DNA from: a virus
Taxonomy: Duplodnaviria > Heunggongvirae > Uroviricota > Caudoviricetes
Strand: one strand, 5' to 3'
IMG/VR virus record: IMGVR_UViG_2660238269_000008
DNA length: 43,719 nucleotides
In this document: one piece after another, positions 1 through 43,719 of the stretch
Layout: each line of letters begins with the position of its first letter
How positions within the stretch are numbered: position 1 is the first letter of the stretch
The notes under the pieces: model-generated
What the model was told of the DNA's origin: nothing
The model's database searches: none
Seen by the model: the letters and a program-made list of their open reading frames with translations, nothing else
Translations under genes and position numbers: made by a program

Positions 1-8842: not shown

Positions 8843-9583
8843 ATGAAAAACATTACGTCAGGTGGTGTTCTGGCAAGAGTCAGCAGATTTGTGCCGCAGG
8901 ATGCAATCCCTCCGTACCGTACGGTGGCGGAGTGGCGGGAATGGCAGCTTGCTGAAGGGCGTAAGCGAAGCGAGGAGGTTAATCGTCTGAATCATCAGAC
9001 GCGGGTTGAAAAAATCATTAACCGCTCCGGTATCCAGCCGCTTCACCGGAAGTGTACGTTCGGTAACTACCGGGTGCAGAACGATGGTCAGCGCCATGCC
9101 CTGAGTCAGGCGAAATCCATTGCGGCAGAGCTGGAAGGCGGCTGTACGAATTTTGTTTTCAGTGGCAGGCCTGGCACAGGAAAAAACCACCTGGCGGCGG
9201 CTATTGGCAACCACCTTCTGGCGAAAGGTCGCAGTGTGATTGTGATAACAGTGGCGGATGTGATGCTGGCGTTACATGGCAGCTACGACAACAAAAACTC
9301 GGGCGAAAAATTTTTGCAGGGATTGTGTGGCGTTGACCTGCTGGTACTGGATGAAATTGGCATGCAACGGGATACGCGTAATGAGCAGGTCACGCTGAAT
9401 CAGATTGTTGACCGCAGAACGGCATCGTTACTCAGTGTGGGGATGCTGACAAATCTTAACCATGCAGCGATGAATACACTTCTCGGCGAGCGGGTGATGG
9501 ACCGCATGTCCATGAACGGTGGTCGCTGGGTGACGTTTAACTGGGAGAGCTGGCGTCCGAACGTCAGCCAGCACAGGAACTGA
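8843..9583 (+). CDS. DnaC/IstB-like AAA+ helicase loader (YdaV-like)
   Basis: Walker A GRPGTGKNHLAAAIG, Walker B LLVLDEIG. Confidence 0.85.
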   Translation: MKNITSGGVLARVSRFVPQDAIPPYRTVAEWREWQLAEGRKRSEEVNRLNHQTRVEKIINRSGIQPLHRKCTFGNYRVQNDGQRHALSQAKSIAAELEGGCTNFVFSGRPGTGKNHLAAAIGNHLLAKGRSVIVITVADVMLALHGSYDNKNSGEKFLQGLCGVDLLVLDEIGMQRDTRNEQVTLNQIVDRRTASLLSVGMLTNLNHAAMNTLLGERVMDRMSMNGGRWVTFNWESWRPNVSQHRN

Positions 9584-9612
9584 GAAGTAATTTTTATCCG
9601 GAGGAAGTTTTA

Positions 9613-10383
9613 ATGGAAACCGTATTGCATGCACTGAAAGCGATGGGTAAAGCCAATTCTGTTGAACTGGCGGCGCGGCTTGATATCAGCCGTGAAGAAG
9701 TTCTCAACGAACTGTGGGAACTCAAAAAAAATGGCGTTGTTGATAAAACGGGTCACACCTGGTTTCTGGCTGGCGAAGGTGAATCCCGGGTAACCGAAGA
9801 GCGGCCAGTAAAATCTGAAGCACAGGATATGCTGACCGGGGAGGTCGAACAAAAAGTTACCGCAGACATGATGATTGAGTTTATCGGTCAGGATGGTGCT
9901 AAAACGTGTGAGGAACTGGCGGGTAAGTTCGGCGTCAGTACTCGCAAGGTTGCCTCCACGCTGGCGGTGGTAACCGCAACGGGGCGGCTGGCACGCGTTA
10001 ATCAGAACGGTAAATTTCGTTACTGCATGCCGGGGGGTAATTTACCAGCAGATCCGAAAGCCGCGCCGGTAACGGAAAATGATGGTAAGGCCTTTCCTCA
10101 GCCAGCAGGTGCTGCGTTACCAGTCCGGGAAGCCGCAACACAGGAAGAAATTAAAACAGAAACTGTGGCGGACATTGTGCAGTCGTTGCCATCGTTTACC
10201 AAAACGCAAGCAGATGAGCTGATTTTTCCGTCCCTGCGCAGGGCAAACCTGGCGCTGCGCAGGGCGAAAAGTGATGTTCAGAAGTGGGAGCGAGTCTGCG
10301 CCGCGCTGCGGGAGCTGAACAAGCACCGGGATATTGTTCGACAGATTACTGATTCTTCCCGCCGTGTTGTATCGGAAAAGTGA
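9613..10383 (+). CDS. Conserved prophage protein, function unknown
   Basis: 256-aa ORF with good coding character and GGAGG upstream. Confidence 0.6.
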   Translation: METVLHALKAMGKANSVELAARLDISREEVLNELWELKKNGVVDKTGHTWFLAGEGESRVTEERPVKSEAQDMLTGEVEQKVTADMMIEFIGQDGAKTCEELAGKFGVSTRKVASTLAVVTATGRLARVNQNGKFRYCMPGGNLPADPKAAPVTENDGKAFPQPAGAALPVREAATQEEIKTETVADIVQSLPSFTKTQADELIFPSLRRANLALRRAKSDVQKWERVCAALRELNKHRDIVRQITDSSRRVVSEK

Positions 10384-10398
10384 TTGCCGGAGGCGCTT

Positions 10399-10791
10399 AT
10401 GGCAAAAGTATTTACACCAGAAGAGCGGGAAGAAGTGAAGGCGCGCATTGTGGAATTCGTGCGCCTGAGCGGACGAGAAACTTTTCGACAACTGGCAGAT
10501 AACACGGGTGTCAGTAAGACCGCTATTCGTCGTTTATCTGGTGCGCTTGCGGCCAGTGGTGATGTCTGGCTCTCTGATTGCGGGGTATTTCCATCAGAGC
10601 AGGCGTATCGCGTATGGCGTAAGACACCGGAGAAGGCTGCTGACCCGACACTGATTCGAAAGTTACCTGACGGAGAAATACGTCGTTACAACAGACGGCA
10701 GAACATAATTTGTCGTGAGTGCCGCCAGAGCGAAGTTATGCAGCGTGTGCTGGCTTTCTATCAGGGGAATTTTCAGAAGGTGCTGTTGTGA
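10399..10791 (+). CDS. Conserved prophage protein, function unknown
   Basis: ORF 10384..10791; ATG at 10399 with GGAGG 6 nt upstream. Confidence 0.55.
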   Translation: MAKVFTPEEREEVKARIVEFVRLSGRETFRQLADNTGVSKTAIRRLSGALAASGDVWLSDCGVFPSEQAYRVWRKTPEKAADPTLIRKLPDGEIRRYNRRQNIICRECRQSEVMQRVLAFYQGNFQKVLL

Positions 10792-10896
10792 GCCAAATTA
10801 ACAATCGGAACTTCGTGAAGAGAAAGCATAATCCAAATCTGAATAATTAAGTTCAGCACTGTAAATAAAATTCAATCCTTAACTGGAGGTATATCT

Positions 10897-11109
10897 ATGT
10901 CAAATACACAGAAAATTATTAACACTGAAAAATATAACGAGTGGGTGAAAAAATTCTCTGAGCAGATTTTTAAAATTACTGGCGACGAGAATGTGGCAAA
11001 AAATGAATTAGAACCGTGGACACCTGAAGGAAACGCACCAAATTATTGCTGGTGGGAGGTTGATCCGGTTGATGCTGCAAATGAAGCCATGAGTTACCAC
11101 AACGATTAA
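10897..11109 (+). CDS. Small hypothetical protein (70 aa), AT-rich moron
   Basis: Strong RBS (ctGGAGGtatatctATG). Confidence 0.55.
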   Translation: MSNTQKIINTEKYNEWVKKFSEQIFKITGDENVAKNELEPWTPEGNAPNYCWWEVDPVDAANEAMSYHND

Positions 11110-11141
11110 TGTCGGGAGGCCGCCCGAAAGGGCGGTAAGAA

Positions 11142-11360
11142 ATGACTACATTATTCAGAAAAGAATATCCGCAAAAAAGTAGGGCGACAGAATTTTTGTT
11201 TCACATTCTGTTTATCGTATTGATGATACCGATATCCCCTCTAATTTTTGTCTGGGCAATCGGGAAAATAATTGAGCCAGTTACTGAATTGTATACCGAC
11301 GTTGTATGGGCGTCGTTCAACACACTGCACAATAAAATTAATCCGTATAAGGAAAACTGA
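11142..11360 (+). CDS. Small membrane protein (72 aa)
   Basis: Hydrophobic stretch FLFHILFIVLMIPISPLIFVWAIG; AT-rich. Confidence 0.5.
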   Translation: MTTLFRKEYPQKSRATEFLFHILFIVLMIPISPLIFVWAIGKIIEPVTELYTDVVWASFNTLHNKINPYKEN

Positions 11361-11361
11361 T

Positions 11362-11625
11362 ATGGCAACTTTGACAAAAAAAGAACGGGCATGGTTGAAC
11401 GAATTACAGGAAGTTCTTGATCGCTGTCCATCACCGAAAAAAATTGGCTTTTACACCATTGGCGATAAAAGCATTTACCTGTATGACCTACGCTGCATGG
11501 ATGAAATCATGGAGGCTCTTGATAATCGTTCGTCGATGGATTGGTGTGTTGCTGTTCATGATATGAATGCAGGGTTTGATGAAAAGATTTTGTTCCCCTC
11601 ATCAGTTGAAAGCACTACGGGTTAA
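11362..11625 (+). CDS. Small hypothetical protein (87 aa)
   Basis: ATG at 11362 preceded by AAGGAAAA; within ORF 11272..11625. Confidence 0.5.
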   Translation: MATLTKKERAWLNELQEVLDRCPSPKKIGFYTIGDKSIYLYDLRCMDEIMEALDNRSSMDWCVAVHDMNAGFDEKILFPSSVESTTG

Positions 11626-11635
11626 GGAGTAACAC

Positions 11636-11812
11636 ATGACCACTATTACCAAAGAACGTATTGAATTGTTCATTAAAAACCCGCTTGAAAACGGGCTTAC
11701 CCGTGGTGAACAAATGGAACTGGCACGGATTGCGCTGGCATCGCTGGAAGCAGAGCCGGTTGTGTTCTGGTTTGAAAAATATCAAGAAGGGGCTACGGCA
11801 TGACGACTTTTA
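11636..11812 (+). CDS. Small hypothetical protein (58 aa), paralogue-like to the N-terminus of the next gene
   Basis: AGGAG 6 nt upstream; translation [55 protein letters not shown]. Confidence 0.45.
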
Positions 11813-12144
11813 CCAGGGAGCAGTTAATAGCTCACGCAGAGGAGACTATTGAAGCACAGAGACTGTGCATACCGGGCACAATCGACCATGACATCATCCG
11901 CACATATAAGATGGATATTGCTGTTCTGGAAATCGCACTGGTATCGCTGGCAGCAGAGCCAGCCGGTAAATTGCATCAATACAAACCAGTGGGATATCAG
12001 CGTCTGGTCGATGAGTTAACCATGCTGGTAAAGCAGTTAACCTGGCAACTGAGGAAAGCGAAGCCAGACTGCAAATTACCGGATAAGGCGATGAGTTATC
12101 TGGAGCGGAACGGACTGATAAGCGTGGAGGATATTTTACGATGA
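11800..12144 (+). CDS. Hypothetical protein (114 aa)
   Basis: ORF; shares the [10 protein letters not shown] motif with the preceding small ORF. Confidence 0.5.
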
Positions 12145-12435
12145 CCTGGTCTGAAGCATTCCACAACGGTAGGAATCGCACTGGCGGTGGCGCTGGTGGT
12201 GTATTCGATTTGCCGCTGGGGATAAAAACGGTTTGCGGGAAAAGGAGAGTTAAGTAGAATTGCTGCGGGTGCTTGAGGCTGTTTGCCTCGGGCATGCCGC
12301 CGTAAGGCAGACAGAGAAAAGCCCCAGTTAACATTACGCGTCTTGCAGGACGCTTAACATTAATCTGAGGCCCAATCTATGCTTCACAAACGTAGGTTAG
12401 CCTCTTACGTGCCGAAAGGCAAGGAGAAGCAGGCT

Positions 12436-12591
12436 ATGAAGCAGCAAAAGGCGATGTTAATCGCCCTGATCGTCATCTGTTTAACCGTCATAGTGACGGC
12501 ACTGGTAACGAGGAAAGACCTCTGCGAGGTACGAATCCGAACCGGCCAGACGGAGGTTGCTGTCTTCGTAGACTACGAATCTGAGAAGTAA
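12436..12591 (+). CDS. hok: Hok/Gef-family type I toxin (HokD/RelF-like)
   Basis: MKQQKAMLIALIVICLTVIVTALVTRKDLCEVRIRTGQTEVAVFVDYESEK is near-identical to HokD/RelF as recalled; long structured leader upstream and hairpins downstream. Confidence 0.9.
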   Translation: MKQQKAMLIALIVICLTVIVTALVTRKDLCEVRIRTGQTEVAVFVDYESEK

Positions 12592-13104
12592 GAGTGACCA
12601 GGCGAGGGAGAAATCCCTCGCCACCTCTGATGTGTCAGGCATCCTCAACGCACCCCACTTAACTCGCTTCGGCGGTTTTTTGTTGTTTATTTTCGGTGAG
12701 CGTGATGCATCTGGTTGTACCGATGTGGCTGGCTGATTCTGTTATTCAGGTGGTTTATTGCTGTTGATTGGCATGTCTTCACGGCTAGAATCGAGGCTCT
12801 TAAGTAGTGCGCAGGGATAAGAGGGATGGCCCCCATAAGGGGAGGTGTTTATAGTTCATGGGATTTTTGTTATGAACGATAAGGAATTAATTGCTGCGCT
12901 TTCTATACCAGGTAATTATGAAGTAATAGTTCTTGGGAATGGTGAGTTTATCGTAATGCCATTGCCATCTGATGTTATTCTGATCAGCAAAGAATCGCAT
13001 GCGGATTCGGTCAGTTACTTCAGCATTAAAAGAGACTAGATTATAATGCTGTAGTAAAGCCAGCCTGAACAACTGGCGTCTGTCGCACCATTACGAGGAT
13101 AGTA

Positions 13105-13383
13105 GTGGTGCATTACAAGAAACTTAACAATTCTGATAATTCAGCCGTCTTTGCCAGCAGGCACGGGCGGTGTTCTCATGCATTCAAATCTGACTGGTTC
13201 CAGCATGACCCATGCACTGAAGAACAGGCCGAATGGCTGATTCAGTGCTACCGCAGACGTGGTTACGAGTTTCAGAAAGATCTCAGCTTCGATCGTCGTC
13301 ACTGGATAATCTCCGTCAGGCTCCCTTATTCCGAACGCCCACCGCGTCCGTCCCGCACATTCCAGCAGCGCATCTGGAGGTAA
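13105..13383 (+). CDS. Hypothetical protein (92 aa)
   Basis: GTG start with GAGGA upstream; immediately precedes the DUF968 gene. Confidence 0.45.
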   Translation: MVHYKKLNNSDNSAVFASRHGRCSHAFKSDWFQHDPCTEEQAEWLIQCYRRRGYEFQKDLSFDRRHWIISVRLPYSERPPRPSRTFQQRIWR

Positions 13384-13384
13384 C

Positions 13385-14434
13385 GTGCGGGTATTACTTC
13401 GACCTGTTCTGGTACCGGAACTCGGTCTGGTTATCGTTAAGCCAGGCCGTGAATCAATGTCAGTATTCCATAACGGCAGAATATTGGTGGAGCCGGAACC
13501 GAAAAACATGCGCGGTCTGCCGTCCGGAGTCGTTCCTGCCGTTCGCCAGCCGCTGGCAGAGGATAAAACATTACTGCCATTTTTCAGCGATGAGCGGGTT
13601 ATTCGTGCAGCAGGTGGTGCAGGTGCACTGTCTGACTGGTTATTACGTCACGTGAAATCCTGCCAGTGGCCACACGGCGATTATCATCACAGCGAAACAG
13701 TCATTCACCGTTATGGTACCGGCGCGATGGTGTTGTGCTGGCACTGTGACAACCAGCTGCGCGACCAGACATCAGAATCACTCGATCAACTTGCTCAGCA
13801 GAATCTGGTTGCCTGGATGATTGATGTCATCCGTCACGCAATAAGCGGTACGCAGGAGAGGGAGTTATCGCTGGCCGAATTATCCTGGTGGGCGGCCTGC
13901 AATCAGGTGGTGGATGCACTACCTGAGGCAGTAGCGCGTCGTTCGCTGGGATTACCAGCGGAAAAAATCCGCTCCGTATACCGTGAGAGTGACATCGTAC
14001 CGGGAGAACAGACAGCCATCAGCATACTGAAGCAGCGCACAAAAAATATTGCGCTGCCACTTCACGTCCACCAGCAACAAAATCCACCACAGAAAAAAAC
14101 GGTTGTCAGTATCGCCGTTGATCCGGAGTCTCCTGAATCGTTCATGAGGCGGCCTAAACGTCGCCGTTGGGTTAATGAGAAATACACGCGCTGGGTAAAG
14201 ACACAGCCGTGTGCGTGTTGTGGTAAGCCAGCTGACGATCCGCATCACCTGATTGGTCATGGTCAGGGGGGAGTGGGAACAAAGGCCCACGATATTTTCA
14301 CGCTACCGTTGTGCCGGGAGCACCACAACGAACTTCATGCAGACCCGCTGAAGTTTGAGAAAAAGTACGGCTCTCAGATTGAGTTAATTTTTCGTTTTCT
14401 TGATCACGCCTTTGCGACTGGCGTGCTCGGGTAA
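13385..14434 (+). CDS. DUF968 (YdfU-like) protein with C-terminal HNH-like zinc motif
   Basis: 349 aa, the length I recall for Qin YdfU; C-terminal CACCGKPADDPHHLIGHGQGGVGTKAHDIFTLPLCREHHNELH. Confidence 0.75.
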   Translation: MRVLLRPVLVPELGLVIVKPGRESMSVFHNGRILVEPEPKNMRGLPSGVVPAVRQPLAEDKTLLPFFSDERVIRAAGGAGALSDWLLRHVKSCQWPHGDYHHSETVIHRYGTGAMVLCWHCDNQLRDQTSESLDQLAQQNLVAWMIDVIRHAISGTQERELSLAELSWWAACNQVVDALPEAVARRSLGLPAEKIRSVYRESDIVPGEQTAISILKQRTKNIALPLHVHQQQNPPQKKTVVSIAVDPESPESFMRRPKRRRWVNEKYTRWVKTQPCACCGKPADDPHHLIGHGQGGVGTKAHDIFTLPLCREHHNELHADPLKFEKKYGSQIELIFRFLDHAFATGVLG

Positions 14435-14446
14435 AAGAGGTGACTG

Positions 14447-14809
14447 ATGCTCATAGATTTGGTTTTACCTTACCCGCCGACGGTGAACACTTACTGGCGA
14501 CGCCGTGGCAGCACATATTTTGTATCAAAAGCCGGGGAGCGTTATCGCCGGGCAGTGGCGCTTATTGTTCGCCAGCAGCGACTGAAATTAAGCCTGTCCG
14601 GACGGCTGGCAATAAAAATTATTGCAGAGCCACCGGATAAGCGCCGCCGTGACCTGGACAATATTCTGAAAGCACCGCTGGATGCGCTGACGCACGCGGG
14701 GTTGTTAATGGACGATGAGCAGTTTGATGAAATCAATATTGTACGTGGCAAGCCAGTATCTGGTGGACGGCTGGAGATAAGAATTACAGAGGTGGGTGTG
14801 CATGAATAA
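14447..14809 (+). CDS. rusA: Holliday junction resolvase RusA
   Basis: 120 aa; DKRRRDLDNILKAPLDALT and GGRLEIRITE align with RusA RRRDLDNLQKAAFDALT ... GGRLELTITE. Confidence 0.9.
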   Translation: MLIDLVLPYPPTVNTYWRRRGSTYFVSKAGERYRRAVALIVRQQRLKLSLSGRLAIKIIAEPPDKRRRDLDNILKAPLDALTHAGLLMDDEQFDEINIVRGKPVSGGRLEIRITEVGVHE

Positions 14810-15467
14810 CCAGTATTTACAGTTTGTTCGTGAGCAACTCATGATTGCCACTGCGGATCTTAGTGGGTCGACAAAAGGCCAGCTGGAAGTCTGGCAGGAA
14901 AATGCCCTGTTCGATACAGGGCGTTACAGACGCAAAAAAATTCGTTACCGCGATGAGGTAACCGGAAAAATGATCACGCGGGATAATCCCCCGATCCCGG
15001 GTAAACAATCACTGGCGAAAGGCTCATCAATTGCCCTGGTCAGTCCGGTTGAGTTTTCGACATCATCATGGCGACGCGCCGTTCTGTCTCTTGAAGAACA
15101 TCATAAAGCCTGGCTGCTGTGGTGTTACAGCGGTAGCATTTGCTGGGAGCATCAGATCGCGATAACGCAGTGGGCGTGGACTGAATTTAATGCTCAATCC
15201 GGTACCAGAAAAATTGCAGGAAAAACTCTGGTGCGCCTGAAGACGTTGATCTGGTTGGCGGCGCAGGCGGTAAAAGCTGAGCTTTTTGGTGGGGAAGGTT
15301 ACGAATACCAGGAACTGGCGTTACTGGTGGGAGTAACAACCAAAAACTGGTCCAAGACATTTACTGGTCACTGGGTTGCAATGAAACACATTTTTCATCG
15401 GCTGGATAGTGAAGCTTTATTGTTGGTGGAGGGAACACGTTCAAAACAAAAGGCGGCATTTTCATAG
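14802..15467 (+). CDS. Q: Late-gene antiterminator Q (non-lambda Q family)
   Basis: Position between rusA and a promoter plus short-RNA terminator; 222 aa. Confidence 0.65.
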   Translation: MNNQYLQFVREQLMIATADLSGSTKGQLEVWQENALFDTGRYRRKKIRYRDEVTGKMITRDNPPIPGKQSLAKGSSIALVSPVEFSTSSWRRAVLSLEEHHKAWLLWCYSGSICWEHQIAITQWAWTEFNAQSGTRKIAGKTLVRLKTLIWLAAQAVKAELFGGEGYEYQELALLVGVTTKNWSKTFTGHWVAMKHIFHRLDSEALLLVEGTRSKQKAAFS

Positions 15468-15473
15468 CAAAGT

Positions 15474-15502
15474 ATTGCAAAAGTAGATAAAAAGGCATAT
15501 AT
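15474..15502 (+). promoter_or_regulatory. Candidate late promoter PR' (TTGCAA-17-TATATT)
   Basis: Near-consensus sigma-70 elements immediately downstream of Q. Confidence 0.55.
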
Positions 15503-15554
15503 TTCGTGTAAATCTGATATTTTGCCGTTATTATACGTGATGGCAAAGCCACTA

Positions 15555-15585
15555 AAACCCGTGACCGAGCGGGTTTTTACCCCCC
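15555..15585 (+). terminator. tR'-like intrinsic terminator of a short 6S-like late leader RNA
   Basis: AAACCCG-TGACCGAG-CGGGTTTTT hairpin plus U-tract about 50 nt downstream of the candidate PR'. Confidence 0.65.
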
Positions 15586-15719
15586 AAAAAATGGCATAGA
15601 CATTAAACGTGATGACGATTGTGCCAATACTTTCTCCATCAATGACGCCCCTTGACTGCATGGAATCCAATTTGTTATGTAATGTGTGTTGATATTTTTG
15701 AGTTGTTAATGGTGTTACT

Positions 15720-16433
15720 ATGGATGACAGTGCTCTGCTCAGAAACTCTTCACTTTTTGTTGCTTATATGGGCTGTCTCGGATGGGGGAGCGCTTATTTC
15801 TATGGGTGGGGTACTTCATTTTACTATGGCTTTCCATGGTGGGTTGTCGGGGCTGGTGTCGATGATGTAGCACGAAGTTTGTTTTATGCTGTGACAGTTA
15901 TTGTTATATTCCTTATTGGATGGGGAGTTGGTATTGTTTTCTTTTTGGGCATAAAACAAAAGCGCAATATACAAAATTTGAGTTTTATCCGGCTTTTTCT
16001 CGCGATATTGCTGCTTTTTATTCCACCTGTTCTGGAGTTTTCTGTAATTCATCAGCATGTTGAGCCAGATGTACTGATTTTCTGCGTTCTTGCTGCCTTT
16101 GCAATCACGCTTTTTGTCAGGTCTGGAAGAAGACTTGTTTCAGTCAAATGTTTTTCGGAAATGTCTGTTATTCGCCATCACCGAATTGAGTTCATGATGG
16201 CTGGGTTTATGATTTATTTCTGGGCATTCTCTCTTATTGCCGGTTGGTACAAACCACAGTTTAAGAGGGAATATCAGGCGGTCCACTATGAGAATGTATG
16301 GTATTACATTATTGCGCGCTATGATGATCGTCTGGTGTTATCGAAATCATACAGGAGTGGGGGTAAGAAATTCGTTATATTTAATAGCGGAAATATTAAT
16401 GATTTTGAAATTAATACTGTCAGAGTACGTTAA
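15720..16433 (+). CDS. Integral membrane protein (about 5 TM segments), unknown function; moron downstream of PR'/tR'
   Basis: 237-aa ORF; hydrophobic segments rich in G/W/F/Y; AT-rich, unlike the flanking phage genes. Confidence 0.6.
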   Translation: MDDSALLRNSSLFVAYMGCLGWGSAYFYGWGTSFYYGFPWWVVGAGVDDVARSLFYAVTVIVIFLIGWGVGIVFFLGIKQKRNIQNLSFIRLFLAILLLFIPPVLEFSVIHQHVEPDVLIFCVLAAFAITLFVRSGRRLVSVKCFSEMSVIRHHRIEFMMAGFMIYFWAFSLIAGWYKPQFKREYQAVHYENVWYYIIARYDDRLVLSKSYRSGGKKFVIFNSGNINDFEINTVRVR

Positions 16434-16607
16434 AATTTCCTGAGTAATAAAGATTTTACTGCCCGGCATTGAGCGGTTTTTTTATGCCAGAAAAATGGTG
16501 CAGTACATAAAATGTGCAGGTGGTTATTAATACCGGTCTTTCAGCTTGCTGGCTTTTTTGACAAGAGTTATTGGTGTGTCACGTTAACCGGAAAAGGGAA
16601 AAAGACA

Positions 16608-16804
16608 TGCTGAAACAGCAGGATATGACAGAAACCGCCAGAGCAGTTTTTAATGAATTAAGTGCCACCGAACCGGCGACAGTCGGGGAGATTGCACAGA
16701 ATACGTACCTTTCACGCGAACGCTGCCAGCTAATACTGACCCAGCTTGTTATGGCGGGTCTGGCAGACTATCAGTTTGGTTGTTACAGACGCCTTCAGTC
16801 CTGA
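16608..16804 (+). CDS. Small winged-helix-like protein (65 aa)
   Basis: ATG at 16608 preceded by AAAGGGAAAAAG; within ORF 16571..16804. Confidence 0.45.
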
Positions 16805-16955
16805 AGGCTTTTTTATTTGTGGTAAATGGGCGGCTGGTGGGTGTTAGGGGCACTCACCAGCCATCTGCTCATGCGTTGGGGTCACAAGCAAACCTCAGGC
16901 CCATCTGCTTTGCGCAAAAGCGGTATGAGCCTATCAGAGACAGGCTTAATGATCC

Positions 16956-18014
16956 ATGTTTAATACTGTAAAAATATCCAGTTGTGAGTTAATCAACGCC
17001 GACTGCCTGGAATTTATCCGGTCGTTACCCGAAAATTCTGTTGACCTGATAGTCACGGACCCGCCGTACTTTAAAGTGAAGCCTGAGGGCTGGGATAACC
17101 AGTGGACGGGTGATGAGGATTACCTGAAATGGCTGGACCAGTGTCTGGCGCAGTTCTGGCGGGTGCTGAAACCTGCCGGAAGTCTTTACCTGTTCTGTGG
17201 CCATCGCCTGGCATCTGATATCGAAATCATGATGCGTGAACGCTTCAGTGTGCTGAACCATATTATCTGGGCGAAGCCGTCCGGACGCTGGAACGGGTGC
17301 AACAAGGAAAGCCTGAGGGCGTATTTCCCCGCCACAGAGCGCATTCTGTTCGCGGAACATTATCAGGGGCCGTATCGTCCGAAAGATGCCGGGTATGAGG
17401 CGAAGGGCAGGGCACTGAAACAGCATGTGATGGCTCCGCTGATTGCTTACTTTCGTGATGCGCGTGCTGCCCTGGGGATAACGGCAAAACAGATAGTGGA
17501 TGCCACAGGAAAGAAAAACATGGTGTCGCACTGGTTCAGTGCCAGTCAGTGGCAGCTACCGAACGAAAGTGATTATCTGAAATTACAGGCGCTGTTTGCC
17601 CGGGTGGCAGAAGAGAAGCATCAGCGCGGTGAACTGGAAAAGCCCCACCACCAGCTGCTGGAGACGTATACTTCACTGAACCGGCAGTATGCGGAACTGC
17701 AGAGTGAATATAAGCATCTGCGGCGGTATTTTGGCGTGACGGCGCAGGTGCCATACACGGATGTGTGGACGCATAAACCGGTGCAGTACTATCCCGGGAA
17801 ACATCCGTGCGAAAAACCGGCAGAAATGCTGCAGCAGATAATCAGCGCGAGCAGTCGTCCGGGGGACCTGGTTGCAGATTTCTTCATGGGGTCGGGTTCG
17901 ACAGTCAAAGCCGCGATGGCGCTGGGGCGTCGTGCAACTGGCGTTGAGCTGGAGACTGAACGTTTTGAGCAGACGGTCAGGGAAGTACGGGATTTAGTCA
18001 GTCAGAATGGATGA
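16956..18014 (+). CDS. Orphan DNA methyltransferase (amino-MTase, beta class: DPPY motif IV precedes FxGxG motif I)
   Basis: VTDPPY near the N-terminus, DLVADFFMGSGST near the C-terminus, with a charged/coiled-coil-like segment between; no adjacent restriction endonuclease. Confidence 0.85.
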   Translation: MFNTVKISSCELINADCLEFIRSLPENSVDLIVTDPPYFKVKPEGWDNQWTGDEDYLKWLDQCLAQFWRVLKPAGSLYLFCGHRLASDIEIMMRERFSVLNHIIWAKPSGRWNGCNKESLRAYFPATERILFAEHYQGPYRPKDAGYEAKGRALKQHVMAPLIAYFRDARAALGITAKQIVDATGKKNMVSHWFSASQWQLPNESDYLKLQALFARVAEEKHQRGELEKPHHQLLETYTSLNRQYAELQSEYKHLRRYFGVTAQVPYTDVWTHKPVQYYPGKHPCEKPAEMLQQIISASSRPGDLVADFFMGSGSTVKAAMALGRRATGVELETERFEQTVREVRDLVSQNG

Positions 18015-18054
18015 TATTGCAGGATTAGTTACGTACCGTTATTATCCTGCGCCC

Positions 18055-18130
18055 GGCCCTTTAGCTCAGTGGTGAGAGCGAGCGACTCATAATCGCCAGG
18101 TCGCTGGTTCAAATCCAGCAAGGGCCACCA
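18055..18130 (+). tRNA. ileZ: tRNA with CAU anticodon (Ile2, lysidine type; ileZ-like)
   Basis: Hand-folded cloverleaf: acceptor GGCCCTT/AAGGGCC, loop CTCATAA, T-loop TTCAAAT, 3' CCA; closely resembles E. coli ileX as recalled. Confidence 0.85.
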
Positions 18131-18139
18131 TATCACATA

Positions 18140-18216
18140 CCGCCATTAGCTCATCGGGATAGAGCGCCAGCCTTCGAAGCTGGCTGCGCGGGGTTCGAGT
18201 CCTCGATGGCGGTCCA
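18140..18216 (+). tRNA. tRNA-Arg (anticodon read as UCG)
   Basis: Hand-folded cloverleaf: acceptor CCGCCAT/ATGGCGG, anticodon stem CCAGC/GCTGG, loop CTTCGAA, T-loop TTCGAGT, 3' CCA. Confidence 0.75.
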
Positions 18217-18494
18217 TTATCTGCATTATGCGTTGTTGGTTCTGATGAGTGAATCATTGTCTTTTGAGCAACAGGCTATCATATAAGATAGCCTCAGACT
18301 TCCTTGTTTATTCTCGCCGGATGCTTCGTAGATATTTGCAGGCATCTGTATGCAGGGGTATTATTGCGGCATATATCATCCGGAAAAATAAAAACTACAT
18401 GCTGATCCGGAGATGATAGTTACAAGTCCTCCCGGATCCCGCATATTTACTATATTTTATAGATAATTGTTCTTGTTAATATGGAGATGGATAA

Positions 18495-18923
18495 ATGTAT
18501 TGCCGTGCTGTACCTGTTCTTGTTTTGATATTAGCCAGTCTGACAACTGGCTGCACAAAAGATGTATCGACAAATAATCATGATGCTTCTCTGTATCACT
18601 CAGATAAATTAATAAAGTCGCAAAATTTGAGCTCATCGGAACGTACCCCTGATGCCAGTGAAGAAATCCGGCAGTATGCCATTCAGGTCAGGAAAGCCAT
18701 AGAAGAACAGTTAAAGGATGCGAGTAAGTATTCAGGAAAAGAGTGTTCACTGAGAATGTATATGGCCCCGAATGGTCTTCTGCTACAGGTTAAAAGAGAA
18801 AGCGGTGATCCCGATTTATGTCGTGAAGCGATGAATGCAGTAAAGAATGCTGATATACCATCACCACCGTCTTCAGGAGTATATAAAGCATTTAGAAATG
18901 GCGTGCTGGATTTTAAACTCTGA
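18495..18923 (+). CDS. Lipoprotein with a TolA C-terminal domain III-like fold
   Basis: Signal peptide with lipobox LTTG-C; residues 60-142 align with E. coli TolA C-terminus (YAGKTCTLRIKLAPDGMLLDIKPEGGDPALCQAA...PKPPSQAVYEVFKNAPLDFKP vs SGKECSLRMYMAPNGLLLQVKRESGDPDLCREA...PSPPSSGVYKAFRNGVLDFKL). Confidence 0.8.
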   Translation: MYCRAVPVLVLILASLTTGCTKDVSTNNHDASLYHSDKLIKSQNLSSSERTPDASEEIRQYAIQVRKAIEEQLKDASKYSGKECSLRMYMAPNGLLLQVKRESGDPDLCREAMNAVKNADIPSPPSSGVYKAFRNGVLDFKL

Positions 18924-18980
18924 CAGGGGGAGAAGATTTTCTCCTGTCCTGATGATTTTGGGGCGCTGGAAAGATATTGT

Positions 18981-19240
18981 TCTGTGAAGTGTTAAATCCC
19001 TCACAATTCAGTAAGTTGACAGTTGCCTGTCAGACTGAGCATTTGTTAAAAAAATTTCGCATGGTGAATCCCCCTGTGCGGAGGGGCGACTGGTGAACGG
19101 TATGATCTCTTTGATGATCGTAAGCGAGAATACGCGGGTTTGGTGTCACCGGGCTGAACTCACCGGGAGGCACCCGGCACCATGCTCATGGTGATACAGA
19201 AATGCGGCTTCAGCCCCTCTCCGGAGGGGCTTTCTTATGG
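18981..19240 (+). repeat. Isolated copy (U1) of the ~250-bp hairpin-rich repeat family, ending in an intrinsic terminator
   Basis: Carries the three conserved modules tgttaaat.cctcaca, catggtgaatccccctgtgcggaggggc and ctcaccgggaggcacccggcaccatg, then gcccctctccggaggggc plus T-rich tail. Confidence 0.8.
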
Positions 19241-19384
19241 ACAAAAAAAGCCCGCGCTGGGAGACGCGGGCGGCAAGGAATAAACAATAAAACGTGAAGT
19301 AATACTTCAACTGGCGAATAATACCCGACAGTAATCACTCTGCGCAATAGCGTGGCCTTTTTCGAATTGCGGGCTGTAGTCTCC

Positions 19385-19556
19385 CTTCTGCCGGGTGTCC
19401 AGGTTGCAGATTTCTTCATGGGGTAGGGTTCGGCAGTTAAAGCAGCGATGGCGCTGGGGCGTCGTGCAACTGGCGTTGAGCTGGATACCGGGCGTTTTGA
19501 ACAGACTGCGCAGGAAATCAGGGATGTATTTAGCGGGAGCGGTTTGCAGAAGTAAT
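19385..19556 (+). pseudogene. 3' remnant of a second, diverged DNA methyltransferase gene
   Basis: High by-eye identity to the 3' end of the intact MTase (17866..18014), ends at an equivalent stop, but has an in-frame TAG in place of the MTase TCG codon and no 5' part. Confidence 0.75.
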
Positions 19557-19618
19557 CTCCCAAAATGCCATTTTTGGAATATACTGGTATTAAGTCTTTT
19601 TGCTCAGGTTAATTCAAA

Positions 19619-20344
19619 ATGGATGTTGCCTGCTCTGTGGTCCTGATTCGCTATCCGATAGATATTTTTCTTGAAAAAGAAAAAGTTTCACTCGATGCCG
19701 GAAGTGTTATGCTTGTTGCCAGAAATATAAGAGGGCTTTTCTGTGCTTATGCCGACAGAGTGAAAATGGCAGATATAAGTAACAGCGTCGTCAATCAGTA
19801 TCTGGAAAGGGAGTGTGAACTGACGGAGTATACACCGACAAAAATGCCTCTTTATTTGATGTCTGATATTTACAATACGGAACTGGCGGAGGCTTTAATA
19901 ACCCAGCATAGTGAATCCAGTGATACTTTGAAGGATTTCTCTGTTATAACCGCATTTTCATGTATCTCCTTATTTGCAACAGACAGACGTCTGCCATTAT
20001 TTTTGTCCGGTGCTGTAAATAATATCAGCTGTAAAGTAAGGGCTATAATTCAGACCGACATATCGGCAGGCTGGATGCTTGGTGTGATTGCATTACAATT
20101 GCATATGAGCGAAAGCTTGTTGAAGCGAAAACTTAAGGATGAAGGTTATAGCTTTAGTCGGTTGTTGCTGGAGGAGCGAATGCGTGTTGCTGTTAATCTT
20201 GTATGTTTCCAGCGAGAGTGTGGACAAGCGATAGCGGAAAAATGTGGTTACTCAAGTAAGTCCTACTTCATTTCTGTATTTCACCAGTATTATGGTGCAC
20301 CACCTGAGAGCTATGCATATTTGCAGAAAGCAGACGTTATCTGA
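19619..20344 (+). CDS. AraC/XylS-family transcriptional regulator, AppY/EnvY/AdiY-like
   Basis: C-terminal dual HTH aligns with EnvY/AppY (..CGYSS.SYFISVF...YG..P..Y); 241 aa; AT-rich. Confidence 0.8.
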   Translation: MDVACSVVLIRYPIDIFLEKEKVSLDAGSVMLVARNIRGLFCAYADRVKMADISNSVVNQYLERECELTEYTPTKMPLYLMSDIYNTELAEALITQHSESSDTLKDFSVITAFSCISLFATDRRLPLFLSGAVNNISCKVRAIIQTDISAGWMLGVIALQLHMSESLLKRKLKDEGYSFSRLLLEERMRVAVNLVCFQRECGQAIAEKCGYSSKSYFISVFHQYYGAPPESYAYLQKADVI

Positions 20345-20433
20345 TGTTTTTTCATCAGGCATATATTGATTGACTGTATTAGATATAGTCTGAATGTGTT
20401 CAGCATAAAAAGTTATAATCATTTGGTGTTTGC

Positions 20434-20712
20434 GTGAATATTGATGAGAAAATCAGATGTAGCCAACTGTTACAGCGTATTGAAGCCGTCAATGTGGAAC
20501 GAACAAAGGTCTTCAGTCGTCTGACAGTTTTATTTTGTACCCCTGATCGACGTTCAGGTCAGGAGATGGTTCTTCTGGATGTAGATGCACTTCGGAACGT
20601 CTGTGAGGAGTTCACCGCGGCTAATTCGGAGTTACTGAGTCTTGTTCAGGAGTACAACAGAATTGCAGGTAGTAACGGTTTTGATGAAATCAAAATTATA
20701 TCCCGTGGATAA
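20434..20712 (+). CDS. Small hypothetical protein (92 aa) downstream of the AraC-like regulator
   Basis: ORF with GTG start; same strand as the regulator. Confidence 0.4.
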   Translation: MNIDEKIRCSQLLQRIEAVNVERTKVFSRLTVLFCTPDRRSGQEMVLLDVDALRNVCEEFTAANSELLSLVQEYNRIAGSNGFDEIKIISRG

Positions 20713-20954
20713 AACATATCCTGTATATTTATGTTGTTACATACAGGCGCTTTTAGTATCTGCCGCACGGCAGTTGTACTTCAGAATAAGATGCTTTTGT
20801 GACTGGTGGTGTTGTATCTGGGGTTAGCCAGTAGGCAGGTTCAGAGAGTCCGGTGGTAATTATGTGTATGCAGTGGTTGTTGCTGTACCGTGGGCAAGTT
20901 CTGGAACTGGCTTCGTCCATTGTAGATGATTGTTAGCTGGATATCAGTTACCTC

Positions 20955-21980
20955 ATGGAAATGTTAAATGACTCACAATTCGGTTGATGGGCTATTGTCT
21001 GATCGATGGAAGTCTTGTAAAAACGAGCCAGCATAGTGAATCCCCCTGTGCGGAGGGGCGTCTGACATGGTCTCCATAGCGATGGTCACAATACGCAGAT
21101 TCAGTAGTCAGGCTGAATCTACCGGGAGGCACCCGGCACTATGCTGCTTATGGTGTATACATAGCGATCGGCCCCTCTCCGGAGGGGCTTTTTTTGTGCG
21201 GGAAAAGGCTGTGTTGTTAAGTGTTAAATTCCTCACAGTTCAGATGGTTGATGCTTGCCTGTCTGAGGGGGAGTTGTTAAAAAAGTTCTGCATGGTGAAT
21301 CCCCCTGTGCGGAGGGGCGACTGGTGTGATTTGCATCTTTTCTGTTGTAGGCAATGCAAACGCGGGTTCAGGGACACCAGACTGGACTCACCGGGAGGCA
21401 CCCGGCACCATGTTCATGATGATACAGATACGCAGTGTCAGCCCCTCTCCTGAGGGGCTTTTTTATGCAGGAAAAACGCTGTGTTGTGAAATGTTAAATT
21501 CCTCACAGTTCAGATGGTTGATGCTTGCCTGTCTTACGGGGAGTTGTTAAAAAAGTTCTGCATGGTGAATCCCCCTGAGCGGAGGGGCATATCAGCGCAG
21601 GTGTTTCTACTCTATCCTTTCTGTGCGGGTTCAGGTGCTGATACTGAACTCACCGGGAGGCACCCGGCATCATGCATATGGTTAACAGACACGTAGCGAA
21701 GCCCCTCTCCGGAGGGGCTTTTTTATGCAGGGAAAAGGCTGTGTTGTGAAATGTTAAATTCCTCACAATTCATGAGGTTGATGATTGTCTGATTGATGAG
21801 GAGTTTGTTAAAAAAAACGGGCATGGTGAATCCCCCTGTGCGGAGGGGTGATATCGTATCATTTCCTGTGTGGCCGACTGATATCACGGACATTTGTTCA
21901 CCGGGAGGCACCCGGCACCATGCAGTATACAGAGATTAGGCATACATCCAGGCTCCTCATCGCAGGAGCCTTTTTACATG
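20955..21980 (+). repeat. Tandem array of four ~250-bp units (U2-U5) of the hairpin-rich repeat family; candidate structured ncRNA genes
   Basis: Units at about 20955-21196, 21205-21465, 21481-21726, 21741-21980; same conserved modules in each; variable segments keep self-complementarity; each unit ends in a terminator hairpin plus T-run. Confidence 0.8.
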
Positions 21981-22208
21981 TAAAAAAAAACCGCTCCTGG
22001 GAAGAGCGGTTGGCAAGGAAGCAAGGAATAAATAACAAAACGTGAAGTAATTTATTCAGCACCCTAATAATACCTTAGAGTAATCACCTTGCGCAACTGT
22101 AAGGGCGTATTTCTTTTTTGCGGGCTGTTTTTCTGTGTGACTTTTGTGTTTCCGGAGGTCAGCCCGTGCCTTCTCTGACTCAGAACATTATCCCGGCCGG
22201 GAGGATTC

Positions 22209-24173
22209 ATGGCATTTAAACACTACGATGTGGTCAGGGCGGCATCGCCGTCAGACCTTGCTGAACGACTGACACAAAAACTGAAGGAGGGCTGGCAGCC
22301 ATTTGGCAGTCCGGTGGCCATCACGCCTTATACCCTGATGCAGGCCATTGCGGCGGAAGGTGATGTCACCACACCAGTGGCGGTGACCGGTAATGAGGGT
22401 AAGGCGGTGGCTGTCAGTGCCACCAGCGACCCGGAGTATTACTTTGTTGTGGTTCTGGCAGGGCAGTCAAATGGCATGTCGTATGGTGAAGGTCTTCCGC
22501 TGCCGGAGACATATGACCGTCCGGACCCGCGTATTAAGCAGCTGGCGCGCCGCAGTACGGTGACACCGGGCGGTGTCGCCTGTAAATATAACGACATCAT
22601 TCCGGCGGACCATTGTCTGCATGATGTGCAGGACATGAGCCGTCTTAACCATCCGAAAGCGGACCTGTCAAAAGGGCAGTACGGAACCGTGGGGCAGGGG
22701 CTGCATATCGCCAAAAAACTGCTGCCGTTTATACCGGCGAATGCGGGTATTCTGCTGGTTCCGTGCTGTCGTGGTGGTTCAGCGTTCACCACCGGAGCTG
22801 ATGGCACATACAGTGACGCTGGCGGTGCCTCGGAGAATTCAGCGCGCTGGGGTGTGGACAAGCCGCTGTATAAGGACCTTATCGGTCGAACAAAAGCAGC
22901 ACTGAAGAAGAACCCGAAAAATGTGCTGTTTACCGTGGTGTGGATGCAGGGGGAATTTGATTTTGACGGCACGCCCGGAAATCACGCAGCACAGTTTGGT
23001 GCGCTGGTTGATAAATTCCGTGCAGACCTGGCGGATATGGCAGGCCAGTGCGTCAGTGGCTCTGCTGGCAGTGTTCCCTGGATATGCGGGGACACGACGT
23101 ATTTCTGGAAGCAGAAGAACGAATCCACGTACCAGACGGTGTACGGCAGCTATAAAAACAAAACGGAAAAGAATATCCATTTCGTACCGTTCATGACGGA
23201 TGAGAACGGGGTGAATGTGCCGACGAACAAACCGGAAGAAGACCCGGACATTCCGGGTATCGGGTATTACGGTTCGAAATGGCGTGACAGCTCAGCCACC
23301 TGGACGTCACAGGACAGGGCGAGCCATTTCAGCACCTGGGCACGCCGGGGGATTATTTCCGACCGTCTGGCAACGGCGATTCTGGTGCACGCCGGGAGAA
23401 CCGCTGAATTCATTACCGGAAAACAGCCTGATATGGTGAAGCCCACCGTACCTTCCGGTGAAGGTCCGGAGAGAGAGGCGGAAGCCCCGGTCAGTAACCG
23501 AACCCTGATGAGTCTGCTGGCATCCGGCGAAGACCTGGCATCACAGGGCTGGCGCTATTATCACAAACCGGCGGGCGGAGACAGTGTTAACAAAAACATT
23601 GCTGAAGCGGTGGTCAGTGATGCGGGGGCTACGGGAGGTAAGGCTCTGCAACTGAACAAACCGGAAAACCACATCTGGTTTCTGGAGCATGATGCAGCCG
23701 GACAGGGTGCGGAGTTACTGAAGAAGGGCGGACGTGTGAGCGTACGGTTTAAGTTGCCGGGTTCACTGGTGCCGAATCAGTTTGCCCTGGGCATTTACTG
23801 GCAGTTGTCGTCCCTGCCGGAGGGGGTGACGCTGTCAGGAGAAGGTAACGATATGCTGATGTCCTTCTTCCTGCAGACGGATACGACGAACCTGAACGCG
23901 ATGCATCACAGGAAGCCGAATGCGAAGCTGGATACATTCGGGGTCTTTGATAACGGATGGCACACGCTGGCTTTTGAGTTTGCCGGAAACAACAGCATTC
24001 AGGTGACACCTGTACTGGATGAGAAACGGGGAGCGGCGTTCACACTGGTGAAGTCACCGGCATCGGGGGCGGCGGACAAACTGCAACTGACCGATATATC
24101 AAAATCGGCGACGTATACGCTGCTGATTGACAGCATTGCGGTGGAAGTGAACAGCACAGACACTGCGGCATGA
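22209..24173 (+). CDS. nanS-p: Prophage 9-O-acetyl-sialate esterase NanS-p (SGNH/SASA esterase)
   Basis: 654 aa; GQSNGMSYG esterase motif; size and position (immediately upstream of the lysis cassette) match the NanS-p genes that follow stx in Stx phages. Confidence 0.75.
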   Translation: MAFKHYDVVRAASPSDLAERLTQKLKEGWQPFGSPVAITPYTLMQAIAAEGDVTTPVAVTGNEGKAVAVSATSDPEYYFVVVLAGQSNGMSYGEGLPLPETYDRPDPRIKQLARRSTVTPGGVACKYNDIIPADHCLHDVQDMSRLNHPKADLSKGQYGTVGQGLHIAKKLLPFIPANAGILLVPCCRGGSAFTTGADGTYSDAGGASENSARWGVDKPLYKDLIGRTKAALKKNPKNVLFTVVWMQGEFDFDGTPGNHAAQFGALVDKFRADLADMAGQCVSGSAGSVPWICGDTTYFWKQKNESTYQTVYGSYKNKTEKNIHFVPFMTDENGVNVPTNKPEEDPDIPGIGYYGSKWRDSSATWTSQDRASHFSTWARRGIISDRLATAILVHAGRTAEFITGKQPDMVKPTVPSGEGPEREAEAPVSNRTLMSLLASGEDLASQGWRYYHKPAGGDSVNKNIAEAVVSDAGATGGKALQLNKPENHIWFLEHDAAGQGAELLKKGGRVSVRFKLPGSLVPNQFALGIYWQLSSLPEGVTLSGEGNDMLMSFFLQTDTTNLNAMHHRKPNAKLDTFGVFDNGWHTLAFEFAGNNSIQVTPVLDEKRGAAFTLVKSPASGAADKLQLTDISKSATYTLLIDSIAVEVNSTDTAA

Positions 24174-24541
24174 TAAAAAAGCCGCCAGTTACCGGAATGG
24201 ACTGGCGGGTGAGCTCTATGGACACTCCAGAGAAACATTTTTGTACATGAATATTTTTAAATGAAAAATATTCTTATTGTCAATATGTGTCAGCGGTATT
24301 TGCGGGGCAAAAAAATCCACCAATAAGCACAAGGAGAAATGCGTCATGCTTCTGGTGGAAATAGTACGGCTGTGAGGTTTTATTGTTATGCATGCCATAA
24401 TTTTTCTACACAAAAGCGATTCTTAATGTCAACACGTTTGACAGGGAATTGTTGAGCACTCAGAGTAACTACACGAGGCTGTCAGTGGTGCACTGGCGGC
24501 CTTTTTCATGTTGTGAGCTTCCGGATTGCGGGAGACGGGGT

Positions 24542-24757
24542 ATGTACCAGATGGAAAAAATCACAACAGGTGTGTCATACACCACGTCAGCGGTGGGAAC
24601 GGGCTACTGGTTCCTGCAGTTGCTGGACAGGGTTTCCCCGTCTCAGTGGGCGGCAATAGGCGTGCTGGGGAGTCTGCTGTTTGGTCTGCTGACGTACCTG
24701 ACGAACCTGTATTTCAAAATTAAAGAAGACCGTCGTAAGGCGGCGCGGGGAGAGTAA
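24542..24757 (+). CDS. S: Class II holin (phage 21 S21-type pinholin) with dual-start motif
   Basis: [71 protein letters not shown] closely matches S21. Confidence 0.9.
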
Positions 24758-24761
24758 GCTG

Positions 24762-25295
24762 ATGAGCAGGAAATTCCGCTATGGTTTATCAGCGGTCGTT
24801 CTGGCGCTGATTGCTGCAGGTGCTTCTGCGCCTGAAATCCTCGACCAGTTTCTTGACGAAAAAGAAGGTAACCACACCACGGCATACCGTGATGGTGCGG
24901 GTATCTGGACCATCTGCCGTGGTGCCACCCGGGTGGATGGTAAGCCTGTCGTCCCCGGCATGAAGTTGTCGAAGGAAAAATGCGACCAGGTTAACGCCAT
25001 TGAACGTGATAAGGCGCTGGCATGGGTGGCGAAAAACATCAGAGTGCCACTGACCGAACCTCAGAAAGCGGGGAGCGCGTCATTCTGTCCTTACAACATT
25101 GGCCCCGGTAAGTGTTTCCCGTCGACGTTTTATAAACGAATTAATGCAGGCGATCGCAGGGGAGCGTGTGAAGCGATTCGCTGGTGGATTAAGGACGGTG
25201 GGCGTGATTGCCGCACACGTTCAAATAACTGCTACGGACAGGTTATTCGTCGTGACCAGGAAAGCGCATTAGCTTGTTGGGGGATAGATCAGTGA
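24762..25295 (+). CDS. R: SAR endolysin (lysozyme, R21-like)
   Basis: N-terminal signal-anchor-release segment [20 protein letters not shown] followed by lysozyme-like domain; follows the pinholin. Confidence 0.9.
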
Positions 25296-25759
25296 GAAGA
25301 GTAACCGCGATTATTTACGCTCTGGTTATCTGCATCATCGTCTGTCTGTTATGGGCTGTTAATCATTACCGCGATAACGCCATCACCTACAAAGCGCAGC
25401 GCGATAAAAAAGTCAGTGAGCTGGAGCTGGCAAATGCAACCATTACTGATATGCAGCAGCGCCAGCGTGATGTTGCTGCACTTGATGCCAGATACTCGAG
25501 GGAATTAGCCGATGCGAGAGCTGAAAATGAAACTCTGCGTGCTGATGTTGCCGCTGGTCGTAAGCGCCTGCGGATCAACGCCACCTGCCCCGGTACCGTG
25601 CGTGAAGCCACCGGCACCTCCGGCGTGGGCAATGATGCCGCCGTCGAACTCTCTCCGGTTGCTGGACGAAACGTTCTCGGTATCAGAGACGGAATCATCA
25701 GCGACCAGGCAGCATTGAGAATGCTTCAGGAATATATCCGCACTCAGTGTATTAACTAG
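25292..25759 (+). CDS. Rz: i-spanin Rz
   Basis: [39 protein letters not shown]... matches lambda Rz; GTG start overlapping the end of R. Confidence 0.85.
25512..25718 (+). CDS. Rz1: o-spanin Rz1 lipoprotein embedded in the +1 frame of Rz
   Basis: [15 protein letters not shown] lipobox and proline-rich [10 protein letters not shown]; nested inside Rz. Confidence 0.8.
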
Positions 25760-25782
25760 TATTTTTGTTATTCGGAGAATGC

Positions 25783-26007
25783 ATGAAGAAATTACTGGTA
25801 ACCGTAAAGCCTTTTCAGGGAACAATTCCGTTCCGTATTTTGCAGCGTGGTCGTGTTCTTGTTGAAGGTTCGTTCAGTGGTAAATGTACGCAATTACACT
25901 CCCGGACCTTTCAGGTGAATGCCACGAATGAAGAGCTAACCGTTGAGTATACGATGAATGCCGCTAAATTCCGCATGGTATCCGCTGCATTACAGCCAGT
26001 GTGTTGA
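25783..26007 (+). CDS. Small hypothetical protein (74 aa) after the lysis cassette
   Basis: ATG at 25783 with GGAGAA upstream; within ORF 25765..26007. Confidence 0.4.
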   Translation: MKKLLVTVKPFQGTIPFRILQRGRVLVEGSFSGKCTQLHSRTFQVNATNEELTVEYTMNAAKFRMVSAALQPVC

Positions 26008-26254
26008 GCGACCTTATTATTCATGCGCGGTATTGTCGCCGTATTCCTGCATTAACAGAGACCGCAGCCCGACCGGGAGACTCCTCTGCGCGAGTGTGCG
26101 GGGATAATCAAAAACGATACACACCGGGGTTTACCGCGTTAACGGAGCGCGGCGTTGTCCCCTCATGGTCGCTGGTCCGGTGCGATGGTGGAAGAAACTG
26201 GATTTTGTTGCAACTGATAACCATTATCATTTTCGCGGGTCCTTTCCGGCGATC

Positions 26255-26290
26255 CGGGCCGTTACGGGGCGGCGACCTCGCGCGTTTTCA
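26255..26290. other. cos: cos site (cosN) with lambda-type cohesive-end sequence
   Basis: GGGCGGCGACCT at 26266..26277 followed by CGCGTTTTCACTATTTATGAAAATTTTC, matching the lambda cos region as recalled; upstream of nu1. Confidence 0.8.
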
Positions 26291-26452
26291 CTATTTATGA
26301 AAATTTTCTGGGGAAAATCATGTCGGTACTGATTATATGTAATGTATTGTTTTTAAACGGTACGTAAGAAAAAAGGACCGTCACAGGTGCGTGGAAGAAA
26401 GGCATTTTCAGGCCGTTTTGTGTCGTAACTGATTTTTGAATGAGGTTGTTGT

Positions 26453-27001
26453 ATGAATGTTAACAAAAAGAACCTTGCGGAAATGTTTAATGTTGATCCG
26501 CGTACAATTGAACGCTGGCAAACTCAGGGGCTCCCTCAGATATCTGGTGGAGGAAAAGGTATTGAGATCATTTTTGATTCTGCGAAGGCGATCGAATGGT
26601 ATGCGCAGCGTGAAGCCGATATTGAAAACGAAAAACTCCGTAAAGAGGTCGAAGATTTGAGAGCTGCCAGCGAGACTGACCTTCAGCCTGGTACCATTGA
26701 TTACGAACGTTACCGACTGACGAAGGCACAGGCAGATGCACAGGAACTGAAAAATGCCCGCGACAGTGGGCAGGTGATTGATACTGGTTTTTGTATGTAT
26801 GCACTGGCGCGTCTTGCGCAGGACATTTCCGGTATTCTTGACAGTATTCCACTGTATATGCAGAGACAATTCCCTGAATTTCCCCCTTCCGCCCTTGAGT
26901 TTTTGAAATCGGAGATAGCAAAAGCATCTAACAAGTGTGCGGATACTGCAGATGGGTTACCAGATATGCTTGCAGACTACATTAGAGAGTCAAATTCATA
27001 A
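26453..27001 (+). CDS. nu1: Terminase small subunit Nu1
   Basis: [28 protein letters not shown]... closely matches lambda Nu1. Confidence 0.95.
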
Positions 27002-28901
27002 GTTTGTTTTTCCATTCCGGGCTGGGTTAAAGGGGATGATTCGGCCATTGCCTGTGACGCCAGTTGAGTGGGCTGACAGACATTATTATCTACCACCAGA
27101 GTCTTCGTATCTTGCTGGTCGCTGGGAAACTCTGCCATTTCAGATGGCAATAATGAACTGCATGGGGAATGACAGGATCCGCACGGTTAATCTGATTAAA
27201 TCTGCCCGTGTTGGTTATACAAAGATGTTACTGGGCGTGGTCGGGTATTTTATCGAGCATAAAAGCCGTAACACTTTATTGTTCCAACCGACAGATTCAT
27301 CTGCTGAAGATTTTATGAAATCTCACGTGGAGTCAACGTTACGGGATGTCCCTTGTCTGAAAATTCTTTCCCCTTGGCTGGGACGTAAGCACCGGGATAA
27401 CACGCTGACATTAAAAAGATTCACCTCTCGTGTGGGGTTCTGGTGCCTGGGCGGTGCAGCCGCCAAAAACTACCGTGAAAAATCCGTGGACGTGGTCTGC
27501 TATGACGAACTTTCCTCGTTCGAGCCGGATGTTGAAAAAGAGGGCTCGCCAACCCTGCTGGGGGATAAGCGTATTGAGGGCTCGGTATGGCCAAAATCCA
27601 TTCGCGGCTCGACGCCTAAAATAAAAGGTTCCTGCCAGATCGAAAAAGCGGCCAACGAGTCGGCGCATTTCATGCGTTTTTATGTGCCCTGCCCGCACTG
27701 TGGGGAGGCGCAGTATCTGAAATTTGGCGATGAGTCCACGCCTTTTGGCCTTAAATGGGAGAAGGACAGCCCCGAAAGCGTTTTCTACCTCTGTGAACAT
27801 CATGGCTGCGTGATCCATCAGTCTGAGCTTGACCAGAGCAACGGGCGGTGGATCTGTGAAAACACGGGGATGTGGACCCGTGACGGTCTGACGTTTTTCA
27901 GCGCTGCGGGTAATGAAATTCCACCGCCGCGCTCCATCACATTCCATATCTGGACGGCGTACAGTCCGTTCACCACCTGGGTACAGATAGTCTATGACTG
28001 GCTGGATGCACTGAAAGATCCCAACGGCCTGAAAACTTTTGTGAACACCACGCTGGGCGAGACCTGGGAAGAGGCCGTGGGCGAAAAACTCGATCACCAG
28101 GTACTGATGGATAAGGTTGTGCGTTACACGGCGGCGGTGCCTGCCCGGGTGGTTTATCTGACGGCGGGCATTGACTCGCAGCGAAACCGTTTTGAGATGT
28201 ATGTCTGGGGATGGGCTCCGGGAGAGGAAGCCTTTCTGGTGGATAAAATCATCATTATGGGACGTCCAGATGAGGAAGAGACGCTGTTACGTGTGGATGC
28301 GGCGATCAACAAAAAATATCGCCATGCGGATGGCACCGAAATGACCATTTCCCGTGTCTGCTGGGACACCGGGGGGATCGATGGCGAAATCGTTTATCAG
28401 AGATCAAAAAAACACGGTGTTTTCCGTGTGCTGCCGGTAAAAGGCGCGTCTGTCTATGGCAAGCCGGTGATCACCATGCCAAAAACCCGCAATCAGCGGG
28501 GCGTGTATCTGTGTGAAGTGGGGACGGACACCGCAAAAGAAATTCTCTATGCCCGTATGAAAGCCGATCCCACGCCTGCGGATGAAGCCACGTCGTATGC
28601 CATCCGTTTTCCTGATGATCCGGAGGTTTTTTCGCAGACAGAGGCGCAGCAACTGGTGGCGGAAGAGCTGGTGGAGAAGTGGGAAAAAGGAAAGATGCGT
28701 CTGCTGTGGGATAACAAAAAGCGGCGTAACGAAGCGCTGGACTGCCTGGTGTATGCCTACGCGGCATTACGTGTGTCCGTGCAACGCTGGCAGCTTGATC
28801 TGGCTGTACTGGCAAAATCCCGGGAAGAAGAGACGACCCGGCCAACCCTGAAAGAACTGGCAGCGAAGCTGTCCGGAGGAGTGAATGGTTACAGTCGCTG
28901 A
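26937..28901 (+). CDS. A: Terminase large subunit A
   Basis: Lambda gpA-like throughout ([18 protein letters not shown], ATPase and nuclease regions); exact start codon uncertain (26937 or 26952). Confidence 0.95.
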
Positions 28902-29091
28902 ACTGCAGGCGCTGCGTCAGGCGCGCCTTGATTTATTAACCGGTAAACGGGTGGTGTCTGTCCAGAAAGATGGTCGCAGAATTGAATATACGGCGGCTTC
29001 TCTGGATGAGCTTAACCGTGCGATCAATGATGCGGAGTCGGTACTGGGGACAACCCGACGTCGCCGTCGTCCGCTGGGAGTGAGGTTATGA
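28885..29091 (+). CDS. W: Head-tail joining protein W
   Basis: LTGKRVVSVQKDGRRIEYTAASL matches lambda gpW. Confidence 0.9.
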   Translation: MVTVAELQALRQARLDLLTGKRVVSVQKDGRRIEYTAASLDELNRAINDAESVLGTTRRRRRPLGVRL

Positions 29092-30680
29092 AACGAACGC
29101 CTGTCCTGATTGATGTGAACGGCGTTCCGCTTCGGGAGAGCCTCAGCTACCACGGGGGCGGTGCAGGATTTGGCGGGCAAATGGCGGAGTGGTTGCCACC
29201 GGCGCAGAGTGCCGATGCGGCCCTGCTGCCCGCGTTGCGTCTGGGGAATGCCCGTGCAGATGATCTGGTGCGCAATAACGGGATAGCGGCTAATGCGGTG
29301 GCCCTGCATAAGGATCATATTGTCGGGCATATGTTTCTGATCAGCTACCGTCCGAACTGGCGCTGGCTGGGGATGCGGGAGACTGCGGCAAAAAGTTTTG
29401 TCGATGAGGTGGAGGCGGCCTGGTCGGAATACGCAGAAGGGATGTTTGGCGAGATCGACGTGGAAGGGAAACGCACGTTTACGGAATTTATCCGTGAAGG
29501 TGTGGGCGTTCATGCCTTTAACGGCGAAATCTTTGTGCAGCCGGTCTGGGATACGGAGAGCACGCAGCTGTTTCGTACGCGTTTTAAAGCCGTGAGTCCG
29601 AAACGGGTGGACACGCCAGGGCACGGTATGGGGAACCGCTTTCTGCGGGCCGGTGTGGAGGTTGATCGATATGGCCGTGCCGTTGCGTACCATATCTGTG
29701 AGGATGATTTTCCGTTCTCTGGTAGTGGACGATGGGAACGGATCCCGCGTGAACTTCCCACCGGGCGTCCGGCCATGCTGCATATTTTCGAGCCGGTGGA
29801 GGACGGGCAGACCCGTGGGGCCAATCAGTTTTACAGCGTCATGGAACGGCTGAAGATGCTCGATTCCCTGCAGGCAACACAGCTTCAGTCGGCCATTGTT
29901 AAAGCCATGTATGCAGCGACGATTGAAAGTGAACTTGATACCGAAAAGGCCTTTGAATATATCGCGGGGGCACCGCAGGGTCAGCAGGATAATCCGCTTA
30001 TTAATATTCTGGAGAAGTTCTCCAGCTGGTATGACACGAATCATGTGACGCTGGGCGGTGTCAAAATTCCGCACCTTTTCCCCGGTGATGATCTGAAACT
30101 GCAGACCGCGCAGGATTCAGACAATGGATTTTCGGCGCTTGAACAGGCGCTGCTGCGGTATATCGCCGCCGGTCTTGGCGTTTCCTACGAACAGTTGTCC
30201 CGTGATTACTCGAAGGTCAGTTATTCAAGTGCCCGCGCCTCTGCCAATGAGTCGTGGCGCTATTTTATGGGACGACGAAAATTTATTGCGGCCCGGCTGG
30301 CCACGCAGATGTTTTCCTGCTGGCTGGAAGAGGCACTTCTTCGGGGGATTATCCGTCCGCCACGGGCACGTTTTGATTTTTATCAGGCGCGATCAGCCTG
30401 GTCACGGGCCGAGTGGATTGGTGCCGGAAGAATGGCCATTGACGGGCTCAAGGAGGTCCAGGAATCGGTGATGCGTATTGATTCCGGACTGAGCACGTAT
30501 GAGAAAGAGCTGGCGCTGATGGGTGAGGATTATCAGGACATTTTCCGCCAGCAGGTCAGGGAATCCGCAGAGCGGGAAAAAGCCGGACTCTCACGTCCGG
30601 TGTGGATAGCGCAGGCGTATCAGCAGCAGATAGCGGAGAGCCGCAGGCCGGAAGAGGAGACAACACCACGTGAGACGTAA
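29088..30680 (+). CDS. B: Portal protein B
   Basis: 530 aa; position and size as lambda gpB. Confidence 0.9.
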   Translation: MKRTPVLIDVNGVPLRESLSYHGGGAGFGGQMAEWLPPAQSADAALLPALRLGNARADDLVRNNGIAANAVALHKDHIVGHMFLISYRPNWRWLGMRETAAKSFVDEVEAAWSEYAEGMFGEIDVEGKRTFTEFIREGVGVHAFNGEIFVQPVWDTESTQLFRTRFKAVSPKRVDTPGHGMGNRFLRAGVEVDRYGRAVAYHICEDDFPFSGSGRWERIPRELPTGRPAMLHIFEPVEDGQTRGANQFYSVMERLKMLDSLQATQLQSAIVKAMYAATIESELDTEKAFEYIAGAPQGQQDNPLINILEKFSSWYDTNHVTLGGVKIPHLFPGDDLKLQTAQDSDNGFSALEQALLRYIAAGLGVSYEQLSRDYSKVSYSSARASANESWRYFMGRRKFIAARLATQMFSCWLEEALLRGIIRPPRARFDFYQARSAWSRAEWIGAGRMAIDGLKEVQESVMRIDSGLSTYEKELALMGEDYQDIFRQQVRESAEREKAGLSRPVWIAQAYQQQIAESRRPEEETTPRET

Positions 30681-32175
30681 TCTTTCACACATTATTGCCG
30701 CAGCATTCAATGAACCGCTGCTTCTGGAGCCCGCCTATGCGCGGGTTTTCTTTTGCGCGCTGGGGCGCGAGATGGGGGCAGCAAGTCTTTCGGTACCACA
30801 ACAGCAGGTACAGCTTGATGCTCCCGGAATGCTGGCTGAAACGGATGAGTTCATGACCGGAGATAAACGACCGGCCCGTGTTTACCGGGTGGTGAACGGT
30901 ATTGCTGTACTGCCGGTGACCGGCACGCTGGTGCACCGGCTGGGTGGCATGCGGCCATTTTCCGGAATGACAGGCTATGACGGCATTGTTGCCTGTCTTC
31001 AGCAGGCAATGGCGGACACCTCTGTCCGGGGCGTACTGCTGGATATTGACAGTCCGGGCGGGCAGGCCGCCGGTGCGTTTGACTGCGCTGACATGATTTA
31101 CCGCCTCCGGCAGCAGAAGCCGGTCTGGGCACTGTGTAATGACACGGCCTGTTCTGCGGCCATGCTGCTGGCGTCGGCCTGCTCCCGACGGCTGGTTACC
31201 CAGACATCCCGTATCGGCTCCATTGGCGTGATGATGGGCCATGTCAGCTATGCCGGTCATCTGGCGCAGGCCGGAGTGGATATCACGCTGATTTATGCCG
31301 GGGCGCATAAGGTGGATGGCAATCAGTTTGAAGCGTTGCCGTCAGAGGTTCGCCAGGACATGCAGCAGCGGATTGATGCGGCGCACCGGATGTTTGCCGA
31401 AAAAGTGGCGATGTATACGGGGCTGTCTGTGGAAGCTGTCACGGGGACAGAGGCTGCCGTTTTTGAAGGTCAGTCCGGTATTGAGGCCGGGCTGGCGGAT
31501 GAATTAATCAATGCGTCGGATGCCATCAGCGTGATGGCTGCGGCGCTGAACACACATGATACAGGAGGCACTATGCCGCAATTAACTGCAACGGAAGCCG
31601 CCGCGCAGGAGAACCAGCGAGTGATGGGGATCCTGACGTGTCAGGAAGCGAAAGGACGTGAACAGCTTGCCACGATGCTGGCAGGACAACAGGGCATGAG
31701 CGTTGAACAGGCCCGGGCGATTCTGGCCGCGGCAGCACCGCAGCAGCCGGTGGCATCCGCGCAGAGTGAAGCCGATCGCATTATGGCGTGTGAAGAAGCT
31801 AAAGGTCGTGAACAACTGGCGGCAACGCTGGCGGCGATGCTGGATATGACGGTGGAAAAAGCCCGCCCGATCCTGGCGGCTGCACCACTGGCGGATGCCG
31901 GACCCTCACTCCGTGATCAGATTATGGCTCTGGATGAGGCAAAAGGGGCTGAGGCGCAGGCTGAAAAACTGGCGGCGTTTCCCGGAATGACGGTGGAGGC
32001 TGCCCGCGACATTCTGTCCTCATCGCCGGATAAAGCAGAACCGGTTTCTGCATCCACAACCGCCCTGTTTGAACGGTTCATGGCGAACCATTCACCGGCA
32101 GCCGTGCAGGGTGGCGTGTCACAGACGTCGGCAGACGGTGATGCGGACGTGAAAATGCTCATGGCCATGCCATGA
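30670..32175 (+). CDS. C: Prohead protease C (ClpP/S49-like) with C-terminal scaffold (Nu3-like) region containing three tandem ~40-aa repeats
   Basis: N-terminal 300 aa S49-like; C-terminal repeats ..EAKGREQLA..; lambda Nu3 is nested in-frame in C. Confidence 0.85.
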   Translation: MRRNLSHIIAAAFNEPLLLEPAYARVFFCALGREMGAASLSVPQQQVQLDAPGMLAETDEFMTGDKRPARVYRVVNGIAVLPVTGTLVHRLGGMRPFSGMTGYDGIVACLQQAMADTSVRGVLLDIDSPGGQAAGAFDCADMIYRLRQQKPVWALCNDTACSAAMLLASACSRRLVTQTSRIGSIGVMMGHVSYAGHLAQAGVDITLIYAGAHKVDGNQFEALPSEVRQDMQQRIDAAHRMFAEKVAMYTGLSVEAVTGTEAAVFEGQSGIEAGLADELINASDAISVMAAALNTHDTGGTMPQLTATEAAAQENQRVMGILTCQEAKGREQLATMLAGQQGMSVEQARAILAAAAPQQPVASAQSEADRIMACEEAKGREQLAATLAAMLDMTVEKARPILAAAPLADAGPSLRDQIMALDEAKGAEAQAEKLAAFPGMTVEAARDILSSSPDKAEPVSASTTALFERFMANHSPAAVQGGVSQTSADGDADVKMLMAMP

Positions 32176-32211
32176 AGTCAGTGCTGACCATCAATATGAG
32201 GTTTTTACAAT

Positions 32212-32559
32212 ATGGTAACGAAAACCATCACTGAACAACGTGCAGAAGTACGTATTTTTGCCGGTAATGATCCGGCTCATACCGCCACAGGCAGCAGCGG
32301 GATTTCTCAGGCAACACCGGCACTGACGCCCCTGATGCTGGATGAAGCCAGCGGGAAACTGGTGGTCTGGGACGGACAGAAAGCCGGTAGTGCGGCTGGC
32401 ATACTGGTACTGCCGCTTGAAGGCACAGAGACGGTGCTGACGTATTACAAGTCGGGGACCTTTGCGACGGAGGCAATCCGCTGGCCTGAAAGTGTGGATG
32501 AACACAAAAAGGCCAACGCCTTTGTCGGCACAGCCCTGAGTCACGCGGCGCTGCCGTAA
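32212..32559 (+). CDS. D: Head decoration protein D
   Basis: DPAHTAT...TPLMLDE...KLVVWDG...YKSGTF matches lambda gpD. Confidence 0.9.
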   Translation: MVTKTITEQRAEVRIFAGNDPAHTATGSSGISQATPALTPLMLDEASGKLVVWDGQKAGSAAGILVLPLEGTETVLTYYKSGTFATEAIRWPESVDEHKKANAFVGTALSHAALP

Positions 32560-32616
32560 CACGTTATCAGGCCACCGCGTTGGCCTGACTGATTTCTGAA
32601 TGAAAGGAACTGATTT

Positions 32617-33645
32617 ATGGGATTGTTTACGACCCGCCAGTTACTCGGTTATACCGAACAAAAAGTGAAATTTCGTGCGCTGTTTCTGGAACTGTTTTTC
32701 CGCCGTACGGTGAATTTCCACACCGAAGAGGTGATGCTGGACAAAATTACCGGAAAAACGCCGGTGGCAGCCTATGTCTCCCCGGTTGTTGAAGGAAAAG
32801 TGCTGCGTCATCGTGGTGGTGAAACCCGCGTGTTGCGTCCGGGCTACGTCAAGCCGAAACACGAATTTAATTACCAGCAGGCGGTGGAGCGCCTTCCCGG
32901 TGAAGATCCGGCGCAACTGAACGACCCGGCCTACCGTCGTCTGCGTATCATCACTGATAACCTCAAACAGGAAGAGCATGCCATTGTCCAGGTGGAGGAA
33001 ATGCAGGCGGTGAATGCCGTGCTGTATGGCAAATACACCATGGAAGGGGAGCAGTTTGATACTGTCGAGGTGGATTTCGGGCGCTCTGAAGGAAATAACA
33101 TTGAGCAGGCTGACGGTAAAAAATGGTCTGAGCAGGACCGTGATACGTTTGATCCGACGCATGATATTGACCTCTACTGCGATCAGGCCAGCGGTCTTGT
33201 GAATATCGCCATTATGGACGGTACGGTCTGGCGTCTGCTGAATGGCTTTAAGCTGTTCCGCGAAAAACTGGATACCCGTCGCGGCTCAAATTCACAACTC
33301 GAAACGGCAGTGAAAGACCTGGGGGCGGTGGTGTCTTTCAAGGGGTATTACGGTGATCTGGCCATTGTGGTGGCGAAAACATCTTATGTGGCAGAGGACG
33401 GTACCGAAAAACGTTATCTGCCGGAGGGCACGCTGGTCCTGGGAAATACGGCTGCTGATGGCATCCGTTGCTATGGTGCCATTCAGGATGCGCAGGCGTT
33501 GTCCGAAGGTGTGGTGGCCTCTTCCCGTTATCCGAAACACTGGCTGACCGTTGGCGATCCGGCCCGTGAATTCACCATGACGCAGTCCGCTCCGCTGATG
33601 GTGCTGCCGGATCCGGATGAGTTTGTGGTGGTTCAGGTGAAATAA
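32617..33645 (+). CDS. E: Major capsid protein E
   Basis: 342 aa; YVSPVVEGKV, PGYVKPKHE, RRGSNSQLETAVKDLG, TGDPAREFTMTQSAPLM match lambda gpE. Confidence 0.95.
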   Translation: MGLFTTRQLLGYTEQKVKFRALFLELFFRRTVNFHTEEVMLDKITGKTPVAAYVSPVVEGKVLRHRGGETRVLRPGYVKPKHEFNYQQAVERLPGEDPAQLNDPAYRRLRIITDNLKQEEHAIVQVEEMQAVNAVLYGKYTMEGEQFDTVEVDFGRSEGNNIEQADGKKWSEQDRDTFDPTHDIDLYCDQASGLVNIAIMDGTVWRLLNGFKLFREKLDTRRGSNSQLETAVKDLGAVVSFKGYYGDLAIVVAKTSYVAEDGTEKRYLPEGTLVLGNTAADGIRCYGAIQDAQALSEGVVASSRYPKHWLTVGDPAREFTMTQSAPLMVLPDPDEFVVVQVK

Positions 33646-33695
33646 TCCGTGAGCGGGGGCGATATGCCCCGTGTCTTTTTTCACAGAGGGCTGAG

Positions 33696-34079
33696 ATGGC
33701 AACAAAAGAAGAAAATCAGAAACGTCTTCGTGAACTGGCTGGCCTGCTGGGGCGCGAGGCAGATATGTCGGGGAGTGCAGCGGATATTGCTCAACGTGTG
33801 TCTGAGTGGGAAGAGGAGCTTGCTGTTTCCCCGGAAGGCATTATGCACTCTGATGAGAGCGGGTCTGATCAAAATTACACAGACGATGGTGAGCAGTTGA
33901 ACAACACTGATGCTCCGGATGATGTTAAAGCCGTCCGGGTACGGAAGTGCCTGCAAGTGATGGGGTATTGCCCGGAGACAGGTCGTCCCGTTGAGCTGGC
34001 GTTACGGGGTATGCGTGTTCTGGTGCCATCATCACTGGCAACGGCCATGATACAGCACGGAACGGCTGAGTATGCGTGA
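33696..34079 (+). CDS. FI: DNA packaging protein FI
   Basis: Position between E and FII; N-terminal coiled segment like lambda FI. Confidence 0.7.
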   Translation: MATKEENQKRLRELAGLLGREADMSGSAADIAQRVSEWEEELAVSPEGIMHSDESGSDQNYTDDGEQLNNTDAPDDVKAVRVRKCLQVMGYCPETGRPVELALRGMRVLVPSSLATAMIQHGTAEYA

Positions 34080-34425
34080 TTTTCAGAATGCCTTTGATGC
34101 CGCCCTTGCGGGGGTGGACAGCACGATTGTTGAAGTGATGGGGATCCGTGCGCAGTTCACCTCCGGAGCACAACGTGGCGGTGAAGTTCAGGGGGTTTTT
34201 GACGATCCGGAGTCGCTGGGTTTTGCCGGTGGCGGGGTCCGTATTGAAGGAAGCAGCCCGTCATTATTTGTGCGGACGGATACGGTGCGTGCTGTGCGGC
34301 GTGGTGACACGCTGACCATTAACGGCGAGATATTCTGGGTGGATCGTGTTTCTCCGGATGACGGGGGCAGCTGTTATCTCTGGCTCAACCGTGGGCAACC
34401 ACCCGCTCTTAACCGGCGACGATAA
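34072..34425 (+). CDS. FII: Head-tail connector FII
   Basis: GVFDDPE, VRIEGSSPSLFVRTD, GDTLTI, FWVDRVSPDDGGSC.LWL match lambda FII. Confidence 0.95.
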   Translation: MRDFQNAFDAALAGVDSTIVEVMGIRAQFTSGAQRGGEVQGVFDDPESLGFAGGGVRIEGSSPSLFVRTDTVRAVRRGDTLTINGEIFWVDRVSPDDGGSCYLWLNRGQPPALNRRR

Positions 34426-34440
34426 ACGCAGGGTGAAATT

Positions 34441-35016
34441 ATGGCGATAAAAGGGCTTGATCAGGCGATTGATAATCTGAGCCGGGTTCGTAAAAACGCC
34501 ATTCCGGCGGCTTCAGCAATGACGATTAACCGCGTGGCCACAACGGCGATTAATCAGTCTTCATCACAGGTTGCCCGGGAGACAAAGGTACGCCGGAAAC
34601 TGGTTAAGGAACGGTCCAGACTGAAACGGGCGACGGTCAGAAATCCGAATGCAAAAATTATCGTTAACCGCGGTGATCTCCCAGTGATTAAGCTGGGGAT
34701 CAGAATGCTGGGGCGTCGTCCGAACAGCATACTCAAAGCCGGTCAGCATCGTTATCAGCGGGCATTTATCCAGCGATTAAATAATGGGCGCTGGCATGTT
34801 ATGCAACGTCTTCCCCAGGCCAGATATGAGGAGGGCAATGACGACAAGGGCAGGAAAAAGCGTAATCGCCTTCCCATTCAGGTGGTGAAAATCCCGATGG
34901 CGGCCCCACTGAAACAGGCGTTTGATGAAAACGTTGACCGTATCCGTCGTGAACGCCTGCCCAAAGAACTGGCATATGCGCTGAAACAACAACTGAGGAT
35001 TGCGATAAAACGATGA
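34441..35016 (+). CDS. Z: Tail completion protein Z
   Basis: MAIKGL..A..NLSR, SQVARETKVRRKLVKER.RLKRATV, NGRWHVMQR, RIRRERLPKEL match lambda Z. Confidence 0.95.
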   Translation: MAIKGLDQAIDNLSRVRKNAIPAASAMTINRVATTAINQSSSQVARETKVRRKLVKERSRLKRATVRNPNAKIIVNRGDLPVIKLGIRMLGRRPNSILKAGQHRYQRAFIQRLNNGRWHVMQRLPQARYEEGNDDKGRKKRNRLPIQVVKIPMAAPLKQAFDENVDRIRRERLPKELAYALKQQLRIAIKR

Positions 35017-35408
35017 AACATACTGATATCCGTGCAGCCGTACTGGATGCACTGGAGAAGCATGACACCGGGGCGACGCTGTTTGATGGTCGCCCCGCTG
35101 TTTTTGAGGAGGCGGATTTTCCGGCGGTCGCGGTTTATCTGACGGATGCAGAGTATACCGGTGAAGAGCTGGATGCTGATACCTGGCGGGCCACACTGCA
35201 TATTGAGGTGTTTTTACCGGCACAGGTACCGGATTCAGAGCTTGATCAGTGGATGGAAAGCCGGATTTACCCGGCGATGGCGGAGATCCCTGCACTGGCA
35301 GGCATGATTACCACGATGGTTACGCAGGGCTATGAGTATCGTCGTGATGACGATATGGCATTGTGGAGCTCTGCAGATCTGACTTATTCCATTACATACG
35401 AGATGTGA
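35013..35408 (+). CDS. U: Tail terminator U
   Basis: [40 protein letters not shown] matches lambda U. Confidence 0.95.
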
Positions 35409-35415
35409 GGATGAT

Positions 35416-36165
35416 ATGGCAACACCAAATCCCCTGGCGCCGGTAAAAGGTTCCGGCACCACGCTCTGGGTTTACACCGGTAAGGGCGATGCTTATGCAA
35501 ACCCGCTGTCAGATGATGAGTGGACGCGTCTGGCAAAAATAAAGGATCTGACCCCCGGCGAGATGACGGCGGAATCCTACGACGATAACTATCTGGATGA
35601 TGAGGATGCTGACTGGGTATCCACCGGGCAGGGGCAGAAATCTGCCGGTGACACCAGTTTTACGCTGGCCTGGAAGCCCGGCGAGAAAGGGCAGCGTGAT
35701 TTGATTGCCTGGTTTGACAGCAGTGAGACCCGGGCCTACAAAATCCGCTTCCCGAACGGTACGGTGGATGTGTTCCGTGGCTGGGTGAGCGCCATTGGTA
35801 AAGCGGTGACTGCCAAAGAAGTGATCACCCGTACGGTAAAAATCACCAATATTGGTCGTCCGTCGCTGGCGGAGGATCGGGGAGAAATCACACCGGTCAC
35901 CGGTATTACCGTGACGCCACTAACGGGGAATGTGGCAAAAGGTCAGAGCACCACCCTGACTGTGGCCGTTCAGCCGGAAGGCGCAACGGATAAAACCTTC
36001 CGCGCAACGTCGGCAAATCAGAATTTCGCCACTATTACCGTGAAAGGGAACACGATCACCGTGAAAGGTGTTGCGGCAGGTAAAGCGCAGATCCCTGTTG
36101 TCACCGGCAATGGTGAGTTTGCGGCGGTGGCGGAGATCACCGTCACGGATGGCGCTGCGGGCTGA
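35416..36165 (+). CDS. V: Major tail tube protein V (with C-terminal Ig-like domain)
   Basis: [33 protein letters not shown] matches lambda V. Confidence 0.95.
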
Positions 36166-36181
36166 GGGGAGGAGATCAAGC

Positions 36182-36613
36182 ATGTTCCTGAAAACAGAAC
36201 AATTTGAATATAACGGCGTGTCCGTCACCCTTTCCGAACTGTCTGCGCTACAGCGTATTGAGCATCTTGCCCTCCTGAAACGGCGGGCAGAAGAGGCTGA
36301 AGCCAGCGGCAACCTGCAGGTGAGCGTGGAAGACCTTGTCAGAACCGGGGCGTTTCTGGTGGCGATGTCCCTGTGGCATAACCATCCACAGAAAACGCAG
36401 TCACCGTCAATGAATGAGGCCGTGATGAAGATAGAGCAGGAAGTGCTCACCACCTGGCCTGCCGATGCCATTGCCCGGGCGGAAGAAGTGGTGTTGTGCC
36501 TGTCCGGGATGATCGAAGCTGTTCGTCCGGATACTGATATCACCGAAGTGGCGAAAAATAACGTGCTGACTGATGATGATTTTTCTGCGGGAAAGTCTTC
36601 GACGGCGAGCTGA
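36182..36613 (+). CDS. G: Tail assembly chaperone G
   Basis: Position and size as lambda G; slippery heptamer G GGA AAG at 36589..36595 in the zero frame. Confidence 0.85.
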   Translation: MFLKTEQFEYNGVSVTLSELSALQRIEHLALLKRRAEEAEASGNLQVSVEDLVRTGAFLVAMSLWHNHPQKTQSPSMNEAVMKIEQEVLTTWPADAIARAEEVVLCLSGMIEAVRPDTDITEVAKNNVLTDDDFSAGKSSTAS

Positions 36614-37053
36614 ATTTTGCCCTCAGACTGGCGCGTGAGATGGGGAGACCCGACTGGCGCGCCATGCTTGCCGGGATGACATCCACCGAATATGCCGACT
36701 GGCGACATTTTTACCGCACGCATTATTTTCACGATACCCAGCTGGATATGCATTTTTCCGGGCTGACGTACGCTGTACTCAGCCTTTTTTTTTGCGATCC
36801 GGATATGCATCCCTCTGATTTCAGTCTGCTTGTCCCCCGGCATGAGGAAGCGCAGGTGGAGAGGCAGGATGAGGACAAAATGCTGATGCAGAAAGCGGCA
36901 GGACTTGCCGGAGGCGTCCGGTTCGGTGGGGACGGAGGGCGCGATATTTTATCGTCTGCGGATGTGGCGGATGTCATGGTGGATGATGCCGTATTAATGA
37001 TGGCTTCAGCGGGGATTTCCGGAGGTGTGAGATATGTCCCAGTCGGTTGGTGA
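36589..37053 (+). CDS. T: T portion of the G-T fusion made by programmed -1 frameshift at G GGA AAG
   Basis: ORF 36640..37053 lies in the -1 frame relative to G; canonical lambda-type slippery site. Confidence 0.8.
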   Translation, partial: GKVFDGELNFALRLAREMGRPDWRAMLAGMTSTEYADWRHFYRTHYFHDTQLDMHFSGLTYAVLSLFFCDPDMHPSDFSLLVPRHEEAQVERQDEDKMLMQKAAGLAGGVRFGGDGGRDILSSADVADVMVDDAVLMMASAGISGGVRYVPVGW

Positions 37054-39613
37054 TCTTGTTATTGACCTGAGTCTGGATGCGGTCCGTTTCGATGAGCAGA
37101 TGAGCCGGGTAAGGCGTCATTTTTCCGGACTGGATACCGACGCCAGAAAGACCGCCACTGCCGTTGAGCAGGGGCTGAGCCGCCAGGCGCTGGCTGCACA
37201 AAAAGCCGGGATTTCCGTCGGGCAGTATAAAGCGGCCATGCGAACCCTGCCCGCACAGTTTACGGATATCGCCACGCAGCTTGCCGGTGGTCAGAATCCC
37301 TGGCTTATTCTGCTGCAACAGGGCGGTCAGGTGAAAGACTCGTTCGGTGGTCTTATCCCGATGTTCCGGGGACTGGCGGGAGCCGTCTCGCTACCTGCCG
37401 TCGGGATCACATCACTGGTCGCCGCGACAGGTGCGCTGGCGTATGCCTGGTACCAGGGGGATTCCACGCTTTCAGCGTTTAATAAAACCCTGGTTCTTTC
37501 CGGTAATCAGTCAGGACTGACGGCAGAGCGCATGTTGACGCTCTCCAGAGCCGGGCAGGCGGCAGGGCTGACGTTTAACCAGGCGGGAGAGTCACTGGCA
37601 GCCCTGGTCAGTGCCGGTGTGCGTGGTGGTGAACAGTTTGATGCCATTAACCAGAGTGTCGCGCGTTTTGCGTCTGCCTCCGGTGTGGAGGTGGACAAGG
37701 TTGCAGAGGCTTTCGGAAAACTGACCACCGACCCGACGTCGGGGCTGACTGCGATGGCACGCCAGTTCCGTAACGTGACGGCGGAGCAGATTGCGTATGT
37801 TGCACAGCTGCAGCGTTCCGGAGACGAGGCCGGTGCCTTACAGGCGGCGAACGATATTGCCACGAAAGGCTTTGATGACCAGACCCGCCGCCTGAAAGAG
37901 AACATGGGGATGCTGGAAACCTGGGCGGATAAAACAGGGAAGGCGTTCAAATCGATGTGGGATGCCATTCTGGATATCGGTCGTCCGGAATCCTCAGCGG
38001 ATATGCTTGCCAGTGCGCAGAAGGCATTTGATGAGGCGGATAAAAAATGGCAGTGGTACCAGAGCCGGAGCCAGCGCCGCGGTAAAACCTCCTCTTTCCG
38101 GGCCAACCTTCAGGGTGCATGGGATGACCGGGAAAATGCCCGTCTGGGGCTGGCGGCGGCAACGCTGCAGTCGGATATGGAAAAAGCCGGTGAACTGGCG
38201 GCAAGGGACAGGGCTGAGCGTGAGGCGTCACAGCTGAAGTATACCGGAGAGGCGCAGAAAGCGTATGAACGCCTGCTGTCGCCGCTGGAGAAATATACCG
38301 CCCGTCAGGAAGAACTGAACAGGGCCCTGAGAGACGGGAAAATCCTGCAGGCGGATTACAACACGCTGATGGCGTCGGCGAAAAAGGATTATGAAGCGAC
38401 GCTGAAAAAACCGAAGTCGTCAGGTGTGAAGGTGTCTGCCGGTGAGCGCCAGGAAGACCGGGCACATGCAGCCATGCTGGCGCTTGAAACCGAGCTCCGG
38501 ACGCTGGAGAAGCACAGTGGTGCGAATGAGAAAATCAGCCAGCAGCGCCGGGATTTGTGGAAGGCGGAAAGTCAGTATGCGGTCCTGAAAGAGGCCGCCA
38601 CGAAACGGCAGTTATCCGGGCAGGAAAAATCCCTGCTGGCTCATGAGAAAGAGACGCTGGAGTACAAACGCCAGCTGGCTGAGCTGGGTGACAAGGTGGA
38701 GCACCAGAAACGCCTGAATGAGCTGGCACAGCAGGCGGTGCGGTTTGAAGAGCAGCAGAGCGCGAAGCAGGCCGCCATCAGCGCAAAAGCCCGCGGTCTC
38801 ACTGACCGTCAGGCGCAGCGGGAGTCTGAAGCGCAGCGTCTTCGTGACGTGTACGGTGATAATCCGCAGGCGCTGGCCCGGGGCACCGGGGCACTGAAAC
38901 AGACATGGGCGGATGAAGACATGCTGCGCGGTGACTGGCTGGCCGGGCTGAAGTCCGGCTGGGGCGAGTGGGCGGAAAGTGCGACGGACAGTTTTTCGCA
39001 GGTTAAAAGTGCAGCCACGCAGACCTTTGATGGTATTGCACAGAATATGGCGGCGATGCTGACCGGCAGTGAGCAGAACTGGCGCAGCTTCACCCGTTCC
39101 GTGCTGTCCATGATGACAGAAATTCTGCTTAAGCAGGCAATGGTGGGGATTGTCGGGAGTATCGGCAGCGCCATTGGTGGGGCTGTTGGTGGCGGCGCAT
39201 CCGCGTCAGGCGGTACAGCCATTCAGGCCGCTGCGGCGAACTTTCATTTTGCGACCGGCGGATTTACGGGCACGGGCGGCAAATATGAGCCTGCGGGGAT
39301 AGTTCACCGCGGGGAGTTTGTTTTCACGAAAGAGGCAACCAGCCGGATAGGTGTGGGGAATCTTTACCGTCTGATGCGCGGCTATGCGGAAGGTGGTTAT
39401 GTGGGTGGTGCCGGAAGTCCGGCGCAGATGCGGCGGGCGGAAGGTATTAATTTTAATCAGAACAATCACGTGGTGATTCAGAACGACGGTATAAACGGAC
39501 AGGCGGGGCCGCAGCTGATGAAGGCGGTGTATGACATGGCCCGTAAGGGGGCGCAGGATGAACTCCGGCTGCAGTTGCGTGATGGCGGTATGTTATCAGG
39601 GAGCGGGCGATGA
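37034..39613 (+). CDS. H: Tape measure protein H
   Basis: 859-aa ORF of the size and position of lambda gpH (853 aa). Confidence 0.9.
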   Translation: MSQSVGDLVIDLSLDAVRFDEQMSRVRRHFSGLDTDARKTATAVEQGLSRQALAAQKAGISVGQYKAAMRTLPAQFTDIATQLAGGQNPWLILLQQGGQVKDSFGGLIPMFRGLAGAVSLPAVGITSLVAATGALAYAWYQGDSTLSAFNKTLVLSGNQSGLTAERMLTLSRAGQAAGLTFNQAGESLAALVSAGVRGGEQFDAINQSVARFASASGVEVDKVAEAFGKLTTDPTSGLTAMARQFRNVTAEQIAYVAQLQRSGDEAGALQAANDIATKGFDDQTRRLKENMGMLETWADKTGKAFKSMWDAILDIGRPESSADMLASAQKAFDEADKKWQWYQSRSQRRGKTSSFRANLQGAWDDRENARLGLAAATLQSDMEKAGELAARDRAEREASQLKYTGEAQKAYERLLSPLEKYTARQEELNRALRDGKILQADYNTLMASAKKDYEATLKKPKSSGVKVSAGERQEDRAHAAMLALETELRTLEKHSGANEKISQQRRDLWKAESQYAVLKEAATKRQLSGQEKSLLAHEKETLEYKRQLAELGDKVEHQKRLNELAQQAVRFEEQQSAKQAAISAKARGLTDRQAQRESEAQRLRDVYGDNPQALARGTGALKQTWADEDMLRGDWLAGLKSGWGEWAESATDSFSQVKSAATQTFDGIAQNMAAMLTGSEQNWRSFTRSVLSMMTEILLKQAMVGIVGSIGSAIGGAVGGGASASGGTAIQAAAANFHFATGGFTGTGGKYEPAGIVHRGEFVFTKEATSRIGVGNLYRLMRGYAEGGYVGGAGSPAQMRRAEGINFNQNNHVVIQNDGINGQAGPQLMKAVYDMARKGAQDELRLQLRDGGMLSGSGR

Positions 39614-39939
39614 AAACCTTTCGCTGGAAAGTGAAGCCGGATATGGAGGTGAACTCGCAGCCGTCGGTGCGTGAAGTGCGTTTTGGTGACGGGTACTCAC
39701 AGCGTATGGCGGCAGGGCTGAATGCTGACCTGAAAACATACAGGGTGACGCTTTCCGTGACCCGGGAGGAGGCGCGGCATCTGGAAGCGTTCCTGGCAGA
39801 GCACGGGGGCTGGAAGGCATTTTTGTGGAAGCCACCCTATGCATACCGGCAGATAAAGGTGACCTGTGCCGGGTGGTCTGCGCGGGTCGGGATGTTGCGC
39901 GTTGAGTTCAGCGCGGAGTTTAAGCAGGTGGTGAACTGA
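39610..39939 (+). CDS. M: Tail tip protein M
   Basis: MKTFRWKVKP...VTLSV..EEA..LE.FL.EHGGWK.FLW.PPY..RQIKVTCA.WS.RV.MLRVEFSAEF.QVVN matches lambda M. Confidence 0.95.
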   Translation: MKTFRWKVKPDMEVNSQPSVREVRFGDGYSQRMAAGLNADLKTYRVTLSVTREEARHLEAFLAEHGGWKAFLWKPPYAYRQIKVTCAGWSARVGMLRVEFSAEFKQVVN

Positions 39940-40637
39940 TGCAGGATATTCACGAAGCAAGCCTGAACGAGTCGGTTAAGTCAGAGCAGTCACCGCGGGT
40001 GGTGCTCTGGGAAATCGACCTGACGGTGCAGGGCGGTGAGCGGTATTTTTTCTGCAATGAGCTGAATGAAAAAGGGGAGCCGGTGACCTGGCAGGGGCGT
40101 GAATATCAGGCGTACCCGATTGAGGGCAGCGGCTTTGAGATGAACGGAAAGGGCAGCAGTGCCCGCCCGTCGCTGACGGTGTCCAATCTTTTCGGCCTTG
40201 TCACCGGGATGGCGGAGGATTTGCAGAGCCTGGTGGGTGCCACGGTGGTCCGCCGCCGGGTGTATGCGTGTTTTCTTGATGCGGTGAACTTTGTGGCGGG
40301 GAATCCGGAGGCAGACCCGGAGCAGGAGCTGACGGACCGGTGGGTGGTGGAGCAGTTATCAGCGCTGACGGCCATGACGGCCTCGTTTGTGCTGGCGACA
40401 CCGACGGAGACGGACGGTGCGCTGTTTCCCGGTCGCATCATGCTGGCGAACACCTGTATGTGGGATTACCGGGGCGATGAGTGCGGGTATAACGGTCCGG
40501 CAGTGGCGGATGAGTTCGACAACCCCACCACGGATATCCGGAAGGACAGATGCAGTAAATGCATGCGCGGGTGTGAGATGCGCGGCATGGTGGCTAATTT
40601 CGGCGGTTTCCTTTCCATTAATAAACTTTCGCAGTAA
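39939..40637 (+). CDS. L: Tail tip protein L
   Basis: 232-aa ORF in the lambda L position. Confidence 0.9.
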   Translation: MQDIHEASLNESVKSEQSPRVVLWEIDLTVQGGERYFFCNELNEKGEPVTWQGREYQAYPIEGSGFEMNGKGSSARPSLTVSNLFGLVTGMAEDLQSLVGATVVRRRVYACFLDAVNFVAGNPEADPEQELTDRWVVEQLSALTAMTASFVLATPTETDGALFPGRIMLANTCMWDYRGDECGYNGPAVADEFDNPTTDIRKDRCSKCMRGCEMRGMVANFGGFLSINKLSQ

Positions 40638-40647
40638 ATCCCGTTTT

Positions 40648-41391
40648 ATGACACAGACTGAATCAGCGATTCTGGCGCATGCCCGGCGGTGTGCGCCAGC
40701 GGAGTCGTGCGGCTTCGTGATAAGCACCCCGGAGGGCGAACGGTACCAGCCCTGCGTGAATATCTCCGCAGAGCCGGAGGCGTATTTTCGTATTGCACCG
40801 GAAGACTGGCTGCAGGCACAGATGCAGGGGGAGATTGTGGCGCTGGTCCACAGTCATCCCGGTGGACTGCCCTGGCTGAGCGAGGCGGACCGGCGGCTGC
40901 AGATAAAGAGTGCCCTGCCCTGGTGGCTGGTCTGCCGGGGTGACATTCACCGGTTCCGCTGTGTGCCGCACCTGACCGGACGGCGCTTTGAACACGGTGT
41001 GACGGACTGTTACACCCTGTTCCGGGATGCTTACCATCTGGCGGGGATAACGCTGCCGGATTTTGTGCGTGAGGATGACTGGTGGCGCAACGGTCAGAAC
41101 CTGTACCTGGACAACCTGGCGGAAAACGGCTTTTACCGGGTGTCTCCGTCCCGTGCACAGGCAGGCGATATTCTGCTGTGCTGCTTTGGCGCATCGGTGC
41201 CGAATCATGCCGCCATTTACTGTGGCAACGGTGAACTGCTTCACCATATACCTGAACAACTGAGTAAACGGGAGAGGTATTCAGAGAAATGGCAACGACG
41301 AACGCATTCTGTCTGGCGTCACCGCCACTGGTCCGCATCTGCCTTCACGGGGATTTACAACGATTTGGTCGTCGCATCAGCCTGTATGTGA
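40648..41391 (+). CDS. K: Tail tip assembly protein K (MPN/JAB plus NlpC/P60 domains)
   Basis: MTQTESAILAHARRCAPAESCGFV...HSHPGG... near-identical to lambda K; ATG at 40648. Confidence 0.95.
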   Translation: MTQTESAILAHARRCAPAESCGFVISTPEGERYQPCVNISAEPEAYFRIAPEDWLQAQMQGEIVALVHSHPGGLPWLSEADRRLQIKSALPWWLVCRGDIHRFRCVPHLTGRRFEHGVTDCYTLFRDAYHLAGITLPDFVREDDWWRNGQNLYLDNLAENGFYRVSPSRAQAGDILLCCFGASVPNHAAIYCGNGELLHHIPEQLSKRERYSEKWQRRTHSVWRHRHWSASAFTGIYNDLVVASACM

Positions 41392-41968
41392 ACACGGCAG
41401 CGGAGGCCATCCGTGCCCTGTCGCTGCAGGTGCCGGGATTCCGCTGTCAGATGAACGAAGGCTGGTATCAGATACGTATTGCCGGTGAGGATACCGCGCC
41501 GGAGGCGGTGTATGCCCGTCTTCATGAGCCACTGAGCGGGAGGGCCGTGATTCATATTGTACCGAGGCTGGCAGGGCCGGGGGAAATGGTGTTTTTCAGG
41601 TGGTGCTGGGGGCTGCAGCCATCGTGGGTTCTTTCTTCACCGCCGGTGCAACGATGGCGTTGTGGGGCGCAGCCCTGAGTGCCGGAGGGCTGACTGCCAC
41701 CACGATGCTGTTCTCACTGGGTGCCAGCATGATACTGGGTGGTGTGGCTCAGATGCTGGCCCCGAAGGCAAAGACGCCGGAGTACAAAAGTACGGATAAC
41801 GGTAAACAGAACACGTATTTTTCGTCACTGGACAACATGATTGCCCAGGGTAACCCGATGCCGGTGCCTTACGGTGAAATGCTGGTTGGTTCACGACGGA
41901 TATCCCAGGACATCAGCACCCGTGATGAGGGCGGTGACGGGAAAGTGGTGGTTATCGGGCGGGGATGA
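41289..41968 (+). pseudogene. I: Tail tip assembly protein I, frameshifted in a G5 run (about 41575-41590)
   Basis: ORFs 41289..41678 and 41600..41968 match the N- and C-terminal halves of lambda I in different frames; the switch maps to ccggggg. Confidence 0.75.
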
Positions 41969-42013
41969 AAATAAAAAAATCCCGCAGAGTTAGCGGAGCT
42001 GCGGGAGAGAACG

Positions 42014-42133
42014 ATGAAGATTAACTTTATGGAGTTATTTTTCAGGCATCAAAAAAGTAACGCAGCGTCATTATTGCGGCTACAGGCAATTGCCGGAAAT
42101 GTGAAGAATTTCAGAAATTTTATTCTGTCATGA
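42014..42133 (+). CDS. Candidate small ORF (39 aa) within a 240-bp insert between I and J
   Basis: ATG with GGGAGAG 5 nt upstream; flanked by hairpins at 41979..42004 and 42137..42160 (the latter followed by a T-rich run). Confidence 0.25.
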   Translation: MKINFMELFFRHQKSNAASLLRLQAIAGNVKNFRNFILS

Positions 42134-42208
42134 CACAGGCACCCTCCGGGGTGCCTGTTGTTTTCTGGCATAAACAGATTCAGACATCAGACAGGAGAGG
42201 GGGACAGA

Positions 42209-43719
42209 GTGGGTAAAGGGGGCGGCAAGGGGCACACACCGCGTGAGGCGAAGGACAATCTCAAATCAACGCAGATGATGAGCGTGATTGATGCCATTGG
42301 TGAGGGACCGGTGGAAGGTCCGGTGAAGGGACTGCAGAGTATTCTGGTGAACAAAACCCGCTGACGGACACGGACGGTAATCCCGTGATACACGGTGTGA
42401 CCGCCGTCTGGCGTGCCGGGGAGCAGGAGCAGACACCGCCGGAAGGCTTTGAGTCCTCCGGGCGGAAACCGCACTGGGCGTGGAGGTGACGAAGGCAAAG
42501 CCGGTGACGCGCACCATCACGTCAGCGAACATTGACCGTCTGCGGGTCACCTTCGGGGTGCAGTCACTGGTGGAGACCACCTCAAAGGGTGACCGTAATC
42601 CCTCTTCTGTCCGGCTGCTGATTCAGCTTGAGCGTAACGGTAACTGGGTGACGGAGAAGGATATCACCATTAACGGCAAGACCACCTCGCAGTACCTGAC
42701 GTCGGTGATTCTGAATAATCTCCCTGAGCGCCCCTTTAACATCCGGATGGTCAGGGAGACGGCGGACAGCACCACGGACCAGCTGCAGAACAGAACGCTG
42801 TGGTCGTCATACACCGAAATCATCGATGTGAAACAGTGCTACCCGAACACGGCCATTGTGGGGCTGCAGGTGGATGCGGAGCAGTTTGGTGGCCAGCAGC
42901 TGACGGTGAACTACCATATTCGTGGTCGCATCATTCAGGTGCCGTCAAACTATGACCCGGAAAAACGCACCTACAGCGGTATCTGGGACGGCAGCCTGAA
43001 ACCGGCATACAGCAATAACCCGGCCTGGTGCCTGTGGGACATGCTGACCCACCCGCGCTACGGCATGGGAAAACGCCTGGGGGCGGCGGATGTGGACAAG
43101 TGGGCTCTGTATGCCATCGGGCAGTACTGCGACCAGACGGTCCCGGATGGTTTCGGGGCACAGAGCCGCGGATGACCTTTAATGCGTACCTGTCACAGCA
43201 GCGTAAGGTGTGGGATGTCCTGGGGGATTTCTGCTCGGCGATGCGCTGTATGCCGGTATGGAACGGCCAGACGCTGACGTTCGTTCAGGACCGCCCGTCG
43301 GATGTGGTGTGGCCGTACACCAACAGCGATGTGGTGGTGGATGATAACGGCGTGGGGTTCCGCTACAGCTTCAGTGCCCTGAAGGACCGGCACACGGCGG
43401 TGGAGGTGAATTACACCGACCCGCAGAACGGCTGGCAGACTTCCACGGAACTGGTGGAAGACCGGACGCCATCCTGCGCTACGGGCGCAATCTGCTGAAG
43501 ATGGATGCGTTTGGCTGTACCAGCCGCGGTCAGGCCCACCGTGCCGGACTGTGGGTGATAAAGACCGAACTGCTGGAAACGCAGACGGTGGATTTCACGC
43601 TCGGGTCACAGGGGCTGCGGCACACGCCCGGTGACATCATTGAAATCTGTGATAACGACTATGCCGGGACCCTGACCGGCGACGTATCCTGTCCATCGAT
43701 GCCGCCAGCCGCACACTGA
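42209..43719 (+). pseudogene. J: Central tail fibre / host-specificity protein J, 5' part, with at least four frameshifts; continues beyond the window
   Basis: GTG start (VGKGGGKGHTPREAKDNLKSTQ as lambda J); lambda-J-like sequence jumps frame near 42360, 42460, 43157 and 43462; four successive ORFs in the track. Confidence 0.8.

Follow-up and report, generated by a model that had tools for sequence, protein, structure and literature searches.

The DNA analysed here (the window, i.e., the whole stretch of 43,719 nucleotides) corresponds to positions 1336061-1379779 of the E. coli 89-3156 record NZ_CP027366.1, with 100% identity across the hok region, and the features annotated in this interval coincide with the open reading frames (ORFs) of the window. 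According to the RefSeq annotation, it displays a lambdoid prophage layout comprising an integrase gene (777-1895), replication genes (7883-9583), and Q (14802-15467), followed by the lysis, head, and tail genes; the prophage around the hok locus appears complete from int to the tail gene J. The hok locus shares the strand of the replication genes and Q and lies in the interval separating them, that is, in the nin region, where the preliminary description of this DNA had placed it. Very probably, positions 12233-12683 harbor a complete hok/mok/sok type I toxin–antitoxin module, a hokW-sokW allele situated in the nin region of a lambdoid prophage. All its canonical parts were found (the hok promoter, tac, ucb, the mok Shine-Dalgarno (SD) sequence, in-frame mok, dcb, the hok SD, the 3' hairpin, and fbi), so each element expected from the hok mRNA architecture proposed earlier has been located. 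The counts of loci given below come from a scan of one genome per species, which yielded 47 hok loci from Escherichia, Shigella, Kluyvera, Citrobacter, Pantoea, Photorhabdus, Erwinia, and others; the alignment was built from 34 distinct full-length loci representing eight named genera and including 933W, Rac-SA53, PPompW, and an R1-type plasmid copy. The features of the locus are as follows:

12233..12260, + strand: hok promoter read from the sequence, with -35 TTGCGG (12233-12238), a 16-nt spacer, and -10 TAGAAT (12255-12260); identical in 933W.
12267..12683, + strand: full-length hok (mok-hok) mRNA of about 417 nt, its 5' end taken from the start of the Rfam model and the conserved GGGTGCTTGAGG.
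12267..12278, + strand: tac (translational activator element), GGGTGCTTGAGG, paired with 12643-12655 in the full-length minimum free energy (MFE) fold.
12279..12314, + strand: 5' stem-loop of the leader, from the folds; across the 34 loci, helix 2 shows 92% pairing, and both partners have changed in 3 of its pairs.
12317..12387, - strand: putative Sok antisense RNA, 71 nt (12387 to 12317); coordinates transferred by alignment from the sokW misc_RNA of AF125520.
12319..12325, + strand: ucb/anti-SD, AAGCCCC; its partner in the full-length MFE fold is the mok SD region.
12337..12357, + strand: the 21 nt by which the Sok/target hairpin exceeds that of short-hairpin loci, from the alignment.
12367..12370, + strand: mok SD, GAGG, 8 nt 5' of the ATG at 12379.
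12379..12591, + strand: mok, 70 codons in frame with hok, with the 19-codon N-terminal extension MLHKRRLASYVPKGKEKQA; present in the ORF list and annotated as mokW in 933W.
12394..12422, - strand: predicted Sok promoter read from the sequence, with -35 TTGCCT (12422-12417), a 17-nt spacer, and -10 TAACCT (12399-12394).
12400..12404, + strand: dcb, GCCTC, inside a GCCTCTT core invariant in the 34 loci.
12421..12426, + strand: hok SD, AAGGAG, 9 nt 5' of the ATG at 12436; kept in all aligned loci.
12436..12591, + strand: hok toxin gene, 51 aa; Pfam HOK_GEF; RefSeq WP_000813258.1, "Hok/Gef family protein", gene hokD.
12573..12579, + strand: CUACGAA loop including the Tyr47 codon TAC (12574-12576), a candidate for TadA A-to-I editing that would turn Tyr into Cys.
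12601..12622, + strand: 3' stem-loop, GGCGAGGGAGAAATCCCTCGCC, -19.7 kcal/mol.
12643..12655, + strand: fbi (fold-back inhibitory element), CCTCAACGCACCC, paired with tac, with a single bulged C at 12649.
12664..12683, + strand: weak intrinsic-terminator-like hairpin UCGC-UUCG-GCGG with a run of 6 T, from the fold.

The ORF singled out earlier as Hok is indeed a member of this family: its 51-aa product matches PF01848 (HOK_GEF) with an E-value of 4.3e-23 and 81.1 bits (cut-off 22), and all 42 model positions are covered. The NCBIfam Hok matches were all below the cut-off, e.g., 53.6 bits for the Hok subfamily model vs its curated cut-off of 73. The gene differs from hokW of 933W at three positions; since all three differences are synonymous, the protein is identical to HokW of 933W/Sp5, which is toxic and is neutralised by sokW (PMC8621323). 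The in-frame upstream extension from 12379, suggested before as mok-like, is a 70-aa ORF with its own GAGG, a motif which precedes the mok ATG in other aligned loci too. This is the usual state of the family: the 19-codon extension is in frame in 28 of the 34 loci and out of frame in the remaining 6. An out-of-frame mok, expected from R1, was rejected, as the in-frame arrangement is the commoner one. RefSeq labels the gene "hokD" and carries no annotation of mok or Sok; in fact, this copy is a full module of the hokW-sokW type, unlike the leaderless hokD of K-12.

The absence of relBE upstream, also claimed at the outset, was borne out: a RelB or RelE domain was sought in the ORFs upstream of hok with Pfam, NCBIfam, and the RefSeq annotation, and none was found; these ORFs had no Pfam or NCBIfam match, and RefSeq lists them as hypothetical proteins only. 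The segment 12141-12266, located 5' of the conserved mRNA start, comprises the hok promoter and an unrelated small-ORF segment. The 38-aa ORF at 12141-12257 was considered as a part of the leader or a real gene and rejected as a component of the module, because it precedes the conserved 5' end of the mRNA and, compared with the hydrophobic 27-aa ORF of 933W, contains a frameshift.

From the sequence, we infer that hok mRNA starts at 12267; the -10 element of its promoter ends 6 nt 5' of this position, and in other loci the conserved GGG start is preceded, at the same spacing, by -10-like hexamers (TAGAAT, TAGGAT, TAAGAT, TACAAT, TATAAT). A consensus promoter/terminator scan of 12050-12850 called neither the hok promoter nor the Sok promoter, both of which score under its threshold, nor the terminator hairpin. 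Its calls TTAACA-18-TATGCT (12354-12383, within the leader and probably due to chance) and TTGATT-16-TAGAAT (12764-12791) are outside the hok/sok architecture and were set aside.

The search for the hok and sok RNA families proposed in the preliminary description returned Rfam RF01794 ("sok") at 12267-12441 on the + strand, with 115.8 bits (gathering score 59), an E-value of 8e-26 over the whole window, and full coverage of the model (1-157); these values put the locus far beyond chance. The consensus of RF01794 runs into the hok SD and AUG; hence, it describes the leader of the sense hok mRNA and not Sok itself, and the interpretation of the + strand match as a sense sRNA was rejected for the same reason. 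Thus, the match proves the presence of a conserved leader, but attests the Sok template on the opposite strand only indirectly. Sub-threshold extras of a permissive Rfam search, i.e., isrK (20.9 bits, gathering score 50) and two snoRNA families, were treated as chance. The leader had been described as structured and about 250 nt long: its structured and conserved character stands, given RF01794 and the covariation in the 34 loci, but its length is to be corrected to 169 nt, with the start at 12267. The same conservation speaks against the loss of leader structure that would have pointed to a decayed locus.

The full-length RNA (12267 to 12683/12684) folds with an MFE of -168.2 kcal/mol (z = -6.4, 100 shuffles). 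The tac/fbi duplex of the window amounts to -19.8 kcal/mol vs -10.3 +/- 2.6 for shuffles, and the mok SD is paired with GCCCC of ucb (12321-12325), the role of ucb being that of the R1 folding model (PMC9841398). These GCCCC/GAGGC pairs are nearly invariant in the 34-locus alignment. The 5' stem-loop carries a compensatory G-C to A-U change at 12281/12312 relative to 933W.

The comparative evidence was obtained by projecting the MFE structure of the window onto the alignment. In the projected structure, 83.3% of cells are paired vs 39-44% with the partners slid, 36 pairs are changed on both sides vs a shuffled mean of 24.4, and the covariation score of 0.146 (vs 0.108) was reached by 0 of 500 shuffles. 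The tac/fbi helix is 90% paired, and its column 4/425 covaries (UA 20, CG 12). After correction of a one-column register shift, the tac/fbi duplex is kept in 34/34 loci, at -16 to -26 kcal/mol vs about -9 for shuffles, and in each locus no more than 2 of 200 shuffles equal the real duplex. The tac/fbi and leader helices covary across the 34 loci, and the alignment re-confirms the classic tac/fbi folding model. Visibly decayed or leaderless copies among the 47 loci were L012, L013, L020, L032, and L045; L012, L020, and L045 are decayed or interrupted hok copies.

Opposite the leader, we infer a 71-nt Sok RNA transcribed from the other strand (12387 to 12317). Its predicted fold (-28.1 kcal/mol, z = -4.1) starts with an unpaired 5' tail of 14 nt, followed by a long hairpin and UUUU, and the molecule spans the mok SD together with the mok AUG. 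The -10 element of the putative promoter lies 6 nt before Sok +1; the promoter is identical in sequence to the sokW promoter of 933W/Sp5, and its TAnnnT -10 and TTGnnn -35 are kept across the alignment, the R1 type included. Hence, both the antisense template surmised earlier (12317-12422) and the minus-strand promoter and terminator sought at about 12300..12400 (TTGCCT-17-TAACCT at 12422-12394 and the hairpin with UUUU) have plausible candidates. In Sp5, mutation of the -10 region of sokW abolished protection, i.e., the antitoxin activity (PMC8621323). The window matches the primer sequences given by Takada et al. 2021, whose "pro-less" construct mutates exactly the Sok -10 region.

Of the 19 pairs in the helix of the Sok hairpin (12321-12371), six show double changes in the 34 loci and none has a G-U variant, whereas the other hok mRNA helices vary freely through G-U. 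Since the variation proceeds only by Watson-Crick double changes, this pattern suggests that the helix is constrained on both strands. The 21-nt extension of the hairpin is present in 933W, Rac-SA53, Kluyvera, and other loci and missing from PPompW, hokC-type, and Photorhabdus loci; it also harbors compensatory changes, e.g., GCGTC/GACGC vs ACGTC/GACGT in L029.

Both hairpins noticed earlier downstream of hok were found. The strong one, GGCGAGGGAGAAATCCCTCGCC, is the 3' stem-loop at 12601-12622; in the 34 loci, pairing in this helix (helix 20) reaches 95%, and 3 of its pairs have changed in both partners. By analogy with R1 (PMC9841398), the truncated, active mRNA would terminate in this hairpin and be shielded by it from exonucleases. 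The terminator-like hairpin with its T-run is present as claimed, but it is weak: it comprises three G-C pairs and one G-U pair (-4.7 kcal/mol, vs -11.8 kcal/mol for its counterpart CCCGC-TTCG-GCGGG in K-12/PPompW), and it is the hairpin that the consensus scan left uncalled.

The refolding of the truncated mRNA is less clear-cut. In the fbi-less RNA (12267-12626), the MFE structure contains a local 5' hairpin, 12269-12279/12285-12295, in place of the tac/ucb stem; this hairpin is the counterpart of the one called "metastable" in the R1 model (PMC9841398). Without constraints, the truncated mRNA did not fold into the "open" structure of R1. When three tac/ucb pairs were enforced, an R1-type open form resulted at 2.4 kcal/mol above the MFE, comprising the tac/ucb stem and the mok SD/dcb hairpin (GAGGC 12367-12371 with GCCUC 12400-12404). 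The loop of the latter, CUUCACAAA, displays the YUNR motif UUCA and is complementary to the 5' tail of Sok. The computed accessibility of the mok SD, compared between the full-length and the truncated RNA, showed no rise on truncation. Thermodynamic prediction alone does not decide between the metastable and the open form of the truncated RNA.

A further RNA-level feature lies inside the hok gene. TACGAA at 12574-12579 (Tyr47-Glu48) is invariant in 34/34 loci, two third-codon positions included, and in the MFE fold of the window it belongs to the 7-nt loop CUACGAA closed by the stem UAGA/UCUG. The pairs flanking this loop covary (CG 17/UA 14 and GC 21/AU 10 in the 34 loci). At the sequence level, UACG in a tRNA-Arg-like loop is present at the Tyr codon equivalent to C46 of HokB, which is the known context of TadA editing; the hokC, hokD, and hokE mRNAs are reported to be edited at the equivalent codon, Tyr to Cys (PMC12214031). 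In the window, Tyr47 may be recoded to Cys by TadA editing.

By homology with the plasmid R1 hok/sok and Sp5 hokW-sokW systems, the module would operate as follows. The weak promoter at 12233-12260 would give rise to a stable mRNA of about 417 nt, in which the 5' tac pairs with the 3' fbi; the closed molecule would hide the mok SD against ucb, making it inaccessible to ribosomes and to Sok alike. Exonucleases slowly trimming the 3' end as far as the hairpin at 12601-12622 would remove fbi, whereupon the 5' end would refold (tac/ucb, mok SD/dcb), mok would become translatable, and hok would be translated by coupling. As long as the prophage DNA is present and transcribed, the unstable Sok issued from TTGCCT-17-TAACCT would pair across the mok SD and AUG, blocking translation and leading to RNase III cleavage. 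Once the supply of Sok stops, the stored mRNA would yield the 51-aa Hok, whose insertion into the inner membrane would result in growth arrest or lysis.

Overall, the locus is likely an active killer module; its carrier is a lambdoid prophage, apparently complete, of an E. coli of pathogenic type. The most likely role of the module, judging by what was shown for Sp5, would be to aid lysis and phage release on induction. In Sp5, sokW neutralises HokW from its own promoter, partly via RNase III and Hfq; upon RecA-dependent induction, sokW is lost and HokW emerges in the inner membrane, and the deletion of hokW-sokW halves the phage yield (PMC8621323). The module may affect lysis timing on induction. 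Still, the Sp5 phenotype may not transfer to this prophage, because the position of the locus differs from that of hokW in 933W. Prophage retention is a possible second role. A stronger version of that idea assumes the same machinery with retention or anti-phage abortive infection as the main function instead of help in lysis: loss of the prophage, or a shut-off of transcription by a lytic phage, would deprive the cell of Sok and kill it. Such a priority is possible but doubtful. The mechanism answers to any stop of transcription, R1 hok/sok stabilises plasmids and cut T4 plating by 42% (PMC8621323, discussion), and hok genes are, according to the literature, about four-fold enriched in prophages (23% vs 5% expected); yet no enrichment of hok was seen near defence systems, the sequence does not discriminate among the roles, and the sole direct test, carried out with an identical toxin in a near-identical locus, revealed a positive effect on phage release, with no growth effect of the deletion when the phage was not induced (PMC8621323).

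It is very improbable that, like most chromosomal hok loci of K-12, this one is a relic, silent or in decay, that no longer kills or is no longer regulated. Decay does occur in the family: according to the literature, the chromosomal hokA, hokB, and hokC tested earlier could not mediate post-segregational killing, the K-12 hokD has lost the whole leader, and L012, L020, and L045 are broken copies. Even in the window, the terminator is degraded relative to the K-12/PPompW form and the small upstream ORF shared with 933W is frameshifted. However, the regulatory elements are all intact and covary with the family, the functional Sp5/933W allele has the very same two promoters and Hok protein, the changes in the hok coding sequence are all synonymous, and the surrounding prophage seems complete. 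Its location between the replication genes and Q, in the same orientation, together with the start of the 933W homology at an ATGA stop/start overlap with the upstream gene and the K-12 hokD that keeps only its SD and follows relE, would also fit a Hok expressed chiefly along with the early rightward (pR) operon as its passenger, in the manner of hokD, the third gene of relBEF in Qin, with sok, tac, and fbi being irrelevant. Such a view is improbable: the own promoter, tac, fbi, mok, and the Sok promoter are kept under evident purifying and compensatory constraint, and in 933W/Sp5 this cassette functions from a markedly different place in the genome.

The cause of the Sok loss and Hok appearance upon RecA-dependent induction was left open by Takada et al. 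2021 (PMC8621323). Because the nin-region copy points the same way as the pR early operon, it is conceivable, although unlikely, that prophage induction itself fires it, with N-antiterminated read-through from ~12141 hitting the Sok promoter at 12394-12422 head-on. If this were true, 5'-extended hok RNAs incapable of tac/fbi closure would be formed, a simple cis mechanism would account for the loss of Sok and the appearance of Hok, and the start of the cassette at the ATGA overlap with the upstream gene would be explained. The 933W/Sp5 copy shows its induction phenotype from a genomic position other than nin.

The hok/sok family is thoroughly described, and the copy in the window holds nothing surprising; the finding matters little beyond annotation. 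At the same time, the signatures of RNA-level constraint, i.e., the invariant TACGAA and the Watson-Crick-only Sok helix, could help to annotate other copies.

The closest characterised relative in the phage collection is hokW-mokW-sokW of 933W/Sp5 (AF125520), a record which annotates mokW (70 aa, in frame), hokW, and the 71-nt antisense sokW. Within 12141-12655, 475 of 517 aligned positions are identical (92%); the homology runs from the ATGA overlap of stop and start codons with the upstream gene (12141) up to the final base of fbi (12655). The hok promoter (TTGCGG-16-TAGAAT), the Sok promoter, and fbi are identical, and the long Sok hairpin is common to both. The Sok sequences differ at seven positions, three of which (12378, 12384, 12385) fall within the 14-nt recognition tail; the 5' hairpin of the window differs by compensatory changes, and its flank 3' of fbi is of the K-12/PPompW type, with a weak terminator. 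The 933W cassette is situated at the far right genome end, beyond the tail-fibre genes, whereas the copy in the window resides in the nin region, co-oriented with the early rightward genes.

The plasmid R1/F-type hok/sok (parB) has in common with the window the order of tac, 5' hairpin, ucb, target hairpin, mok SD, mok, dcb, hok, 3' hairpin, and fbi, as well as the dcb sequence GCCTCTTAC. The tac/fbi pairing is kept in both, with one bulged C in the fbi helix of the window as a difference, and the Sok promoters are alike in layout (TTGCGC-17-TATCCT in R1 vs TTGCCT-17-TAACCT). However, R1 Hok and HokW are only about 44% identical (PMC8621323), and the carrier is a plasmid in the former case and a prophage in the latter. 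The core-chromosome hokC (gef)/mokC/sokC resembles the window in the in-frame 19-codon mok, the GAGG mok SD, the tac/fbi pairing, and the TACGAA context, but its identity is about 74-80%, its Sok -35 is better (TTGACC), and its Sok hairpin is short. A Sok hairpin 21 nt shorter than that of the window is common to the short-hairpin loci (hokC type, PPompW, Photorhabdus).

As in Rac-SA53, PPompW, and Qin, the hok cassette of the window precedes a DUF968 gene and Q. The Qin hokD (relF) of K-12 is syntenic: hok is followed by small ORFs, the DUF968 gene (ydfU), and Q. Its Hok is 92% identical to that of the window, and the 3' hairpin, fbi, and the terminator region are common to both. In Qin, relB-relE abut hokD in place of the promoter, tac, ucb, mok, and sok, so the K-12 homology with the window begins only at the hok SD and continues through the terminator and beyond, whereas that of PPompW extends from the hok -35 through the terminator and beyond. 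The window does not match the relBE-hokD (relBEF) arrangement of Qin: it possesses the full leader, with no RelB/RelE domain upstream.

Across the 34 full-length hok loci aligned, the helix common to the hok leader and the putative antisense RNA Sok (12321-12371) varies by Watson-Crick double substitutions only, with no G-U intermediates, unlike the other helices of the hok mRNA, where G-U pairs are used freely. As judged from the alignment, this type of variation is the mark of a structure that would be required on both strands. A different kind of constraint is seen in the coding region: the motif TACGAA (12574-12579, Hok Tyr47-Glu48) is invariant in all of these loci, representing eight named genera, and the invariance extends to both of its synonymous positions. 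Such conservation is consistent with the site at which hokC, hokD, and hokE are reported to undergo A-to-I editing by TadA, suggesting a candidate site of the same kind in the hok gene of the window.

Other hok copies display different routes of decay. In the E. coli copy L013, relBE is found in place of the hok leader, and the same replacement is seen in a Kluyvera genome (L032). The remaining decayed copies comprise L020, with an interrupted 3' end and hence without the 3' element fbi; L012, with a mutated 5' element tac; and L045, where the leader has been swapped for unrelated DNA.

The hok module is flanked by the following features:

12141-12257, + strand (1412-1495 in the hok locus L002): small ORF, its start codon overlapping the stop codon of the preceding gene (ATGA)
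12764-12791, + strand: promoter-like site TTGATT-16-TAGAAT, upstream of the next feature
12872-13039: ORF of a 55-aa hypothetical gene

In the Stx2 phage 933W, the stretch homologous to the small ORF codes for a 27-aa hydrophobic peptide, MTWPEAFANVGTVMAVVLVVYSICRWR. By comparison, the window carries an additional C at 12161, which shifts the frame: the ATG frame yields a non-hydrophobic 38-aa product, and the hydrophobic tail sits in a different frame lacking a start codon.

At the other end of the module, 12602-12681 (+ strand), which takes in the 3' hairpin of hok as well as fbi and the terminator, bears a sub-threshold likeness to IsrK, a prophage sRNA of Salmonella (20.9 bits vs. a gathering score of 50, E 0.05). 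This resemblance probably reflects merely the hairpin-plus-terminator shape. Farther on, the sequence at about 12800-12825 shows homology to the region between hokD and rem in the K-12 Qin prophage.

Downstream of Q, the window harbors the following:

18055-18216: tRNA-Ile and tRNA-Arg pair, downstream of Q and a DNA methyltransferase
19030-19242, 21002-21197, 21261-21470, 21532-21730, and 21792-21981, + strand: five full-length matches (119-172 bits) to the prophage sRNA family STnc100 (RF02076)
22209-24173: SASA-family esterase gene, a short distance downstream of the STnc100 array

The tRNA pair lies where tRNAs and stx are located in Stx phages. The annotation of 16956-24173 lists no stx genes; their place is taken by a TolA-like ORF, a methyltransferase pseudogene, and an HTH gene, together with the STnc100 array and the esterase gene. 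STnc100 copies two to five (21002-21981) are arranged head to tail, repeating every ~260-270 nt. An association of STnc100/PasD sRNAs with esterase genes was described in a 2026 preprint; the copies reported there are dispersed, whereas those of the window include a tandem array of four.

Follow-up and report, generated by a model that had tools for sequence, protein, structure and literature searches.

The locus

The window, i.e., the whole stretch of 43,719 nucleotides that was analyzed, is a lambdoid prophage whose integration site is ompW. Near the ORF with which this study is concerned, the order of the genes is DUF968/YdfU, RusA, an 82-type Q, the ORF itself, a 65-aa winged-helix protein and an N6/N4 DNA methyltransferase; the latter is followed by two tRNAs, a lipoprotein with a TolA C-terminal domain, a NanS-p esterase, the lysis genes and the terminase. 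The identical CDS is recorded in RefSeq as WP_000342737.1, a “hypothetical protein” present in E. coli 2013C-3181 and in many other STEC-type genomes. The features relevant to the present analysis are the following.

14796..15467, + strand: gene of an 82-like Q antiterminator (PF06323, E 1.3e-90; RefSeq “bacteriophage antitermination protein Q”)
15475..15503, + strand: predicted PR'-type late promoter (TTGCAA, 17 nt, TATATT; consensus scan)
about 15554..15582, + strand: predicted tR' intrinsic terminator, hairpin AAAACCCG...CGGGTTTTT plus T run
15600..15651, + strand: conserved spacer, AAACGTGATG.CGATTG.GCAA...TTTCTCC, which accompanies the gene in prophages
15652..15681, + strand: putative promoter-like element, conserved footprint CTCTTGAC[T/G]...TTTGTTATGTAA
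15720..16433, + strand: gene of a TfpB-family (PF27470) inner-membrane protein, ATG start, 237 aa (ORF, homologues, dN/dS 0.16)
15747..15881, + strand: conserved core, residues 10-54, SS..AY.G.LGWGSAYFYGWG.SFYYGFPWW.V..G...ARSL
16182..16262, + strand: helix 5, residues 155-181, with the invariant Y166, F167 and G175 (dN/dS 0.061)
16263..16430, + strand: small beta domain, residues 182-237, five strands (pLDDT ~74-86), predicted periplasmic

The window Q is 77% identical to the product of the Q82-like gene of phage 434. The PR'-type block begins eight bases past the Q stop codon and is kept at the matching place in phage 434, and the tR' hairpin aligns with a feature annotated as “terminator” in the phage 434 record OL657226; the RNA of 15505-15600 is predicted to fold with -27.4 kcal/mol (z = -3.15). 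The PR'/tR' reading is thus supported by homology to the phage 434 region 3' of the Q82-like gene. Both the position and the composition that the initial annotation had attributed to the ORF are borne out: Q (PF06323), the TTGCAA-17-TATATT promoter and the hairpin with its U-tract are all located 5' of the ORF, which is therefore the first gene behind PR'/tR', and its GC (0.399, with a GC3 of 0.370) is lower than that of the window (0.516) and of the Q, RusA, DUF968 and methyltransferase genes (0.49-0.54), so that the ORF is compositionally foreign to the flanking phage genes.

A self-contained cargo unit behind tR'

The spacer at 15600..15651 is kept behind Q genes of the Q82-like, lambda-Q-like, 220-aa and PF06530 types. 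Immediately after it lies what may be a promoter belonging to the gene itself, made of a -35 element TTGACT (15652-15657), an 18-nt spacer and an extended -10 element TGtTATGTA (15673-15681). The footprint of this block, located ~45 bp 5' of the start codon, is conserved in seven prophage contexts having four types of Q and is found also on the ETEC plasmid pUMNK88_Ent, in which Q, PR' and tR' are missing. A consensus promoter scan did not call the block because its -10, devoid of the final T, is imperfect. The TTGACT element had been noticed at the outset as a possible source of expression in the lysogen, and its conservation behind four Q types and on one Q-less plasmid strengthens this suggestion; indeed, the conserved footprint constitutes the best evidence that the gene would bring its own promoter, the activity of which is suggested solely by this conservation. 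A terminator proper to the unit was considered and rejected, since a scan of 16434-16606 yielded no terminator-like site, the fold 3' of the gene is no better than those of shuffled sequences (z +1.17) and the homology between variants stops ~20 bp beyond the stop codon. The gene is a self-contained cargo unit, consisting of spacer, promoter-like block and ORF without a terminator, placed right after tR'.

At least 186 IMG/VR prophage contigs carry a TfpB-family gene. In the 80 loci (of the 186 found) whose context was analyzed, the gene is located 208-256 bp downstream of a Q that is Q82-like, lambda-Q-like, of the 220-aa type or of the PF06530 type, and the same arrangement behind Q occurs in a Yersinia prophage. 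The full unit is present in 196 of 5426 complete E. coli genomes. Genuine phage 434 displays the order Q82-like, terminator, TfpB-family gene, TciB, NanS-p and pinholin, and in 434-type prophages, as in C. rodentium, the gene adjoins lpxR, which encodes a lipid A deacylase. The original claim that the gene lies outside the lambdoid late gene set consequently holds in so far as lambda itself does not have it, but must be given up in so far as the gene recurs in this very slot, in phage 434 as in the contigs just mentioned.

PPompW and related phages have the end of Q, PR' and tR' in common with the window (86% identity) and pass from tR' straight to the tRNA genes, so that the unit is to be regarded as an insertion in a general cargo slot. 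Two hallmarks of a moron are found, namely absence from close relatives having common flanks (PPompW) and foreign base composition. The unit shares with stx and other Q-to-S morons the slot directly 3' of Q/PR'/tR' and the foreign composition, and would share with stx also a dual transcription logic in which the gene's own promoter is supplemented by Q-dependent read-through; furthermore, stx and the TfpB-family gene are found side by side in prophages L064, L083 and L107. Unlike stx, however, the product is a membrane protein instead of a secreted toxin and the unit has no terminator of its own.

Architecture and selective constraints of the protein

Hydropathy and positive-inside charge predict a protein with cytoplasmic N-terminus, five membrane spans and a C-terminal tail of 60 aa (residues 178-237). 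The N-terminus and the loops 78-91 and 134-156 contain 11 K/R residues, the other two loops a single one, and this asymmetry argues for an N-in protein spanning the membrane five times and having its C-terminal domain outside. With 60 homologues as input, AlphaFold2 gave a model (pLDDT 77, pTM 0.70) that places helices at 4-36, 47-78, 89-111, 116-135 and 155-181 and five beta strands at 184-235. Thus, hydropathy/charge and model agree on the 5-TM protein with a soluble tail of ~60 aa described in the initial annotation, and the aromatic and glycine-rich character likewise noted there is evident from the 13 F/W/Y and 8 G within residues 10-53. Fold relatives of the model were found neither in PDB nor in BFVD and, as anticipated, the search for homology to a characterized transporter or structural protein yielded none at the level of either sequence or structure.

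The conserved core (residues 10-54) extends over the outer half of helix 1, a periplasmic loop and the start of helix 2. In an alignment of 60 sequences, drawn from four bacterial families, S10, S11, Y26, Y28, W30, W40, A51, R52, Y166, F167 and G175 do not vary; according to the charge distribution and the model, the conserved surface of helices 1, 2 and 5 would lie towards the periplasm. Not a single Asp, Glu or His is invariant in the same alignment, which makes an enzyme or an ion-coupled transporter unlikely. The beta domain (182-237) is basic, with 11 K/R vs. 6 D/E.

The codons of 61 unique enterobacterial alleles yielded a dN/dS of 0.16 overall, 0.047 for the N-terminal motif (residues 1-53) and 0.24 for the C-domain, values that point to purifying selection on the protein; no region in these alleles has a dN/dS above 1. 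The beta domain is the more variable part, with entropy peaks at residues 211-230.

The TfpB family

The protein is not an orphan but, judging from its homologues, a member of PF27470 “TfpB”. All 104 homologues bear the precomputed PF27470 tag, among them the representative of the 90%-identity cluster (P0002), which is 95% identical to the window protein. Direct scans of the window protein gave nothing significant either with NCBIfam or with a Pfam copy older than PF27470. Family identity and the architecture of five helices plus beta domain can nonetheless be considered near certain.

A HMMER profile search of 1.84 billion representatives retrieved 72 proteins, whose traced organisms are Enterobacterales, Pasteurellaceae, Neisseriaceae and Moraxella-like bacteria; from this sampling the family appears to be small, tightly conserved and confined to animal-associated Proteobacteria. 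Klebsiella, Enterobacter and Raoultella harbor a second enterobacterial subfamily, which is very divergent (HHalign probability 98.4%); the weakest profile matches, examined as possible links to a larger parent superfamily, turned out to be this same subfamily of PF27470, and the superfamily was discarded. The PHROG matches, i.e., phrog_1521 (E 2.6e-85) and three fragment families, are all of “unknown function”, and none of the functionally annotated PHROGs matches the protein. All members are annotated as hypothetical, with the exception of one old automatic label, “protein tfpB”, on an E. coli fragment, and the literature on PF27470, on Moraxella tfpB and on the phage 434 genome offered no functional information for any of them.

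Among the species-representative genomes scanned, relatives are present in Moraxella bovis, M. lacunata, M. equi and M. oblonga. The window protein and M. bovis TfpB are 29% identical over residues 10-232 (BLASTP, E 2e-27); they are of the same length class, with 261 aa in the M. bovis protein, and share the N-terminal motif SS..AY.YGWG..YG[FY]PWW..ARSL and the layout of helices and beta domain. The M. bovis homologue is the tfpB ORF known classically from the invertible pilin region (tfpQ/tfpI), and PF27470 takes its name from this ORF; it is located between two inverted pilin C-terminal segments, 186 bp downstream of a pilin coding segment and co-oriented with it, and adjoins Piv. In M. lacunata, tfpB is flanked by a Piv-type recombinase and a full pilin gene. 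The window gene differs from these in being prophage late-region cargo. Moraxella tfpB was frameshifted independently by a 2-bp deletion in M. lacunata and by a 1-bp deletion in M. equi; both deletions lie outside the T6 tract and are therefore not changes of tract length, so that phase variation was rejected. What is new is the prophage-borne member, whereas the family is known but uncharacterized and the type of site, a Q-to-S moron, is also known.

Plasmid, chromosomal and toxin contexts

Besides prophages, 156 plasmid records carry a TfpB-family gene. In 106 of these the plasmid is the Shigella pINV, with IS elements flanking the gene; a Salmonella IncFII plasmid also has the gene, and on the ETEC LT plasmid pUMNK88_Ent the gene lies 866 bp from eltA (eltAB) in divergent orientation. 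In Neisseria, Avibacterium, Mannheimia, Actinobacillus, Aggregatibacter, Pasteurella, Haemophilus ducreyi and Glaesserella it is solitary among unrelated housekeeping genes, with a synteny that is preserved across Mannheimia and Pasteurella species and, in Pasteurellaceae, also between genera (DnaK/DnaJ side and LldD side). Aggregatibacter and Mannheimia have two to three diverged paralogues per genome, an observation that was counted in favor of the exclusion or immunity role discussed below. A conserved neighbor or partner gene was found in none of the contexts examined. Since four unrelated Q families precede the unit, which occurs on plasmids as well, and the relatives are solitary, the protein is a stand-alone one that works without a dedicated partner.

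In five of the 80 prophage loci the gene of an AB5 toxin A subunit is located at most 4 kb away: L064 and L083 have Stx2, L107 a divergent Stx, L102 an LT-II-like and L096 a pertussis-S1-like toxin; the remaining 75 have no toxin within this distance. Furthermore, LT-I is beside the gene on the ETEC plasmid, and in Glaesserella parasuis the gene and cdtCBA are convergent. An obligate pairing with toxins was rejected, given the small number of loci involved and their different orientations. As most loci are without a toxin, the orientations vary and the published LT-II loci occupy instead a position after the lysozyme gene, the proximity is best explained by a common use of cargo sites.

Possible functions

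The reading that is preferred here, though only tentatively and with a probability of roughly 35%, is that the protein brings about lysogenic conversion of the exclusion/immunity type and acts, on its own, where the inner membrane faces the periplasm. The gene would be transcribed at a low level in the lysogen from its own sigma-70 promoter and, after induction, strongly by Q-antiterminated read-through from PR', following the logic known for stx. The module formed by the N-terminal part and helix 5 would dock onto a conserved inner-membrane component or self-associate, while the more variable periplasmic beta domain would block something arriving via the periplasm, candidate targets being the apparatus by which a superinfecting phage ejects its DNA or a bacteriocin that acts on membranes.

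Prophage-encoded inner-membrane proteins that are expressed in the lysogen and whose role is known are mostly agents of exclusion or abortive infection, such as P22 SieA, HK97 gp15, lambda RexB and T4 Imm, and it is by analogy with this usual role that an exclusion function is suggested. Like them, the window protein is a single small prophage-borne inner-membrane protein, probably expressed in the lysogen, devoid of enzymatic motifs and patchily spread on mobile elements. The same reading is favored by the fact that the gene rides both plasmids and prophages, and by the combination of a conserved module with a more variable periplasmic domain, which would fit an effector-plus-specificity design. 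On the other hand, unlike exclusion proteins, its relatives are also stable chromosomal genes of the Pasteurellaceae, and the synteny observed there looks more physiological than what would be expected of fast-turnover defense. Neither the PADLOC defense models (the best, AbiC, at E 0.24) nor the annotated PHROGs yielded a match or any similarity, and, with no dN/dS value above 1, the data bear at this resolution no signature of an arms race. Between E. coli and Neisseria the N-terminal motif is near-identical, which suggests that the cellular partner is conserved and would be compatible with other roles, too.

Somewhat less probable, yet to be taken seriously, is that the protein serves host adaptation or envelope fitness as a virulence-associated moron comparable to bor, lom, iss and lpxR. 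Without any part in the exclusion of phages or bacteriocins, it would change some property of the inner membrane or the periplasm to the benefit of the bacterium on animal mucosa, for instance by conferring tolerance to bile or to antimicrobials of the host, or by remodeling the envelope. The restriction of the family to animal-associated Proteobacteria speaks for such a role, as do its carriers, namely Shigella pINV (106 records), the ETEC LT plasmid and the prophages with Stx2, LT-II and pertussis-like toxins, and the adjacency to lpxR in 434-type prophages and C. rodentium; the stable synteny in Pasteurellaceae and the strong purifying selection would equally fit a physiological function. 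However, the adjacencies to toxins and lpxR are explained by the common cargo slot, and sequence and fold yield no mechanism.

The position of M. bovis tfpB suggests a third possibility, considered unlikely, that the protein is an accessory of type IV pilins or pseudopilins functionally similar to TfpY/FimB, which in the lysogen would modulate the T4P (PpdD/HCP) or else the pseudopilus of the T2SS, its conserved helices binding the conserved hydrophobic N-terminal helix of pilin-like proteins and its periplasmic domain contacting the pilin head. Within the invertible pilin segment, M. bovis tfpB occupies the place held elsewhere by the genes of TfpY/FimB-like proteins, which follow the pilin gene, have a cytoplasmic N-terminus and a periplasmic C-domain and promote pilus assembly (PMC11841053). 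The resemblance extends to the outline of TfpY, TfpX, TfpZ and FimB of P. aeruginosa and D. nodosus, small inner-membrane proteins in which an N-in anchor of several helices precedes a periplasmic C-domain and conservation is found mainly in the membrane part. Moreover, the near-invariant motif would be accounted for if the partner were a very conserved one, for example the N-terminal helix of pilins, and some of the neighbors, LT-I and LT-II, are T2SS-secreted toxins. Nevertheless, the position behind a pilin gene is a property of the Moraxella homologue only, the window gene having as neighbors Q and the wHTH/methyltransferase pair, and pilin or pil/gsp genes are missing from the vicinity in all of the more than 20 distinct non-Moraxella contexts. 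According to the published description (PMC11841053), on which the comparison relies, the TfpY-like proteins possess three helices and a periplasmic domain that is larger and of mixed alpha/beta type, whereas five helices and an all-beta domain of 55 aa are predicted here; since Pseudomonas, Acinetobacter and Dichelobacter are not among the traced matches of the 72-protein profile search, the two groups are not detectably homologous. Also the independent frameshifts of tfpB in M. lacunata and M. equi argue against a pilus function, as does the paucity of CRP-S sites upstream of the Pasteurellaceae genes (one weak match in 28); a link to the competence regulon was discarded, as such sites are missing 5' of the homologues in both Pasteurellaceae and Neisseriaceae. 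Overall, the pilus idea is weakened.

More general, and quite improbable, is the proposal that TfpB-family proteins form an unrecognized class of stand-alone inner-membrane helpers for exported cargo assembled in the periplasm, i.e., multi-subunit toxins and pili. By binding pilin-like or pseudopilin helices, or by conditioning the envelope, they would favor the subsequent release or assembly of these products. If true, this would explain the presence of diverged members of the family beside Stx2, LT-I, LT-II, pertussis-like AB5 and, in Glaesserella, CDT, as well as its place inside the Moraxella pilin switch; the toxin neighborhoods have been accounted for above by the sharing of cargo sites.

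Equally hard to sustain is a late function for the phage itself, be it that of a modulator of lysis timing (antiholin-like, with a periplasmic sensing domain) or that of a membrane factor for virion release. The gene holds the first position of the Q-dependent late transcript, encodes a membrane protein with a predicted periplasmic domain and, having no terminator of its own, would be co-transcribed with the downstream late genes. Yet it is missing from most lambdoid phages, including the close PPompW relatives, it is intact on plasmids and as a solitary chromosomal gene far from phage genes, and it has its own conserved promoter-like block. Unlike a holin or antiholin, the protein has 237 aa and is found also outside phages, and its gene is set apart from the lysis cassette, since the class II holin, lysozyme and spanin genes are ~8 kb downstream (29144-30331 in L001, corresponding to about 24543-25730 of the window).

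Finally, although AT-rich DNA favors long frames and the public annotation says merely “hypothetical protein”, the idea of an ORF without function, arisen by chance in an AT-rich spacer or representing a decaying remnant, is refuted by the conservation and selection data, that is by full-length homologues with 20-97% identity in four bacterial families, a dN/dS of 0.16 at a dS of ~0.6, the invariant motif and a confident co-evolution-based AF2 model, and the ORF is a genuine, selectively constrained gene.

Significance

The TfpB-family gene sits in the most strongly induced cargo position of lambdoid prophages, the stx slot, and its carriers comprise phage 434, prophages with Stx, LT-II and pertussis-like toxins, essentially all sampled Shigella invasion plasmids and an ETEC plasmid, so that it is widespread on key mobile elements of STEC, ETEC and Shigella. 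A single experiment on one member would annotate the whole family: establishing what one member does would assign a role to a recurrent pathogen gene and settle the decades-old question of the Moraxella tfpB ORF. Should the protein prove to be tied to pili, to the T2SS or to toxin release, it would be relevant to virulence biology; should it prove to be an exclusion/immunity factor, as is preferred here, it would represent a new fold for that class.

Other genes of the window downstream of the TfpB-like gene

Several further genes of the window follow the TfpB-like gene:

16607-16804, winged-helix protein of 65 aa (phrog_331)
16956-18014, N6/N4 DNA methyltransferase
18055-18130, tRNA gene, called tRNA-Met (CAT) by ARAGORN and tRNA-Ile by RefSeq
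18140-18216, tRNA-Arg (TCG) gene
18495-18923, + strand, protein of 142 aa with a lipoprotein-type signal (lipobox LTTGC), whose TolA C-terminal domain matches PF06519 at E 6e-23
about 26147-29125 (30748-33726 in L001, the RefSeq-annotated counterpart of the window), "sce7726 family protein" and "beta family protein" genes in opposite orientation (RefSeq)

The winged-helix and methyltransferase genes are kept together in most loci, are also found without the TfpB-like gene (L082), and may constitute a controller/methylase pair. They are followed by the two tRNA genes, for the first of which the Met-versus-Ile discrepancy is that expected of a lysidine-modified, ileX-type tRNA. The gene of the TolA-domain protein, which is AT-rich (GC 0.41, GC3 0.33), occupies the slot used for stx in Stx phages; its product, as a periplasmic decoy, could interfere with Tol-dependent colicins or the entry of filamentous phages. 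The sce7726/beta family genes, the latter interrupted by an IS3 insertion, are placed between the lysis genes and the terminase and may be a further cargo or defence-like pair.

Family distribution and frameshifted tfpB genes

PF27470 comprises a second, highly divergent subfamily (P0149, P0150 and P0285-P0298; about 17% identity), characterized by the motif AY.YE.G..YFGIP and hosted by Klebsiella, Raoultella, Enterobacter, Mangrovibacter, Lonsdalea and Citrobacter. An enterobacterial-type allele of 56% identity lies on a 3-kb contig binned into a "Veillonella sp." MAG (L015), an occurrence that is most likely a binning artefact and not a true presence in Firmicutes.

Within Moraxella, tfpB is frameshifted by small deletions of 2 bp in M. 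lacunata (both copies) and 1 bp in M. equi (regions L035 6490-6610, L034 and L032 6532-6652). The two deletions differ and lie no more than 20 bp apart in DNA that is otherwise about 98% identical, and through both frameshifts the C-terminal beta domain is lost.

Neighbouring lpxR and toxin genes

In 434-type prophages bearing 56-74% identical alleles, lpxR (lipid A deacylase) is found just upstream of Q; lpxR occurs near Q or the TfpB homologue in L041 (2666-3625), L002 (4863-5823), L103-L105 and L111-L123. In C. rodentium it immediately adjoins the TfpB homologue with no Q in between, an arrangement that looks like a prophage remnant.

Toxin genes are likewise found nearby. Among the non-enteric loci examined, the sole cdt neighbour is that of Glaesserella parasuis, in which the TfpB homologue faces cdtC, cdtB and cdtA (cytolethal distending toxin; L027 6955-9017) in convergent orientation across about 250 bp. 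Within 4 kb of diverged alleles in five IMG/VR prophage loci (L064, L083, L096, L102 and L107) are genes of AB5 toxin A-subunits, and four kinds of A-subunit are represented near TfpB-like alleles: Stx2, divergent Stx, LT-II-like and pertussis-S1-like. Finally, in the ETEC plasmid pUMNK88_Ent (L043 3358-4134) a TfpB-like gene is found 866 bp from eltA; this copy retains the promoter block of prophage type, suggesting that the eltAB flank on this plasmid is, by origin, a lambdoid late region.

Follow-up and report, generated by a model that had tools for sequence, protein, structure and literature searches.

A prophage-borne adenine methyltransferase gene of the M.EcoGII family and the structured leader that precedes it

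The window, the whole 43,719-nucleotide stretch of viral DNA that we analyzed (IMG/VR record IMGVR_UViG_2660238269_000008), carries a DNA methyltransferase (MTase) gene at positions 16956 to 18014 of the plus strand, within a lambdoid prophage. All of the features described here lie on this strand, and their annotated context was taken from a RefSeq strain that is 100% identical to the window over positions 16500 to 18250. On the 5′ side lies the gene for antitermination protein Q (14796 to 15467; PF06323, Phage_antiter_Q, E = 1.3e-90; "bacteriophage antitermination protein Q" in RefSeq), and between it and the MTase cassette is an ORF for a 237-residue membrane protein. A 65-residue winged-helix ORF and a structured leader of ≈130 nucleotides then precede the MTase start codon. 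Directly 3′ of the MTase are two phage tRNA genes (18055 to 18216), detected by ARAGORN and Rfam, one with a CAU anticodon (ileZ type) and the other a tRNA-Arg (UCG); they are annotated as tRNA-Ile and tRNA-Arg in RefSeq and probably belong to the same late unit as the MTase. TolA-like and AraC-like ORFs are also among the neighbors. A position between Q and the tRNAs (ileZ/argN type) or lysis genes is the usual one for the family: Q on the 5′ side, with tRNAs followed by stx2 or lysis genes on the 3′ side, is the arrangement in this prophage, in Stx2 phages, in phiP27, and around 52 to 64%-identical homologs, and in Stx phages the MTase–tRNA block precedes stx2AB. Because the cassette lies directly upstream of stx2 in many Stx phages, its regulation is part of the toxin's late transcription unit.

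The 352-residue product matches the Pfam N6_N4_Mtase family (PF01555) over residues 29 to 340, with an E-value of 6.9e-44 and a score of 150.9 bits (cut-off, 26.7). The catalytic motif IV, DPPY, is found at residues 35 to 38 (nucleotides 17058 to 17069), and motif I, FMGSGST, which binds AdoMet, at residues 310 to 316 (nucleotides 17883 to 17903). Motif IV thus lies ahead of motif I, which is the β-class order, and the original prediction of a β-class amino-methyltransferase is upheld. That prediction had named inactivity of the catalytic motifs as grounds for its own rejection; they are instead intact and conserved among 62 relatives, in which Asp35 and Gly312 are invariant and Pro36, Pro37, Tyr38, Asp308, and Phe310 are each conserved in at least 90%. 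The gene is under purifying selection, with a pN/pS of 0.16 relative to phage phiP27. Its description as a phage-borne orphan also holds, as no restriction endonuclease was found among the annotated RefSeq neighbors or in a PADLOC scan, in which the sole match is the MTase_II model; the adjacent cognate endonuclease by which a Type II restriction–modification system is recognized is therefore lacking.

The encoded enzyme is a near-copy of M.EcoGII, which is sold as a reagent and is standard in chromatin footprinting. The two proteins are identical at 325 of 349 aligned residues (93%, two gaps) when the window protein is compared with the M.EcoGII sequence in the supplement of PMC11551740, of which we used a machine-read copy containing a few obvious reading errors. 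Once these errors were corrected, no exact match to the M.EcoGII sequence was found in the database, where the nearest 349-residue member differs at ≈20 positions. The ≈24 substitutions relative to M.EcoGII are concentrated in residues 234 to 254 and in the C-terminal tail, and the window protein, at 352 residues, ends in DLVSQNG, whereas M.EcoGII, at 349, ends in DLIV. M.EcoGII itself comes from a prophage of E. coli O104:H4 C227-11 (Murray et al. 2018, PMC5778455). A second prophage of the same strain encodes M.EcoGI, a member of the same family that is reported to be identical to M.EcoGII at 333 of 349 residues (PMC5778455). Beyond the full-length identity, the window enzyme shares with M.EcoGII the order of its motifs, a central helix-turn-helix (HTH) bundle, a charged two-helix arm, and its status as a prophage-borne orphan; residence in a lambdoid late region was observed for the window gene and its relatives only and not for M.EcoGII itself.

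At E < 1e-30, relatives comprise 303 representatives of 50% identity clusters, and genes of the M.EcoGII kind are extremely common in E. coli, with sequence matches in 3307 of 5426 complete genomes. According to the original M.EcoGII paper, members of the family reside in prophages of E. coli, and a very similar MTase is carried by phage 1720a-02 (PMC5778455); the DNA of this phage is 97.2% identical to our query over 99% of the query length. A coiled-coil-like insert was originally noted in the enzyme, but this does not set it apart, since it is an allele of M.EcoGII at 93% identity. Because it so closely copies a well-studied prophage enzyme, the finding is an ordinary one. The enzyme family, its non-specificity, its prophage location, its silence in the lysogen, and its charged helical arm are all already published, and the window enzyme as such adds little to them.

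An AlphaFold2 (AF2) model of the MTase (pLDDT 94.6, pTM 0.89) predicts a Rossmann-fold core in two parts (≈1 to 134 and 260 to 352), between which a four-helix HTH bundle is borne on an arm made of helices 147 to 173 and 238 to 255. This central non-core region, a predicted target-recognition bundle with its two-helix arm, spans residues 135 to 259 (nucleotides 17358 to 17732) and contains five helices (147 to 173, 177 to 184, 190 to 194, 204 to 223, and 238 to 255); charged residues make up a fraction of 0.32 of it, as compared with 0.23 to 0.25 in the core. The predicted helix positions agree with the published model of M.EcoGII, in which the core comprises residues 1 to 134 and 260 to 349, the target-recognition domain (TRD) residues 160 to 237, and the remainder a charged linker that is partly two-helix (PMC11551740). 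The Rossmann core, the DPPY motif, and an FxGxG motif are shared with the structurally characterized β-class enzymes M.BceJIV (8urk/9c3u), CcrM (6pbd), M.RsrI (1eg2), and M.MboIIA (1g60), and the window core superposes on those of M.BceJIV, CcrM, and M.RsrI. Matches to solved β-class enzymes have sequence E-values of 1e-24 to 1e-15 and Foldseek E-values of ≈1e-16, with TM-scores of 0.55 to 0.77 on the target and ≈0.5 on the query. These enzymes align only at residues ≈8 to 142 and ≈281 to 344, leaving the intervening stretch unmatched; unlike the window MTase, they have short TRDs with no alignment to residues 135 to 259, and all are site-specific.

A further group of loosely specific adenine MTases, M.EcoGIX and M.BceJIII, resembles the window enzyme in being carried on mobile elements, with a representative in the same outbreak strain, but these belong to another family of plasmid leading-region genes and differ in their SAY specificity and in their single-stranded DNA substrate (PMC7736820). 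We rejected M.EcoGIX as the identity of the window MTase, given its plasmid location and different family, and the corresponding NCBIfam plasmid model (PRK13699/NF010253) gives only a partial match over residues 260 to 335 (7.9e-23), its 81 bits falling far under the cut-off of 244.

Whether the enzyme modifies the N6 of adenine or the N4 of cytosine, which the original prediction had left open, is settled at the family level: the product is N6-methyladenine, made without sequence specificity. M.EcoGII methylates adenine in any context, with modification of up to 86% of dA in cells and 99% in vitro (PMC5778455), and engineered ancestors of the family are still largely non-sequence-specific (PMC11551740). 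From the 93% identity, together with the non-specificity of these more divergent reconstructed relatives, we infer that the window allele would likewise methylate adenine in any context. For a non-specific family, a REBASE search would return "non-specific" and no motif. We consider it highly probable that the window gene is an allele of the M.EcoGII/M.EcoGI family, whose members occur in lambdoid prophages of Enterobacterales, and that it encodes an AdoMet-dependent, sequence-non-specific N6-adenine MTase that would be expressed late, in a Q-dependent manner, and would mark progeny DNA with m6A to evade restriction.

The NCBI names for this cluster, "site-specific DNA-methyltransferase", suggest a different enzyme, an ordinary orphan Type II MTase whose central helices read a defined motif and which regulates host or phage genes epigenetically. 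The central HTH bundle is of a kind able to read bases, and the 24 differences from M.EcoGII fall mainly in the central region. There is also a site-specific relative, M.PflMI, whose target is CCANNNNNTGG. M.PflMI is described as having a similar overall predicted fold that includes the TRD, but the same description sets it apart as sequence-specific and without the highly charged linker arm (PMC11551740), which is present in the window MTase. The NCBI name, moreover, is a generic rule-based label, and for genes of this kind the automatic annotation "site-specific" is misleading. Against a defined target stand the 93% identity to an enzyme of demonstrated non-specificity, the close relationship between M.EcoGI and M.EcoGII (PMC5778455), the prediction of "nonspecific" for 92 to 93%-similar homologs by homology to M.EcoGI/GII (PMC6602927), and the persistence of non-specificity in reconstructed ancestors that are far more divergent than the window allele (PMC11551740). 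Site-specific recognition by the window enzyme is thus very unlikely.

One segment of the protein was originally taken to be a charged, coiled-coil-like insert of ≈90 residues. The peptide quoted for it is real, but it is 56 residues long (204 to 259; nucleotides 17565 to 17732), and the whole non-core region comprises ≈125. It does lie where a TRD is expected; it is, however, part of the conserved TRD and two-helix arm of the family and not an insert. In the AF2 model, helix 204 to 223, a loop at 224 to 237, helix 238 to 255, and the sequence RRYF follow one another, the first helix being the last of the bundle and the second the return helix of the arm. No other part of the protein evolves as fast, yet this one too is under purifying selection (pN/pS 0.32). 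The motif YxxLRxxYExLRxEYExLRRPF is kept in relatives at 33 to 45% identity, and Arg257 and Phe259 are conserved in at least 90% of the 62 relatives. Since the segment can be aligned in relatives down to ≈35% identity, it is ancestral to the family, and we assign it to the conserved module with which these enzymes bind nucleic acid.

These properties bear on the proposal that helices 204 to 259 form a true coiled coil, a module acquired for oligomerization or for docking to a phage or host protein in place of a lost TRD. All six a/d heptad positions of helix 238 to 255 are hydrophobic or aromatic, the charge content exceeds that of the core, and enzymes of the M.EcoGII family are dimeric by gel filtration (PMC11551740). 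The published dimer interface, however, is formed by residues 97 to 110 and 116 to 140, outside this segment, and in the M.EcoGII model the two helices belong to different elements, the first to the TRD and the second to the linker (PMC11551740). In the window model they are parted by a 14-residue loop, and an acquired module is at odds with the alignability of the segment in distant relatives. We accordingly regard a true coiled coil as highly improbable. It is barely credible that RNA is the physiological substrate, with m6A placed on late phage transcripts or on the adjacent tRNAs and DNA methylation secondary: M.EcoGII is active on single-stranded DNA and, in vitro, methylates single-stranded RNA as well as RNA paired in hybrids (PMC5778455), and in E. 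coli phages the MTase gene is always immediately 5′ of phage tRNA genes, but its activity on RNA is much below that on DNA (≈10% of rA as compared with 43% of dA in a DNA/RNA hybrid; PMC5778455), efficient RNA methylation needed engineering (PMC11551740), and in other genera tRNAs are absent and holin and lysozyme genes directly follow the MTase.

The region upstream of the MTase gene contains elements that may bear on its expression. The 65-residue ORF extends from its ATG at 16607 to 16804 (open from 16571), one base from the start at 16608 originally given. Its proposed winged-helix character is supported by Pfam matches to TrmB (6e-4), HTH_24, and MarR_2, all weak and under their cut-offs, and from an AF2 model of a winged helix (pLDDT 87.6, with only one of five models confident) that is nearest to the winged helices of IclR-type proteins, SelB, and MarR. 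The ORF belongs to phrog_331 (2.8e-37) and is under purifying selection (pN/pS 0.13 relative to phiP27). Of 80 genome loci, 63 have a homolog of this ORF, 38 to 95% identical, directly on the 5′ side of the MTase. We rejected the protein as an obligatory partner of the MTase, as it is missing 5′ of homologs that are 64%, 52%, and 45% identical, from 15 of the 80 loci, and from Stx2c phages. Overlapping the end of this ORF, a terminator scan identified a hairpin (16791 to 16818) with a 7-bp stem containing four GC pairs, a 4-nucleotide loop just 5′ of the stop codon, and a T-rich tail; the T6ATTT that follows it in the window gives it the look of an intrinsic terminator. Most Enterobacteriaceae loci have an equivalent hairpin in which the stem sequences differ, and the T-rich tail, judged by eye because automatic counting of T runs is confounded by alternative folds, is present in only some loci and missing in many other genera. 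The scan found no promoter-like site between the hairpin and the MTase ATG.

The leader itself (16823 to 16955) ends at the MTase AUG, which lacks a Shine–Dalgarno sequence, and was analyzed with RNAalifold and pair counting. It has two domains. Its helices are P1 (16826 to 16831 paired with 16867 to 16872), the P2 hairpin (16832 to 16862), P3 (16880 to 16888 paired with 16945 to 16954), which covers positions −11 to −2 of the start codon, and P4 (16897 to 16903 paired with 16926 to 16932), which encloses an inner hairpin around 16908 to 16925. Across 26 sequences, the consensus of 32 pairs is formed in 96.8% of cells, many of the pairs being G-U, as compared with 24 to 40% in slid controls. 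Compensatory changes support 10 pairs, as compared with 3.6 ± 1.4 in shuffled alignments, and none of 500 shuffles reaches 10. The window sequence on its own gives the same fold (MFE −72.4 kcal/mol, z = −4.0). In 45 of 78 loci, nhmmer detects a single copy of the element, which ends at the MTase ATG, and the leader is conserved across Enterobacterales from Escherichia to Providencia and Proteus; in Xenorhabdus and Photorhabdus, the first hairpin domain alone is weakly detectable. A search of the leader against Rfam gave no hit that passed the gathering thresholds, and relaxing the limit to E ≤ 10 brought up noise alone. A 45-residue ORF (16826 to 16963) that overlaps the MTase start was considered as a coupled small protein and rejected, as stops and frame changes interrupt it in most loci and it is the nucleotides that are conserved.

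The structured leader is possibly the one new item at this locus. One idea, which we put forward tentatively and would sooner doubt than assert, is that the leader and the often-linked winged-helix protein form a dedicated post-transcriptional switch that holds a toxic methylase off until late lytic growth. Such a switch could act through protein binding, through binding of a metabolite such as SAM or SAH, or through RNase processing. Further study could be worthwhile only for the leader and the winged-helix protein, which may explain how a phage safely carries a methylase that, if unchecked, would modify the entire chromosome of its host.

Returning to the M.EcoGII-type reading, the gene lies 3′ of Q behind a terminator-like hairpin and a leader that pairs close to its start codon, and so it should stay silent in a lysogen until induction, when Q-modified RNA polymerase would read through and the enzyme would be produced. 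M.EcoGI and M.EcoGII are reported to be silent in normal growth and in the lysogen, and their constitutive expression is deleterious and slows growth (PMC5778455), which makes the altered host methylation originally suggested unlikely in a lysogen. Silence until Q acts is proposed by analogy, because the 237-residue membrane ORF intervenes after Q and the T-rich tail is missing in many other genera. Once made, the enzyme, probably a dimer, would contact DNA over an extensive basic surface, with no readout of the bases, and would flip out and methylate a large fraction of adenines, as was demonstrated for M.EcoGII. The winged-helix protein and the leader RNA might restrict the amount or set the timing of an enzyme whose constitutive production is toxic. 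Progeny phage DNA would then be packaged heavily modified with m6A, so that it should resist the numerous restriction enzymes of Types I, II, and III that are blocked by adenine methylation. An anti-restriction role, which was also part of the original prediction, has been proposed for the M.EcoGII family (PMC5778455) and may apply here by analogy. Our literature search found no paper reporting hypermethylated virion DNA of such phages or an increase in plating efficiency on restricting hosts due to the MTase, and nothing relevant on an MTase in the Stx pR′ region.

Further downstream (19391 to 19533) lies a pseudogene, the 3′-terminal remnant of another MTase gene belonging to this family. 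It is an 84%-identical direct repeat of positions 17859 to 18001, and RefSeq annotates it as "DNA methyltransferase", partial and containing an internal stop.

Motif order, 93% identity, domain architecture, and its setting as an orphan gene in a prophage all place the 352-residue methyltransferase (MTase) encoded at 16956-18014 on the + strand in the M.EcoGI/GII family. The original prediction of a beta-class enzyme with motif IV before motif I holds, with a PF01555 (N6_N4_Mtase) match of 150.9 bits, DPPY at residues 35-38, and FMGSGST at residues 310-316. M.EcoGII is a 349-residue beta-class enzyme from a prophage of E. coli O104:H4 that methylates adenines whatever their sequence context (86% of dA in vivo, up to 99% in vitro), also uses ssDNA, hybrids, and RNA as substrates, and is silent in the lysogen and harmful if constitutively expressed (PMC5778455). 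Compared with the M.EcoGII protein in the supplement of PMC11551740, the window MTase is identical at 325 of 349 residues, and the true value is probably slightly higher because the sequence used is a machine-read copy with a few obvious errors; once corrected, this copy had no exact match among database sequences. The differences concentrate in residues 234-254 and the C-terminal tail. Given this identity, together with identical catalytic and cofactor motifs, the window MTase represents one allele within the M.EcoGI/GII family. The DNA of phage 1720a-02, named in the M.EcoGII paper as the carrier of a very similar MTase, matches at 97.2% identity over 99% of the query. A methylome study of O111 STEC also lists prophage-encoded homologs of M.EcoGI/GII, with a predicted specificity of "nonspecific" (PMC6602927). 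For the family, it is established that adenines are N6-methylated in an AdoMet-dependent manner with no sequence preference, that constitutive expression is toxic, and that the gene is silent in lysogens; the same would be expected of this allele. The plasmid ssDNA MTase M.EcoGIX was rejected as its identity. Overall, the enzyme is of an already known kind, from a well-known family, and offers little new.

The original prediction had described a coiled-coil-like insert of about 90 residues between the catalytic and AdoMet-binding regions; the description is accurate, but framing the enzyme as an unusual, insert-bearing MTase is not. The helical stretch is real, but the peptide in question comprises 56 residues (204-259) of a non-core region of about 125 residues. 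An AlphaFold2 model built with 62 relatives as input (pLDDT 94.6, pTM 0.89) places five helices between the core halves, at residues 147-173, 177-184, 190-194, 204-223, and 238-255. These agree with the published M.EcoGII model, in which a Rossmann core (1-134 and 260-349) flanks a four-helix helix-turn-helix bundle (160-237) that serves as the target-recognition domain, together with a long, highly charged linker of partly two-helix structure; the linker is proposed to provide an extensive basic surface on which nucleic acids bind non-specifically (PMC11551740). M.EcoGII runs as a dimer with an interface at residues 97-110 and 116-140, and its site-specific relative M.PflMI lacks the charged linker (PMC11551740). 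On the basis of this agreement, residues 204-259 correspond to the last bundle helix and the arm's return helix, joined by a loop, and are not an insertion peculiar to the window gene. An exhaustive profile search returned 303 cluster representatives at E < 1e-30, many aligning end-to-end at 35-47% identity, and the motif YxxLRxxYExLRxEYExLRRPF is conserved in the 62-sequence alignment, with R257 and F259 at 90% or more. The helical feature is thus a published, conserved part of a known enzyme. By sequence and fold, the solved beta-class enzymes M.BceJIV, CcrM, M.RsrI, and M.MboIIA match only at the Rossmann core halves (roughly 8-142 and 281-344), and no counterpart of the middle of the MTase was found in these four structures. 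In comparison with phage phiP27, both the MTase (pN/pS 0.16) and the small upstream ORF (0.13) are under purifying selection; residues 204-259 are the most relaxed part of the MTase, at 0.32 versus 0.07 in the N-terminal core.

The window is an E. coli lambdoid prophage. Its 16500-18250 segment matches chromosomal DNA of strain 2011C-3911 and of two bovine isolates at 100% identity, and 3307 of 5426 complete E. coli genomes contain similar DNA. The + strand carries, in order, RusA, the antiterminator Q (14796-15467; PF06323, E = 1.3e-90), a 237-residue multi-pass membrane ORF, a 65-residue ORF, the MTase, two tRNAs (18055-18130 and 18140-18216), an ORF with a TolA C-terminal domain, a 3' MTase remnant, and an AraC-like ORF, with a nanS-like esterase, holin, lysozyme, and terminase farther downstream. 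The membrane ORF (15720-16433; phrog_1521), which lies between Q and the MTase cassette, has no match in Pfam, NCBIfam, or PADLOC; it is missing from the Stx2_EH1910 phage, where the 65-residue ORF follows Q by at most about 230 bp. The first tRNA is called Met (anticodon CAT) by ARAGORN versus an ileZ-type tRNA-Ile in RefSeq and phage records, a reading that would require lysidine modification. In Stx2a, Stx2d, and Stx2e phages, the small ORF-MTase-tRNA block lies directly 5' of stx2AB at 87-98% DNA identity. In every context examined (this prophage, Stx phages, phiP27, and homologs of 64% and 52% identity), the MTase sits in the late region downstream of Q, and what comes next is either tRNAs/stx or, immediately, the holin and lysozyme genes. 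As anticipated, neither annotation nor a PADLOC scan revealed a restriction enzyme near the MTase, which does not belong to a restriction-modification system.

In the window, the MTase is preceded by a hairpin (16791-16818, +) that resembles a canonical terminator, T-run included, and overlaps the end of the small ORF around its stop codon; no promoter-like site was found before the MTase ATG. Across genera, the stem sequences have changed yet the hairpin is kept. The T-run is found in E. coli, E. albertii, some Enterobacter, and a few others, and the U-poor tails elsewhere imply a good terminator in some lineages only. From this layout, we infer that Q-modified polymerase would, after induction, read through into the MTase, with the 237-residue ORF intervening after Q. 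The enzyme would then methylate replicating phage DNA, and virion DNA would resist adenine-methylation-sensitive restriction. A role in restriction evasion was proposed for the family by Murray et al. (PMC5778455); we found no paper testing it on phage particles.

The leader RNA upstream of the MTase and perhaps its winged-helix neighbor are the sole elements here that look undescribed, and they alone merit a small follow-up. Over the spacer between the small ORF and the MTase, roughly 150 nt, the window and phiP27 share about 92% identity, above that at the synonymous sites of the flanking genes. A 45-residue ORF inside the leader (16823-16955, +; about 130 nt) was ruled out as conserved coding sequence since it is broken at most other loci, and the conservation is thus non-coding. 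RNAalifold on 26 sequences predicts two domains: a long hairpin (P1/P2), followed by a stem of three levels (P3-P5). The outer helix of this stem forms between GGUCA.AAG and CUU..UGAUC and ends two bases 5' of the AUG. Counted on the sequences from which the structure was itself derived, which favors it, 96.8% of cells are paired versus 24-40% in slid controls, and compensatory changes, seen across Enterobacterales, occur in 10 of 32 pairs versus 3.6 ± 1.4 in shuffles (0/500). G-U pairs are far more frequent than A-C pairs, favoring a + strand RNA over a palindrome in the DNA. Folded alone, the window leader adopts the same structure (-72.4 kcal/mol, z = -4.0). By nhmmer, 45 of 78 loci carry the leader, each in a single copy that runs up to the MTase ATG; among them are loci that lack the small ORF, as well as the 64%-identity clade. 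The Photorhabdus sequences retain a weak trace of the first hairpin only. It has no match in Rfam. The MTase AUG lacks an obvious Shine-Dalgarno sequence and the bases 5' of it fall within predicted P3, making it plausible that the leader limits or times MTase translation.

The 65-residue ORF (16607-16804, +; phrog_331, function unknown in PHROGs) has weak winged-helix Pfam matches, in line with its original description. Its AlphaFold2 model is a canonical winged helix, confident in one of five models and nearest to IclR-type DNA-binding domains, SelB RNA-binding winged helices, and MarR. A one-genome-per-species scan gave 80 loci with MTase homologs (62-99% identity) in Escherichia, Salmonella, Klebsiella, Citrobacter, Enterobacter, Mixta, Erwinia, Buttiauxella, Xenorhabdus, Photorhabdus, Providencia, and Proteus. 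A homolog of the ORF (38-95% identity) lies directly 5' of the MTase in 63 of these; its absence from other loci and from Stx2c phages marks it as a frequent but dispensable partner.

Several other features accompany the cassette. At 19391-19533 (+) lies what remains of another MTase gene from this family, its 3' end, 84% identical to 17859-18001 and annotated as a pseudogene in RefSeq; the remnant suggests that recombination within MTase genes exchanged in the tRNA/TolA-like block. The 142-residue TolA-like ORF (18495-18923, +; PF06519, 5.7e-23; phrog_5772, function unknown) occupies the position of stx in Stx phages. Its hydrophobic N-terminus followed by Cys is possibly a lipoprotein signal, and the protein might act as a decoy for phages or colicins that depend on TolA. 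Adjoining the MTase remnant, an AraC-family regulator (19619-20344, +; HTH_18/HTH_AraC; phrog_1450) fills a late-region cargo slot. The prophage sRNA STnc100 (RF02076, 119-172 bits), tied to PasD sRNAs in a 2026 preprint, is present in five copies (19030-19242 and 21002-21981, +), four of them in tandem 5' of the esterase gene. In the early region, a sok antisense RNA (12267-12441, +; RF01794, 115.8 bits) adjoins an annotated hokD-like toxin gene.

Follow-up and report, generated by a model that had tools for sequence, protein, structure and literature searches.

What occupies the position of stx in a late region that is built like that of a Stx-converting phage, if the toxin genes are missing? 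We examined a stretch of viral DNA of 43,719 nucleotides (the window), which is 100% identical to sequence from E. coli O79:H7 2011C-3911, a STEC strain (PMC4929515). Very likely, the region we describe is the Q-to-lysis "moron slot" in the late operon of a complete lambda/21-like prophage, with the backbone of a Stx2a phage, cargo other than toxin, and a fusion of two units. The slot begins and ends with these features:

14802-15467, + strand: antiterminator Q, phage-82 type (PF06323, E = 1e-90; RefSeq "bacteriophage antitermination protein Q")
15475-15503, + strand: candidate late promoter PR', TTGCAA-17-TATATT (consensus scan and sequence reading)
15554-15578, + strand: candidate tR' hairpin with T-run (scan and sequence reading)
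15720-16433, + strand: predicted membrane ORF, 237 aa, moron-like, 40% GC (phrog_1521, E = 3e-85)
16607-16804, + strand: winged-helix (TrmB/MarR-like) ORF, 65 aa (weak Pfam wHTH matches)
16791-16808: terminator-like hairpin at the end of the 65-aa ORF (terminator scan)
16956-18014, + strand: N6/N4 DNA methyltransferase, or MTase (PF01555, E = 7e-44; PADLOC MTase_II, E = 2e-162)
18055-18130, + strand: tRNA-Ile2, anticodon CAU, ileZ type (ARAGORN; Rfam tRNA, 72.5 bits)
18140-18216, + strand: tRNA-Arg, anticodon UCG, argN type (ARAGORN; Rfam, 55.1 bits; alignment)
18230-18275, + strand: degenerate 5' stub of a third tRNA, argO (alignment)
22209-24173, + strand: NanS-p-type sialate O-acetylesterase (DUF1737, SASA, and DUF6645)
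24542-24757, + strand: class II (P21 S-type) holin (PF04971, E = 7e-33)
24762-25295, + strand: endolysin, a phage lysozyme (PF00959, E = 6e-24)

The initial annotation gave the order Q, PR'/tR', MTase, tRNA-Ile(CAU), tRNA-Arg, cargo, nanS-p, pinholin/SAR-endolysin lysis genes, and we found each element where it had been placed, with PR' and tR' as candidates. (PR', tR', and the moron promoters are identified just by their match to consensus; in this region, promoter-like sites are no more frequent than in shuffled sequence, with 11 found and 12.4 expected.) Between Q/PR' and the MTase, the order holds but the gene list was incomplete, as two more ORFs lie there (15720-16433 and 16607-16804). 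The larger one, which had no match in a Pfam search, has a 95% identical counterpart in IMG/VR contig L020. The smaller one is the start of a segment that is common to Stx2a phages; it is 97% identical (amino acids) to the ORF 5' of the MTase of Stx2_95 and to an ORF of a Stx2k phage. The MTase is 98.6% identical to that of Stx2_95 at the amino acid level, and no cognate nuclease is encoded near it. The tRNA-Ile2 gene, which ARAGORN labels as Met and RefSeq as Ile, is 100% identical to ileZ of 933W. Two tRNAs are called here, versus three in 933W, as had been reported, but the third is not simply missing: in the argO stub, the start of the acceptor stem is intact and the anticodon arm is matched at 13/16, with similarity lost beyond. 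At the other end of the slot, the esterase is 72% identical to NanS-p of 933W over its full length (amino acids), with a near-identical catalytic core and the GQSN motif. The endolysin is 92% identical to R of 933W (nucleotides), and its hydrophobic, Gly/Ala-rich N-terminus suggests that it is probably of the SAR type.

No stx is present anywhere in the 43.7 kb: in tblastn with StxA and StxB of 933W, the best E values were 4.8 and 0.48, which is the level of chance, so the earlier statement that there is no stx-like ORF stands. To see what takes its place, we aligned the window to the Stx2a phage Stx2_95 (L002). Positions 3974-5737 of L002 correspond to 16473-18237 of the window, with 97.5% nucleotide identity. 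Where L002 has argO and stx2AB (5738-7182), the window has a 763-bp TolA module instead (18238-19000); the segment exchanged is exactly argO, stx2AB, and 46 nt. Similarity then returns, with L002 7183-7577, the intergenic region from stxB to nanS-p, matching window 19001-19392 at 91.9% nucleotide identity. Beyond this, the 3' end of the MTase gene is repeated (19391-19506), and homology to 933W picks up again at 21763. The stop at 18237 is common to Stx2_95, the Stx2k phage, and phage mEp460.

With 97.5% nucleotide identity to Stx2_95 over 1765 nt, and 84-92% on the nanS-p side, the likeness to Stx phages reflects homology, not chance. Order and sequence both agree with Stx2_95 and 933W, as the initial annotation had proposed, and its view that other cargo fills the position of stx is borne out: non-toxin cargo lies where those phages have argO-stxAB. 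Its choice of 933W as the model fits the layout but not the MTase. The MTase-bearing slot is of the Stx2_95 type, and 933W has no MTase gene there, only a 3' remnant of ~70-110 nt. The backbone common to Stx2a phages comprises the 65-aa ORF, the MTase, ileZ, argN, one copy of the small RNA gene STnc100 with its leader, nanS-p, the P21-type holin, and the endolysin. Outside the Q-to-lysis interval, the likeness ends: the head and tail genes differ from those of Stx phages and are 92-93% identical to those of the lambda/21-like siphoviruses PhiR5_1 and PhiR12.

A Stx-phage-like slot without toxin is ordinary, being both common and documented. Other toxin-free slots of the same build are found in one O157:H7 strain, in DS566-1, and in CU37RT-2, and nanS-p is also known from non-Stx prophages (PMC8065619, PMC10462455).

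Besides repeats, the cargo consists of the following:

18495-18923, + strand: lipoprotein-type protein, 142 aa, with only the C-terminal domain (domain III) of TolA (PF06519, E = 6e-23)
19391-19555, + strand: 3' remnant of a second MTase gene (direct repeat, 84-90% identical to 17859-18001; RefSeq pseudogene)
19619-20344, + strand: AraC/XylS-type regulator, 241 aa, YdeO/GadX-like group (PF12833 and PF00165; phrog_1450, E = 5e-92)
20434-20712, + strand: ORF92, 92 aa, conserved in phages (phrog_2873, E = 1e-46)

The initial annotation listed the TolA-like lipoprotein, a repeat, the MTase remnant, the AraC-like regulator, and a repeat array; all are present, but ORF92 was left out. (It is also missing from the RefSeq annotation, and it is 59% identical in amino acids to an intact ORF of mEp460.) The cargo has 40-41% GC, as compared to 51-56% for the backbone; both the TolA module, which has a promoter-like site at 18335-18364, and the AraC module (19556-20960) are at 41%. 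Residues 54-141 of the TolA-domain protein align to residues 333-420 of E. coli TolA, for which structures are solved (E = 2e-25, 51% identity), and both cysteines are retained. Its signal sequence ends in LTTGC, while that of the mEp460 homolog (67% amino acid identity) ends in IIGC. Although it belongs to a family without known function (phrog_5772), its domain content suggests that it is probably a periplasmic decoy or competitor for the partners of TolA (group A colicins, g3p of filamentous phages, or TolB). For the AraC-type protein, the best NCBIfam match is to YdeO, over the full length and at 120 bits, which is far under the 348-bit cut-off. It is 59% identical (amino acids) to an HTH protein of phiSTEC1575-Stx2k, whose gene adjoins the tRNAs and stx2k. 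The GAD acid-resistance system is under the control of AraC-like regulators from prophages, namely PatE, PsrA, and PsrB (PMC10877973). By homology, the protein in the window probably regulates stress genes of the host in the manner of YdeO, GadX, PatE, or Psr. In mEp460, relatives of the TolA ORF and ORF92 occur in shuffled order.

The repeat unit (~19000-19260) and the four-unit array (~20960-22000) had been noticed, but not their nature. All five are full-length STnc100 small RNA genes (RF02076), at 119-172 bits versus a gathering score of 47, and all match positions 1-206 of the covariance model. Each ends in an intrinsic terminator of its own, and no two share the same variable insert:

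19030-19242, + strand: STnc100 copy 1 (Rfam, 172.4 bits; terminator 19212-19231)
21002-21197, + strand: STnc100 copy 2 (Rfam, 119.5 bits; terminator 21170-21189)
21261-21470, + strand: STnc100 copy 3 (Rfam, 140.8 bits; terminator 21440-21459)
21532-21730, + strand: STnc100 copy 4 (Rfam, 141.7 bits; terminator 21704-21717)
21792-21981, + strand: STnc100 copy 5 (Rfam, 141.3 bits; terminator 21950-21971)
19243-19320, - strand: candidate small RNA, copy 1 (terminator scan, 19271-19250; alignment)
21982-22065, - strand: candidate small RNA, copy 2 (direct repeat; terminator 22011-21989)

Stx phages natively have one STnc100 copy directly after stxB; copy 5 is collinear with the single copy of 933W. 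Tandem arrays of 2-6 copies directly 5' of the lysis genes are widespread in prophages of Enterobacterales, and we found no description of them in the papers that could be searched. The position of STnc100 after stx2B and the transcription of STnc100 loci in uninduced cultures of EDL933 have been reported (PMC12370729, PMC5331693). We consider the STnc100 copies to be probable Hfq-associated regulatory RNAs.

Very likely, two slot units have been fused here. Unit A comprises the MTase, both tRNAs, the argO stub, the TolA-domain-III lipoprotein (whose module lies at the exact site of argO-stx2AB in Stx2_95), and STnc100 with its leader. Unit B starts with the MTase 3' end, the junction scar that the remnant represents, and continues with the AraC-type regulator, ORF92, the four-copy STnc100 array, and nanS-p. 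The joint lies ~73 nt ahead of where nanS-p would begin in unit A. CU37RT-2 is a relative with unit A only; there, nanS-p comes straight after TolA and one STnc100, and the window parts from it 73 nt before the nanS-p ATG.

Could this be a former Stx2-converting phage, in which argO-stx2AB was deleted and the TolA module put in, instead of a lineage that always lacked stx? The flanks, the precise extent of the exchange, the stub of argO (the tRNA directly 5' of stx), and the STEC host are all consistent with toxin loss. But the stub is far more diverged than the flanks, so either the event was old or the stub arrived with foreign DNA. Also, an O16:H6 prophage of non-STEC type, which has another Q and carries ompC, shares the TolA junction, and TolA-III genes occupy the slot of non-Stx phages (mEp460) and of Rac-like prophages (~770 genomes). 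Stx phages have different head and tail genes, and the reverse event, in which stx would have displaced some other cargo, is just as compatible with the data. We think that toxin loss is unlikely. (The flanking MTase, tRNA, STnc100, and nanS-p segments are carried by ~3600 E. coli genomes.) An error in the PacBio assembly is refuted for practical purposes as the source of the two-unit structure. Repeats of this length (260-400 nt) can cause misassembly, and the chromosome was not closed according to the genome announcement, but at least 73 complete genomes that were sequenced independently, as well as 4 IMG/VR contigs, have the same 8-kb arrangement at 98-100% identity.

As for the STnc100 units, they might serve the late operon mainly in cis, as stacked terminators or insulators for the lysis genes, as RNA processing or stability elements, or as structured RNAs that bind a protein or ligand; the variable insert would then be a mere unconstrained peripheral hairpin. 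Holin-endolysin-Rz directly follows the arrays in all genera examined, and there is an excess of terminator-like sites (22 versus 8.9 +/- 3.5 expected). Unlike sRNAs with a conserved seed, the units have near-invariant loops and junctions, covarying stems, and a conserved stem that closes the variable segment. On the other hand, STnc100 loci give discrete RNAs in uninduced EDL933, one of them verified by Northern blot (PMC5331693). Also, the sRNA EcOnc27, which lies immediately 3' of stx2B and partially overlaps STnc100, is bound by Hfq (PMC12711010), and its over-expression alters transcript levels of fimZ and espA (PMC12711010). Among the partners of Hfq in RIL-seq, the related PasD RNAs are abundant (bioRxiv 10.64898/2026.05.13.724894). 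We doubt that the role is mainly in cis, and the two roles could coexist. Still less plausible, and disfavoured, is that the array is functionless, decaying intergenic DNA that was duplicated by recombination. The scaffolds have diverged by 11-32%, the inserts are not alignable, and the array has 2 to 4 copies among strains. But 5/5 copies far exceed the gathering threshold, terminators are retained, and arrays of this kind persist in several genera. The stems are kept by compensatory changes (at 19/27 pairs; copy 2 has a G-C to A-U change of this type in its closing stem), and 95% of cells are paired, versus 81% if shuffled and 38-47% if slid.

For the two-unit slot with probable regulatory RNAs, lambdoid late-operon biology suggests how it might be expressed. 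After induction, Q would load RNA polymerase at PR', just 3' of Q, and the modified polymerase would pass tR' and all further terminators of the slot, so that a single late transcript would span the MTase, both tRNAs, the cargo, the esterase, and the lysis genes. During lysogeny, independent expression of the low-GC cargo genes and of the STnc100 units is probable, and the stacked terminators may also shield the lysis genes from stray transcription. The candidate small RNA on the minus strand at 19243-19320, which had no family match in an Rfam search, lies at the position of AgvB or AsxR in other prophages.

The window matches, at 100% identity, a stretch of the chromosome of E. coli 2011C-3911 (NZ_CP015240.1, about 3,978,466-4,022,184), which is a clinical O79:H7 isolate that its depositors call an STEC (PMC4929515). 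It contains a complete-looking lambdoid prophage, with an integrase, an excisionase, exo, a repressor region, replication genes, and RusA, as well as Q, lysis genes, a terminase, and lambda-type head and tail genes. The initial annotation had proposed that its late region follows the gene order of Stx phages, with nanS-p but without stx. Genome annotation, ARAGORN, Rfam, Pfam, and alignment recovered every element that it had listed, in place, and we added several more. The region belongs to a lambdoid prophage that is not an Stx phage and that carries alternative morons at the stx slot, by which we mean the late-gene interval between the tRNAs and nanS-p. Its features are:

15720-16433, + strand: ORF237, predicted membrane protein (phrog_1521), without a Pfam match
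16607-16804: ORF65, winged helix, at the start of the segment common to the window and Stx phages
16956-18014: DNA methyltransferase (MTase; PF01555)
18055-18130: ileZ-type tRNA, anticodon CAT (Met according to ARAGORN, Ile in RefSeq), identical to 933W ileZ
18140-18216: tRNA-Arg(TCG), argN type
18230-18275: argO stub, degenerate
18495-18923, + strand: TolA-domain ORF, 142 aa (PF06519)
19030-19242: STnc100 copy 1 (RF02076)
19243-19320, - strand: candidate small-RNA element, first copy, with its own intrinsic terminator
19391-19555: MTase 3' remnant
19619-20344: AraC-type ORF, 241 aa (PF12833 and PF00165)
20434-20712, + strand: ORF92, 92 aa (phrog_2873)
21002-21197: STnc100 copy 2 (RF02076)
21261-21470: STnc100 copy 3 (RF02076)
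21532-21730: STnc100 copy 4 (RF02076)
21792-21981: STnc100 copy 5 (RF02076)
21982-22065, - strand: candidate small-RNA element, second copy, with its own intrinsic terminator
22209-24173: NanS-p-type esterase, 654 aa (DUF1737, SASA, and DUF6645)
downstream of nanS-p: P21-type holin (PF04971, E 7e-33), then lysozyme (PF00959, E 6e-24)

We mapped the stx position against the Stx2a phage Stx2_95 (LC567838) and against 933W (NC_000924). Stx2_95 3974-5737, which encodes ORF65, the MTase, ileZ, and argN, corresponds to window 16473-18237 at 97.5% identity. The following segment (Stx2_95 5738-7182), with the remainder of argO, stx2A, stx2B, and another 46 nt, has no counterpart in the window, and the TolA module (18238-19000) stands in its place. 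The intergenic region between stxB and nanS-p (Stx2_95 7183-7577) then aligns to 19001-19392 at 91.9%. From 19391, the window returns to the last ~115-165 nt of an MTase gene, which is followed by the AraC-type gene, ORF92, and the STnc100 array; collinearity with Stx2_95 is back at 21763 and continues into nanS-p at 84.7%. For 933W, the left arm stops at 18271 and the right arm begins at 21763, the equivalent of 46 nt past stxB. Identity to 933W is 92.7% in the tRNA segment, 82% from STnc100 through most of nanS-p, falling to 69% at the nanS-p 3' end, and 92% in the lysis genes. Neither stxA nor stxB is present in the late operon: the stx segment of Stx2_95 and 933W has no homology anywhere in the window, and searching the whole window with tblastn for the StxA and StxB of 933W gave chance-level hits (best E of 4.8 and 0.48, respectively).

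The window shares with Stx2_95 and 933W the order Q, PR'/tR', (ORF65 and MTase), ileZ, argN, slot, STnc100, minus-strand small RNA, nanS-p, P21-type holin, and endolysin. It differs from them in that stxAB is missing, argO is only a stub, and Q is of another type. In the slot, it has a lipoprotein with TolA domain III as well as a second, partial unit (the AraC-type gene, ORF92, and four extra STnc100 genes).

Given this map, the initial observation is confirmed and its interpretation is supported: the proposed gene order and the absence of stx both hold, with collinear homology at 82-97.5% nucleotide identity to Stx2_95 or 933W. The order from Q to the MTase was correct, but two ORFs of 237 and 65 aa between Q/PR' and the MTase had been overlooked. 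The MTase itself was wrongly taken as a feature of 933W, which has just a short 3' remnant; the layout with an MTase is that of Stx2a phages like Stx2_95. Two tRNAs had been counted where 933W has three. Two are indeed intact, so the full ileZ-argN-argO set is lacking, but the third tRNA, argO, was left as a decayed stub. The slot does carry alternative cargo, but the proposed inventory omitted ORF92, and the repeats are five STnc100 genes. Also, the proposed cassette of SAR-endolysin and pinholin was found as a P21 S-family holin followed by a lysozyme, whose SAR type we infer from its hydrophobic, Gly/Ala-rich N-terminus. The central point is right but was known before, since nanS-p has been documented in several prophages per STEC genome, including non-Stx prophages (PMC8065619, PMC10462455). 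Compared to those other non-Stx prophages with nanS-p, the window unites two cargo units and five copies of STnc100, a combination that about 73-89 of 5,426 complete genomes have in this exact form.

In 933W (record L003, 3967-4077), only the last ~110 nt of the MTase gene are present, ahead of the annotated tRNA promoter pT. Because 933W keeps this 3' end, the ancestor of its tRNA-stx region had an MTase, in a layout of the Stx2_95 kind. In the window, ORF237 (40% GC) comes after the PR'/tR' candidates and before the segment that Stx phages share, and it is a further moron that the initial list did not include.

We rejected the idea that the whole prophage has an Stx-phage backbone. The structural genes are nearest to those of PhiR5_1, PhiR12, and phage 21-like siphoviruses: the virion genes are of the lambda/21-like siphovirus type, not of the 933W type, and are 92-93% identical to those of PhiR5_1 and PhiR12. 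The early region is another mosaic. Similarity to Stx phages is confined to the mapped interval.

The end of the MTase gene and the STnc100 gene with its leader are both duplicated, which shows that two slot units lie in tandem. The first unit runs from the MTase through both tRNAs, the argO stub, and the TolA-domain gene to STnc100 copy 1; the second runs from the MTase 3' end through the AraC-type gene, ORF92, and four STnc100 genes to nanS-p. A relative with the first unit alone is found in E. coli O16:H6 CU37RT-2, which has an MTase remnant, tRNA-Ile, tRNA-Arg, the TolA-domain gene, one STnc100, and nanS-p. The window aligns to it at 95.9% and 85.8% identity up to 73 nt before the nanS-p start codon. 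The second unit is joined at that point. An assembly error as the source of the two-unit structure is effectively excluded; the full 8-kb arrangement is present in 73 of 5,426 complete E. coli genomes, and many of these 73 strains are STEC in name or came from cattle, beef, or dairy. Of the 5,426 genomes, 79-89 contain the module with the AraC-type gene and ORF92. The window's TolA allele occurs in 123, and about 770 others carry a relative that is 82% identical. In the phage collection, no record spans more than 54% of the region, and four IMG/VR contigs reproduce the layout of one plus four STnc100 copies.

The prophage may be a former Stx phage that has lost its toxin, although the reverse exchange would fit these data as well. 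The argO stub is decayed, and the identical junction is found in a prophage of non-STEC type (CU37RT-2), which together argue for an old and stable lineage.

Other toxin-free prophages fill the slot in other ways. An O157:H7 prophage of the same backbone has Q, ORF65, the MTase, STnc100, AgvB, nanS-p, and the lysis genes. In DS566-1 (record L009, 5389-5981), three intact tRNAs are followed by TerB-family and DUF3927 genes at the stx position. In CU37RT-2, the TolA module is the only cargo. Protein cargo is missing altogether from one IMG/VR contig, in which the same Q, ORF237, ORF65, MTase, and tRNAs are followed by four STnc100 genes and nanS-p. As a side observation, the cargo of DS566-1 is followed by two STnc100 units and by a match to AsxR at the gathering threshold (63 bits).

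At base-pair resolution, then, the position of the Shiga toxin genes is a general exchange site, with the tRNA cluster as its left border and an STnc100 sRNA gene as its right. For the window, the candidate exchange points are 18237 and the CTCACAATTCAG box. One backbone can be empty at this site or can hold the toxin, TerB, a lipoprotein with a TolA domain, or a regulator of the AraC type. This helps with reading stx-negative "Stx-like" prophages in STEC genomes and with typing schemes that are built on markers that flank stx (such as Q, the tRNAs, or nanS-p). The overall picture of ordinary prophage mosaicism is unchanged. The cargo mosaic is standard moron mosaicism, and the modules differ from the backbone in composition: 40.8% GC for the TolA module and 41.0% for the module with the AraC-type gene and ORF92, compared to 51-56% for the backbone.

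The TolA-domain protein of the first unit has a lipoprotein-type signal sequence that ends in LTTGC; in its homolog from phage mEp460 (67% identical), the last residues are the canonical IIGC. A short linker separates the signal from a complete TolA domain III: residues 54-141 align along their whole length to residues 333-420 of E. coli TolA at 51% identity, with both cysteines kept. The domain matches PF06519 (E 6e-23) and the TolA chains in the PDB (1S62, 3QDP, and 1TOL; E 2e-25). In contrast to the TolA of the Tol-Pal system, the protein has a lipoprotein-type signal and a short linker instead of the inner-membrane anchor (domain I) and the long helix (domain II), and it has only 142 aa. 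Because these two domains are absent, the protein is not TolA. The NCBIfam model for TolA matches only over profile positions 297-386 of 387, with 103 bits versus a cut-off of 213. The RefSeq name "tolA: cell envelope integrity protein TolA" is therefore an over-annotation, given that only domain III is present behind a lipoprotein-type signal. The protein belongs to phrog_5772, a phrog with no assigned function. A promoter-like site precedes the ORF (18335-18364), although such sites are not enriched over shuffles. Based on domain homology, we predict that the lipoprotein competes for partners of TolA such as colicins, the g3p of filamentous phages, and TolB. Our literature search found no paper about phage-encoded TolA-like proteins.

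Related genes with TolA domain III are present in about 900 of the 5,426 complete E. coli genomes, and all those that we examined are prophage-borne. Rac-like prophages hold TolA-domain genes at the same slot. In mEp460 and in one Rac-like prophage, two such paralogs are in tandem, and the second is at 25% identity.

The AraC-type protein of the second unit has the C-terminal double helix-turn-helix of the family (PF12833, E 3e-12; PF00165, E 1e-10). Its best family match is YdeO (119.8 bits, versus an equivalog cut-off of 348), and GadX is second (92.6 bits, versus 500). Since these scores are far below the cut-offs, we consider it a relative of these proteins and not an ortholog. It resembles AppY (from DLP12), PatE, PsrA, and PsrB (from O157:H7), YdeO, GadX, and GadW in its size, about 240-250 aa, and in its C-terminal HTH_18/AraC domain; and, as for AppY, PatE, and the Psr proteins, its gene is low in GC and prophage-borne. 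PsrA and PsrB have been linked to effector loci and to Pch regulators (PMC10877973); the window's gene, in contrast, is in a late-operon slot. The only match to an EDL933-derived phage fragment was 45% identical over the DNA-binding half. In O157, members of this group are known to rewire both acid resistance and type III secretion. Given its domain homology, the protein may act on stress regulons in the manner of PatE and Psr (PMC10877973).

In phiSTEC1575-Stx2k (record L004, 4002-4715), an AraC-type gene takes the place of the MTase, directly ahead of the tRNAs and stx2k, and its product is 59% identical to that of the window's gene. The regulator family can thus be co-resident with a toxin.

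ORF92, which follows the AraC-type gene, is not annotated in RefSeq, but it belongs to phrog_2873 (E 1e-46). An intact relative with 59% amino acid identity is found in mEp460, where it is likewise unannotated. There, the ORF92 and TolA-domain genes flank the single STnc100.

At the end of the second unit, the NanS-p-type protein has an N-terminal DUF1737, a catalytic SASA domain, and a C-terminal, lectin-like DUF6645, all above the Pfam cut-offs. It is 72% identical to the NanS-p of 933W over its full length and near-identical in residues 100-400. The GQSN catalytic motif is present as LAGQSNGM in this putative sialate O-acetylesterase.

We rejected a reading of the cargo as a defense system. 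Within the cargo, the PADLOC library matched only the MTase, with generic models for type II or orphan MTases, and no partner nuclease is present. ORF65 had one marginal, sub-threshold match (SWIM_XIII, E 4e-4).

The anatomy of the region, its homologies, its terminators, and its RNA structure are shown by the analysis; our expectations for its transcription come from the established biology of lambdoid phages. A candidate PR' (TTGCAA-17-TATATT, 15475-15503) is followed by a hairpin with a T-run (15554-15578). Q would act at this promoter, just after its own gene, and would let RNA polymerase run through every terminator as far as the lysis genes. The low-GC cargo genes and the STnc100 units probably have expression of their own in the lysogen.

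What had been described as a repeat unit and an array are five full-length matches to RF02076 (119.5-172.4 bits, model positions 1-206), all of them above the gathering score of 47 bits. The four tandem copies are spaced about 260 nt apart. Every copy ends in an intrinsic terminator, and terminator-like sites are enriched in the region (22 versus 8.9 +/- 3.5 expected). The native layout of Stx phages, as in 933W, Stx2_95, and the Stx2k phage, is a single STnc100 directly after stxB; mEp460 and a Rac-like prophage also have a single copy. Although the scaffold is 68-89% identical, each of the five copies has a unique internal segment of ~40-50 nt (15-44% identity in aligned columns), which implies that they are not recent duplicates.

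The STnc100 fold is maintained. There are compensatory changes among ten copies from E. coli; for instance, GCATAGTG is paired with CACTATGC in copy 2. When 46 copies are aligned across several genera, double changes are seen at 19 of 27 pairs. In these 46 copies, 95.3% of cells are paired, compared to 80.7% in shuffles and 38-47% with slid partners, and the covariation score is 0.47, compared to 0.18 and at most 0.10. None of 500 shuffles attained the observed values. We tried to identify promoters for the units: an upstream block, TTGCCT...TGTTAAAAAA, is conserved in the alignment, yet a consensus scan does not call it. Because of this, and because the Rfam model counts the block as RNA, we do not claim a promoter for STnc100.

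A scan of public collections for two invariant STnc100 cores 230-260 nt apart ruled out that the array is unique to this lineage. Tandem pairs were found in 83 IMG/VR contigs and in 8 species-representative genomes (Superficieibacter, Pantoea, and Leclercia). With the covariance model, we identified arrays of 3-6 copies there, always directly upstream of the holin, endolysin, and Rz genes. Thus, multi-copy STnc100 arrays before the lysis genes occur in many enterobacterial prophages. These arrays (records L012-L020, L023, and L026) are in prophage-like regions, and in some of them tRNA genes or an isrI-like RNA are among the units. Copy number also varies between otherwise near-identical prophages: S19-141 (record L007, 5043-5493) has two, and in KY175 and HY220605 the span is ~260-270 bp shorter, which fits three copies versus the four here.

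STnc100 has been located 75 nt past stx2 (PMC12370729), and EDL933 has 11 dispersed STnc100 loci that are transcribed without induction, one of them verified by Northern blot (PMC5331693). EcOnc27, an Hfq-bound RNA immediately downstream of stx2B, partly overlaps STnc100, and sequence variants at the stx2-adjacent copy/EcOnc27 region are among the features that predict HUS (PMC12711010). Because of this recent report, we think that the arrays deserve attention. Discrete, Hfq-associated transcripts are described for homologs in EDL933, Sakai, and EPEC only (PMC5331693, PMC12711010, bioRxiv 10.64898/2026.05.13.724894). The PasD RNAs, which are related to STnc100, adjoin an esterase gene. The window's units fit these descriptions in that they neighbor an esterase gene and come after the stx position. 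In contrast, the published prophages have one STnc100 each, and the PasA/PasD copies are not in tandem, while the window has four in tandem, with unique inserts.

Given the maintained fold, the alternative that the array is junk DNA is effectively excluded. The units may well act in cis, whether instead or in addition. We tentatively suggest, and consider it rather unlikely as a whole, that a conserved and so far undescribed module of 2-6 STnc100 copies upstream of the lysis genes diversifies regulation or acts in cis, while the 5' box and the tRNA cluster anchor cargo swaps. Its hosts might perhaps be lambdoid prophages of Escherichia, Pantoea, Superficieibacter, and Leclercia. In this speculative proposal, each unit would combine a near-invariant structured core and covarying stems with an enclosed insert that no other unit has and a terminator of its own. 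The units could conceivably be a set of sRNAs that differ in their targets, or else a structured insulator or Q-dependent gate for the lysis genes. It is a doubtful but possible part of the same proposal that stx and other cargo enter and leave this position via homology in the conserved 5' box and the tRNA cluster.

Finally, a minus-strand element lies directly after STnc100 copies 1 and 5, and the two elements share a 31-nt box; there is also a -10-like GGTATTAT. In position and layout, they are like the AgvB and AsxR anti-sRNAs of other prophages, but the body differs. We rejected their identification as AsxR or AgvB: neither family had an Rfam match at E <= 1 over 12 kb, and at E <= 10 the two short stretches gave nothing but chance matches that are driven by terminators, so that the element fits no Rfam family. 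We therefore record the element as an unmodelled candidate. The same minus-strand variant is present in the Stx2a phage Stx2_95.

Follow-up and report, generated by a model that had tools for sequence, protein, structure and literature searches.

A TolA domain III on a prophage lipoprotein in the stx slot, a candidate decoy for Tol-dependent import

Why should a lambdoid prophage of Shiga-toxin-type E. coli carry, where Stx2 phages have their toxin genes, a small gene that RefSeq names tolA? The window, by which we mean the whole stretch of viral DNA that was analyzed (43,719 nucleotides; IMG/VR record IMGVR_UViG_2660238269_000008), contains at 18495..18923 (+) an ORF of 142 amino acids which, read directly from the sequence, starts with ATG and is preceded by a Shine-Dalgarno-like GGAG (18483..18486, +) 8 nt 5' of the start codon. 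A sequence-only reading had proposed that the product is a lipoprotein, that its C terminus copies that of host TolA, and that the gene is prophage cargo which could act as a decoy.

The first 19 residues (MYCRAVPVLVLILASLTTG; 18495..18551, +) form a lipoprotein signal peptide, with R4 in the n-region, an uncharged stretch from V10 to S15, and the lipobox L16-T17-T18-G19 directly before Cys20, an arrangement that fits the PROSITE PS51257-type rule. The Gly19-Cys20 pair is near-invariant among homologues (alignment A1), whose lipoboxes read LTAGC, IIIGC, or LLLTGC, and lipoboxes are also present in ~60 related proteins of 115 to 160 amino acids; pattern and conservation thus both bear out the proposed signal peptide, which is cleavable and is the only hydrophobic segment in the protein. 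The Cys20 codon (18552..18554, +) is predicted to encode the lipidated first residue of the mature protein, whose +2 and +3 residues are Thr and Lys, Asp being absent. Membrane sorting of lipoproteins has an established basis in the Lol +2 rule, and because Thr and not Asp occupies this position, the protein is predicted to undergo Lol-dependent sorting to the outer membrane. Next comes a flexible tether of ~33 residues (21-53; 18555..18653, +), which matched neither a Pfam family nor TolA domain II, for which AlphaFold2 gave no secondary structure and pLDDT <50 across residues 28-48, and which has a dN/dS of ~0.34 relative to the mEp460 allele.

The remainder of the protein (residues 54-142; 18654..18920, +) is a complete TolA domain III, as judged from domain and fold matches and from a segment comparison with TolA 333-421. 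Residues 54-141 matched Pfam PF06519 (E=5.7e-23; 81.4 bits against a gathering cut-off of 25), phmmer returned E values of ~1e-25 against PDB chains 1S62, 3QDP, 2X9A, and 1TOL, and 45 of 89 positions (51%) are identical to E. coli TolA ~333-421, Cys363 and Cys388 included. The domain consists of three main helices, three strands, and the disulfide pair Cys84/Cys109, both cysteines of which are invariant among homologues. AlphaFold2 modeled residues 52-142 with pLDDT >95, and the model superposed on 2X9A_B with an rmsd of 0.6 Å over 85 residues and on 1TOL with 0.7 Å; Foldseek gave a probability of 1.00 and a target-normalized TM of 0.93 against 2X9A_B. The resemblance to TolA III is well above chance, and the claim of a TolA C-terminal domain came through the profile searches, the identity count with both cysteines, and the comparison with solved structures that the sequence-only reading had named as its check. 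No TolA III fold was found among the BFVD viral structures at E ≤ 1e-3.

How much of the binding surface of TolA has been kept depends on the ligand. Both g3p-N1 and the TolB N terminus bind TolA III via its β3 strand (PMC7391070; PMC7066135), and this strand is identical to that of TolA at five of seven positions in the phage protein (NGVLDFK versus NAPLDFK) and ranks among the best-conserved elements in 40 diverse mini-TolA lipoproteins. At the ColA site, as defined in PMC3365938, residues K379, K396, L375, and L376 are retained, and three contacts have changed (K368 to Y/H, P380 to R, and D377 to Q/E). TolA K368 pairs with ColA Tyr58, the sole residue shown to matter (PMC3365938). All phage alleles share 18 fixed substitutions relative to TolA, among them K368, P380, and A415/P416.

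Is the protein then a TolA, as its name says? TolA domains I and II are absent, the NCBIfam TolA models matching only positions 297-386/387 and 266-361/362. PRK09510 scored 103 bits against a cut-off of 213, and TIGR02794 scored 75.9 bits against 59.45, through its C-terminal ~95 model positions only; it is presumably because this second cut-off was exceeded that PGAP/RefSeq assigned the name tolA. PHROGs places the protein in phrog_5772, annotated 'unknown function'. Because domains I and II are missing, we regard the RefSeq name as a misnomer, and the database error is a systematic one: a second "tolA", which cannot be TolA, is annotated in hundreds of genomes. A genuine auxiliary TolA, replacing or supplementing the host protein in outer-membrane maintenance as the name implies, would account for the TIGR02794 score, but not for a match limited to the last ~90 model positions, for the shortfall with PRK09510, for the lack of a TolQR-coupling transmembrane anchor and of domain II, or for a genomic setting in a lambdoid prophage outside the tol-pal operon (ybgC-tolQRA-tolB-pal-cpoB). 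Lacking motor coupling, such a protein would transduce no force, and we find this explanation scarcely credible.

The gene could instead be a decaying, functionless fragment of a captured host tolA that was mis-called as a gene, which we consider very improbable. Decay would fit the partial label on some RefSeq copies and the frameshifted C termini of some homologues (P0019-P0029), but what precedes domain III is not a truncated TolA domain II but a new signal peptide of the lipoprotein type plus a tether, the 142-residue ORF is intact in all 80 of the 80 IMG/VR viral loci, the domain dN/dS is 0.23 to 0.36, the alleles that have diverged number three or more and the families with a lipobox run to dozens, and the disulfide cysteines are invariant. 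Of 5426 complete E. coli genomes, 895 (~16%) have one or another of the alleles, with enrichment in STEC, APEC, and ExPEC isolates. A GTDB species scan returned Shigella flexneri only, so the subfamily is restricted to E. coli and Shigella. A neighbor-joining tree of the domain is star-like and does not distinguish a single from a repeated origin of the mini-TolA proteins. Two metagenomic relatives (P0042 and P0041) lie on contigs too short to inform.

The order of genes around the locus (Q, methylase, ileZ, argN, the tolA-tip gene, NanS-p, and the lysis cassette) is that of the stx2 slot. The left anchor of the cassette is a DNA N6/N4 methyltransferase gene (16956..18014, +; Pfam PF01555, E=6.9e-44; RefSeq), followed by the phage tRNAs ileZ (CAT anticodon) and argN (TCG) at 18055..18216 (+), a module common to Stx2 phages. 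Up to ~18237, this methylase-tRNA segment matches Stx2a phages at 97-98% identity; homology to Stx2 phages breaks ~20 nt past argN, and at that point argO and stx2AB come next in the Stx2a phages. ARAGORN called the first tRNA as Met(CAT), which we corrected to phage ileZ (tRNA-Ile2) in line with RefSeq and the Stx phages. Directly 3' of the tolA-tip gene lies a copy of an STnc100-family prophage sRNA (19030..19242, +; Rfam RF02076, 172 bits), with its terminator at 19212-19231. The right end of the cassette of tRNAs, TolA-like gene, and STnc100 is a duplicated 3' remnant of the methyltransferase (19391..19555, +), a RefSeq pseudogene (L001 20992-21156; window offset 1601) whose off-frame ORFs resemble those at 17872-17997. 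The sce7726/beta/IS3 insertion of L001 is missing from the window. GC content is 40% in the gene and its upstream spacer and 54-57% in the upstream flank of methylase and tRNAs. By base composition and by its insertion between conserved phage modules, the gene is a moron. The stx-slot assignment of the sequence-only reading is upheld by the Stx2a-like methylase-tRNA segment upstream and by NanS-p and the lysis cassette downstream, and architecture, fold, and slot agree with its picture of an exported, membrane-tethered TolA III copy carried as cargo.

When the gene is expressed bears directly on what its product could do. It has the position and orientation of stx2, within the Q-dependent late transcript. 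The 278-nt AT-rich spacer upstream of it contains a promoter-like TTTGCA-18-TATTAT (18335..18364, +), a candidate moron promoter, although the 12 promoter-like sites found around the gene do not exceed the 13.3 expected by chance. A hairpin with an 8-bp stem just 3' of the tRNAs (18273..18294, +; fold z-score -2.33) is a possible terminator that could insulate the gene from upstream read-through. A 12-bp hairpin that overlaps the stop codon and runs into a U-rich stretch (18922..18948, +) is a weak terminator candidate, its z-score of -0.76 being not significant and the hairpin being absent from the terminator-scan list; overall, promoter and terminator scans at the gene returned nothing above chance. 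One lead on expression was rejected: the prophage "TolA" (EDL933_2012) that PMC11125564 seemed to show as induced 32-fold by ciprofloxacin is a tail-fiber protein according to the supplement.

This late position could point to a role in lysis. With pR'/Q timing like that of stx, the tethered TolA III could titrate the TolB N terminus late in the lytic cycle, whereupon TolB-Pal recycling would stop and the outer membrane would loosen and vesiculate, making it easier for the cell to lyse and for virions or periplasmic cargo to escape. Such a role would fit a gene that lies exactly in the stx2 slot, in the late operon and in the stx2 orientation, that has Q on one side and the holin, endolysin, and spanin genes on the other in each of three independent prophage backbones, and whose product conserves the TolB-binding strand. 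It would also fit the release of periplasmic proteins by periplasmic TolAIII (PMC6195910) and the hypervesiculation of tol mutants (PMC7391070). These phages, however, already encode a spanin for outer-membrane disruption.

The relatives of the gene offer a further test of late sabotage of Tol-Pal. The prophage protein is one of a broader group, borne by mobile elements, of exported proteins that carry a TolA or TonB tip and are for the most part lipoproteins. In 55 of 58 loci with an mEp460-type allele, a second TolA-tip lipoprotein comes after the first as a tandem paralogue, and a lipoprotein with a TonB C-terminal domain shares the prophage with the window allele in 6 of 21 loci; TonB-tip lipoproteins are also present in phage 21 and in Stx1a phages. 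Outside phages, 10-kb bacteriocin plasmids of Klebsiella carry a tolA-tonB mini-operon, the pO157/IncF leading region has a TolA-tip lipoprotein gene after psiB-psiA-hok, and further homologues reside on IncR plasmids. A chromosomal copy in Kosakonia adjoins icd and DinI, and phage structural genes are absent for 8 kb around it. Taken together, these relatives suggest a protein that acts while the cell is alive and not in lysis alone. Sabotage at lysis leaves unexplained the co-resident TonB-tip lipoproteins, TonB having no structural role, as well as the non-lytic homologues (bacteriocin plasmid operon, IncF leading region, and IncR plasmids) and the Kosakonia copy without lysis genes. We therefore judge it unlikely, but the Q-dependent late transcript and the altered ColA contacts (K368 to Y/H and P380 to R) keep perturbation of Tol-Pal a live rival. 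In the literature, we found no functional work on TolA-like phage or prophage proteins, on decoys or exclusion of this kind, or on tonB-like prophage genes; a survey of Klebsiella bacteriocins merely lists the plasmid "TolA" gene. The idea that such genes account for interference of CloDF13 with male-specific phages was dropped, as CloDF13 does not carry them (PMC10269471).

A milder interference with Tol-Pal might also benefit the lysogen itself by activating Rcs and sigma-E, with capsule, altered vesicles, or serum resistance as the outcome and, through these, nonspecific phage resistance or an advantage in colonizing the host, similar to prophage lipoproteins of the Bor/Iss type. Defects in tol-pal do switch on Rcs and capsule (PMC7391070), the gene is near iss/bor in related prophages, and its enrichment in STEC, APEC, and ExPEC isolates is compatible with such a role. 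This modulation of envelope stress or virulence is inference alone, with no specific sequence feature in its support, and it gives no reason why the tip of TonB is mimicked as well as that of TolA or why bacteriocin plasmids are involved; we consider it decidedly improbable.

The best explanation, in which we place about even confidence, is that the protein is an outer-membrane-tethered decoy that blocks Tol-dependent import. [quoted passage not shown] Because TolA domains I and II are absent, this copy would not be coupled to the TolQ-TolR motor, and, not being energized, it would be restricted to binding partners of the TolA tip. The tether would put the domain where TolA-binding epitopes first enter the periplasm, candidate epitopes being those of group A colicins, g3p-N1 of Ff-type filamentous phages, and the TolB N terminus. 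Unproductive capture of these epitopes would stall any import that needs energized TolA, and a lysogen expressing the protein would gain tolerance to filamentous phages and to Tol-dependent bacteriocins. The phage protein would then be one of several decoys of TolA and TonB tips on mobile elements.

We favor the decoy because the strand that contacts g3p-N1 and TolB is well conserved, because a protein without domains I and II cannot be energized, because sister TolA- and TonB-tip lipoproteins are found on prophages, bacteriocin plasmids, and IncF leading regions, and because the Kosakonia chromosomal copy has been retained outside any lytic module. Against it, the Q-dependent late position may mean that expression is mainly at induction, when protection would be pointless, and the changed ColA contacts, K368 included, would also tell against capture of that colicin. 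The TolA III-TolB complex has a Kd of ~40 μM (PMC7066135); with TolA III complexes this weak a decoy would need to be abundant, and abundant periplasmic TolA III itself harms the outer membrane. Conservation of β3 could merely reflect fold stability. Promoter- and terminator-like sites at chance level, the absence of a match to any family in the PADLOC-DB defense models, and the lack of experimental or expression data on the gene in the literature likewise count against the decoy.

Comparison with known systems helps to place the proposed decoy. With E. coli TolA III (1S62, 3QDP, 1TOL, and 2X9A) it has in common the fold, the disulfide, β3, and the C-terminal LDFK; in the phage version the domain stands alone at the end of a lipoprotein tether, whereas in the host it is the tip of an inner-membrane, motor-coupled protein. 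Cor of phi80, HK022, and N15 and Llp of T5 are small outer-membrane lipoproteins that close the FhuA route to rival phages and colicins. Their logic and type of gene are alike, without sequence or fold kinship, but Cor and Llp inactivate an outer-membrane receptor, whereas the phage protein would mimic the tip of the periplasmic transducer, one step later. It would extend the exclusion or tolerance lipoproteins with a TolA-tip variant that was previously uncharacterized. Engineered fusions of a signal sequence to TolAIII were made by Wan & Baneyx in 1998 and by Levengood-Freyermuth in 1993, and the periplasmic TolAIII construct of the latter reportedly made cells tolerant to group A colicins. 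There, too, TolA III is alone in the periplasm and uncoupled from TolQR, and the phenotype is the one proposed for the phage protein, which differs in being natural, borne on a mobile element, diverged, and predicted to be lipid-anchored instead of soluble. Signal-sequence-fused TolAIII makes E. coli leaky (PMC6195910). With g3p-N1 in the periplasm, cells resist colicin A and phage uptake falls by 4 logs, for which the authors invoke TolA sequestration (PMC10424213). This exclusion by g3p (pIII) targets the same interaction of g3p-N1 with TolA III and is a mirror image of the decoy: in the g3p case the host receptor is saturated by a ligand that the invader brings, and with the decoy the invader's ligand would be saturated by a receptor copy.

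If the decoy holds, about one-sixth of sequenced E. coli would carry an unrecognized tolerance factor against Tol-dependent bacteriocins and filamentous phages, as would many Klebsiella and E. coli plasmids, the pO157 type included, and the TonB-tip partners would counter TonB-dependent bacteriocins and phages. It would matter for the use of colicins against STEC in cattle and food, for phage display, and for the biology of Ff phages in wild strains, and it may be part of the reason why colicins fail against many natural isolates that have no receptor mutations. The mechanisms of superinfection exclusion would come to include mimicry of a host domain, that of an energy transducer, and the natural TolA III variants would serve for mapping which face binds which ligand. 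A wider reading, to which we lean somewhat less than halfway, is that mobile elements of Enterobacterales (lambdoid prophages, ColE1-type bacteriocin plasmids, and IncF/IncR plasmids) carry a previously unrecognized class of exported, mostly outer-membrane-tethered TolA and TonB C-terminal domains that would imitate the tips of host force transducers and so intercept the TolA- and TonB-box epitopes of colicins, microcins, filamentous phages, and TonB-dependent phages. Tolerance would then be broad, whatever outer-membrane receptor the invader uses, with the window protein as the Tol arm of this firewall, swapped into the stx slot.

The TonB-tip lipoprotein of phage 21, CP-933N (where it is a 'partial tonB-like membrane protein'), and Stx1a phages resembles the phage protein in its lipobox, in the shortness of its linker, and in ending with a domain from the C terminus of a periplasmic force transducer; it differs in that this domain is TonB_C (PF03544) and not that of TolA, and in its location past the lysis cassette near bor/iss. 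The PHROGs label 'Rz-like spanin' on this TonB-tip family looks wrong.

The ORF at 18495-18923 (+) is real and encodes 142 amino acids, with GGAG 8 nt 5' of the ATG. Its N terminus (MYCRAVPVLVLILASLTTG followed by C) satisfies the lipobox rule: the n-region carries a basic residue, the h-region is free of charge, and the cysteine of L-T-T-G-C falls at position 20. In an alignment of all homologues, Gly-Cys is kept almost without exception, and the protein has, judged by pattern, a lipoprotein signal. Residues 54-141 correspond to the TolA C-terminal domain (Pfam PF06519, E=5.7e-23), and the NCBIfam TolA models were matched only across their final ~90 positions. When the PDB was searched with phmmer, the protein matched chains of E. 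coli TolA domain III (TolA III, the C-terminal tip; 1S62, 3QDP, 2X9A, and 1TOL) at E ~1e-25, and it is identical to E. coli TolA III at 45 of 89 positions, including the disulfide pair Cys363/Cys388. An AlphaFold2 model built from an input alignment of 60 sequences had pLDDT >95 at residues 52-142 and was disordered at residues 28-48 (pLDDT <50). The sequence-only reading had called for comparison of such a model with TolA III; it superposed at 0.6-0.7 Å on solved structures of E. coli TolA III, TonB C-terminal domains scored far lower against the same model, and the factual description in that reading (ORF, lipobox, and TolA III match) was correct in every detail. By sequence and modeled fold, this TolA-like protein belongs to the TolA C-terminal domain family. 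A true TolA is effectively ruled out, as a search for TolA domains I and II and for the operon context found none of the three.

The protein retains the ligand-binding tip of TolA alone, a predicted lipid anchor and flexible tether replacing the remainder, and because it can receive no force from TolQ-TolR, it can only bind. The Thr at +2 predicts, by the Lol +2 rule, that it should reside in the outer membrane, and tethering there would put porin-threaded colicin translocation domains, g3p-N1, and TolB-Pal within reach. In TolA III, strand β3 binds the TolB N terminus, and g3p-N1 of Ff phages binds there too, in the opposite orientation (PMC7391070; PMC7066135). This strand reads NGVLDFK in the phage protein versus NAPLDFK in TolA, and among 40 distant lipoproteins of this small TolA-tip type, it was among the best-conserved elements, the β2 edge being the least conserved strand. 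Colicin A binds TolA III at its other known binding edge, β2 (residues 375-380 plus K368, K379, and K396; PMC3365938). At this site the phage protein retains K379 and K396, with K368 changed to Y/H and P380 to R. Levengood-Freyermuth reportedly found in 1993 that exported TolAIII makes cells colicin-tolerant. Exported TolAIII also makes cells leaky (PMC6195910), and exported g3p-N1 stops uptake of colicin A and phage, which its authors explain by TolA sequestration (PMC10424213). From the tip-only architecture, the conservation of the binding edge, and these precedents, our best explanation is that the protein acts as a decoy, tethered to the outer membrane, by which Tol-dependent import would be aborted, a reading on which we are evenly balanced. 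The sequence-only reading had proposed such a decoy, and this was supported in part: a tethered TolA III tip and its company on mobile elements speak for it, but the colicin A site, which is altered in part, and the position within the late transcript, as for stx2, speak against it, the promoter-like site (18335-18364) being a weak call not above chance. TolA III complexes are also weak (Kd tens of μM), and a decoy that bound TolB would harm the cell as well.

The window prophage is lambdoid and, over the queried 601 bases (18400-19000), 100% identical in several non-O157 STEC genomes. Antiterminator Q is followed by two small ORFs, a DNA methyltransferase gene (16956-18014), and the ileZ and argN tRNAs (18055-18216); then come the TolA-like gene, an STnc100 small RNA, a methyltransferase 3' remnant, an AraC-family regulator, four further STnc100 copies, a NanS-p-type esterase, and finally holin, endolysin, and spanin. 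Up to ~20 nt beyond argN, the methylase-tRNA segment matches Stx2a-converting phages at 97-98% identity, and where the homology ends, those phages continue with argO and stx2A/B. The TolA-like gene therefore sits exactly in the stx2 slot, in place of argO-stx2A/B, as the sequence-only reading had located it, and as cargo it seems to be an alternative to stx2. None of the 80 viral contigs carrying the gene contained stx2A, and the gene occurs in a single phage record, mEp460_ev081, which is not Stx-converting; the methylase-tRNA segment is common to 285 phage records, mostly Stx2 phages. The gene and the 278 nt of spacer before it have the base composition of a moron, with 40% GC versus 54-57% in the upstream flank (methylase and tRNAs). 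Two hairpins, one after the tRNAs and one overlapping the stop codon of the TolA-like gene, are not above chance. ARAGORN calls the tRNA at 18055-18130 tRNA-Met (CAT), and RefSeq and Stx-phage records have it as ileZ (tRNA-Ile2, lysidine-modified CAT). The gene position is accounted for by the main rival explanation, a dominant-negative protein, expressed late, by which the outer membrane would be loosened to allow lysis or vesiculation; we consider this unlikely, and it leaves unexplained the TonB-tip, plasmid, and Kosakonia data described below.

Within E. coli and Shigella, the gene falls into three allele groups, all with a lipobox: the window allele is present in ~123 of 5426 complete genomes, and the mEp460-type allele, 67% identical, in ~782. 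Between alleles, dN/dS in the TolA III domain is 0.23-0.36, and the 142-aa ORF was intact at all 80 IMG/VR loci. A pseudogene is effectively ruled out. At 55 of 58 loci, a second, more divergent TolA-tip lipoprotein lies 600 nt downstream of the mEp460-type allele, just 5' of the lysis genes; such tandem pairs occupy 8001-8429 and 8580-8975 of the mEp460_ev081 locus and, directly before the lysis genes, 7001-7429 and 7601-7975 of the E. coli EC28 locus (NZ_CP049101). Related prophages carry, after the lysis cassette, a 108-aa lipoprotein with a TonB C-terminal domain (6 of 21 window-allele loci; 10203-10529 in EC28, after iss/bor). This TonB-tip gene was further found in phage 21, Stx1a phages, and CP-933N, and its PHROGs label, 'Rz-like spanin', looks like a mislabel.

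TolA-tip proteins are also encoded by 1329 plasmids. On 10-kb ColRNAI Klebsiella bacteriocin plasmids, tolA and a gene encoding a TonB domain overlap and apparently form an operon (969-1340 and 1337-1702 in K. pneumoniae p1_020002, NZ_CP028539.3). That plasmid, of a type very common in Klebsiella, bears colicin E3-like immunity and lysis genes; its TolA-tip member is a lipoprotein, and its TonB-tip member is exported by a signal of the signal peptidase I type. The TolA-tip gene of pO157-type IncF plasmids is found in the leading region, with psiB-psiA-hok upstream of it and toxB downstream (5947-6378 in E. coli O157:H7 pH2495-1, NZ_CP038343.1), and its product is a lipoprotein closely related to the second prophage paralogue. 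Because the leading region is the first part of a plasmid to enter the recipient, this position is suggestive of a protective role. IncR plasmids place the gene, again for a TolA-tip lipoprotein, directly after one for a thioredoxin-fold protein (4173-4721, then 4768-5202, in K. pneumoniae NZ_CP079123.1), which may serve the TolA-tip disulfide as its dedicated oxidoreductase. An exhaustive HMMER search gave 305 cluster representatives; among the 150 best, about 60 were 115-160 aa with a lipobox, from genera including Serratia, Kosakonia, and Scandinavium. The Kosakonia gene (8001-8423 in both chromosomal loci, L093 and L094) is conserved across Kosakonia species and adjoins a DinI gene and icd, a classic site of prophage integration; no phage structural genes lie within 8 kb, and it looks like a domesticated remnant. 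This genomic company, TolA- and TonB-tip mimics together, is the strongest comparative argument for the decoy. The settings are prophages, a bacteriocin plasmid, plasmid leading regions, and a chromosomal remnant; there, a role in keeping out imported toxins and phages makes sense, and one in helping lysis does not. An indirect effect on envelope stress or virulence seems to us quite improbable.

The nearest functional relatives are Cor and Llp, exclusion lipoproteins with the same logic, but these are unrelated proteins whose target is a receptor; g3p-mediated exclusion of Ff phages uses the same interaction from the opposite side. To our knowledge, no naturally occurring decoy that copies a force-transducer tip has been described, and a literature search of limited extent found none. 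An exclusion or tolerance lipoprotein acting through host-domain mimicry is a partly supported assignment. The family is found widely, its annotation is systematically wrong, and simple plating assays could test the assignment directly. Automatic pipelines name all these TolA-tip proteins "TolA". PGAP calls the 115-160-aa lipoproteins 'tolA: cell envelope integrity protein TolA' in ~900 RefSeq E. coli genomes and on >1300 plasmids because the C-terminal domain alone passes the TIGR02794 cut-off, so that many genomes are credited, by systematic mis-annotation, with a second tolA that is spurious. The PHROGs entry for the family reads unknown function, and PADLOC gave no match for the protein.

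The five STnc100 copies (Rfam RF02076, 119-172 bits, + strand), each closed by a GC-rich terminator, comprise one directly after the TolA-like gene (19030-19242) and four in tandem ahead of NanS-p (21002-21197, 21261-21470, 21532-21730, and 21792-21981). STnc100 is a known family related to PasD (bioRxiv 10.64898/2026.05.13.724894). In mEp460-type prophages, an STnc100-like element is upstream, not downstream, of the TolA-like gene. Because a duplicated methyltransferase 3' end (19391-19555 versus 17850-18014) bounds the tRNA, TolA-like, and STnc100 cassette, the arrangement suggests that cargo modules were stacked through recombination at methylase 3' ends. The second module (~40% GC), an AraC-family regulator (PF12833/PF00165; 19619-20344, +) and a 92-aa ORF that matches no Pfam family (20434-20712, +), follows the methylase remnant in just 7 of 21 related viral loci; AraC-like regulators on prophages are known in EHEC. 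The early region contains a hok/sok module, with the sok antitoxin RNA at 12267-12441 (+; RF01794, 116 bits). The prophage of E. coli 2013C-3181, otherwise near-identical to the window, has extra DNA inserted after the lysis genes and before terminase (27748-30726 of its locus) that is absent from the counterpart site in the window (~25800-26450). It holds a sce7726-family gene and a 'beta family protein' gene interrupted by an IS3 element, and the site may be a hotspot for defence-type cargo.

Follow-up and report, generated by a model that had tools for sequence, protein, structure and literature searches.

Five repeats of about 250 bp in the late region of a lambdoid prophage are genuine structured sRNA genes, paralogues within the prophage family STnc100. 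They lie on the + strand of a 43,719-nucleotide stretch of viral DNA, referred to here as the window. Their family membership, fold and covariation, terminators and copy structure are matters of direct observation. Judging from homologues, Hfq-associated base pairing in trans is the most likely mechanism; the fuller account, in which trans-acting STnc100 paralogues also owe their layout to module joining and amplification, we consider probable but well short of certain.

Five STnc100 genes and their neighborhood

An initial annotation had described five copies with a shared order of modules. A direct-repeat search finds the repeat families in register and hairpin B with its flank five times, at spacings of 1959, 269, 262 and 248 bp, and together with a five-way alignment it confirms both the number and the order; the start, first placed at 18981, is corrected to 18989. 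Mean column identity in the alignment is 75%; the 5' box, hairpins A and B and the terminator show little or no variation. The closing helix P2 with hairpin A is 93-100% identical between units, and the block of S2b, hairpin B and P2 78-97%. The segments originally called variable are indeed so, at 45-70% identity for the internal segment and 54-77% for the 3' linker. The late-region features are as follows.

18989-19238, + strand: Unit 1 (U1), STnc100 copy, Rfam 172.4 bits over 19030-19242; 5' box 18989-19004, P2 5' strand 19059-19066, hairpin A end 19087, hairpin B 19163-19177, P2 3' strand 19178-19185, terminator and T-run 19212-19238
19243-19351, - strand: candidate convergent sRNA facing Unit 1, EcOnc08/21/42 type, terminator 19271 to 19243
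19395-19555, + strand: DNA-methyltransferase 3' fragment, paralogous to the end of 16956-18014, module junction
19619-20712, + strand: moron cargo between Unit 1 and Units 2-5, two open reading frames (ORFs)
19619-20344, + strand: AraC-family HTH regulator (Pfam HTH_18, HTH_AraC)
20434-20712, + strand: 92-aa ORF, from the ORF list
20961-21196, + strand: Unit 2 (U2), STnc100 copy, Rfam 119.5 bits over 21002-21197
21221-21465, + strand: Unit 3 (U3), STnc100 copy and reference for the anatomy, Rfam 140.8 bits
21491-21725, + strand: Unit 4 (U4), STnc100 copy of EcOnc05/06 type, Rfam 141.7 bits
21751-21976, + strand: Unit 5 (U5), STnc100 copy, 3' half of EcOnc27/sRNA103 type, Rfam 141.3 bits
21983-22096, - strand: second copy of the candidate convergent sRNA, facing Unit 5, terminator 22011 to 21983
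22209-24173, + strand: NanS-p-like esterase, downstream late gene (Pfam DUF1737, SASA, DUF6645)

The Rfam search that had been proposed for these repeats places all five above the curated gathering score of RF02076 (STnc100), 47 bits. Every match covers model positions 1-206 without truncation, so the units are full-length members and not fragments. These matches, the covariation described below and the transcribed, Hfq-bound homologues support the original reading of the repeats as a family of structured noncoding RNA genes, selected for their RNA structure. The novelty implied at that stage is not borne out: the units are no new family, as STnc100 is already catalogued in Rfam and has several published names, in O157 EcOnc27/sRNA103 and EcOnc04/05/06. 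Sakai EcOnc27, which scores 207.7 bits with the same model, faces AsxR, in agreement with publication, and the 5' half of Unit 1 is nearly identical to it. Two Northern probes from the published O157 list (PMC4104026 Table S2) have targets here, that of EcOnc27 on Unit 5 (21920-21944, 0 mismatches) and that of EcOnc06, CGGATTCAGGTGCTGATAC, on Unit 4 (21626-21644, 1 mismatch).

One STnc100 copy and a tandem run of four make up the locus. The same 3.9 kb is present in 78 complete E. coli genomes, and other phage contigs also carry arrays of two to four units. The RefSeq locus identical to this one has the gene order Q, methylase, tRNAs, units, esterase, holin and lysozyme. The units thus lie between Q/PR' and the lysis genes and are faced by a convergent opposite-strand sRNA, which is the dyad of Tree et al. 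(2014) and the same moron site and arrangement as for EcOnc27. In EDL933, the 11 STnc100 copies sit at dispersed positions (PMC5331693), whereas here five share one prophage and four are in tandem.

As with AsxR/AgvB and EcOnc08/21/42, minus-strand terminators and conserved sequence lie directly 3' of Units 1 and 5. The published EcOnc08/21/42 Northern probe corresponds to 19317-19351 on the + strand with 1 mismatch, which places the RNA on the minus strand. The sequence 3' of Unit 1 recurs 3' of Unit 5, where the second candidate is 74-94% identical to 19243-19347. Models of AsxR/AgvB (RF02703, RF02702) give no hit at E <= 1 in 18900-22100, with AsxR at 88.1 bits in Sakai as the positive control. 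Given this and the probe match, the partner is of the longer EcOnc08 type (~271 nt, the size of the Sakai Sp4 homologue of the candidate facing Unit 1) and not a 51-60-nt anti-sRNA.

The methyltransferase fragment, annotated in RefSeq as an incomplete pseudogene, contains an ORF (19448-19555) that resembles the C-terminus of the 352-aa methylase. The 1+4 layout probably arose when two late-region modules were joined head to tail, each running from a methylase 3' end through cargo, STnc100 and convergent sRNA up to the nanS-p leader, with tandem amplification afterwards.

Fold, covariation and transcription signals

The unit core is closed by P2, a long-range helix of 8 bp (GCAUGGUG/CACCAUGC) that the initial annotation, correct about the order of modules, had overlooked. 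Unit 2 alone carries a compensatory variant, GCAUAGUG/CACUAUGC, which has no ATG at the start of P2. The terminator stem changes in the same manner, from GCCCCUC/GAGGGGC in Units 1-4 to GGCUCCUC/GAGGAGCC in Unit 5, as had been claimed. Covarying stems, also part of that first description, are therefore present within the window itself, and the covariation test it called for extends them to 119 distinct homologues. In the nested structure, 94.5% of cells pair, compared with 74.6% when shuffled; sliding the partner gives 39-51%. Both sides vary in 29 of 34 pairs, and none of 500 shuffles reached the observed values. P2, extracted with fixed anchors, occurs in 56 strand combinations with many compensatory changes. 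G-U pairs are frequent (at one pair, GU in 53 sequences), which ties the constraint specifically to RNA of the + strand. The consensus helices of STnc100 (closing helix, hairpin A, S2, hairpin B and terminator) are all present and covary, and the invariance of hairpin B among the homologues is partly an effect of ascertainment, since they were collected by that pattern.

Minimum free energy (MFE) folds of Units 2-5 recover this architecture with z from -2.1 to -3.6. The Unit 3 fold, a multiloop closed by P2 (z = -2.1), serves as the reference, with these landmarks on the + strand. Unit 5 is the exception in having no S2 hairpin.

21222-21230: upstream extended -10, TGtTAAATT
21255-21260: internal -35-like TTGCCT
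21275-21283: internal extended -10, TGtTAAAAA
21290-21297 and 21406-21413: P2 5' and 3' strands
21302-21317: hairpin A
21321-21327 and 21374-21380: S1a (CUGGUGU) and S1b (ACACCAG)
21364-21371 and 21382-21389: S2a and S2b
21391-21405: hairpin B
21414-21439: 3' linker
21440-21465: terminator

The variable segments had been said to keep self-complementary ends. The complementarity is real: one arm, S1a, lies directly 3' of hairpin A, and the other is in the loop of the next hairpin, S2 (in Unit 4, AUCAGC/GCUGAU). Over 66 unique pairs, native S1 duplexes average -9.8 kcal/mol, compared with -6.55 for permuted partners (p = 1e-17). A fixed-column test on the model-fitted alignment gives a modest signal, 56% paired compared with 46% when shuffled, as subtypes differ in register by 1-2 nt. 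The duplex test does not depend on register and gives the stronger evidence. This pairing, missing from the Rfam STnc100 consensus structure line, implies a pseudoknot or an alternative fold, as far as sequence comparison can tell.

A G+C-rich hairpin with a T-run ends every unit. A terminator scan found 14 terminator-like sites, with 2.8 +/- 1.7 expected in shuffles, and one falls in each unit, which confirms that each has its own terminator. The promoter first assigned to every unit, TGtTAAATT, is plausible: it is the -10 of a canonical promoter in other family members, and a start there predicts RNAs of 210-235 nt, near the published bands of ~222 and ~235/247 nt. That assignment missed a second promoter-like element in each unit, the extended -10 TGtTAAAAA, 6 nt before GCATGG. 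A consensus promoter scan of 18900-22250 gave no + strand sigma-70 site, so the promoter calls draw on homology to the PasD start and to family promoters and on published RNA sizes.

A kil-leader relative of the core

A model of our own built from the window units, R1, identifies a sixth, divergent relative in the window.

5213-5367, - strand: relative of kil-leader type, R1 35 bits, E = 4e-6

Rfam STnc100 scores it at 33 bits, under the gathering score. It has P2, the S1/S2 pairing, an alternative hairpin A (UGCG-GCUAAG-CGCA) and a hairpin B of CCUGG-AGGCA-CCAGG. It has no terminator of its own; its setting is the early-left operon, where it precedes a Kil-like ORF of 62 aa by 26 nt. Elements of this type occur, without annotation, in 4642 of 5426 complete E. 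coli genomes (~85%), K-12 included. In K-12 Rac the element sits between KilS (b4833) and kilR, after the KilS terminator; KilS is a distinct, terminated RNA upstream of it. This kilR 5' UTR shares the core fold of the sixth element and, more distantly, of Units 1-5, but differs from the units in its hairpin A, in having neither promoter nor terminator of its own, and in being part of an mRNA leader. The same core fold is also present in the P7 ban operon. In all three settings of the fold (stand-alone sRNAs, kil leaders, P7 ban operon), the GGUGAAU junction and the AGGCA loop of hairpin B persist, and the changes in the hairpin B stem are compensatory.

Two candidate identities for these early elements were rejected. 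A boxA-like stretch upstream of them, UGCUCUUU, is the 3' arm of a covarying hairpin and not a nut-type boxA; one locus (L013) has UUGCCUU there. The put antiterminator RNA of HK022 resembles the sixth element only in position, as a structured RNA in a lambdoid early operon, and differs in being ~70 nt long with two stems. HK022 has no hairpin B match at <=3 mismatches and gives only E >= 0.026 with R1, and put is rejected on this lack of similarity.

Strong conservation of the core and its occurrence in kil leaders without promoter or terminator suggest a function of its own that a scaffold with a seed does not explain. On a tentative reading of these sequences, the ~120-nt core might be an autonomous, ancient phage RNA domain that does more than carry an sRNA seed. 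Such a domain might consist of P2, the GGUGAAU junction, a hairpin with a 6-nt loop, the S1/S2-loop pairing and hairpin B (CCNGG-AGGCA-CCNGG). It might be deployed in stand-alone sRNA genes (STnc100, PasD), in tandem arrays and as a leader upstream of kil-type toxic genes.

Homologues and the mode of action

EcOnc27/sRNA103 and EcOnc05/06 are Hfq-bound, Northern-verified sRNAs of O157 prophages (PMC4104026 Table S2; PMC5331693). EcOnc27 gives bands of ~235/247 nt, the latter destabilized without hfq (PMC4104026), and after coordinate calibration its Hfq CRAC peak in the published data (PMC4104026) falls on the linker and terminator. All 11 EDL933 copies of STnc100 are transcribed and one, STnc100_4, is Northern-positive (PMC5331693). 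Overexpression of sRNA103 raises espA and fimZ, the espA effect being reported as probably indirect, and no STnc100 member is known to have a validated direct target. The family ranks among the most abundant sRNA families of enterobacterial genomes, and a machine-learning study found SNPs in one copy, located downstream of stx2, to be predictive of haemolytic uraemic syndrome.

PasD1 and PasD2 of EPEC E2348/69, homologous to EcOnc13 and already known from publication to be related to STnc100, share with the units the 5' start motif GCAUGGUGAAUCC, the terminator, Hfq association and a position upstream of an esterase or holin gene. R1 matches both loci (35-37 bits), with ends that agree with the published ones. 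Rfam STnc100, however, stays under its gathering score on the PasD loci, and PasD hairpins A and B are degenerate; by sequence, PasD is a more distant relative of the five units. These abundant RIL-seq sRNAs have their seed immediately 5' of the terminator and form many Hfq-dependent chimeras with distant mRNAs. The seed motif UGUGAG is absent from the 3' linkers of Units 1-5. In an hfq comparison table, PasD abundance is nearly unchanged (log2 fold change 0.55 and -0.18), so the dependence on Hfq may be weak.

On this basis, each unit would start at one or two TG-extended -10 promoters and yield a discrete RNA of ~160-235 nt. Its P2-closed core of ~120 nt comprises hairpin A, a variable hairpin, S2 and hairpin B, which is near-invariant; S1a, a stretch of 7 nt 3' of hairpin A, pairs with the S2 loop as a pseudoknot or in an alternative fold. 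A mostly single-stranded linker of ~25 nt and an intrinsic terminator complete the RNA, and Hfq, judging from homologues, would be bound through the linker and the terminator U-tail. The likeliest seed for pairing in trans would be the unit-specific 3' linker, as mapped for PasD, and the five copies may thus offer five specificities on one scaffold. In the lysogen, the unit terminators could in addition keep transcription from upstream out of nanS-p and the lysis genes, with Q-modified polymerase reading through.

Paralogous sRNA genes with a conserved scaffold and diverging parts, some in tandem, are known from OmrA/B, PrrF1/2 and Qrr1-5, a parallel drawn in published work on the Pas sRNAs, and LhrC1-5 is also a multi-copy sRNA family. 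The units differ from OmrA/B, PrrF1/2 and Qrr1-5 in sequence and fold, which are unrelated, and in being prophage-borne and much larger, with a multi-helix core. Comparison with IpeX (K-12 DLP12, nmpC 3' UTR), located between Q and the lysis genes, gave no significant blastn match of any unit in Q-nmpC-essD (best 12 nt, E = 0.5), and an Rfam search of the same region gave no hit. A CRISPR or type III toxI array, whose short repeats of ~28-36 nt lack individual terminators and have cas or toxN neighbors, was rejected as well: the units here recur every 248-269 bp, all have terminators of their own, and they neighbor genes for a methylase, an AraC-type regulator and an esterase.

Two alternatives keep the RNA structure and give it other work. 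The units could be mainly cis-acting leaders, attenuators or insulators for late genes (nanS-p, holin), with the short RNAs as by-products. A gene in the same orientation directly follows Unit 5 (nanS-p), PasD2 (esterase), PasD1 (holin) and EcOnc27 (ECs_1207); the terminator-less kil-leader relatives so close to a start codon, and in K-12 the position after the KilS terminator, fit such a role; and hairpin A and the terminators of Units 1-4 have arms in common. We nevertheless consider it unlikely. Units 2-4 precede another unit and no gene, Unit 1 precedes a convergent sRNA and a pseudogene, and the published RNAs are discrete and abundant, with the many distant PasD chimeras also pointing away from action in cis. 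The shared arms do pair in the MFE fold of Unit 1; across the family, however, hairpin A is constant and the terminators vary freely, which leaves no conserved antiterminator pairing, and we rejected a riboswitch-like competition. About equally doubtful, on comparative evidence, is that the core binds a protein, the ribosome or RNA polymerase as an autonomous domain, with the array as decoy or sponge and linker pairing secondary. The recurrence of the fold in three settings, the prevalence of the kil-leader type in E. coli and GGAGG-like strings in hairpin A, hairpin B and the terminator would suit such a domain, as would ribosome footprints on some EDL933 copies (coverage values up to 3.2; PMC5331693). 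No partner of the core is known, however, similarity to HK022 put RNA is lacking at the mismatch limit given above, and part of the hairpin B invariance comes from how homologues were gathered.

The remaining alternatives leave RNA structure aside, and both are highly improbable. Translation of the units into small proteins (MVNPPVRRG...), starting at the GCATGG ATG, would agree with the ATG at the start of P2 in four of five units and with the same EDL933 footprints, but is largely refuted. Unit 2 has ATA for ATG, and Unit 1 stops after 11 codons; the ORFs, noted earlier as not conserved in frame across copies, measure 11, none, 53, 44 and 38 aa in Units 1-5 and 5-71 aa family-wide. Of 115 relatives, only 32 have ATG as their first codon; a Shine-Dalgarno sequence at a suitable distance is lacking, and substitutions compensate pairing, not codons. 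Recombination modules acting as DNA at moron boundaries, with no RNA function, would account for units that flank cargo genes and for conserved flanks around unalignable cores, as allele recombination predicts. This is contradicted by G-U pairs and compensatory changes specific to one strand, by transcribed, Hfq-bound homologues and by the terminator in each unit; such a role may exist as an additional, evolutionary one.

For annotation, each of the five repeats can be entered as an STnc100 gene, with EcOnc27 and EcOnc05/06 as the types. New here are the closing helix P2, the S1 pairing partner, two promoter-like elements per unit and the kil-leader relative. The covarying S1/S2-loop pairing implies a pseudoknot or switch that current consensus structures omit. 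Most differences between tandem copies fall in the internal segment and the 3' linker, and such arrays offer a natural experiment in specificity. The kil-leader relative in K-12 opens the shared core to tests in a model strain. If the core is autonomous, STnc100 sRNAs and the kil leader would have a partner or ligand in common.

STnc100 units in the late region

The initial annotation proposed five copies of one unit, read as a candidate family of structured ncRNA genes. A reading of positions 18700-22300 and a direct-repeat search recovered all five on the + strand, with the hairpin B blocks 1959, 269, 262 and 248 bp apart; U1 stands alone and U2-U5 lie in tandem. When the window was scanned against Rfam 15, each unit was assigned to STnc100 (RF02076), with scores of 172.4, 141.7, 141.3, 140.8 and 119.5 bits (gathering score, 47 bits) and matches spanning model positions 1-206 in every case. 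The units are almost certainly members of STnc100. The proposed reading is therefore supported, and the repeat family is already known: it is catalogued in Rfam and carries several names in the literature.

Landmarks extracted from each unit, + strand (S1a, stretch after hairpin A; S1b, its partner in the S2 hairpin loop)
U1: 18989-19238; CUCACA stretch of the 5' box, 18997-19004; S1a/S1b, CUGGUGA/UCACCGG; 3' linker, UCAUGGUGAUACAGAAAUGCGGCUUC
U2: 20961-21196; CUCACA stretch, 20969-20976; S1a/S1b, UCUGAC/GUCAGG; 3' linker, UGCUUAUGGUGUAUACAUAGCGAUC
U3: 21221-21465; CUCACA stretch, 21229-21236; S1a/S1b, CUGGUGU/ACACCAG; 3' linker, UCAUGAUGAUACAGAUACGCAGUGUC
U4: 21491-21725; CUCACA stretch, 21499-21506; S1a/S1b, AUCAGC/GCUGAU; 3' linker, AUAUGGUUAACAGACACGUAGCGA
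U5: 21751-21976; CUCACA stretch, 21759-21766; S1a/S1b, GAUAUC/GAUAUC; 3' linker, AGUAUACAGAGAUUAGGCAUACAUCC

The O157 Sakai copy downstream of stx2B is EcOnc27, named sRNA103 in EDL933 and 86-24. Its locus scores 207.7 bits with the same STnc100 model and has AsxR opposite, on the other strand. According to Tree et al., eight or more Sakai prophages have "dyads" of convergent Hfq-binding sRNAs at their moron site, which lies between PR' and the lysis genes (PMC4104026). For EcOnc27 they list an Hfq CRAC peak together with bands of ~235/247 nt on Northern blots, the 247-nt one being destabilised without hfq (PMC4104026 Table S2). With coordinates calibrated by AsxR, the 3' linker and terminator both fall under this peak, as does the 3' side of hairpin B. 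The EcOnc27 probe target is identical to U5 21920-21944, and the EcOnc06 target corresponds to U4 21626-21644 with one mismatch. All 11 STnc100 copies of EDL933 are transcribed, one of them Northern-confirmed (PMC5331693). STnc100 and PasD1/2 of EPEC are presented as relatives in a 2026 Storz laboratory preprint; a model that we built from the window units found both PasD loci at 35-37 bits and reproduced their published ends.

Aligned, the five units have a mean column identity of 75%, with long invariant runs in the 5' box, hairpin A, hairpin B and the terminator. Between-unit identity is 93-100% in P2 (a long-range closing helix) plus hairpin A, 78-97% in the block of S2b, hairpin B and P2, 70-96% in the terminator, 63-96% in the 5' leader, 54-77% in the 3' linker and 45-70% in the internal variable segment. 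Every unit ends in its own terminator, a G+C-rich hairpin followed by a T-run (5/5), and the region holds 14 terminator-like sites, compared with 2.8 ± 1.7 in shuffles. The ORF from the ATG in GCATGG is 11, 53, 44 and 38 aa long in U1, U3, U4 and U5, has no start codon in U2, and spans 5-71 aa across relatives. These erratic lengths and starts bear out the earlier argument that the ORF is not frame-conserved across copies, and coding selection is therefore excluded. Separately, the CUCACA in the invariant 5' box of every unit is the reported target motif of the PasD seed UGUGAG in EPEC RIL-seq, which may be coincidence or cross-talk between these two related sRNAs.

Fold and covariation of the unit

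The Rfam consensus and the MFE folds of U2-U5 agree on the architecture (z from -2.1 to -3.6). P2, an 8-bp helix (GCAUGGUG/CACCAUGC), closes a multiloop with four hairpins, namely A, a variable one, S2 (GGGUUCAG/CUGAACUC) and B, and downstream of it come the 3' linker and then the terminator. The initial annotation had recognized the hairpins and terminator but overlooked P2. To assess this helix without an alignment, we located both strands in 99 relatives by a set distance from invariant anchors. Among the 56 combinations of the two strands, compensatory changes abound, for example GUGUGGUG/CACCACAC, AUGCGGUG/CACCGCAG and CUGCUGUG/CACAGCAG.

Across a model-fitted alignment of 119 distinct sequences, 94.5% of cells pair, versus 74.6% when shuffled and 39-51% with slid partners, and both sides vary in 29 of the 34 pairs; none of 500 shuffles reaches these values. 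Given how often G-U pairs occur, the constraint is specific to the + strand. A caution on these figures is that the alignment was itself fitted to the model. In addition, because homologues were gathered with an exact hairpin B pattern, the invariance of that hairpin is partly ascertainment. The arms of hairpin A (CCCCU...AGGGG) are almost identical to those of the U1-U4 terminator (GCCCCUC...GAGGGGC), allowing a swap of partners (in U1, 19071-19087 and 19212-19231; likewise in U2-U4). The MFE fold of U1 pairs hairpin A with the terminator arms in place of P2; these shared arms are not conserved across the family.

The self-complementary ends noted in the variable segments proved real: S1a, 7 nt directly after hairpin A, pairs with S1b in the S2 loop. 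Among 66 unique relatives, the mean duplex energy is -9.8 kcal/mol for native partners versus -6.55 kcal/mol for permuted ones (Mann-Whitney p = 1e-17). Shifts of register between subtypes weaken the signal when it is counted in fixed columns (56% vs 46% in shuffles, reached by 0/500). The Rfam STnc100 structure line lacks this pairing. S1b lies within the S2 loop with just 0-2 nt on each side, so S1 and S2 would either coexist as a compact pseudoknot or exclude each other as alternative folds.

Transcripts, proposed mechanism and locus layout

A consensus scan found no + strand sigma-70 site, so promoter assignments rest on homology. By RNA-seq, PasD2 starts at the G of GCAUGGUG, with TTGACT, a 17-18 nt spacer and TAAAAA upstream, and most family members have a clear TTGAC(A/G/T)-17-TAnAAT promoter at the equivalent internal place. 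The window units carry a promoter-like element there (TTG(C/T)CT, 17 nt, TGtTAAAAA) that ends 6 nt before GCATGG and predicts RNAs of 156-180 nt. The upstream TGtTAAATT proposed by the initial annotation, 72-73 nt upstream of GGTGAATCC, occurs in only 22/134 relatives; aATGTTAAATT is the canonical -10 in six other relatives. A start ~7 nt past it would give RNAs of 210-235 nt. The RNA sizes published from Northern blots fall in both length classes (~177 nt for EcOnc06 and ~187 nt for EcOnc13; ~222 nt for EcOnc04/05 and ~235/247 nt for EcOnc27; PMC4104026 Table S2), making both promoters plausible, and the upstream element is probably used in EcOnc27-type units.

Membership, fold, terminators and layout of the units are established here. 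For their mechanism, at slightly better than even probability, homologues suggest that each unit would yield a discrete RNA, bound by Hfq at the linker and terminator U-tail, that would act in trans by base pairing. The PasD seed UGUGAG, which can pair with the target motif CUCACA by complementarity, sits immediately ahead of the terminator; by position, the unit-specific 3' linkers would therefore be the likeliest seeds. The internal variable segment is an unlikely one; it is structural because S1 and S2 are formed from it. The four or five serial terminators would also insulate nanS-p, the esterase gene downstream of U5, and the lysis genes in the lysogen, as the established biology of morons and Q antitermination would have it. 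We know of no validated STnc100 target. Further points against this mechanism are that the espA effect of sRNA103 is considered indirect, that PasD levels are nearly unchanged in an hfq comparison, and that some EDL933 STnc100 copies carry ribosome footprints (PMC5331693).

Other features of the window
12267-12441, +: sok (RF01794), Rfam, 115.8 bits
18055-18130, +: tRNA, called Met (anticodon CAT) by ARAGORN
17872-19390 and 19395-22130: late-region modules, joined head to tail
19243-19351, -: convergent sRNA candidate with its own terminator, directly after U1
19619-20344, +: AraC-family HTH regulator, cargo between U1 and the tandem array
20434-20712, +: 92-aa ORF with no Pfam match, cargo between U1 and the tandem array
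21983-22096, -: second convergent sRNA candidate with its own terminator, directly after U5

Gene calls come from the RefSeq annotation of an identical locus and from Pfam. The order is Q, two small genes, a DNA methyltransferase, tRNA-Ile, tRNA-Arg, a TolA-C-like gene and U1, followed by a methyltransferase pseudogene fragment, an HTH gene, U2-U5, a SASA esterase, holin and lysozyme. The ~100 bp after U1 (19243-19347) are repeated after U5 (21983-22096) at 74-94% identity, and 19395-19555 is a copy of the methylase gene 3' end that marks a module junction; two late-region modules have thus been joined. Each runs from methylase 3' end through cargo, STnc100 and convergent sRNA to nanS-p leader, and in the second the STnc100 unit is amplified to four copies. 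U3 and U4 have flanks 96% identical and internal segments only 56% identical, which points to a swap of the internal cassette between conserved arms rather than uniform drift.

The 1+4 arrangement is not unique to the window: at ≥80% coverage, its 3.9 kb are found in 78/5426 complete E. coli genomes, O91:H21 and O113:H21 STEC among them, and one viral contig (L122) has the same unit spacing. Strains with this locus include E. coli 2013C-3181 and O91:H21 FWSEC0008. About a dozen of the ~120 collected phage contigs carry 2-4 units in tandem. In a related phage contig, L032, an Rfam isrI match (4294-4392, -; 58.5 bits) lies between two units of a tandem array. The AraC-type cargo is bracketed by STnc100 units, resembling moron boundaries.

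The published EcOnc08/21/42 Northern probe fits the candidate after U1 with 1 mismatch, and this candidate is also similar to an EPEC Hfq RIL-seq sRNA (E2348C_1409/1408 IGR). The candidate after U5 would be antisense to the nanS-p leader. The homologue of the 18055-18130 tRNA is annotated as tRNA-Ile in RefSeq and Sakai; it is ileZ-like and presumably lysidine-modified. The sok match implies a putative hok/sok-type type I toxin-antitoxin locus in the prophage.

A relative of the core in kil leaders

Our own model also found a sixth, divergent relative in the window.

Kil-leader-type relatives
Window 5213-5367, -: own model, 35 bits, E = 4e-6
K-12 Rac, L129 6228-6392, - (NC_000913.3 1418227-1418391)
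Locus L127, 2498-2641
Locus L128, 3610-3775

The Rfam STnc100 model gives the window element 33 bits, under its threshold. It keeps P2 and the GGUGAAU junction. Hairpin A differs from that of the STnc100 units (UGCG-GCUAAG-CGCA), hairpin B is compensatorily changed (CCUGG-AGGCA-CCAGG), and the S1/S2 pairing is CAGUUAA/UUAACUG inside GGCGUUAA...UUAACGUC. The element has no promoter or terminator of its own; an intrinsic terminator precedes it and a 62-aa Kil-like ORF begins 26 nt after its end, in an early-left operon between a cI-like repressor and a RecE-like exonuclease.

The same element precedes kil in Stx phage 75/02 and terB in the P7 ban operon, and in K-12 Rac it lies between the KilS sRNA terminator and the kilR start codon, where the paper naming KilS does not describe it. 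By blastn it is present in 4642/5426 complete E. coli genomes, at a median of two places per genome, with no RefSeq annotation under the matches; none of the 24 distinct versions in phage contigs reaches any Rfam gathering score. In an alignment of 16 versions, P2 pairs in 93.8% of cells and hairpin B shows a compensatory G-C to U-A change in three sequences. A likeness to the HK022 put RNA was tested, and no similarity was found. Many of these elements, at L097, L117, L013 and loci like them, have an additional long hairpin 5' of the core. The base of that hairpin (CACAACGG...CCGUUGUG) shares sequence with the 5' strand of P2, and GUUGUG could therefore find its partner either upstream or downstream, a potential structural switch.

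These observations suggest that the core may be a module with a role of its own. What the locus still offers is the S1/S2 pairing, a set of natural specificity variants in the tandem arrays, and a kil-leader relative that carries no annotation; with these three together, the function of the shared core can be tested in K-12.

Follow-up and report, generated by a model that had tools for sequence, protein, structure and literature searches.

The late region of the prophage described here carries two cargo cassettes in series, each running from a DNA methyltransferase sequence through cargo genes and STnc100 small RNA (sRNA) genes to a tail of related sequence. The second cassette begins with only the 3' end of its methyltransferase gene. 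This stacked locus very probably arose by a single illegitimate crossover between two diverged lambdoid phages. It lies in a stretch of 43,719 nucleotides, hereafter the window (IMG/VR record IMGVR_UViG_2660238269_000008), and its features are collected in Table 1. An earlier note on this DNA had proposed that two modules of the form methyltransferase, cargo, repeat and tail were joined by recombination, with truncation of the second methyltransferase. The sharp joint at 19392|19393 and the occurrence of both single-cassette forms in other prophages bear this proposal out. It can be refined: judged from alignments with other prophages, the two cassette copies are derived from diverged phages and not from a duplication in place.

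Table 1. Features of the stacked locus and its neighbours, in window coordinates.
Feature	Position	Strand	Basis or remarks
Intact N6/N4 DNA methyltransferase gene, 352 aa, start of cassette 1	16956..18014	+	Pfam PF01555, E = 6.9e-44; PGAP DNA-methyltransferase
Two tRNA genes: anticodon CAT (ileZ-type) and tRNA-Arg TCG	18055..18216	+	ARAGORN, Rfam tRNA, PGAP
Cargo 1: 142-aa lipoprotein-like protein, TolA C-terminal domain	18495..18923	+	Pfam PF06519, E = 5.7e-23; GC 41%
STnc100 sRNA gene (repeat U1 of the earlier reader)	19030..19242	+	Rfam RF02076, 172.4 bits; own terminator 19212-19231
Tail 1: 5'-truncated EcOnc08/EcOnc21-type sRNA locus, also nanS-p upstream region	19243..19392	-	Terminator 19271-19250 (minus)
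Recombination joint	19391..19393		nanS-p-leader homology to 19392; methyltransferase homology from 19391; overlap CC
Methyltransferase 3' remnant, 165 bp, 55 codons	19391..19555	+	TAG at 19424-19426; without N-terminal catalytic DPPY region
Cargo 2 segment	19581..20867	+	GC 40.7%; AraC-family regulator and orf92
AraC-family regulator	19619-20344	+	Pfam HTH_18/HTH_AraC; 61% identity to Sakai PsrA/ECs1087
orf92	20434-20712	+	No Pfam match
Four tandem STnc100 copies, U2-U5	21002-21197, 21261-21470, 21532-21730, 21792-21981	+	Rfam RF02076, 119-142 bits
Tail 2: complete, diverged EcOnc08/21-type locus and nanS-p leader	21982..22208	-	Terminator 22011-21989 (minus)
nanS-p, SASA-family sialate O-acetylesterase, conserved phage gene normally 3' of the tail	22209..24173	+	Pfam DUF1737, SASA, DUF6645; PGAP

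The source DNA is an Escherichia coli lambdoid prophage of the Stx-phage-like kind, and the stretch under study belongs to its late region. Window positions 19230-19650 are 100% identical to E. coli 2011C-3911 (NZ_CP015240), in which the PGAP annotation around the joint lists RusA, antiterminator Q, two hypothetical genes, a DNA methyltransferase, two tRNAs, a 'TolA' protein, a methyltransferase pseudogene, an HTH protein, a SASA esterase (nanS-p) and a holin. These annotations imply late transcription from Q on the plus strand. In Stx phages with the same backbone, stx is located between the tRNAs and nanS-p, and a moron insertion site downstream of PR' with convergent sRNA pairs has been described (Tree et al., 2014, Mol Cell; PMC4104026). 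The moron slot downstream of Q holds a methyltransferase gene, tRNAs, a cargo (stx in Stx phages), a convergent sRNA pair, nanS-p and the lysis genes, with STnc100 on the late strand and the second sRNA of the pair on the opposite strand. The moron concept itself reportedly goes back to Juhala and colleagues in 2000. Read-through of terminators by Q-antiterminated late transcription is established lambdoid biology, and the STnc100 terminators would be passed in the same manner by transcripts from the late promoter.

The tRNA gene at 18055-18130 is called tRNA-Met (anticodon CAT) by ARAGORN and tRNA-Ile by PGAP, and corresponds to the ileZ-type of Stx-phage tRNA clusters. The prophage has two of the usual three tRNAs, argO being missing. 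The TolA-domain cargo 1 (18495-18923) occupies the stx position of Stx phages and has a promoter-like site at 18335-18364; homologues with ~82% DNA identity are found in ~770 other complete E. coli genomes. Its product could serve as a TolA mimic, for example in the exclusion of Tol-dependent phages or colicins.

At the joint, homology to the nanS-p leader ends with ...CTTCTGCC at 19392 and homology to the methyltransferase gene starts with CCGGGTG at 19391. The breakpoint is therefore sharp and fuses tail 1 to methyltransferase nucleotide 904. Tail 1 halts ~70-72 bp before the position of the nanS-p ATG, where other phages go on with ATTGTCCTGTAACTTCC..., and the window after ...CTTCTGCC reads GGGTGTCCAGGTTGCAGATTTC. 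The latter is methyltransferase sequence, the intact allele having ...AGTCGTCC|GGGTGACC. Comparison of tail, window and intact allele thus indicates that CC is all the parents have in common at the crossover, and such a 2-bp microhomology tells little about the enzymology of the join. Among the tails from IMG/VR and E. coli that are readable far enough, ~112 continue ...CTTCTGCC|ATTGTCC into the nanS-p leader and 9 continue ...|GGGTG into the joint. As read from these alignments, the joint truncates the sRNA locus of the tail as well as the methyltransferase gene. Of 5,426 complete E. coli genomes, 88 have the joint, mostly those of STEC and bovine isolates of several serotypes; from its present occurrence in many strains, the stacked product was evidently viable. 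All nine joint-bearing sequences examined have the breakpoint, an in-frame TAG and four to five other substitutions in common, which points to one ancestral event behind all joints.

A self-comparison of the locus had been suggested before, and self-BLAST of 16900-22300 indeed pairs the methyltransferase ends with each other and the tails with each other. Positions 17859-17974, at the 3' end of the intact methyltransferase gene, match 19391-19506 at 89.7% over 116 nt (E = 4.5e-38). The earlier note had thus correctly recognized a diverged methyltransferase 3' copy, although its limits of 19385..19556 have to be narrowed to 19391-19555. It was also right about the internal TAG (19424-19426) and the lack of a 5' part, but the stop codon is not the equivalent of that in the resident gene: over its last ~50 bp the remnant follows another allele, whose reading frame has 3 more codons (355 vs 352 aa). 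The frame opens at 19391 and runs to a TAA at 19553-19555, interrupted by the TAG, which is a TCG-to-TAG change. With this codon read as Ser, the translation matches positions 184-219 of 221 in Pfam N6_N4_Mtase (PF01555; E = 1.4e-7), scoring 32.1 bits against a cut-off of 26.7. The (D/S)PPY motif, present in the intact copy as ..VTDPPYF.., is missing from the remnant. PGAP annotates the same 165 bp of NZ_CP015240 as a methyltransferase pseudogene ('internal stop; missing N-terminus'). Compared with the 3' end of the intact methyltransferase gene in IMG/VR contig L024 and E. coli SMBL, the remnant has 95.8% DNA identity and an identical C-terminal peptide.

Substitutions in the remnant are unevenly distributed. 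Six differences from the intact allele fall within the 54 nt next to the joint (window 19391-19444), a cluster that is also seen in L001, L007, L008, L048, L049, L058, L063 and L068. Relative to the intact alleles collected, two of the six are allele polymorphisms of intact genes and four are found in the remnant only. The remaining 111 nt equal the intact allele in most carriers, and the L049 remnant has 14 substitutions. Error-prone repair during joining is one possible source of the cluster, and a true parent with a slightly different sequence is another. Lacking the catalytic N-terminal part and having a stop codon common to its descendants, the remnant is, by its sequence, a non-functional scar. 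That it has been kept for a function, as promoter or leader of the AraC-like gene or as a small protein, is very improbable. Its presence in all 88 carriers and the intact state of its last 111 nt in most of them would fit such a role; however, a short segment between selected neighbours is expected to persist anyway. Furthermore, the in-frame TAG is shared, start codon context and catalytic motif are absent, the L049 copy has diverged as noted above, and a consensus scan of the plus strand over 19393-19619 returned no promoter-like site.

Other 5'-truncated methyltransferase fragments are found in prophages from IMG/VR and E. coli, with breakpoints at nt 213, 763 and 949, plus a 50-bp internal piece (loci L051; L006, L010, L035 and L087; L015, L108 and L122; L017 and L072). 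In GN05476, the nt-763 fragment sits after an oppositely oriented ompC-like porin gene. The presence of remnants with other breakpoints in other prophages indicates that methyltransferase scars are common at the moron site, and on this comparison exchanged segments repeatedly have their left boundary in the methyltransferase gene. These fragments also bear on how cassette 2 arrived. Its sharp left boundary and AT-rich cargo would be compatible with a mobile element that a transposase or site-specific recombinase had inserted in the nanS-p leader. Such insertion is nevertheless extremely improbable, as no transposase or integrase is annotated by PGAP within ~14000-24400 and no inverted repeats were detected by self-BLAST of 16900-22300. 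Moreover, the right end of the supposed element is undefined and merges into homologous phage sequence, and the varied breakpoints in other prophages (nt 213, 763 and 949) are those that random illegitimate events predict.

The crossover reading is supported by the two single-cassette architectures found among related prophages, in which the earlier note had expected the parental modules to be found (L024 and SMBL for one type; GN05476 and ~35 genomes for the other). In the right-hand type (L024 and SMBL, the latter being L131), an intact 355-aa methyltransferase ending ...DTGRFEQTAQEIRDVFSGSGLQK, which is the C-terminus of the remnant, is followed by the AraC-like gene, orf92, STnc100, tail 2 and nanS-p. 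Identity to this type is 99.2% over window 19391-21058 (L024) and 98.2% over 19391-21317. A query spanning the junction between intact methyltransferase and AraC-like gene is fully covered in 1 of 5,426 complete E. coli genomes, that of SMBL, whose AraC-like protein is identical (WP_000382066.1). In the left-hand type, represented by GN05476 (L006), tRNAs, TolA-like gene, STnc100, tail and nanS-p follow one another with no second cassette. A synthetic left-parent junction query is covered to at least 80% in 123 genomes; the 88 joint carriers among them match only up to the joint, and the remaining ~35 complete genomes have an unbroken run of TolA, STnc100, tail and nanS-p. A near-identical left parent was not found in this search, the best match with a TolA-like gene having 88.9% identity; among the matches listed (every 45th of the ranking), the best unbroken STnc100-tail-nanS-p match to 19000-19392 reaches 93%. 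In the window, nanS-p and the sequence downstream have 92-94% identity to the right-parent type, compared with about 82% for the left-parent type, a likeness to the right parent that a single crossover predicts. As the nanS-p of L024 and SMBL is only 92-94% identical to that of the window, further exchanges followed the joint.

These comparisons also argue against a tandem duplication, from methyltransferase to tail, within one phage, followed by divergence and cargo replacement. Both units have the same order of parts, head to tail, as duplication would produce. However, the copies differ by 10% in the methyltransferase ends and by 26% in the tails, whereas the external relatives L024 and SMBL are 95.8-99.2% identical. 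The last 50 bp of the remnant are of the other allele class, and the two cargos are unrelated. Contradicted by a near-identical right-hand module outside the window, duplication in place has next to no probability.

A second alternative concerns the order of ancestry. The direct repeats of the stack (methyltransferase ends, STnc100 copies and tails) could resolve it to either single-cassette form, and SMBL, L024 and the GN05476-like prophages might then be descendants by homologous deletion and not parents. Suitable repeats exist, at 116 nt and 89.7% for the methyltransferase ends, ~200 nt and 74% for the tails, and 250-500 nt and about 81% for the STnc100 copies. The stack also greatly outnumbers the SMBL type, by 88 genomes to 1, and L049 exemplifies a derivative with a deletion. 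In contrast, an in-frame 3' fragment with a conserved motif must stem from a full-length allele, so that an ancestor of the SMBL/L024 type existed. In addition, the methyltransferase 5' part of L024 and SMBL is 96.5% identical to the intact copy of the window, compared with 99.2% for the cargo, which makes a recent origin from this left cassette unlikely. Descent by deletion, which would alter the order of ancestry and not the nature of the joint, is on this evidence an unlikely account. We infer the direction of events and the occurrence of a single event. The same holds for the parent-to-product direction in the case of SMBL and L024, since the direct repeats could resolve the stack: these forms could be secondary products of homologous deletion between the intact gene and the remnant.

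In the preferred history of a single illegitimate crossover, one phage (phage A) would have given everything up to ~72 bp before the nanS-p start codon, namely the methyltransferase gene, two tRNAs, the TolA-like cargo, STnc100 and tail 1. The other (phage B) would have given everything from methyltransferase nucleotide 904 on: 55 codons, the AraC/PsrA-like regulator, orf92 and the STnc100 copies, as well as tail 2, nanS-p and the lysis genes. The exchange would have taken place in dispensable DNA, between co-resident or co-infecting phages, with two cargo cassettes in series as its product.

The second cargo segment differs from its surroundings in base composition, with a GC content of 40.7% compared with 51.6% for the window. 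In L049, the joint and its flanks are kept and 19581-20867 is missing, with a 2-bp AT overlap at the point of deletion or insertion. By its presence or absence between collinear flanks and its deviant composition, cargo 2 is a probable moron. Its AraC-like protein shares 61% identity over 193 aa with ECs_1087 of the Sakai prophage Sp4 (BLASTP), and ECs1087 was named PsrA in a 2026 paper, as a prophage-encoded regulator of type III secretion and GadE. Cassette 2 may therefore carry a virulence or acid-resistance regulator of the Psr family. A consensus scan of cargo 2 returned no sigma-70-like site upstream of 19619 and only a weak terminator-like hairpin at 20760-20773. When one genome per species was searched with the AraC-like cargo, the sole match was an unrelated protein of Neiella with 34% identity, and no parental module was found outside E. 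coli in that set.

The repeat units U1-U5 are STnc100 sRNA genes by covariance-model match: each aligns to positions 1-206 of 206 in Rfam RF02076 with 119.5-172.4 bits, compared with a gathering threshold of 47 bits. The number of copies before tail 2 varies, with four in the window, two in L049 and one in L024. The terminator hairpin of U5 and of some other STnc100 copies (AGGCTCCTCATCGCAGGAGCCT) is unlike that of U1-U4. STnc100, which is in Rfam, overlaps EcOnc27/sRNA103 (PMC12711010) and is located just downstream of stx2B (PMC12370729), and a preprint describes PasD as structurally similar to it.

The earlier observation that similar tails follow U1 and U5, the second leading into nanS-p, holds as well. 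The duplicated tails extend over 19243-19392 and 21982-22135. Self-BLAST aligns 19160-19347 with 21898-22096 at 73.9% over 207 nt (E = 7.8e-11), a stretch that takes in the STnc100 end. Conserved blocks are GCAAGGAATAAA.AA.AAAACGTGAAGTAAT, AATAATACC, AGTAATCAC, TTGCGCAA and TGCGGGCTGT. Judged by their alignment scores, the similarities of the methyltransferase ends and of the tails are both far beyond chance. In every related locus examined, STnc100, tail and nanS-p start codon form an unbroken run, which identifies the tail as the normal nanS-p upstream region.

The tails also appear to encode an sRNA on the minus strand, which opens with a GC-rich hairpin and T-run adjoining the STnc100 terminator. 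Three variants of this hairpin are found, and pairing is kept by compensatory changes. Hfq-CRAC peaks in Sakai Sp4 comprise EcOnc05 (plus strand; STnc100), then EcOnc08 (1179938-1180010, minus strand) and EcOnc21 (1180016-1180101, minus strand), whereas EcOnc42 is the homologue in Stx1 phage Sp15, with an RNA of ~271 nt on Northern blots (Tree et al., 2014, including Table S2; PMC4104026). The Sakai EcOnc08 peak sequence has 4 mismatches to the minus strand of tail 1, in the same position and orientation. The EcOnc21 equivalent spans the rest of the tail and reaches beyond the position of the joint, and tail 2 is a diverged homologue of the EcOnc08/21 locus (~74%, tail vs tail). By this homology, the minus strand of the tails is the published Hfq-bound sRNA locus EcOnc08/21/42, convergent with STnc100. 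Two other candidates were rejected. Esr41 is located in SpLE1 (PMC5286369), and no Rfam Esr41 match lies near any tail. AsxR and AgvB (RF02703, RF02702) gave no covariance-model match in window 18900-22300 at E <= 5, with AsxR scoring 88.1 bits in the same slot of VT2-Sakai as a positive control. Full-text literature searches with tail sequence strings returned irrelevant primer matches only.

Because the cut at 19392 falls within the EcOnc21-equivalent part, the ~271-nt unit is incomplete in tail 1. On the alignment, tail 1 is without the minus-strand part upstream of 19392 and hence without whatever promoter drives the ~271-nt RNA. A promoter-like element, TTGCGC-18-TATTAT, is nevertheless found within tail 1 (19347-19318, minus strand). 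Tail 2 and each of the 52 collected tail variants keep both hexamers, and the CRAC peak of EcOnc08 begins directly downstream; tail 1 may retain this putative internal promoter. A tentative and rather doubtful extension is that cassette stacking is a route to multiply and diversify prophage sRNA genes, the cut tail 1 still yielding a ~70-nt Hfq-type sRNA from the internal promoter. If so, the locus would express two diverged sRNAs of the EcOnc08 family in addition to five STnc100 copies. The convergent sRNA pair would then be a portable 3' end-cap, and the repeats would let the array expand, contract or revert to either parent.

In L064, L070 and L126, the tail stops after ...GCGCGGCCT, and the 3' end of a phage lysozyme gene follows ~36 bp on. 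This arrangement indicates a probable deletion of nanS-p, the holin gene and most of the lysozyme gene in these loci.

Much of this locus has known counterparts. The moron site of Tree et al. (2014) has the same layout, with Q, methyltransferase or tRNAs, cargo, STnc100 (EcOnc05/EcOnc27), a convergent Hfq-bound sRNA and nanS-p; in contrast, the window has two such units stacked, and its first convergent sRNA locus is cut at the 5' side. The stx-flanking region of Stx phages (methyltransferase, ileZ-argN-argO, stx, STnc100, nanS-p) shares 85-94% DNA identity with the window across methyltransferase, tRNAs, STnc100 and nanS-p leader. However, the window is without stx and has in its place the TolA-domain lipoprotein gene, followed by the second cassette with the PsrA-like regulator. 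As in the model of phage mosaicism of Hendrix and Juhala, in which mosaic joints of lambdoid phages arise by illegitimate recombination and are then selected, the joint is sharp and novel, shares 2 bp, lies in dispensable DNA and has gene fragments on both sides. It shows no essential difference from that model and is a well-resolved case with both parental architectures still traceable. STnc100, EcOnc08/21/42, the moron site with convergent sRNAs and the PGAP pseudogene were thus already known, and the joint is an instance of ordinary phage mosaicism.

What the locus adds is an example, resolved to the base pair, of the way in which late regions with several cargos are built in lambdoid and Stx-like prophages: a single illegitimate crossover can place a second cassette in the slot that Shiga toxin occupies in other phages. 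Two points concern annotation. The 165-bp methyltransferase fragment is best labelled a scar, and for the '~120-bp tail' after STnc100 the appropriate annotation is the EcOnc08/21/42 antisense sRNA locus. Phage mosaicism as currently understood is not altered by either point.

AsxR and AgvB occupy the same slot as the tails, on the minus strand adjoining the STnc100 terminator, and in VT2-Sakai AsxR takes the place that the first part of the tail has in the window. They differ in length, at 51-60 nt, from the EcOnc08/21/42 group to which the window tails belong, reported at ~271 nt on Northern blots. When VT2-Sakai (L129, 1421-1530) is compared with window 19243-19392, the space from the STnc100 terminator to a shared block (CTGCGCAA..GCGCGGCCTTTTTCG..) is seen to hold either of two inserts, AsxR in the former and EcOnc08-type sequence in the latter. 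This block has the TTGCGC hexamer, 18 nt upstream of a -10-like hexamer that reads TAAAAT for AsxR and TATTAT in the window. On this comparison, the antisense-sRNA slot is itself modular.

Two further features lie outside the stack. A sok antitoxin RNA match at 12267-12441 (Rfam RF01794, 115.8 bits) implies a putative toxin-antitoxin locus of the hok/sok type in the early region of the prophage. A hydrophobic ORF of 237 aa, annotated as hypothetical, is located at 15720-16433 between Q and the methyltransferase gene and is missing at that position in the relatives AF3 and UTI89; it may be a further accessory insertion just downstream of PR'.

Follow-up and report, generated by a model that had tools for sequence, protein, structure and literature searches.

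The 241-residue AraC/XylS-family regulator described here, which is encoded by an apparently complete lambdoid prophage of Escherichia coli, is, as judged from sequence relationships, a diverged and functionally uncharacterised member of the PsrA/PsrB family. The two genes under study, those for the regulator and for the 92-residue protein that follows it, are part of a 43,719-nucleotide stretch of viral DNA (IMG/VR record IMGVR_UViG_2660238269_000008; hereinafter the window), in which they sit in the late-region cargo slot between the Q antiterminator and the lysis genes. The account that we consider probable as a whole is that this PsrA/PsrB-family protein is carried as a late-region moron with a Psr-like function, and that the small gene is a separate item of cargo. 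As prophage cargo it is ordinary and of a kind already known, and the practical gain is modest. Prophage-borne AraC regulators, namely PsrA, PsrB, PatE and AppY, constitute an established phage route into the acid-resistance and virulence circuits of E. coli, and the window allele indicates that the Psr family is wider than the pair known from O157. The regulator also sits where toxin phages accommodate stx, in the cargo region, and a commonly unannotated 92-codon reading frame emerges from the analysis as a real gene.

Genomic setting of the two genes

The regulator gene occupies positions 19619..20344 of the plus strand, begins with ATG and specifies a protein of 27.2 kDa (RefSeq WP_000382066.1, labelled 'helix-turn-helix domain-containing protein'). 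It is followed on the same strand by the gene for the 92-residue protein of phrog_2873 (20434..20712; 10.5 kDa, pI 5.1), which uses a GTG start. These entries in the list of open reading frames agree with a preliminary description of the locus, which had reported the two frames on one strand at these positions and had characterised them as AT-rich prophage cargo lying between a methyltransferase remnant and a repeat array. The remaining elements of that description also hold: the GC content is 41.3% in the regulator gene and 43.0% in the small gene (the window as a whole has 51.6%, and the adjacent genes for the methylase and the esterase reach 54-56%), the remnant lies upstream and the array, at 20937-22051, downstream, and RefSeq places an identical regulator gene in a gene context that extends from an integrase to tail genes.

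This context comes from strain 05-3629, where a regulator gene 100% identical to that of the window belongs to a prophage that adjoins ompW. The early part of this prophage comprises integrase, excisionase, exonuclease and dicB genes, succeeded by a repressor region and replication genes; next come hokD, DUF968, RusA, the Q antiterminator, a methyltransferase, tRNA-Ile(CAU) and tRNA-Arg(UCG); the cargo consists of the TolA-like protein, the methylase remnant, the regulator and an unannotated stretch; and the late part holds the SASA/NanS-p esterase, holin, lysozyme, Rz, terminase, capsid and tail genes. In the window, the corresponding plus-strand features are an intact phage DNA N6/N4 methyltransferase of 352 residues (16956..18014; Pfam N6_N4_Mtase, E 6.9e-44), a phage tRNA pair consisting of tRNA(CAU), given as Ile in RefSeq, and tRNA-Arg(UCG) (18055..18216; ARAGORN, the Rfam tRNA model and RefSeq), and a further cargo gene for a TolA C-terminal-domain protein (18495..18923; Pfam TolA, 81.4 bits; phrog_5772). 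The first gene past the cargo region encodes a NanS-p-type SASA carbohydrate esterase (22209..24173, plus strand; Pfam DUF1737, SASA and DUF6645), for which RefSeq uses the name 'SASA family carbohydrate esterase'.

Several properties of morons are apparent at this locus, namely the atypical GC content (41-43% versus 52%), the location between phage modules and a presence/absence polymorphism. As for transcription signals, the promoter is represented by a lone conserved -10-like box, and the terminator after the small gene, which is clear in locus L003 and in the Logan contig L013, is degenerate in the window. Regulator-type genes are found in the same lambdoid late region in prophage Sp4 of the Sakai strain (psrA), in O157 strain FRIK944 (a paralogue) and in phage phiSTEC1575-Stx2k, where the regulator homologue is succeeded in the same slot by tRNAs and then by stx2k. 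The order relative to the tRNAs differs, however: the gene comes before them in these three cases and after them in the window.

The left edge of what looks like an imported block is formed by the 3' remnant of a DNA methyltransferase gene (19391..19555, plus strand; recovered with tblastn and annotated as a pseudogene in RefSeq), of which 19391-19543 aligns to residues 302-352 of the 352-residue methylase with 74.5% identity and an internal TAG. Beyond it, one STnc100-family sRNA element flanks the block on the left (19030..19242, plus strand; Rfam RF02076, 172 bits, E 6.5e-40) and four tandem ones on the right (21002..21981, plus strand; RF02076, 120-142 bits each), making five copies in the window. 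The latter correspond to the repeat families D1-D4 of the array at 20937-22051, and each of their units bears a terminator-like hairpin; the left and right sets end in the same 31-nt motif (19273-19303 and 22021-22051). STnc100 has been described as a prophage sRNA family akin to PasD and associated with genes for esterases (bioRxiv 10.64898/2026.05.13.724894). The sRNA HnrS (PMC13502914) was also considered as the identity of the repeats, and was set aside as Rfam assigns them to STnc100 instead. In both L013 and L014 a methylase gene is followed by the regulator gene, and in L013 the small gene comes next. Given this gene order and the STnc100 flanks, it appears that the block of methylase remnant, regulator and small gene entered an STnc100 array by recombination, in a phage that would already have possessed a methylase, tRNAs and a tolA-like gene of its own.

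Affinities of the regulator

The C-terminal dual helix-turn-helix region that had been recognised by eye is real, since residues 158-232 score above the Pfam cut-offs for both HTH_18 (47.3 bits; cut-off 33.6) and HTH_AraC (41.5 bits; cut-off 26.6). A sequence search of the PDB recovers the DNA-binding domain of GadX (3mkl, E 1.9e-18), Rns, CsvR and ToxT, and the profile phrog_1450, which also contains PsrA and PsrB, is matched at E 4.8e-92. In BLASTP comparisons with proteins from annotated K-12 and O157 records, the highest identities were obtained with PsrA (Sakai ECs1087; 58% over 239 residues, E 3e-94) and with the paralogue from O157 FRIK944 (59% over 239 residues, E 2e-95), which is itself 91% identical to PsrA. 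Full-length alignments were further obtained with GadW (35%, E 2.5e-43), YdeO (31%, E 1.9e-35), AppY (31%, E 9e-33) and AdiY (29%, E 2.6e-25), and alignments confined to the C-terminal half with GadX (41%, E 6e-25) and EnvY (40%, E 5.5e-22). [quoted passage not shown] The description also states that appY and envY are themselves prophage-borne in K-12; this is correct for appY, which lies inside the annotated cryptic prophage DLP12, but envY is situated just outside its boundary.

Equivalence to a K-12 protein was evaluated with the NCBIfam models. The best of these, YdeO, gives 119.8 bits against a cut-off of 348, and the GadX model 92.6 bits against 500; with scores this far under the equivalog cut-offs, both identities are rejected, and none of the named K-12 regulators is an orthologue of this protein. 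PADLOC likewise has no match to the regulator, the small protein or the TolA-like protein, and so none of the three is linked to a known defence system.

The gene ECs1087 of the Sakai strain carries the name psrA (PMC13502914). The 91% identity of the FRIK944 paralogue to PsrA agrees with the 90% reported between PsrA and PsrB in a review (PMC10877973), and we treat this paralogue as PsrB on that identity, and ECs0287 as a probable PatE orthologue by position only; in a multiple alignment ECs0287 is 36% identical to the regulator. The proteins PsrA and PsrB of EHEC O157:H7 (z1789 and z2104; psrA corresponds to ECs1087 in Sakai Sp4) fall into the same length class of 237-241 residues as the regulator, and share with it the start motif M-x-V-x-CSV together with an upstream -10-like box. 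They have in common a dual helix-turn-helix domain with 73% identity and near-identical recognition helices, and the genes of all three lie after antiterminator genes and ahead of the nanS-p esterase gene and those for lysis. The N-terminal 125 residues, in contrast, are only 47% identical between the regulator and PsrA and differ by a 3-residue insertion. Furthermore, PsrA and PsrB are about 90% alike, whereas the regulator is only about 59% identical to either and represents a separate lineage. Its gene lies past the tRNAs and the tolA-like gene, behind the methylase remnant, while psrA lies upstream of the tRNAs; and it is followed by the phrog_2873 gene, which the PsrA-type genes of O157 lack.

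Two motifs that cover the recognition helices, MSESLLK.KL and CGYSS.SYF.SVFH.YYG, are invariant in 13 out of 13 family members, the regulator included, with single residues in these helices varying by lineage (R/I/T/K in helix 3 and K/W/R/L in helix 6). Residues 1-125 of the regulator can be aligned to the N-terminal regions of PsrA, GadW, YdeO and AppY; an AlphaFold2 model built from 13 homologues is of low quality (mean pLDDT 45). Among the more distant relatives, PatE (z0321) is likewise a prophage-borne, AraC-like activator of gadE and hdeA from the same broad subfamily, but it is 36% identical to the regulator and its gene is found at the terminus of a degraded prophage and not in a late region. 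GadW, YdeO, AppY, GadX, AdiY and EnvY share the two-domain architecture at 26-35% identity, and AppY, which aligns over the full length like GadW and YdeO, is also prophage-borne (DLP12) and an activator of gadE.

Distribution and lineages

The regulator gene is present at 99% or higher nucleotide identity in about 80 of 5,426 complete E. coli genomes (approximately 1.5%), and 728 of these genomes have only Psr-type genes that are around 69% identical to that of the window. The exact protein was found on at least 999 contigs. In a large protein database it constitutes a 90% cluster of its own with 204 members; the next cluster (P0002) is 63% identical and many more are found at 54-60%, with isolated lambdoid phages carrying the same class of gene at 31-37% identity. 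By these sequence comparisons the regulator is a distinct lineage of the Psr family, in which at least four lineages with a mutual identity of about 60% can be distinguished: the window type, those of L013 and L014, and PsrA/B. The regulator and the 92-residue protein are both already in the databases, as an unnamed helix-turn-helix protein and a hypothetical protein, respectively.

The carriers listed are largely clinical isolates from CDC and Japanese collections, and bovine or food isolates. Many of their names suggest non-O157 STEC, and O113, O22:H8 and O43 are among them. These serogroups are often LEE-negative.

Candidate promoter and predicted function of the regulator

A candidate -10 box of the regulator's promoter, TATACT, is located at 19580..19585 on the plus strand. 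The hexamer TATA(A/C)T is found about 35 nt before the regulator ATG, and is invariant in six diverged loci whose DNA further upstream is unrelated, which suggests a dedicated promoter. A scan for the sigma-70 consensus detected no full promoter before the regulator gene or the small gene.

The functions of the relatives provide a rationale for a prediction. In a review that deals with them (PMC10877973), PsrA and PsrB are reported to raise the expression of GadE and YhiF and thereby to repress type III secretion, PsrB to bind at the promoters of hdeA (-132 to -45) and gadE and to increase acid resistance, and PatE to act similarly, all three activating gadE, hdeA and AR2 while repressing type III secretion; deletion of psrA or patE is stated there to yield phenotypes. 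The likewise prophage-borne AppY has the same kind of effect and directly activates gadE (PMC10057817). With relatives that affect acid resistance and type III secretion (PMC10877973, PMC10057817), the earlier remark that prophage AraC-like regulators rewire host regulons is well founded.

By analogy with these relatives, at 59% identity, the regulator likely activates the gadE/hdeA acid-resistance regulon of its host. It would be expressed in the lysogen from a promoter of its own, marked by the conserved TATA(A/C)T hexamer, and, like PsrA and PsrB, would bind host promoters that are rich in AT and silenced by H-NS, for instance those of gadE and hdeA. Binding would then switch on glutamate-dependent acid resistance and, in LEE-positive hosts, secondarily repress type III secretion. 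If so, the gene would contribute to acid tolerance in its carriers, and hence to infectious dose and to survival in food and cattle.

An N-terminal domain only 47% identical to that of PsrA means that the signal or the partner of the regulator may differ. Taken further, the same divergence, together with the lineage-variable positions in both recognition helices, would fit a regulator that is active on targets unlike those of PsrA and PsrB: either phage genes (the neighbouring small gene, the STnc100 array or nanS-p, for example) or another host regulon in response to another signal. Carriers such as O113, O22:H8 and O43 are in keeping with this, because for often LEE-negative hosts the type III secretion arm of Psr function may be irrelevant. 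We nonetheless regard such a change of targets as unlikely, since the helices that touch DNA show no other variation within the family, and since even distant proteins such as PatE (36%) and AppY (about 30%) converge on gadE/hdeA (PMC10877973, PMC10057817).

The 92-residue protein

In three lineages that differ by about 30% at the DNA level, the homologues of the small gene preserve the same length, the GTG start and the stop codon, and contain no indels. Most differences are at third codon positions, with dN/dS values of 0.2-0.33 across the three lineages. Over its full length (residues 1-92 against profile positions 17-108; 158.6 bits, E 1e-46) the protein also matches phrog_2873, a phage family without known function. 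The low dN/dS, the frame kept across lineages and the profile match together identify the reading frame as a real gene. The first in-frame stop upstream of it is at 20416. Homologues of 92 codons, with a start of the form VNID..., occur in EC958, ETEC1748, phage mEp460_ev081 and contig L013. ETEC1748 and GenBank records list the gene product as hypothetical, but the gene is unannotated in both RefSeq genomes with the window allele that were inspected. The family is a small one, with 18 representatives among 1.84 billion proteins, and profile searches of Pfam, NCBIfam, PADLOC and the PDB gave no match to the protein.

An AlphaFold2 model (pLDDT 88) has a helix at residues 3-35, a beta-hairpin at 39-46 and a second helix at 50-81. 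The protein is thus predicted to be an acidic, antiparallel helical hairpin with the beta-hairpin at its tip. Searches with this model against PDB folds returned nothing significant, the best match being prefoldin beta (E 0.05), followed by designed helical hairpins; the anti-activator TraM is among the matches with a TM score of 0.72 and a non-significant E of 0.5. The best match in BFVD is likewise non-significant (E 0.2).

The proteins of the ANR family (Aar, Rnr, Cnr) offer an obvious comparison. Like the 92-residue protein, they are small (about 10 kDa), mostly alpha-helical and encoded near an AraC gene in the mobile DNA of enteric pathogens; they generally accompany AraC regulators, and their signature residues are A10, E14, A22, W26, A29, W43 and R47 (PMC4983702). 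Membership in this family was rejected, as the signature is absent, the protein has no tryptophan at all and its mass is 10.5 kDa as against less than 10 kDa. Moreover, ANR proteins consist of three helices, whereas the model has two long helices and a beta-hairpin; there is no profile match to ANR; and most members of the small-protein family, unlike ANR, are not encoded beside an AraC gene.

Relationship between the two genes

The preliminary description had referred to the small reading frame as a partner of the regulator. In the window and in L013 the regulator gene is indeed followed by the small gene on the same strand, at a distance of 89-130 nt (130 nt in L013), and the two loci have diverged to a similar degree in both products (63% identity for the regulator and 62% for the small protein). 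This adjacency is found only in the window lineage, with its roughly 80 genomes, and in that one contig. The L013-type pair was recovered from none of the 5,426 complete genomes at 80% coverage or higher, so that the second example rests on a single 1.6-kb Logan contig. About 1,230 other genomes have a homologue of the small reading frame at 60-80% nucleotide identity, and an AraC gene nearby was absent from all three loci inspected: in EC958 the small gene lies between tRNA-Arg and a DUF3927 gene, in ETEC1748 after a methylase and in phage mEp460_ev081 after Q. Conversely, no small reading frame was found after the Psr-type gene in the O157, Stx2k-phage and L014 examples. Taken together, small genes without an AraC gene and Psr genes without a small gene leave the designation as a partner unsupported. 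The sequence of the junction was also examined: the EC958-type flank starts about 20 nt past the stop codon of the regulator, and in 51 genomes with an L013-type small reading frame the homology begins only about 40 nt before the GTG. The two genes are, on the basis of these comparisons, separate cassettes with a common preferred slot. The small gene would then be independently mobile phage cargo, whose tie to the regulator stems from recombination history and not from an obligate partnership.

Two diverged lineages with the same gene order do leave some room for a functional link. It is conceivable that the genes form a regulatory cassette, in which the helical hairpin binds the regulator or H-NS as an anti-activator or co-factor, comparable to Aar and Rnr acting on AggR and Rns, or to TraM acting on TraR. 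The order is retained between lineages about 37% apart in both proteins, and the 121 nt that lead from the regulator's end to the small gene's start fold no better than shuffled sequence (z = -0.94), offering no evidence of a terminator or attenuator between the two. The small protein is acidic, with a mass of about 10 kDa and, in the model, two long antiparallel helices. The non-significant resemblance to TraM, the presence of other small regulators, namely PapB and a GerE/LuxR protein, next to distant family members and the general association of ANR proteins with AraC regulators (PMC4983702) point in the same direction. Nevertheless, we consider a cassette of this kind quite improbable: the ANR signature, including W26 and W43, is absent and all fold matches are non-significant; recombination breakpoints fall between the two genes; and each gene has many occurrences outside the pair, with about 1,230 genomes on the side of the small gene, whose three inspected loci have no AraC gene nearby, and about 720 on that of the Psr-type genes, whose O157, Stx2k-phage and L014 examples have no small gene behind them.

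A more elaborate proposal, and in our judgement a long shot, is that the phrog_2873 protein is a new helical-hairpin modulator, unrelated to ANR, of Psr-type AraC regulators or of H-NS, through which the prophage's control over the acid-resistance and virulence regulons of the host would be tuned. On this view an ancestral two-gene cassette would survive in the window and in L013, while the copies in other lambdoid elements would act in trans on Psr- or GadW-type regulators.

It is very improbable, finally, that both genes are inert passengers in H-NS-silenced, AT-rich DNA, with no role in the lysogen and kept only through recent spread of the block. Such a view could draw on the near-uniformity of the block, found at 99% identity or higher in about 80 genomes, so that intactness within the lineage says little about selection, on the scan, which found no strong promoter, and on the adjoining methylase remnant, which attests to regional decay and rearrangement. 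Between lineages, however, both genes are intact over about 40% protein divergence, deletions of the related psrA and patE have phenotypes (PMC10877973), the DNA-binding domain is far better conserved than the rest of the regulator, and the small gene has the low dN/dS noted above.

Proposed insertion of the regulator block into an STnc100 array

Comparison with Rfam identified the repeat array as five copies of the STnc100 prophage sRNA element (RF02076), each of which contains a terminator-like hairpin. One copy (19030-19242) lies upstream of the regulator block, comprising the methylase remnant, the Psr-type regulator and the small gene, and four (21002-21981) lie downstream of it. Because STnc100 sets are thus found on both sides of the block, and both are closed by an identical 31-nt motif (19273-19303 and 22021-22051), the arrangement suggests that recombination placed the block inside an existing array. 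The region 18200-22300 as a whole contains 15 terminator-like sites against 3.1 expected, an approximately 5-fold excess.

Strains sharing the same regulator allele differ in the spacer separating it from the NanS-p-type esterase gene. This spacer spans 1,864 nt in the window (20345-22208). In strain 05-3629 its length is 1,594 nt (20727-22320 of locus L019), shorter by approximately one STnc100 unit of 270 nt; in RM14516 (10946-15258 of locus L001) it is split by an ISEc8/IS66 element.

An intact DNA methyltransferase gene (16956-18014) is separated by 1.4 kb from the 3' remnant of a second one (19391-19555), which covers residues 302-352 with 74.5% identity to the intact copy and includes an internal TAG. 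This pair is a recombination scar between two lambdoid phages.

Neighbouring cargo

The window also encodes a 142-residue protein with a TolA C-terminal domain (18495-18923; Pfam, 81 bits; phrog_5772), whose N-terminus bears a signal or lipobox-like LTTGC motif. Its gene is AT-rich (41% GC) and is also present in phage mEp460_ev081, where it likewise occupies the Q-to-lysis slot. One possible role for the protein is to interfere with colicins or phages that depend on TolA. Two phage tRNAs, tRNA(CAU) and tRNA-Arg(UCG), are encoded together at 18055-18216; the former is called Met by ARAGORN and Ile in the RefSeq annotation. The pair resembles ileZ-argN of Stx phages. Sakai Sp4 and the Stx2k phage possess a third tRNA, argO (UCU), which the window lacks.

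Candidate promoter element and relatives of the regulator block genes

Alignment of the upstream regions of six diverged Psr-type loci revealed an invariant box, TATA(A/C)T, roughly 35 nt 5' of the start codon (19580-19585 in the window), with unrelated DNA farther 5', and this box is a candidate family-wide -10 element. Distant relatives of the 92-aa protein encoded by the small gene (31-38% identity) sit outside phage late regions, close to other small transcription regulators: one near a PapB-family gene beside a fimbrial usher operon (2507-4276 of locus L016), and another near a GerE/LuxR-type HTH gene (1244-2375 of locus L017).

The preliminary description had given both appY and envY as prophage-borne in K-12. 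As annotated in MG1655 (locus L005, 582000-588000), this is only half right: appY (583681-584430) falls within the DLP12 prophage, but envY (586147-586908) lies just beyond its boundary at 586056.
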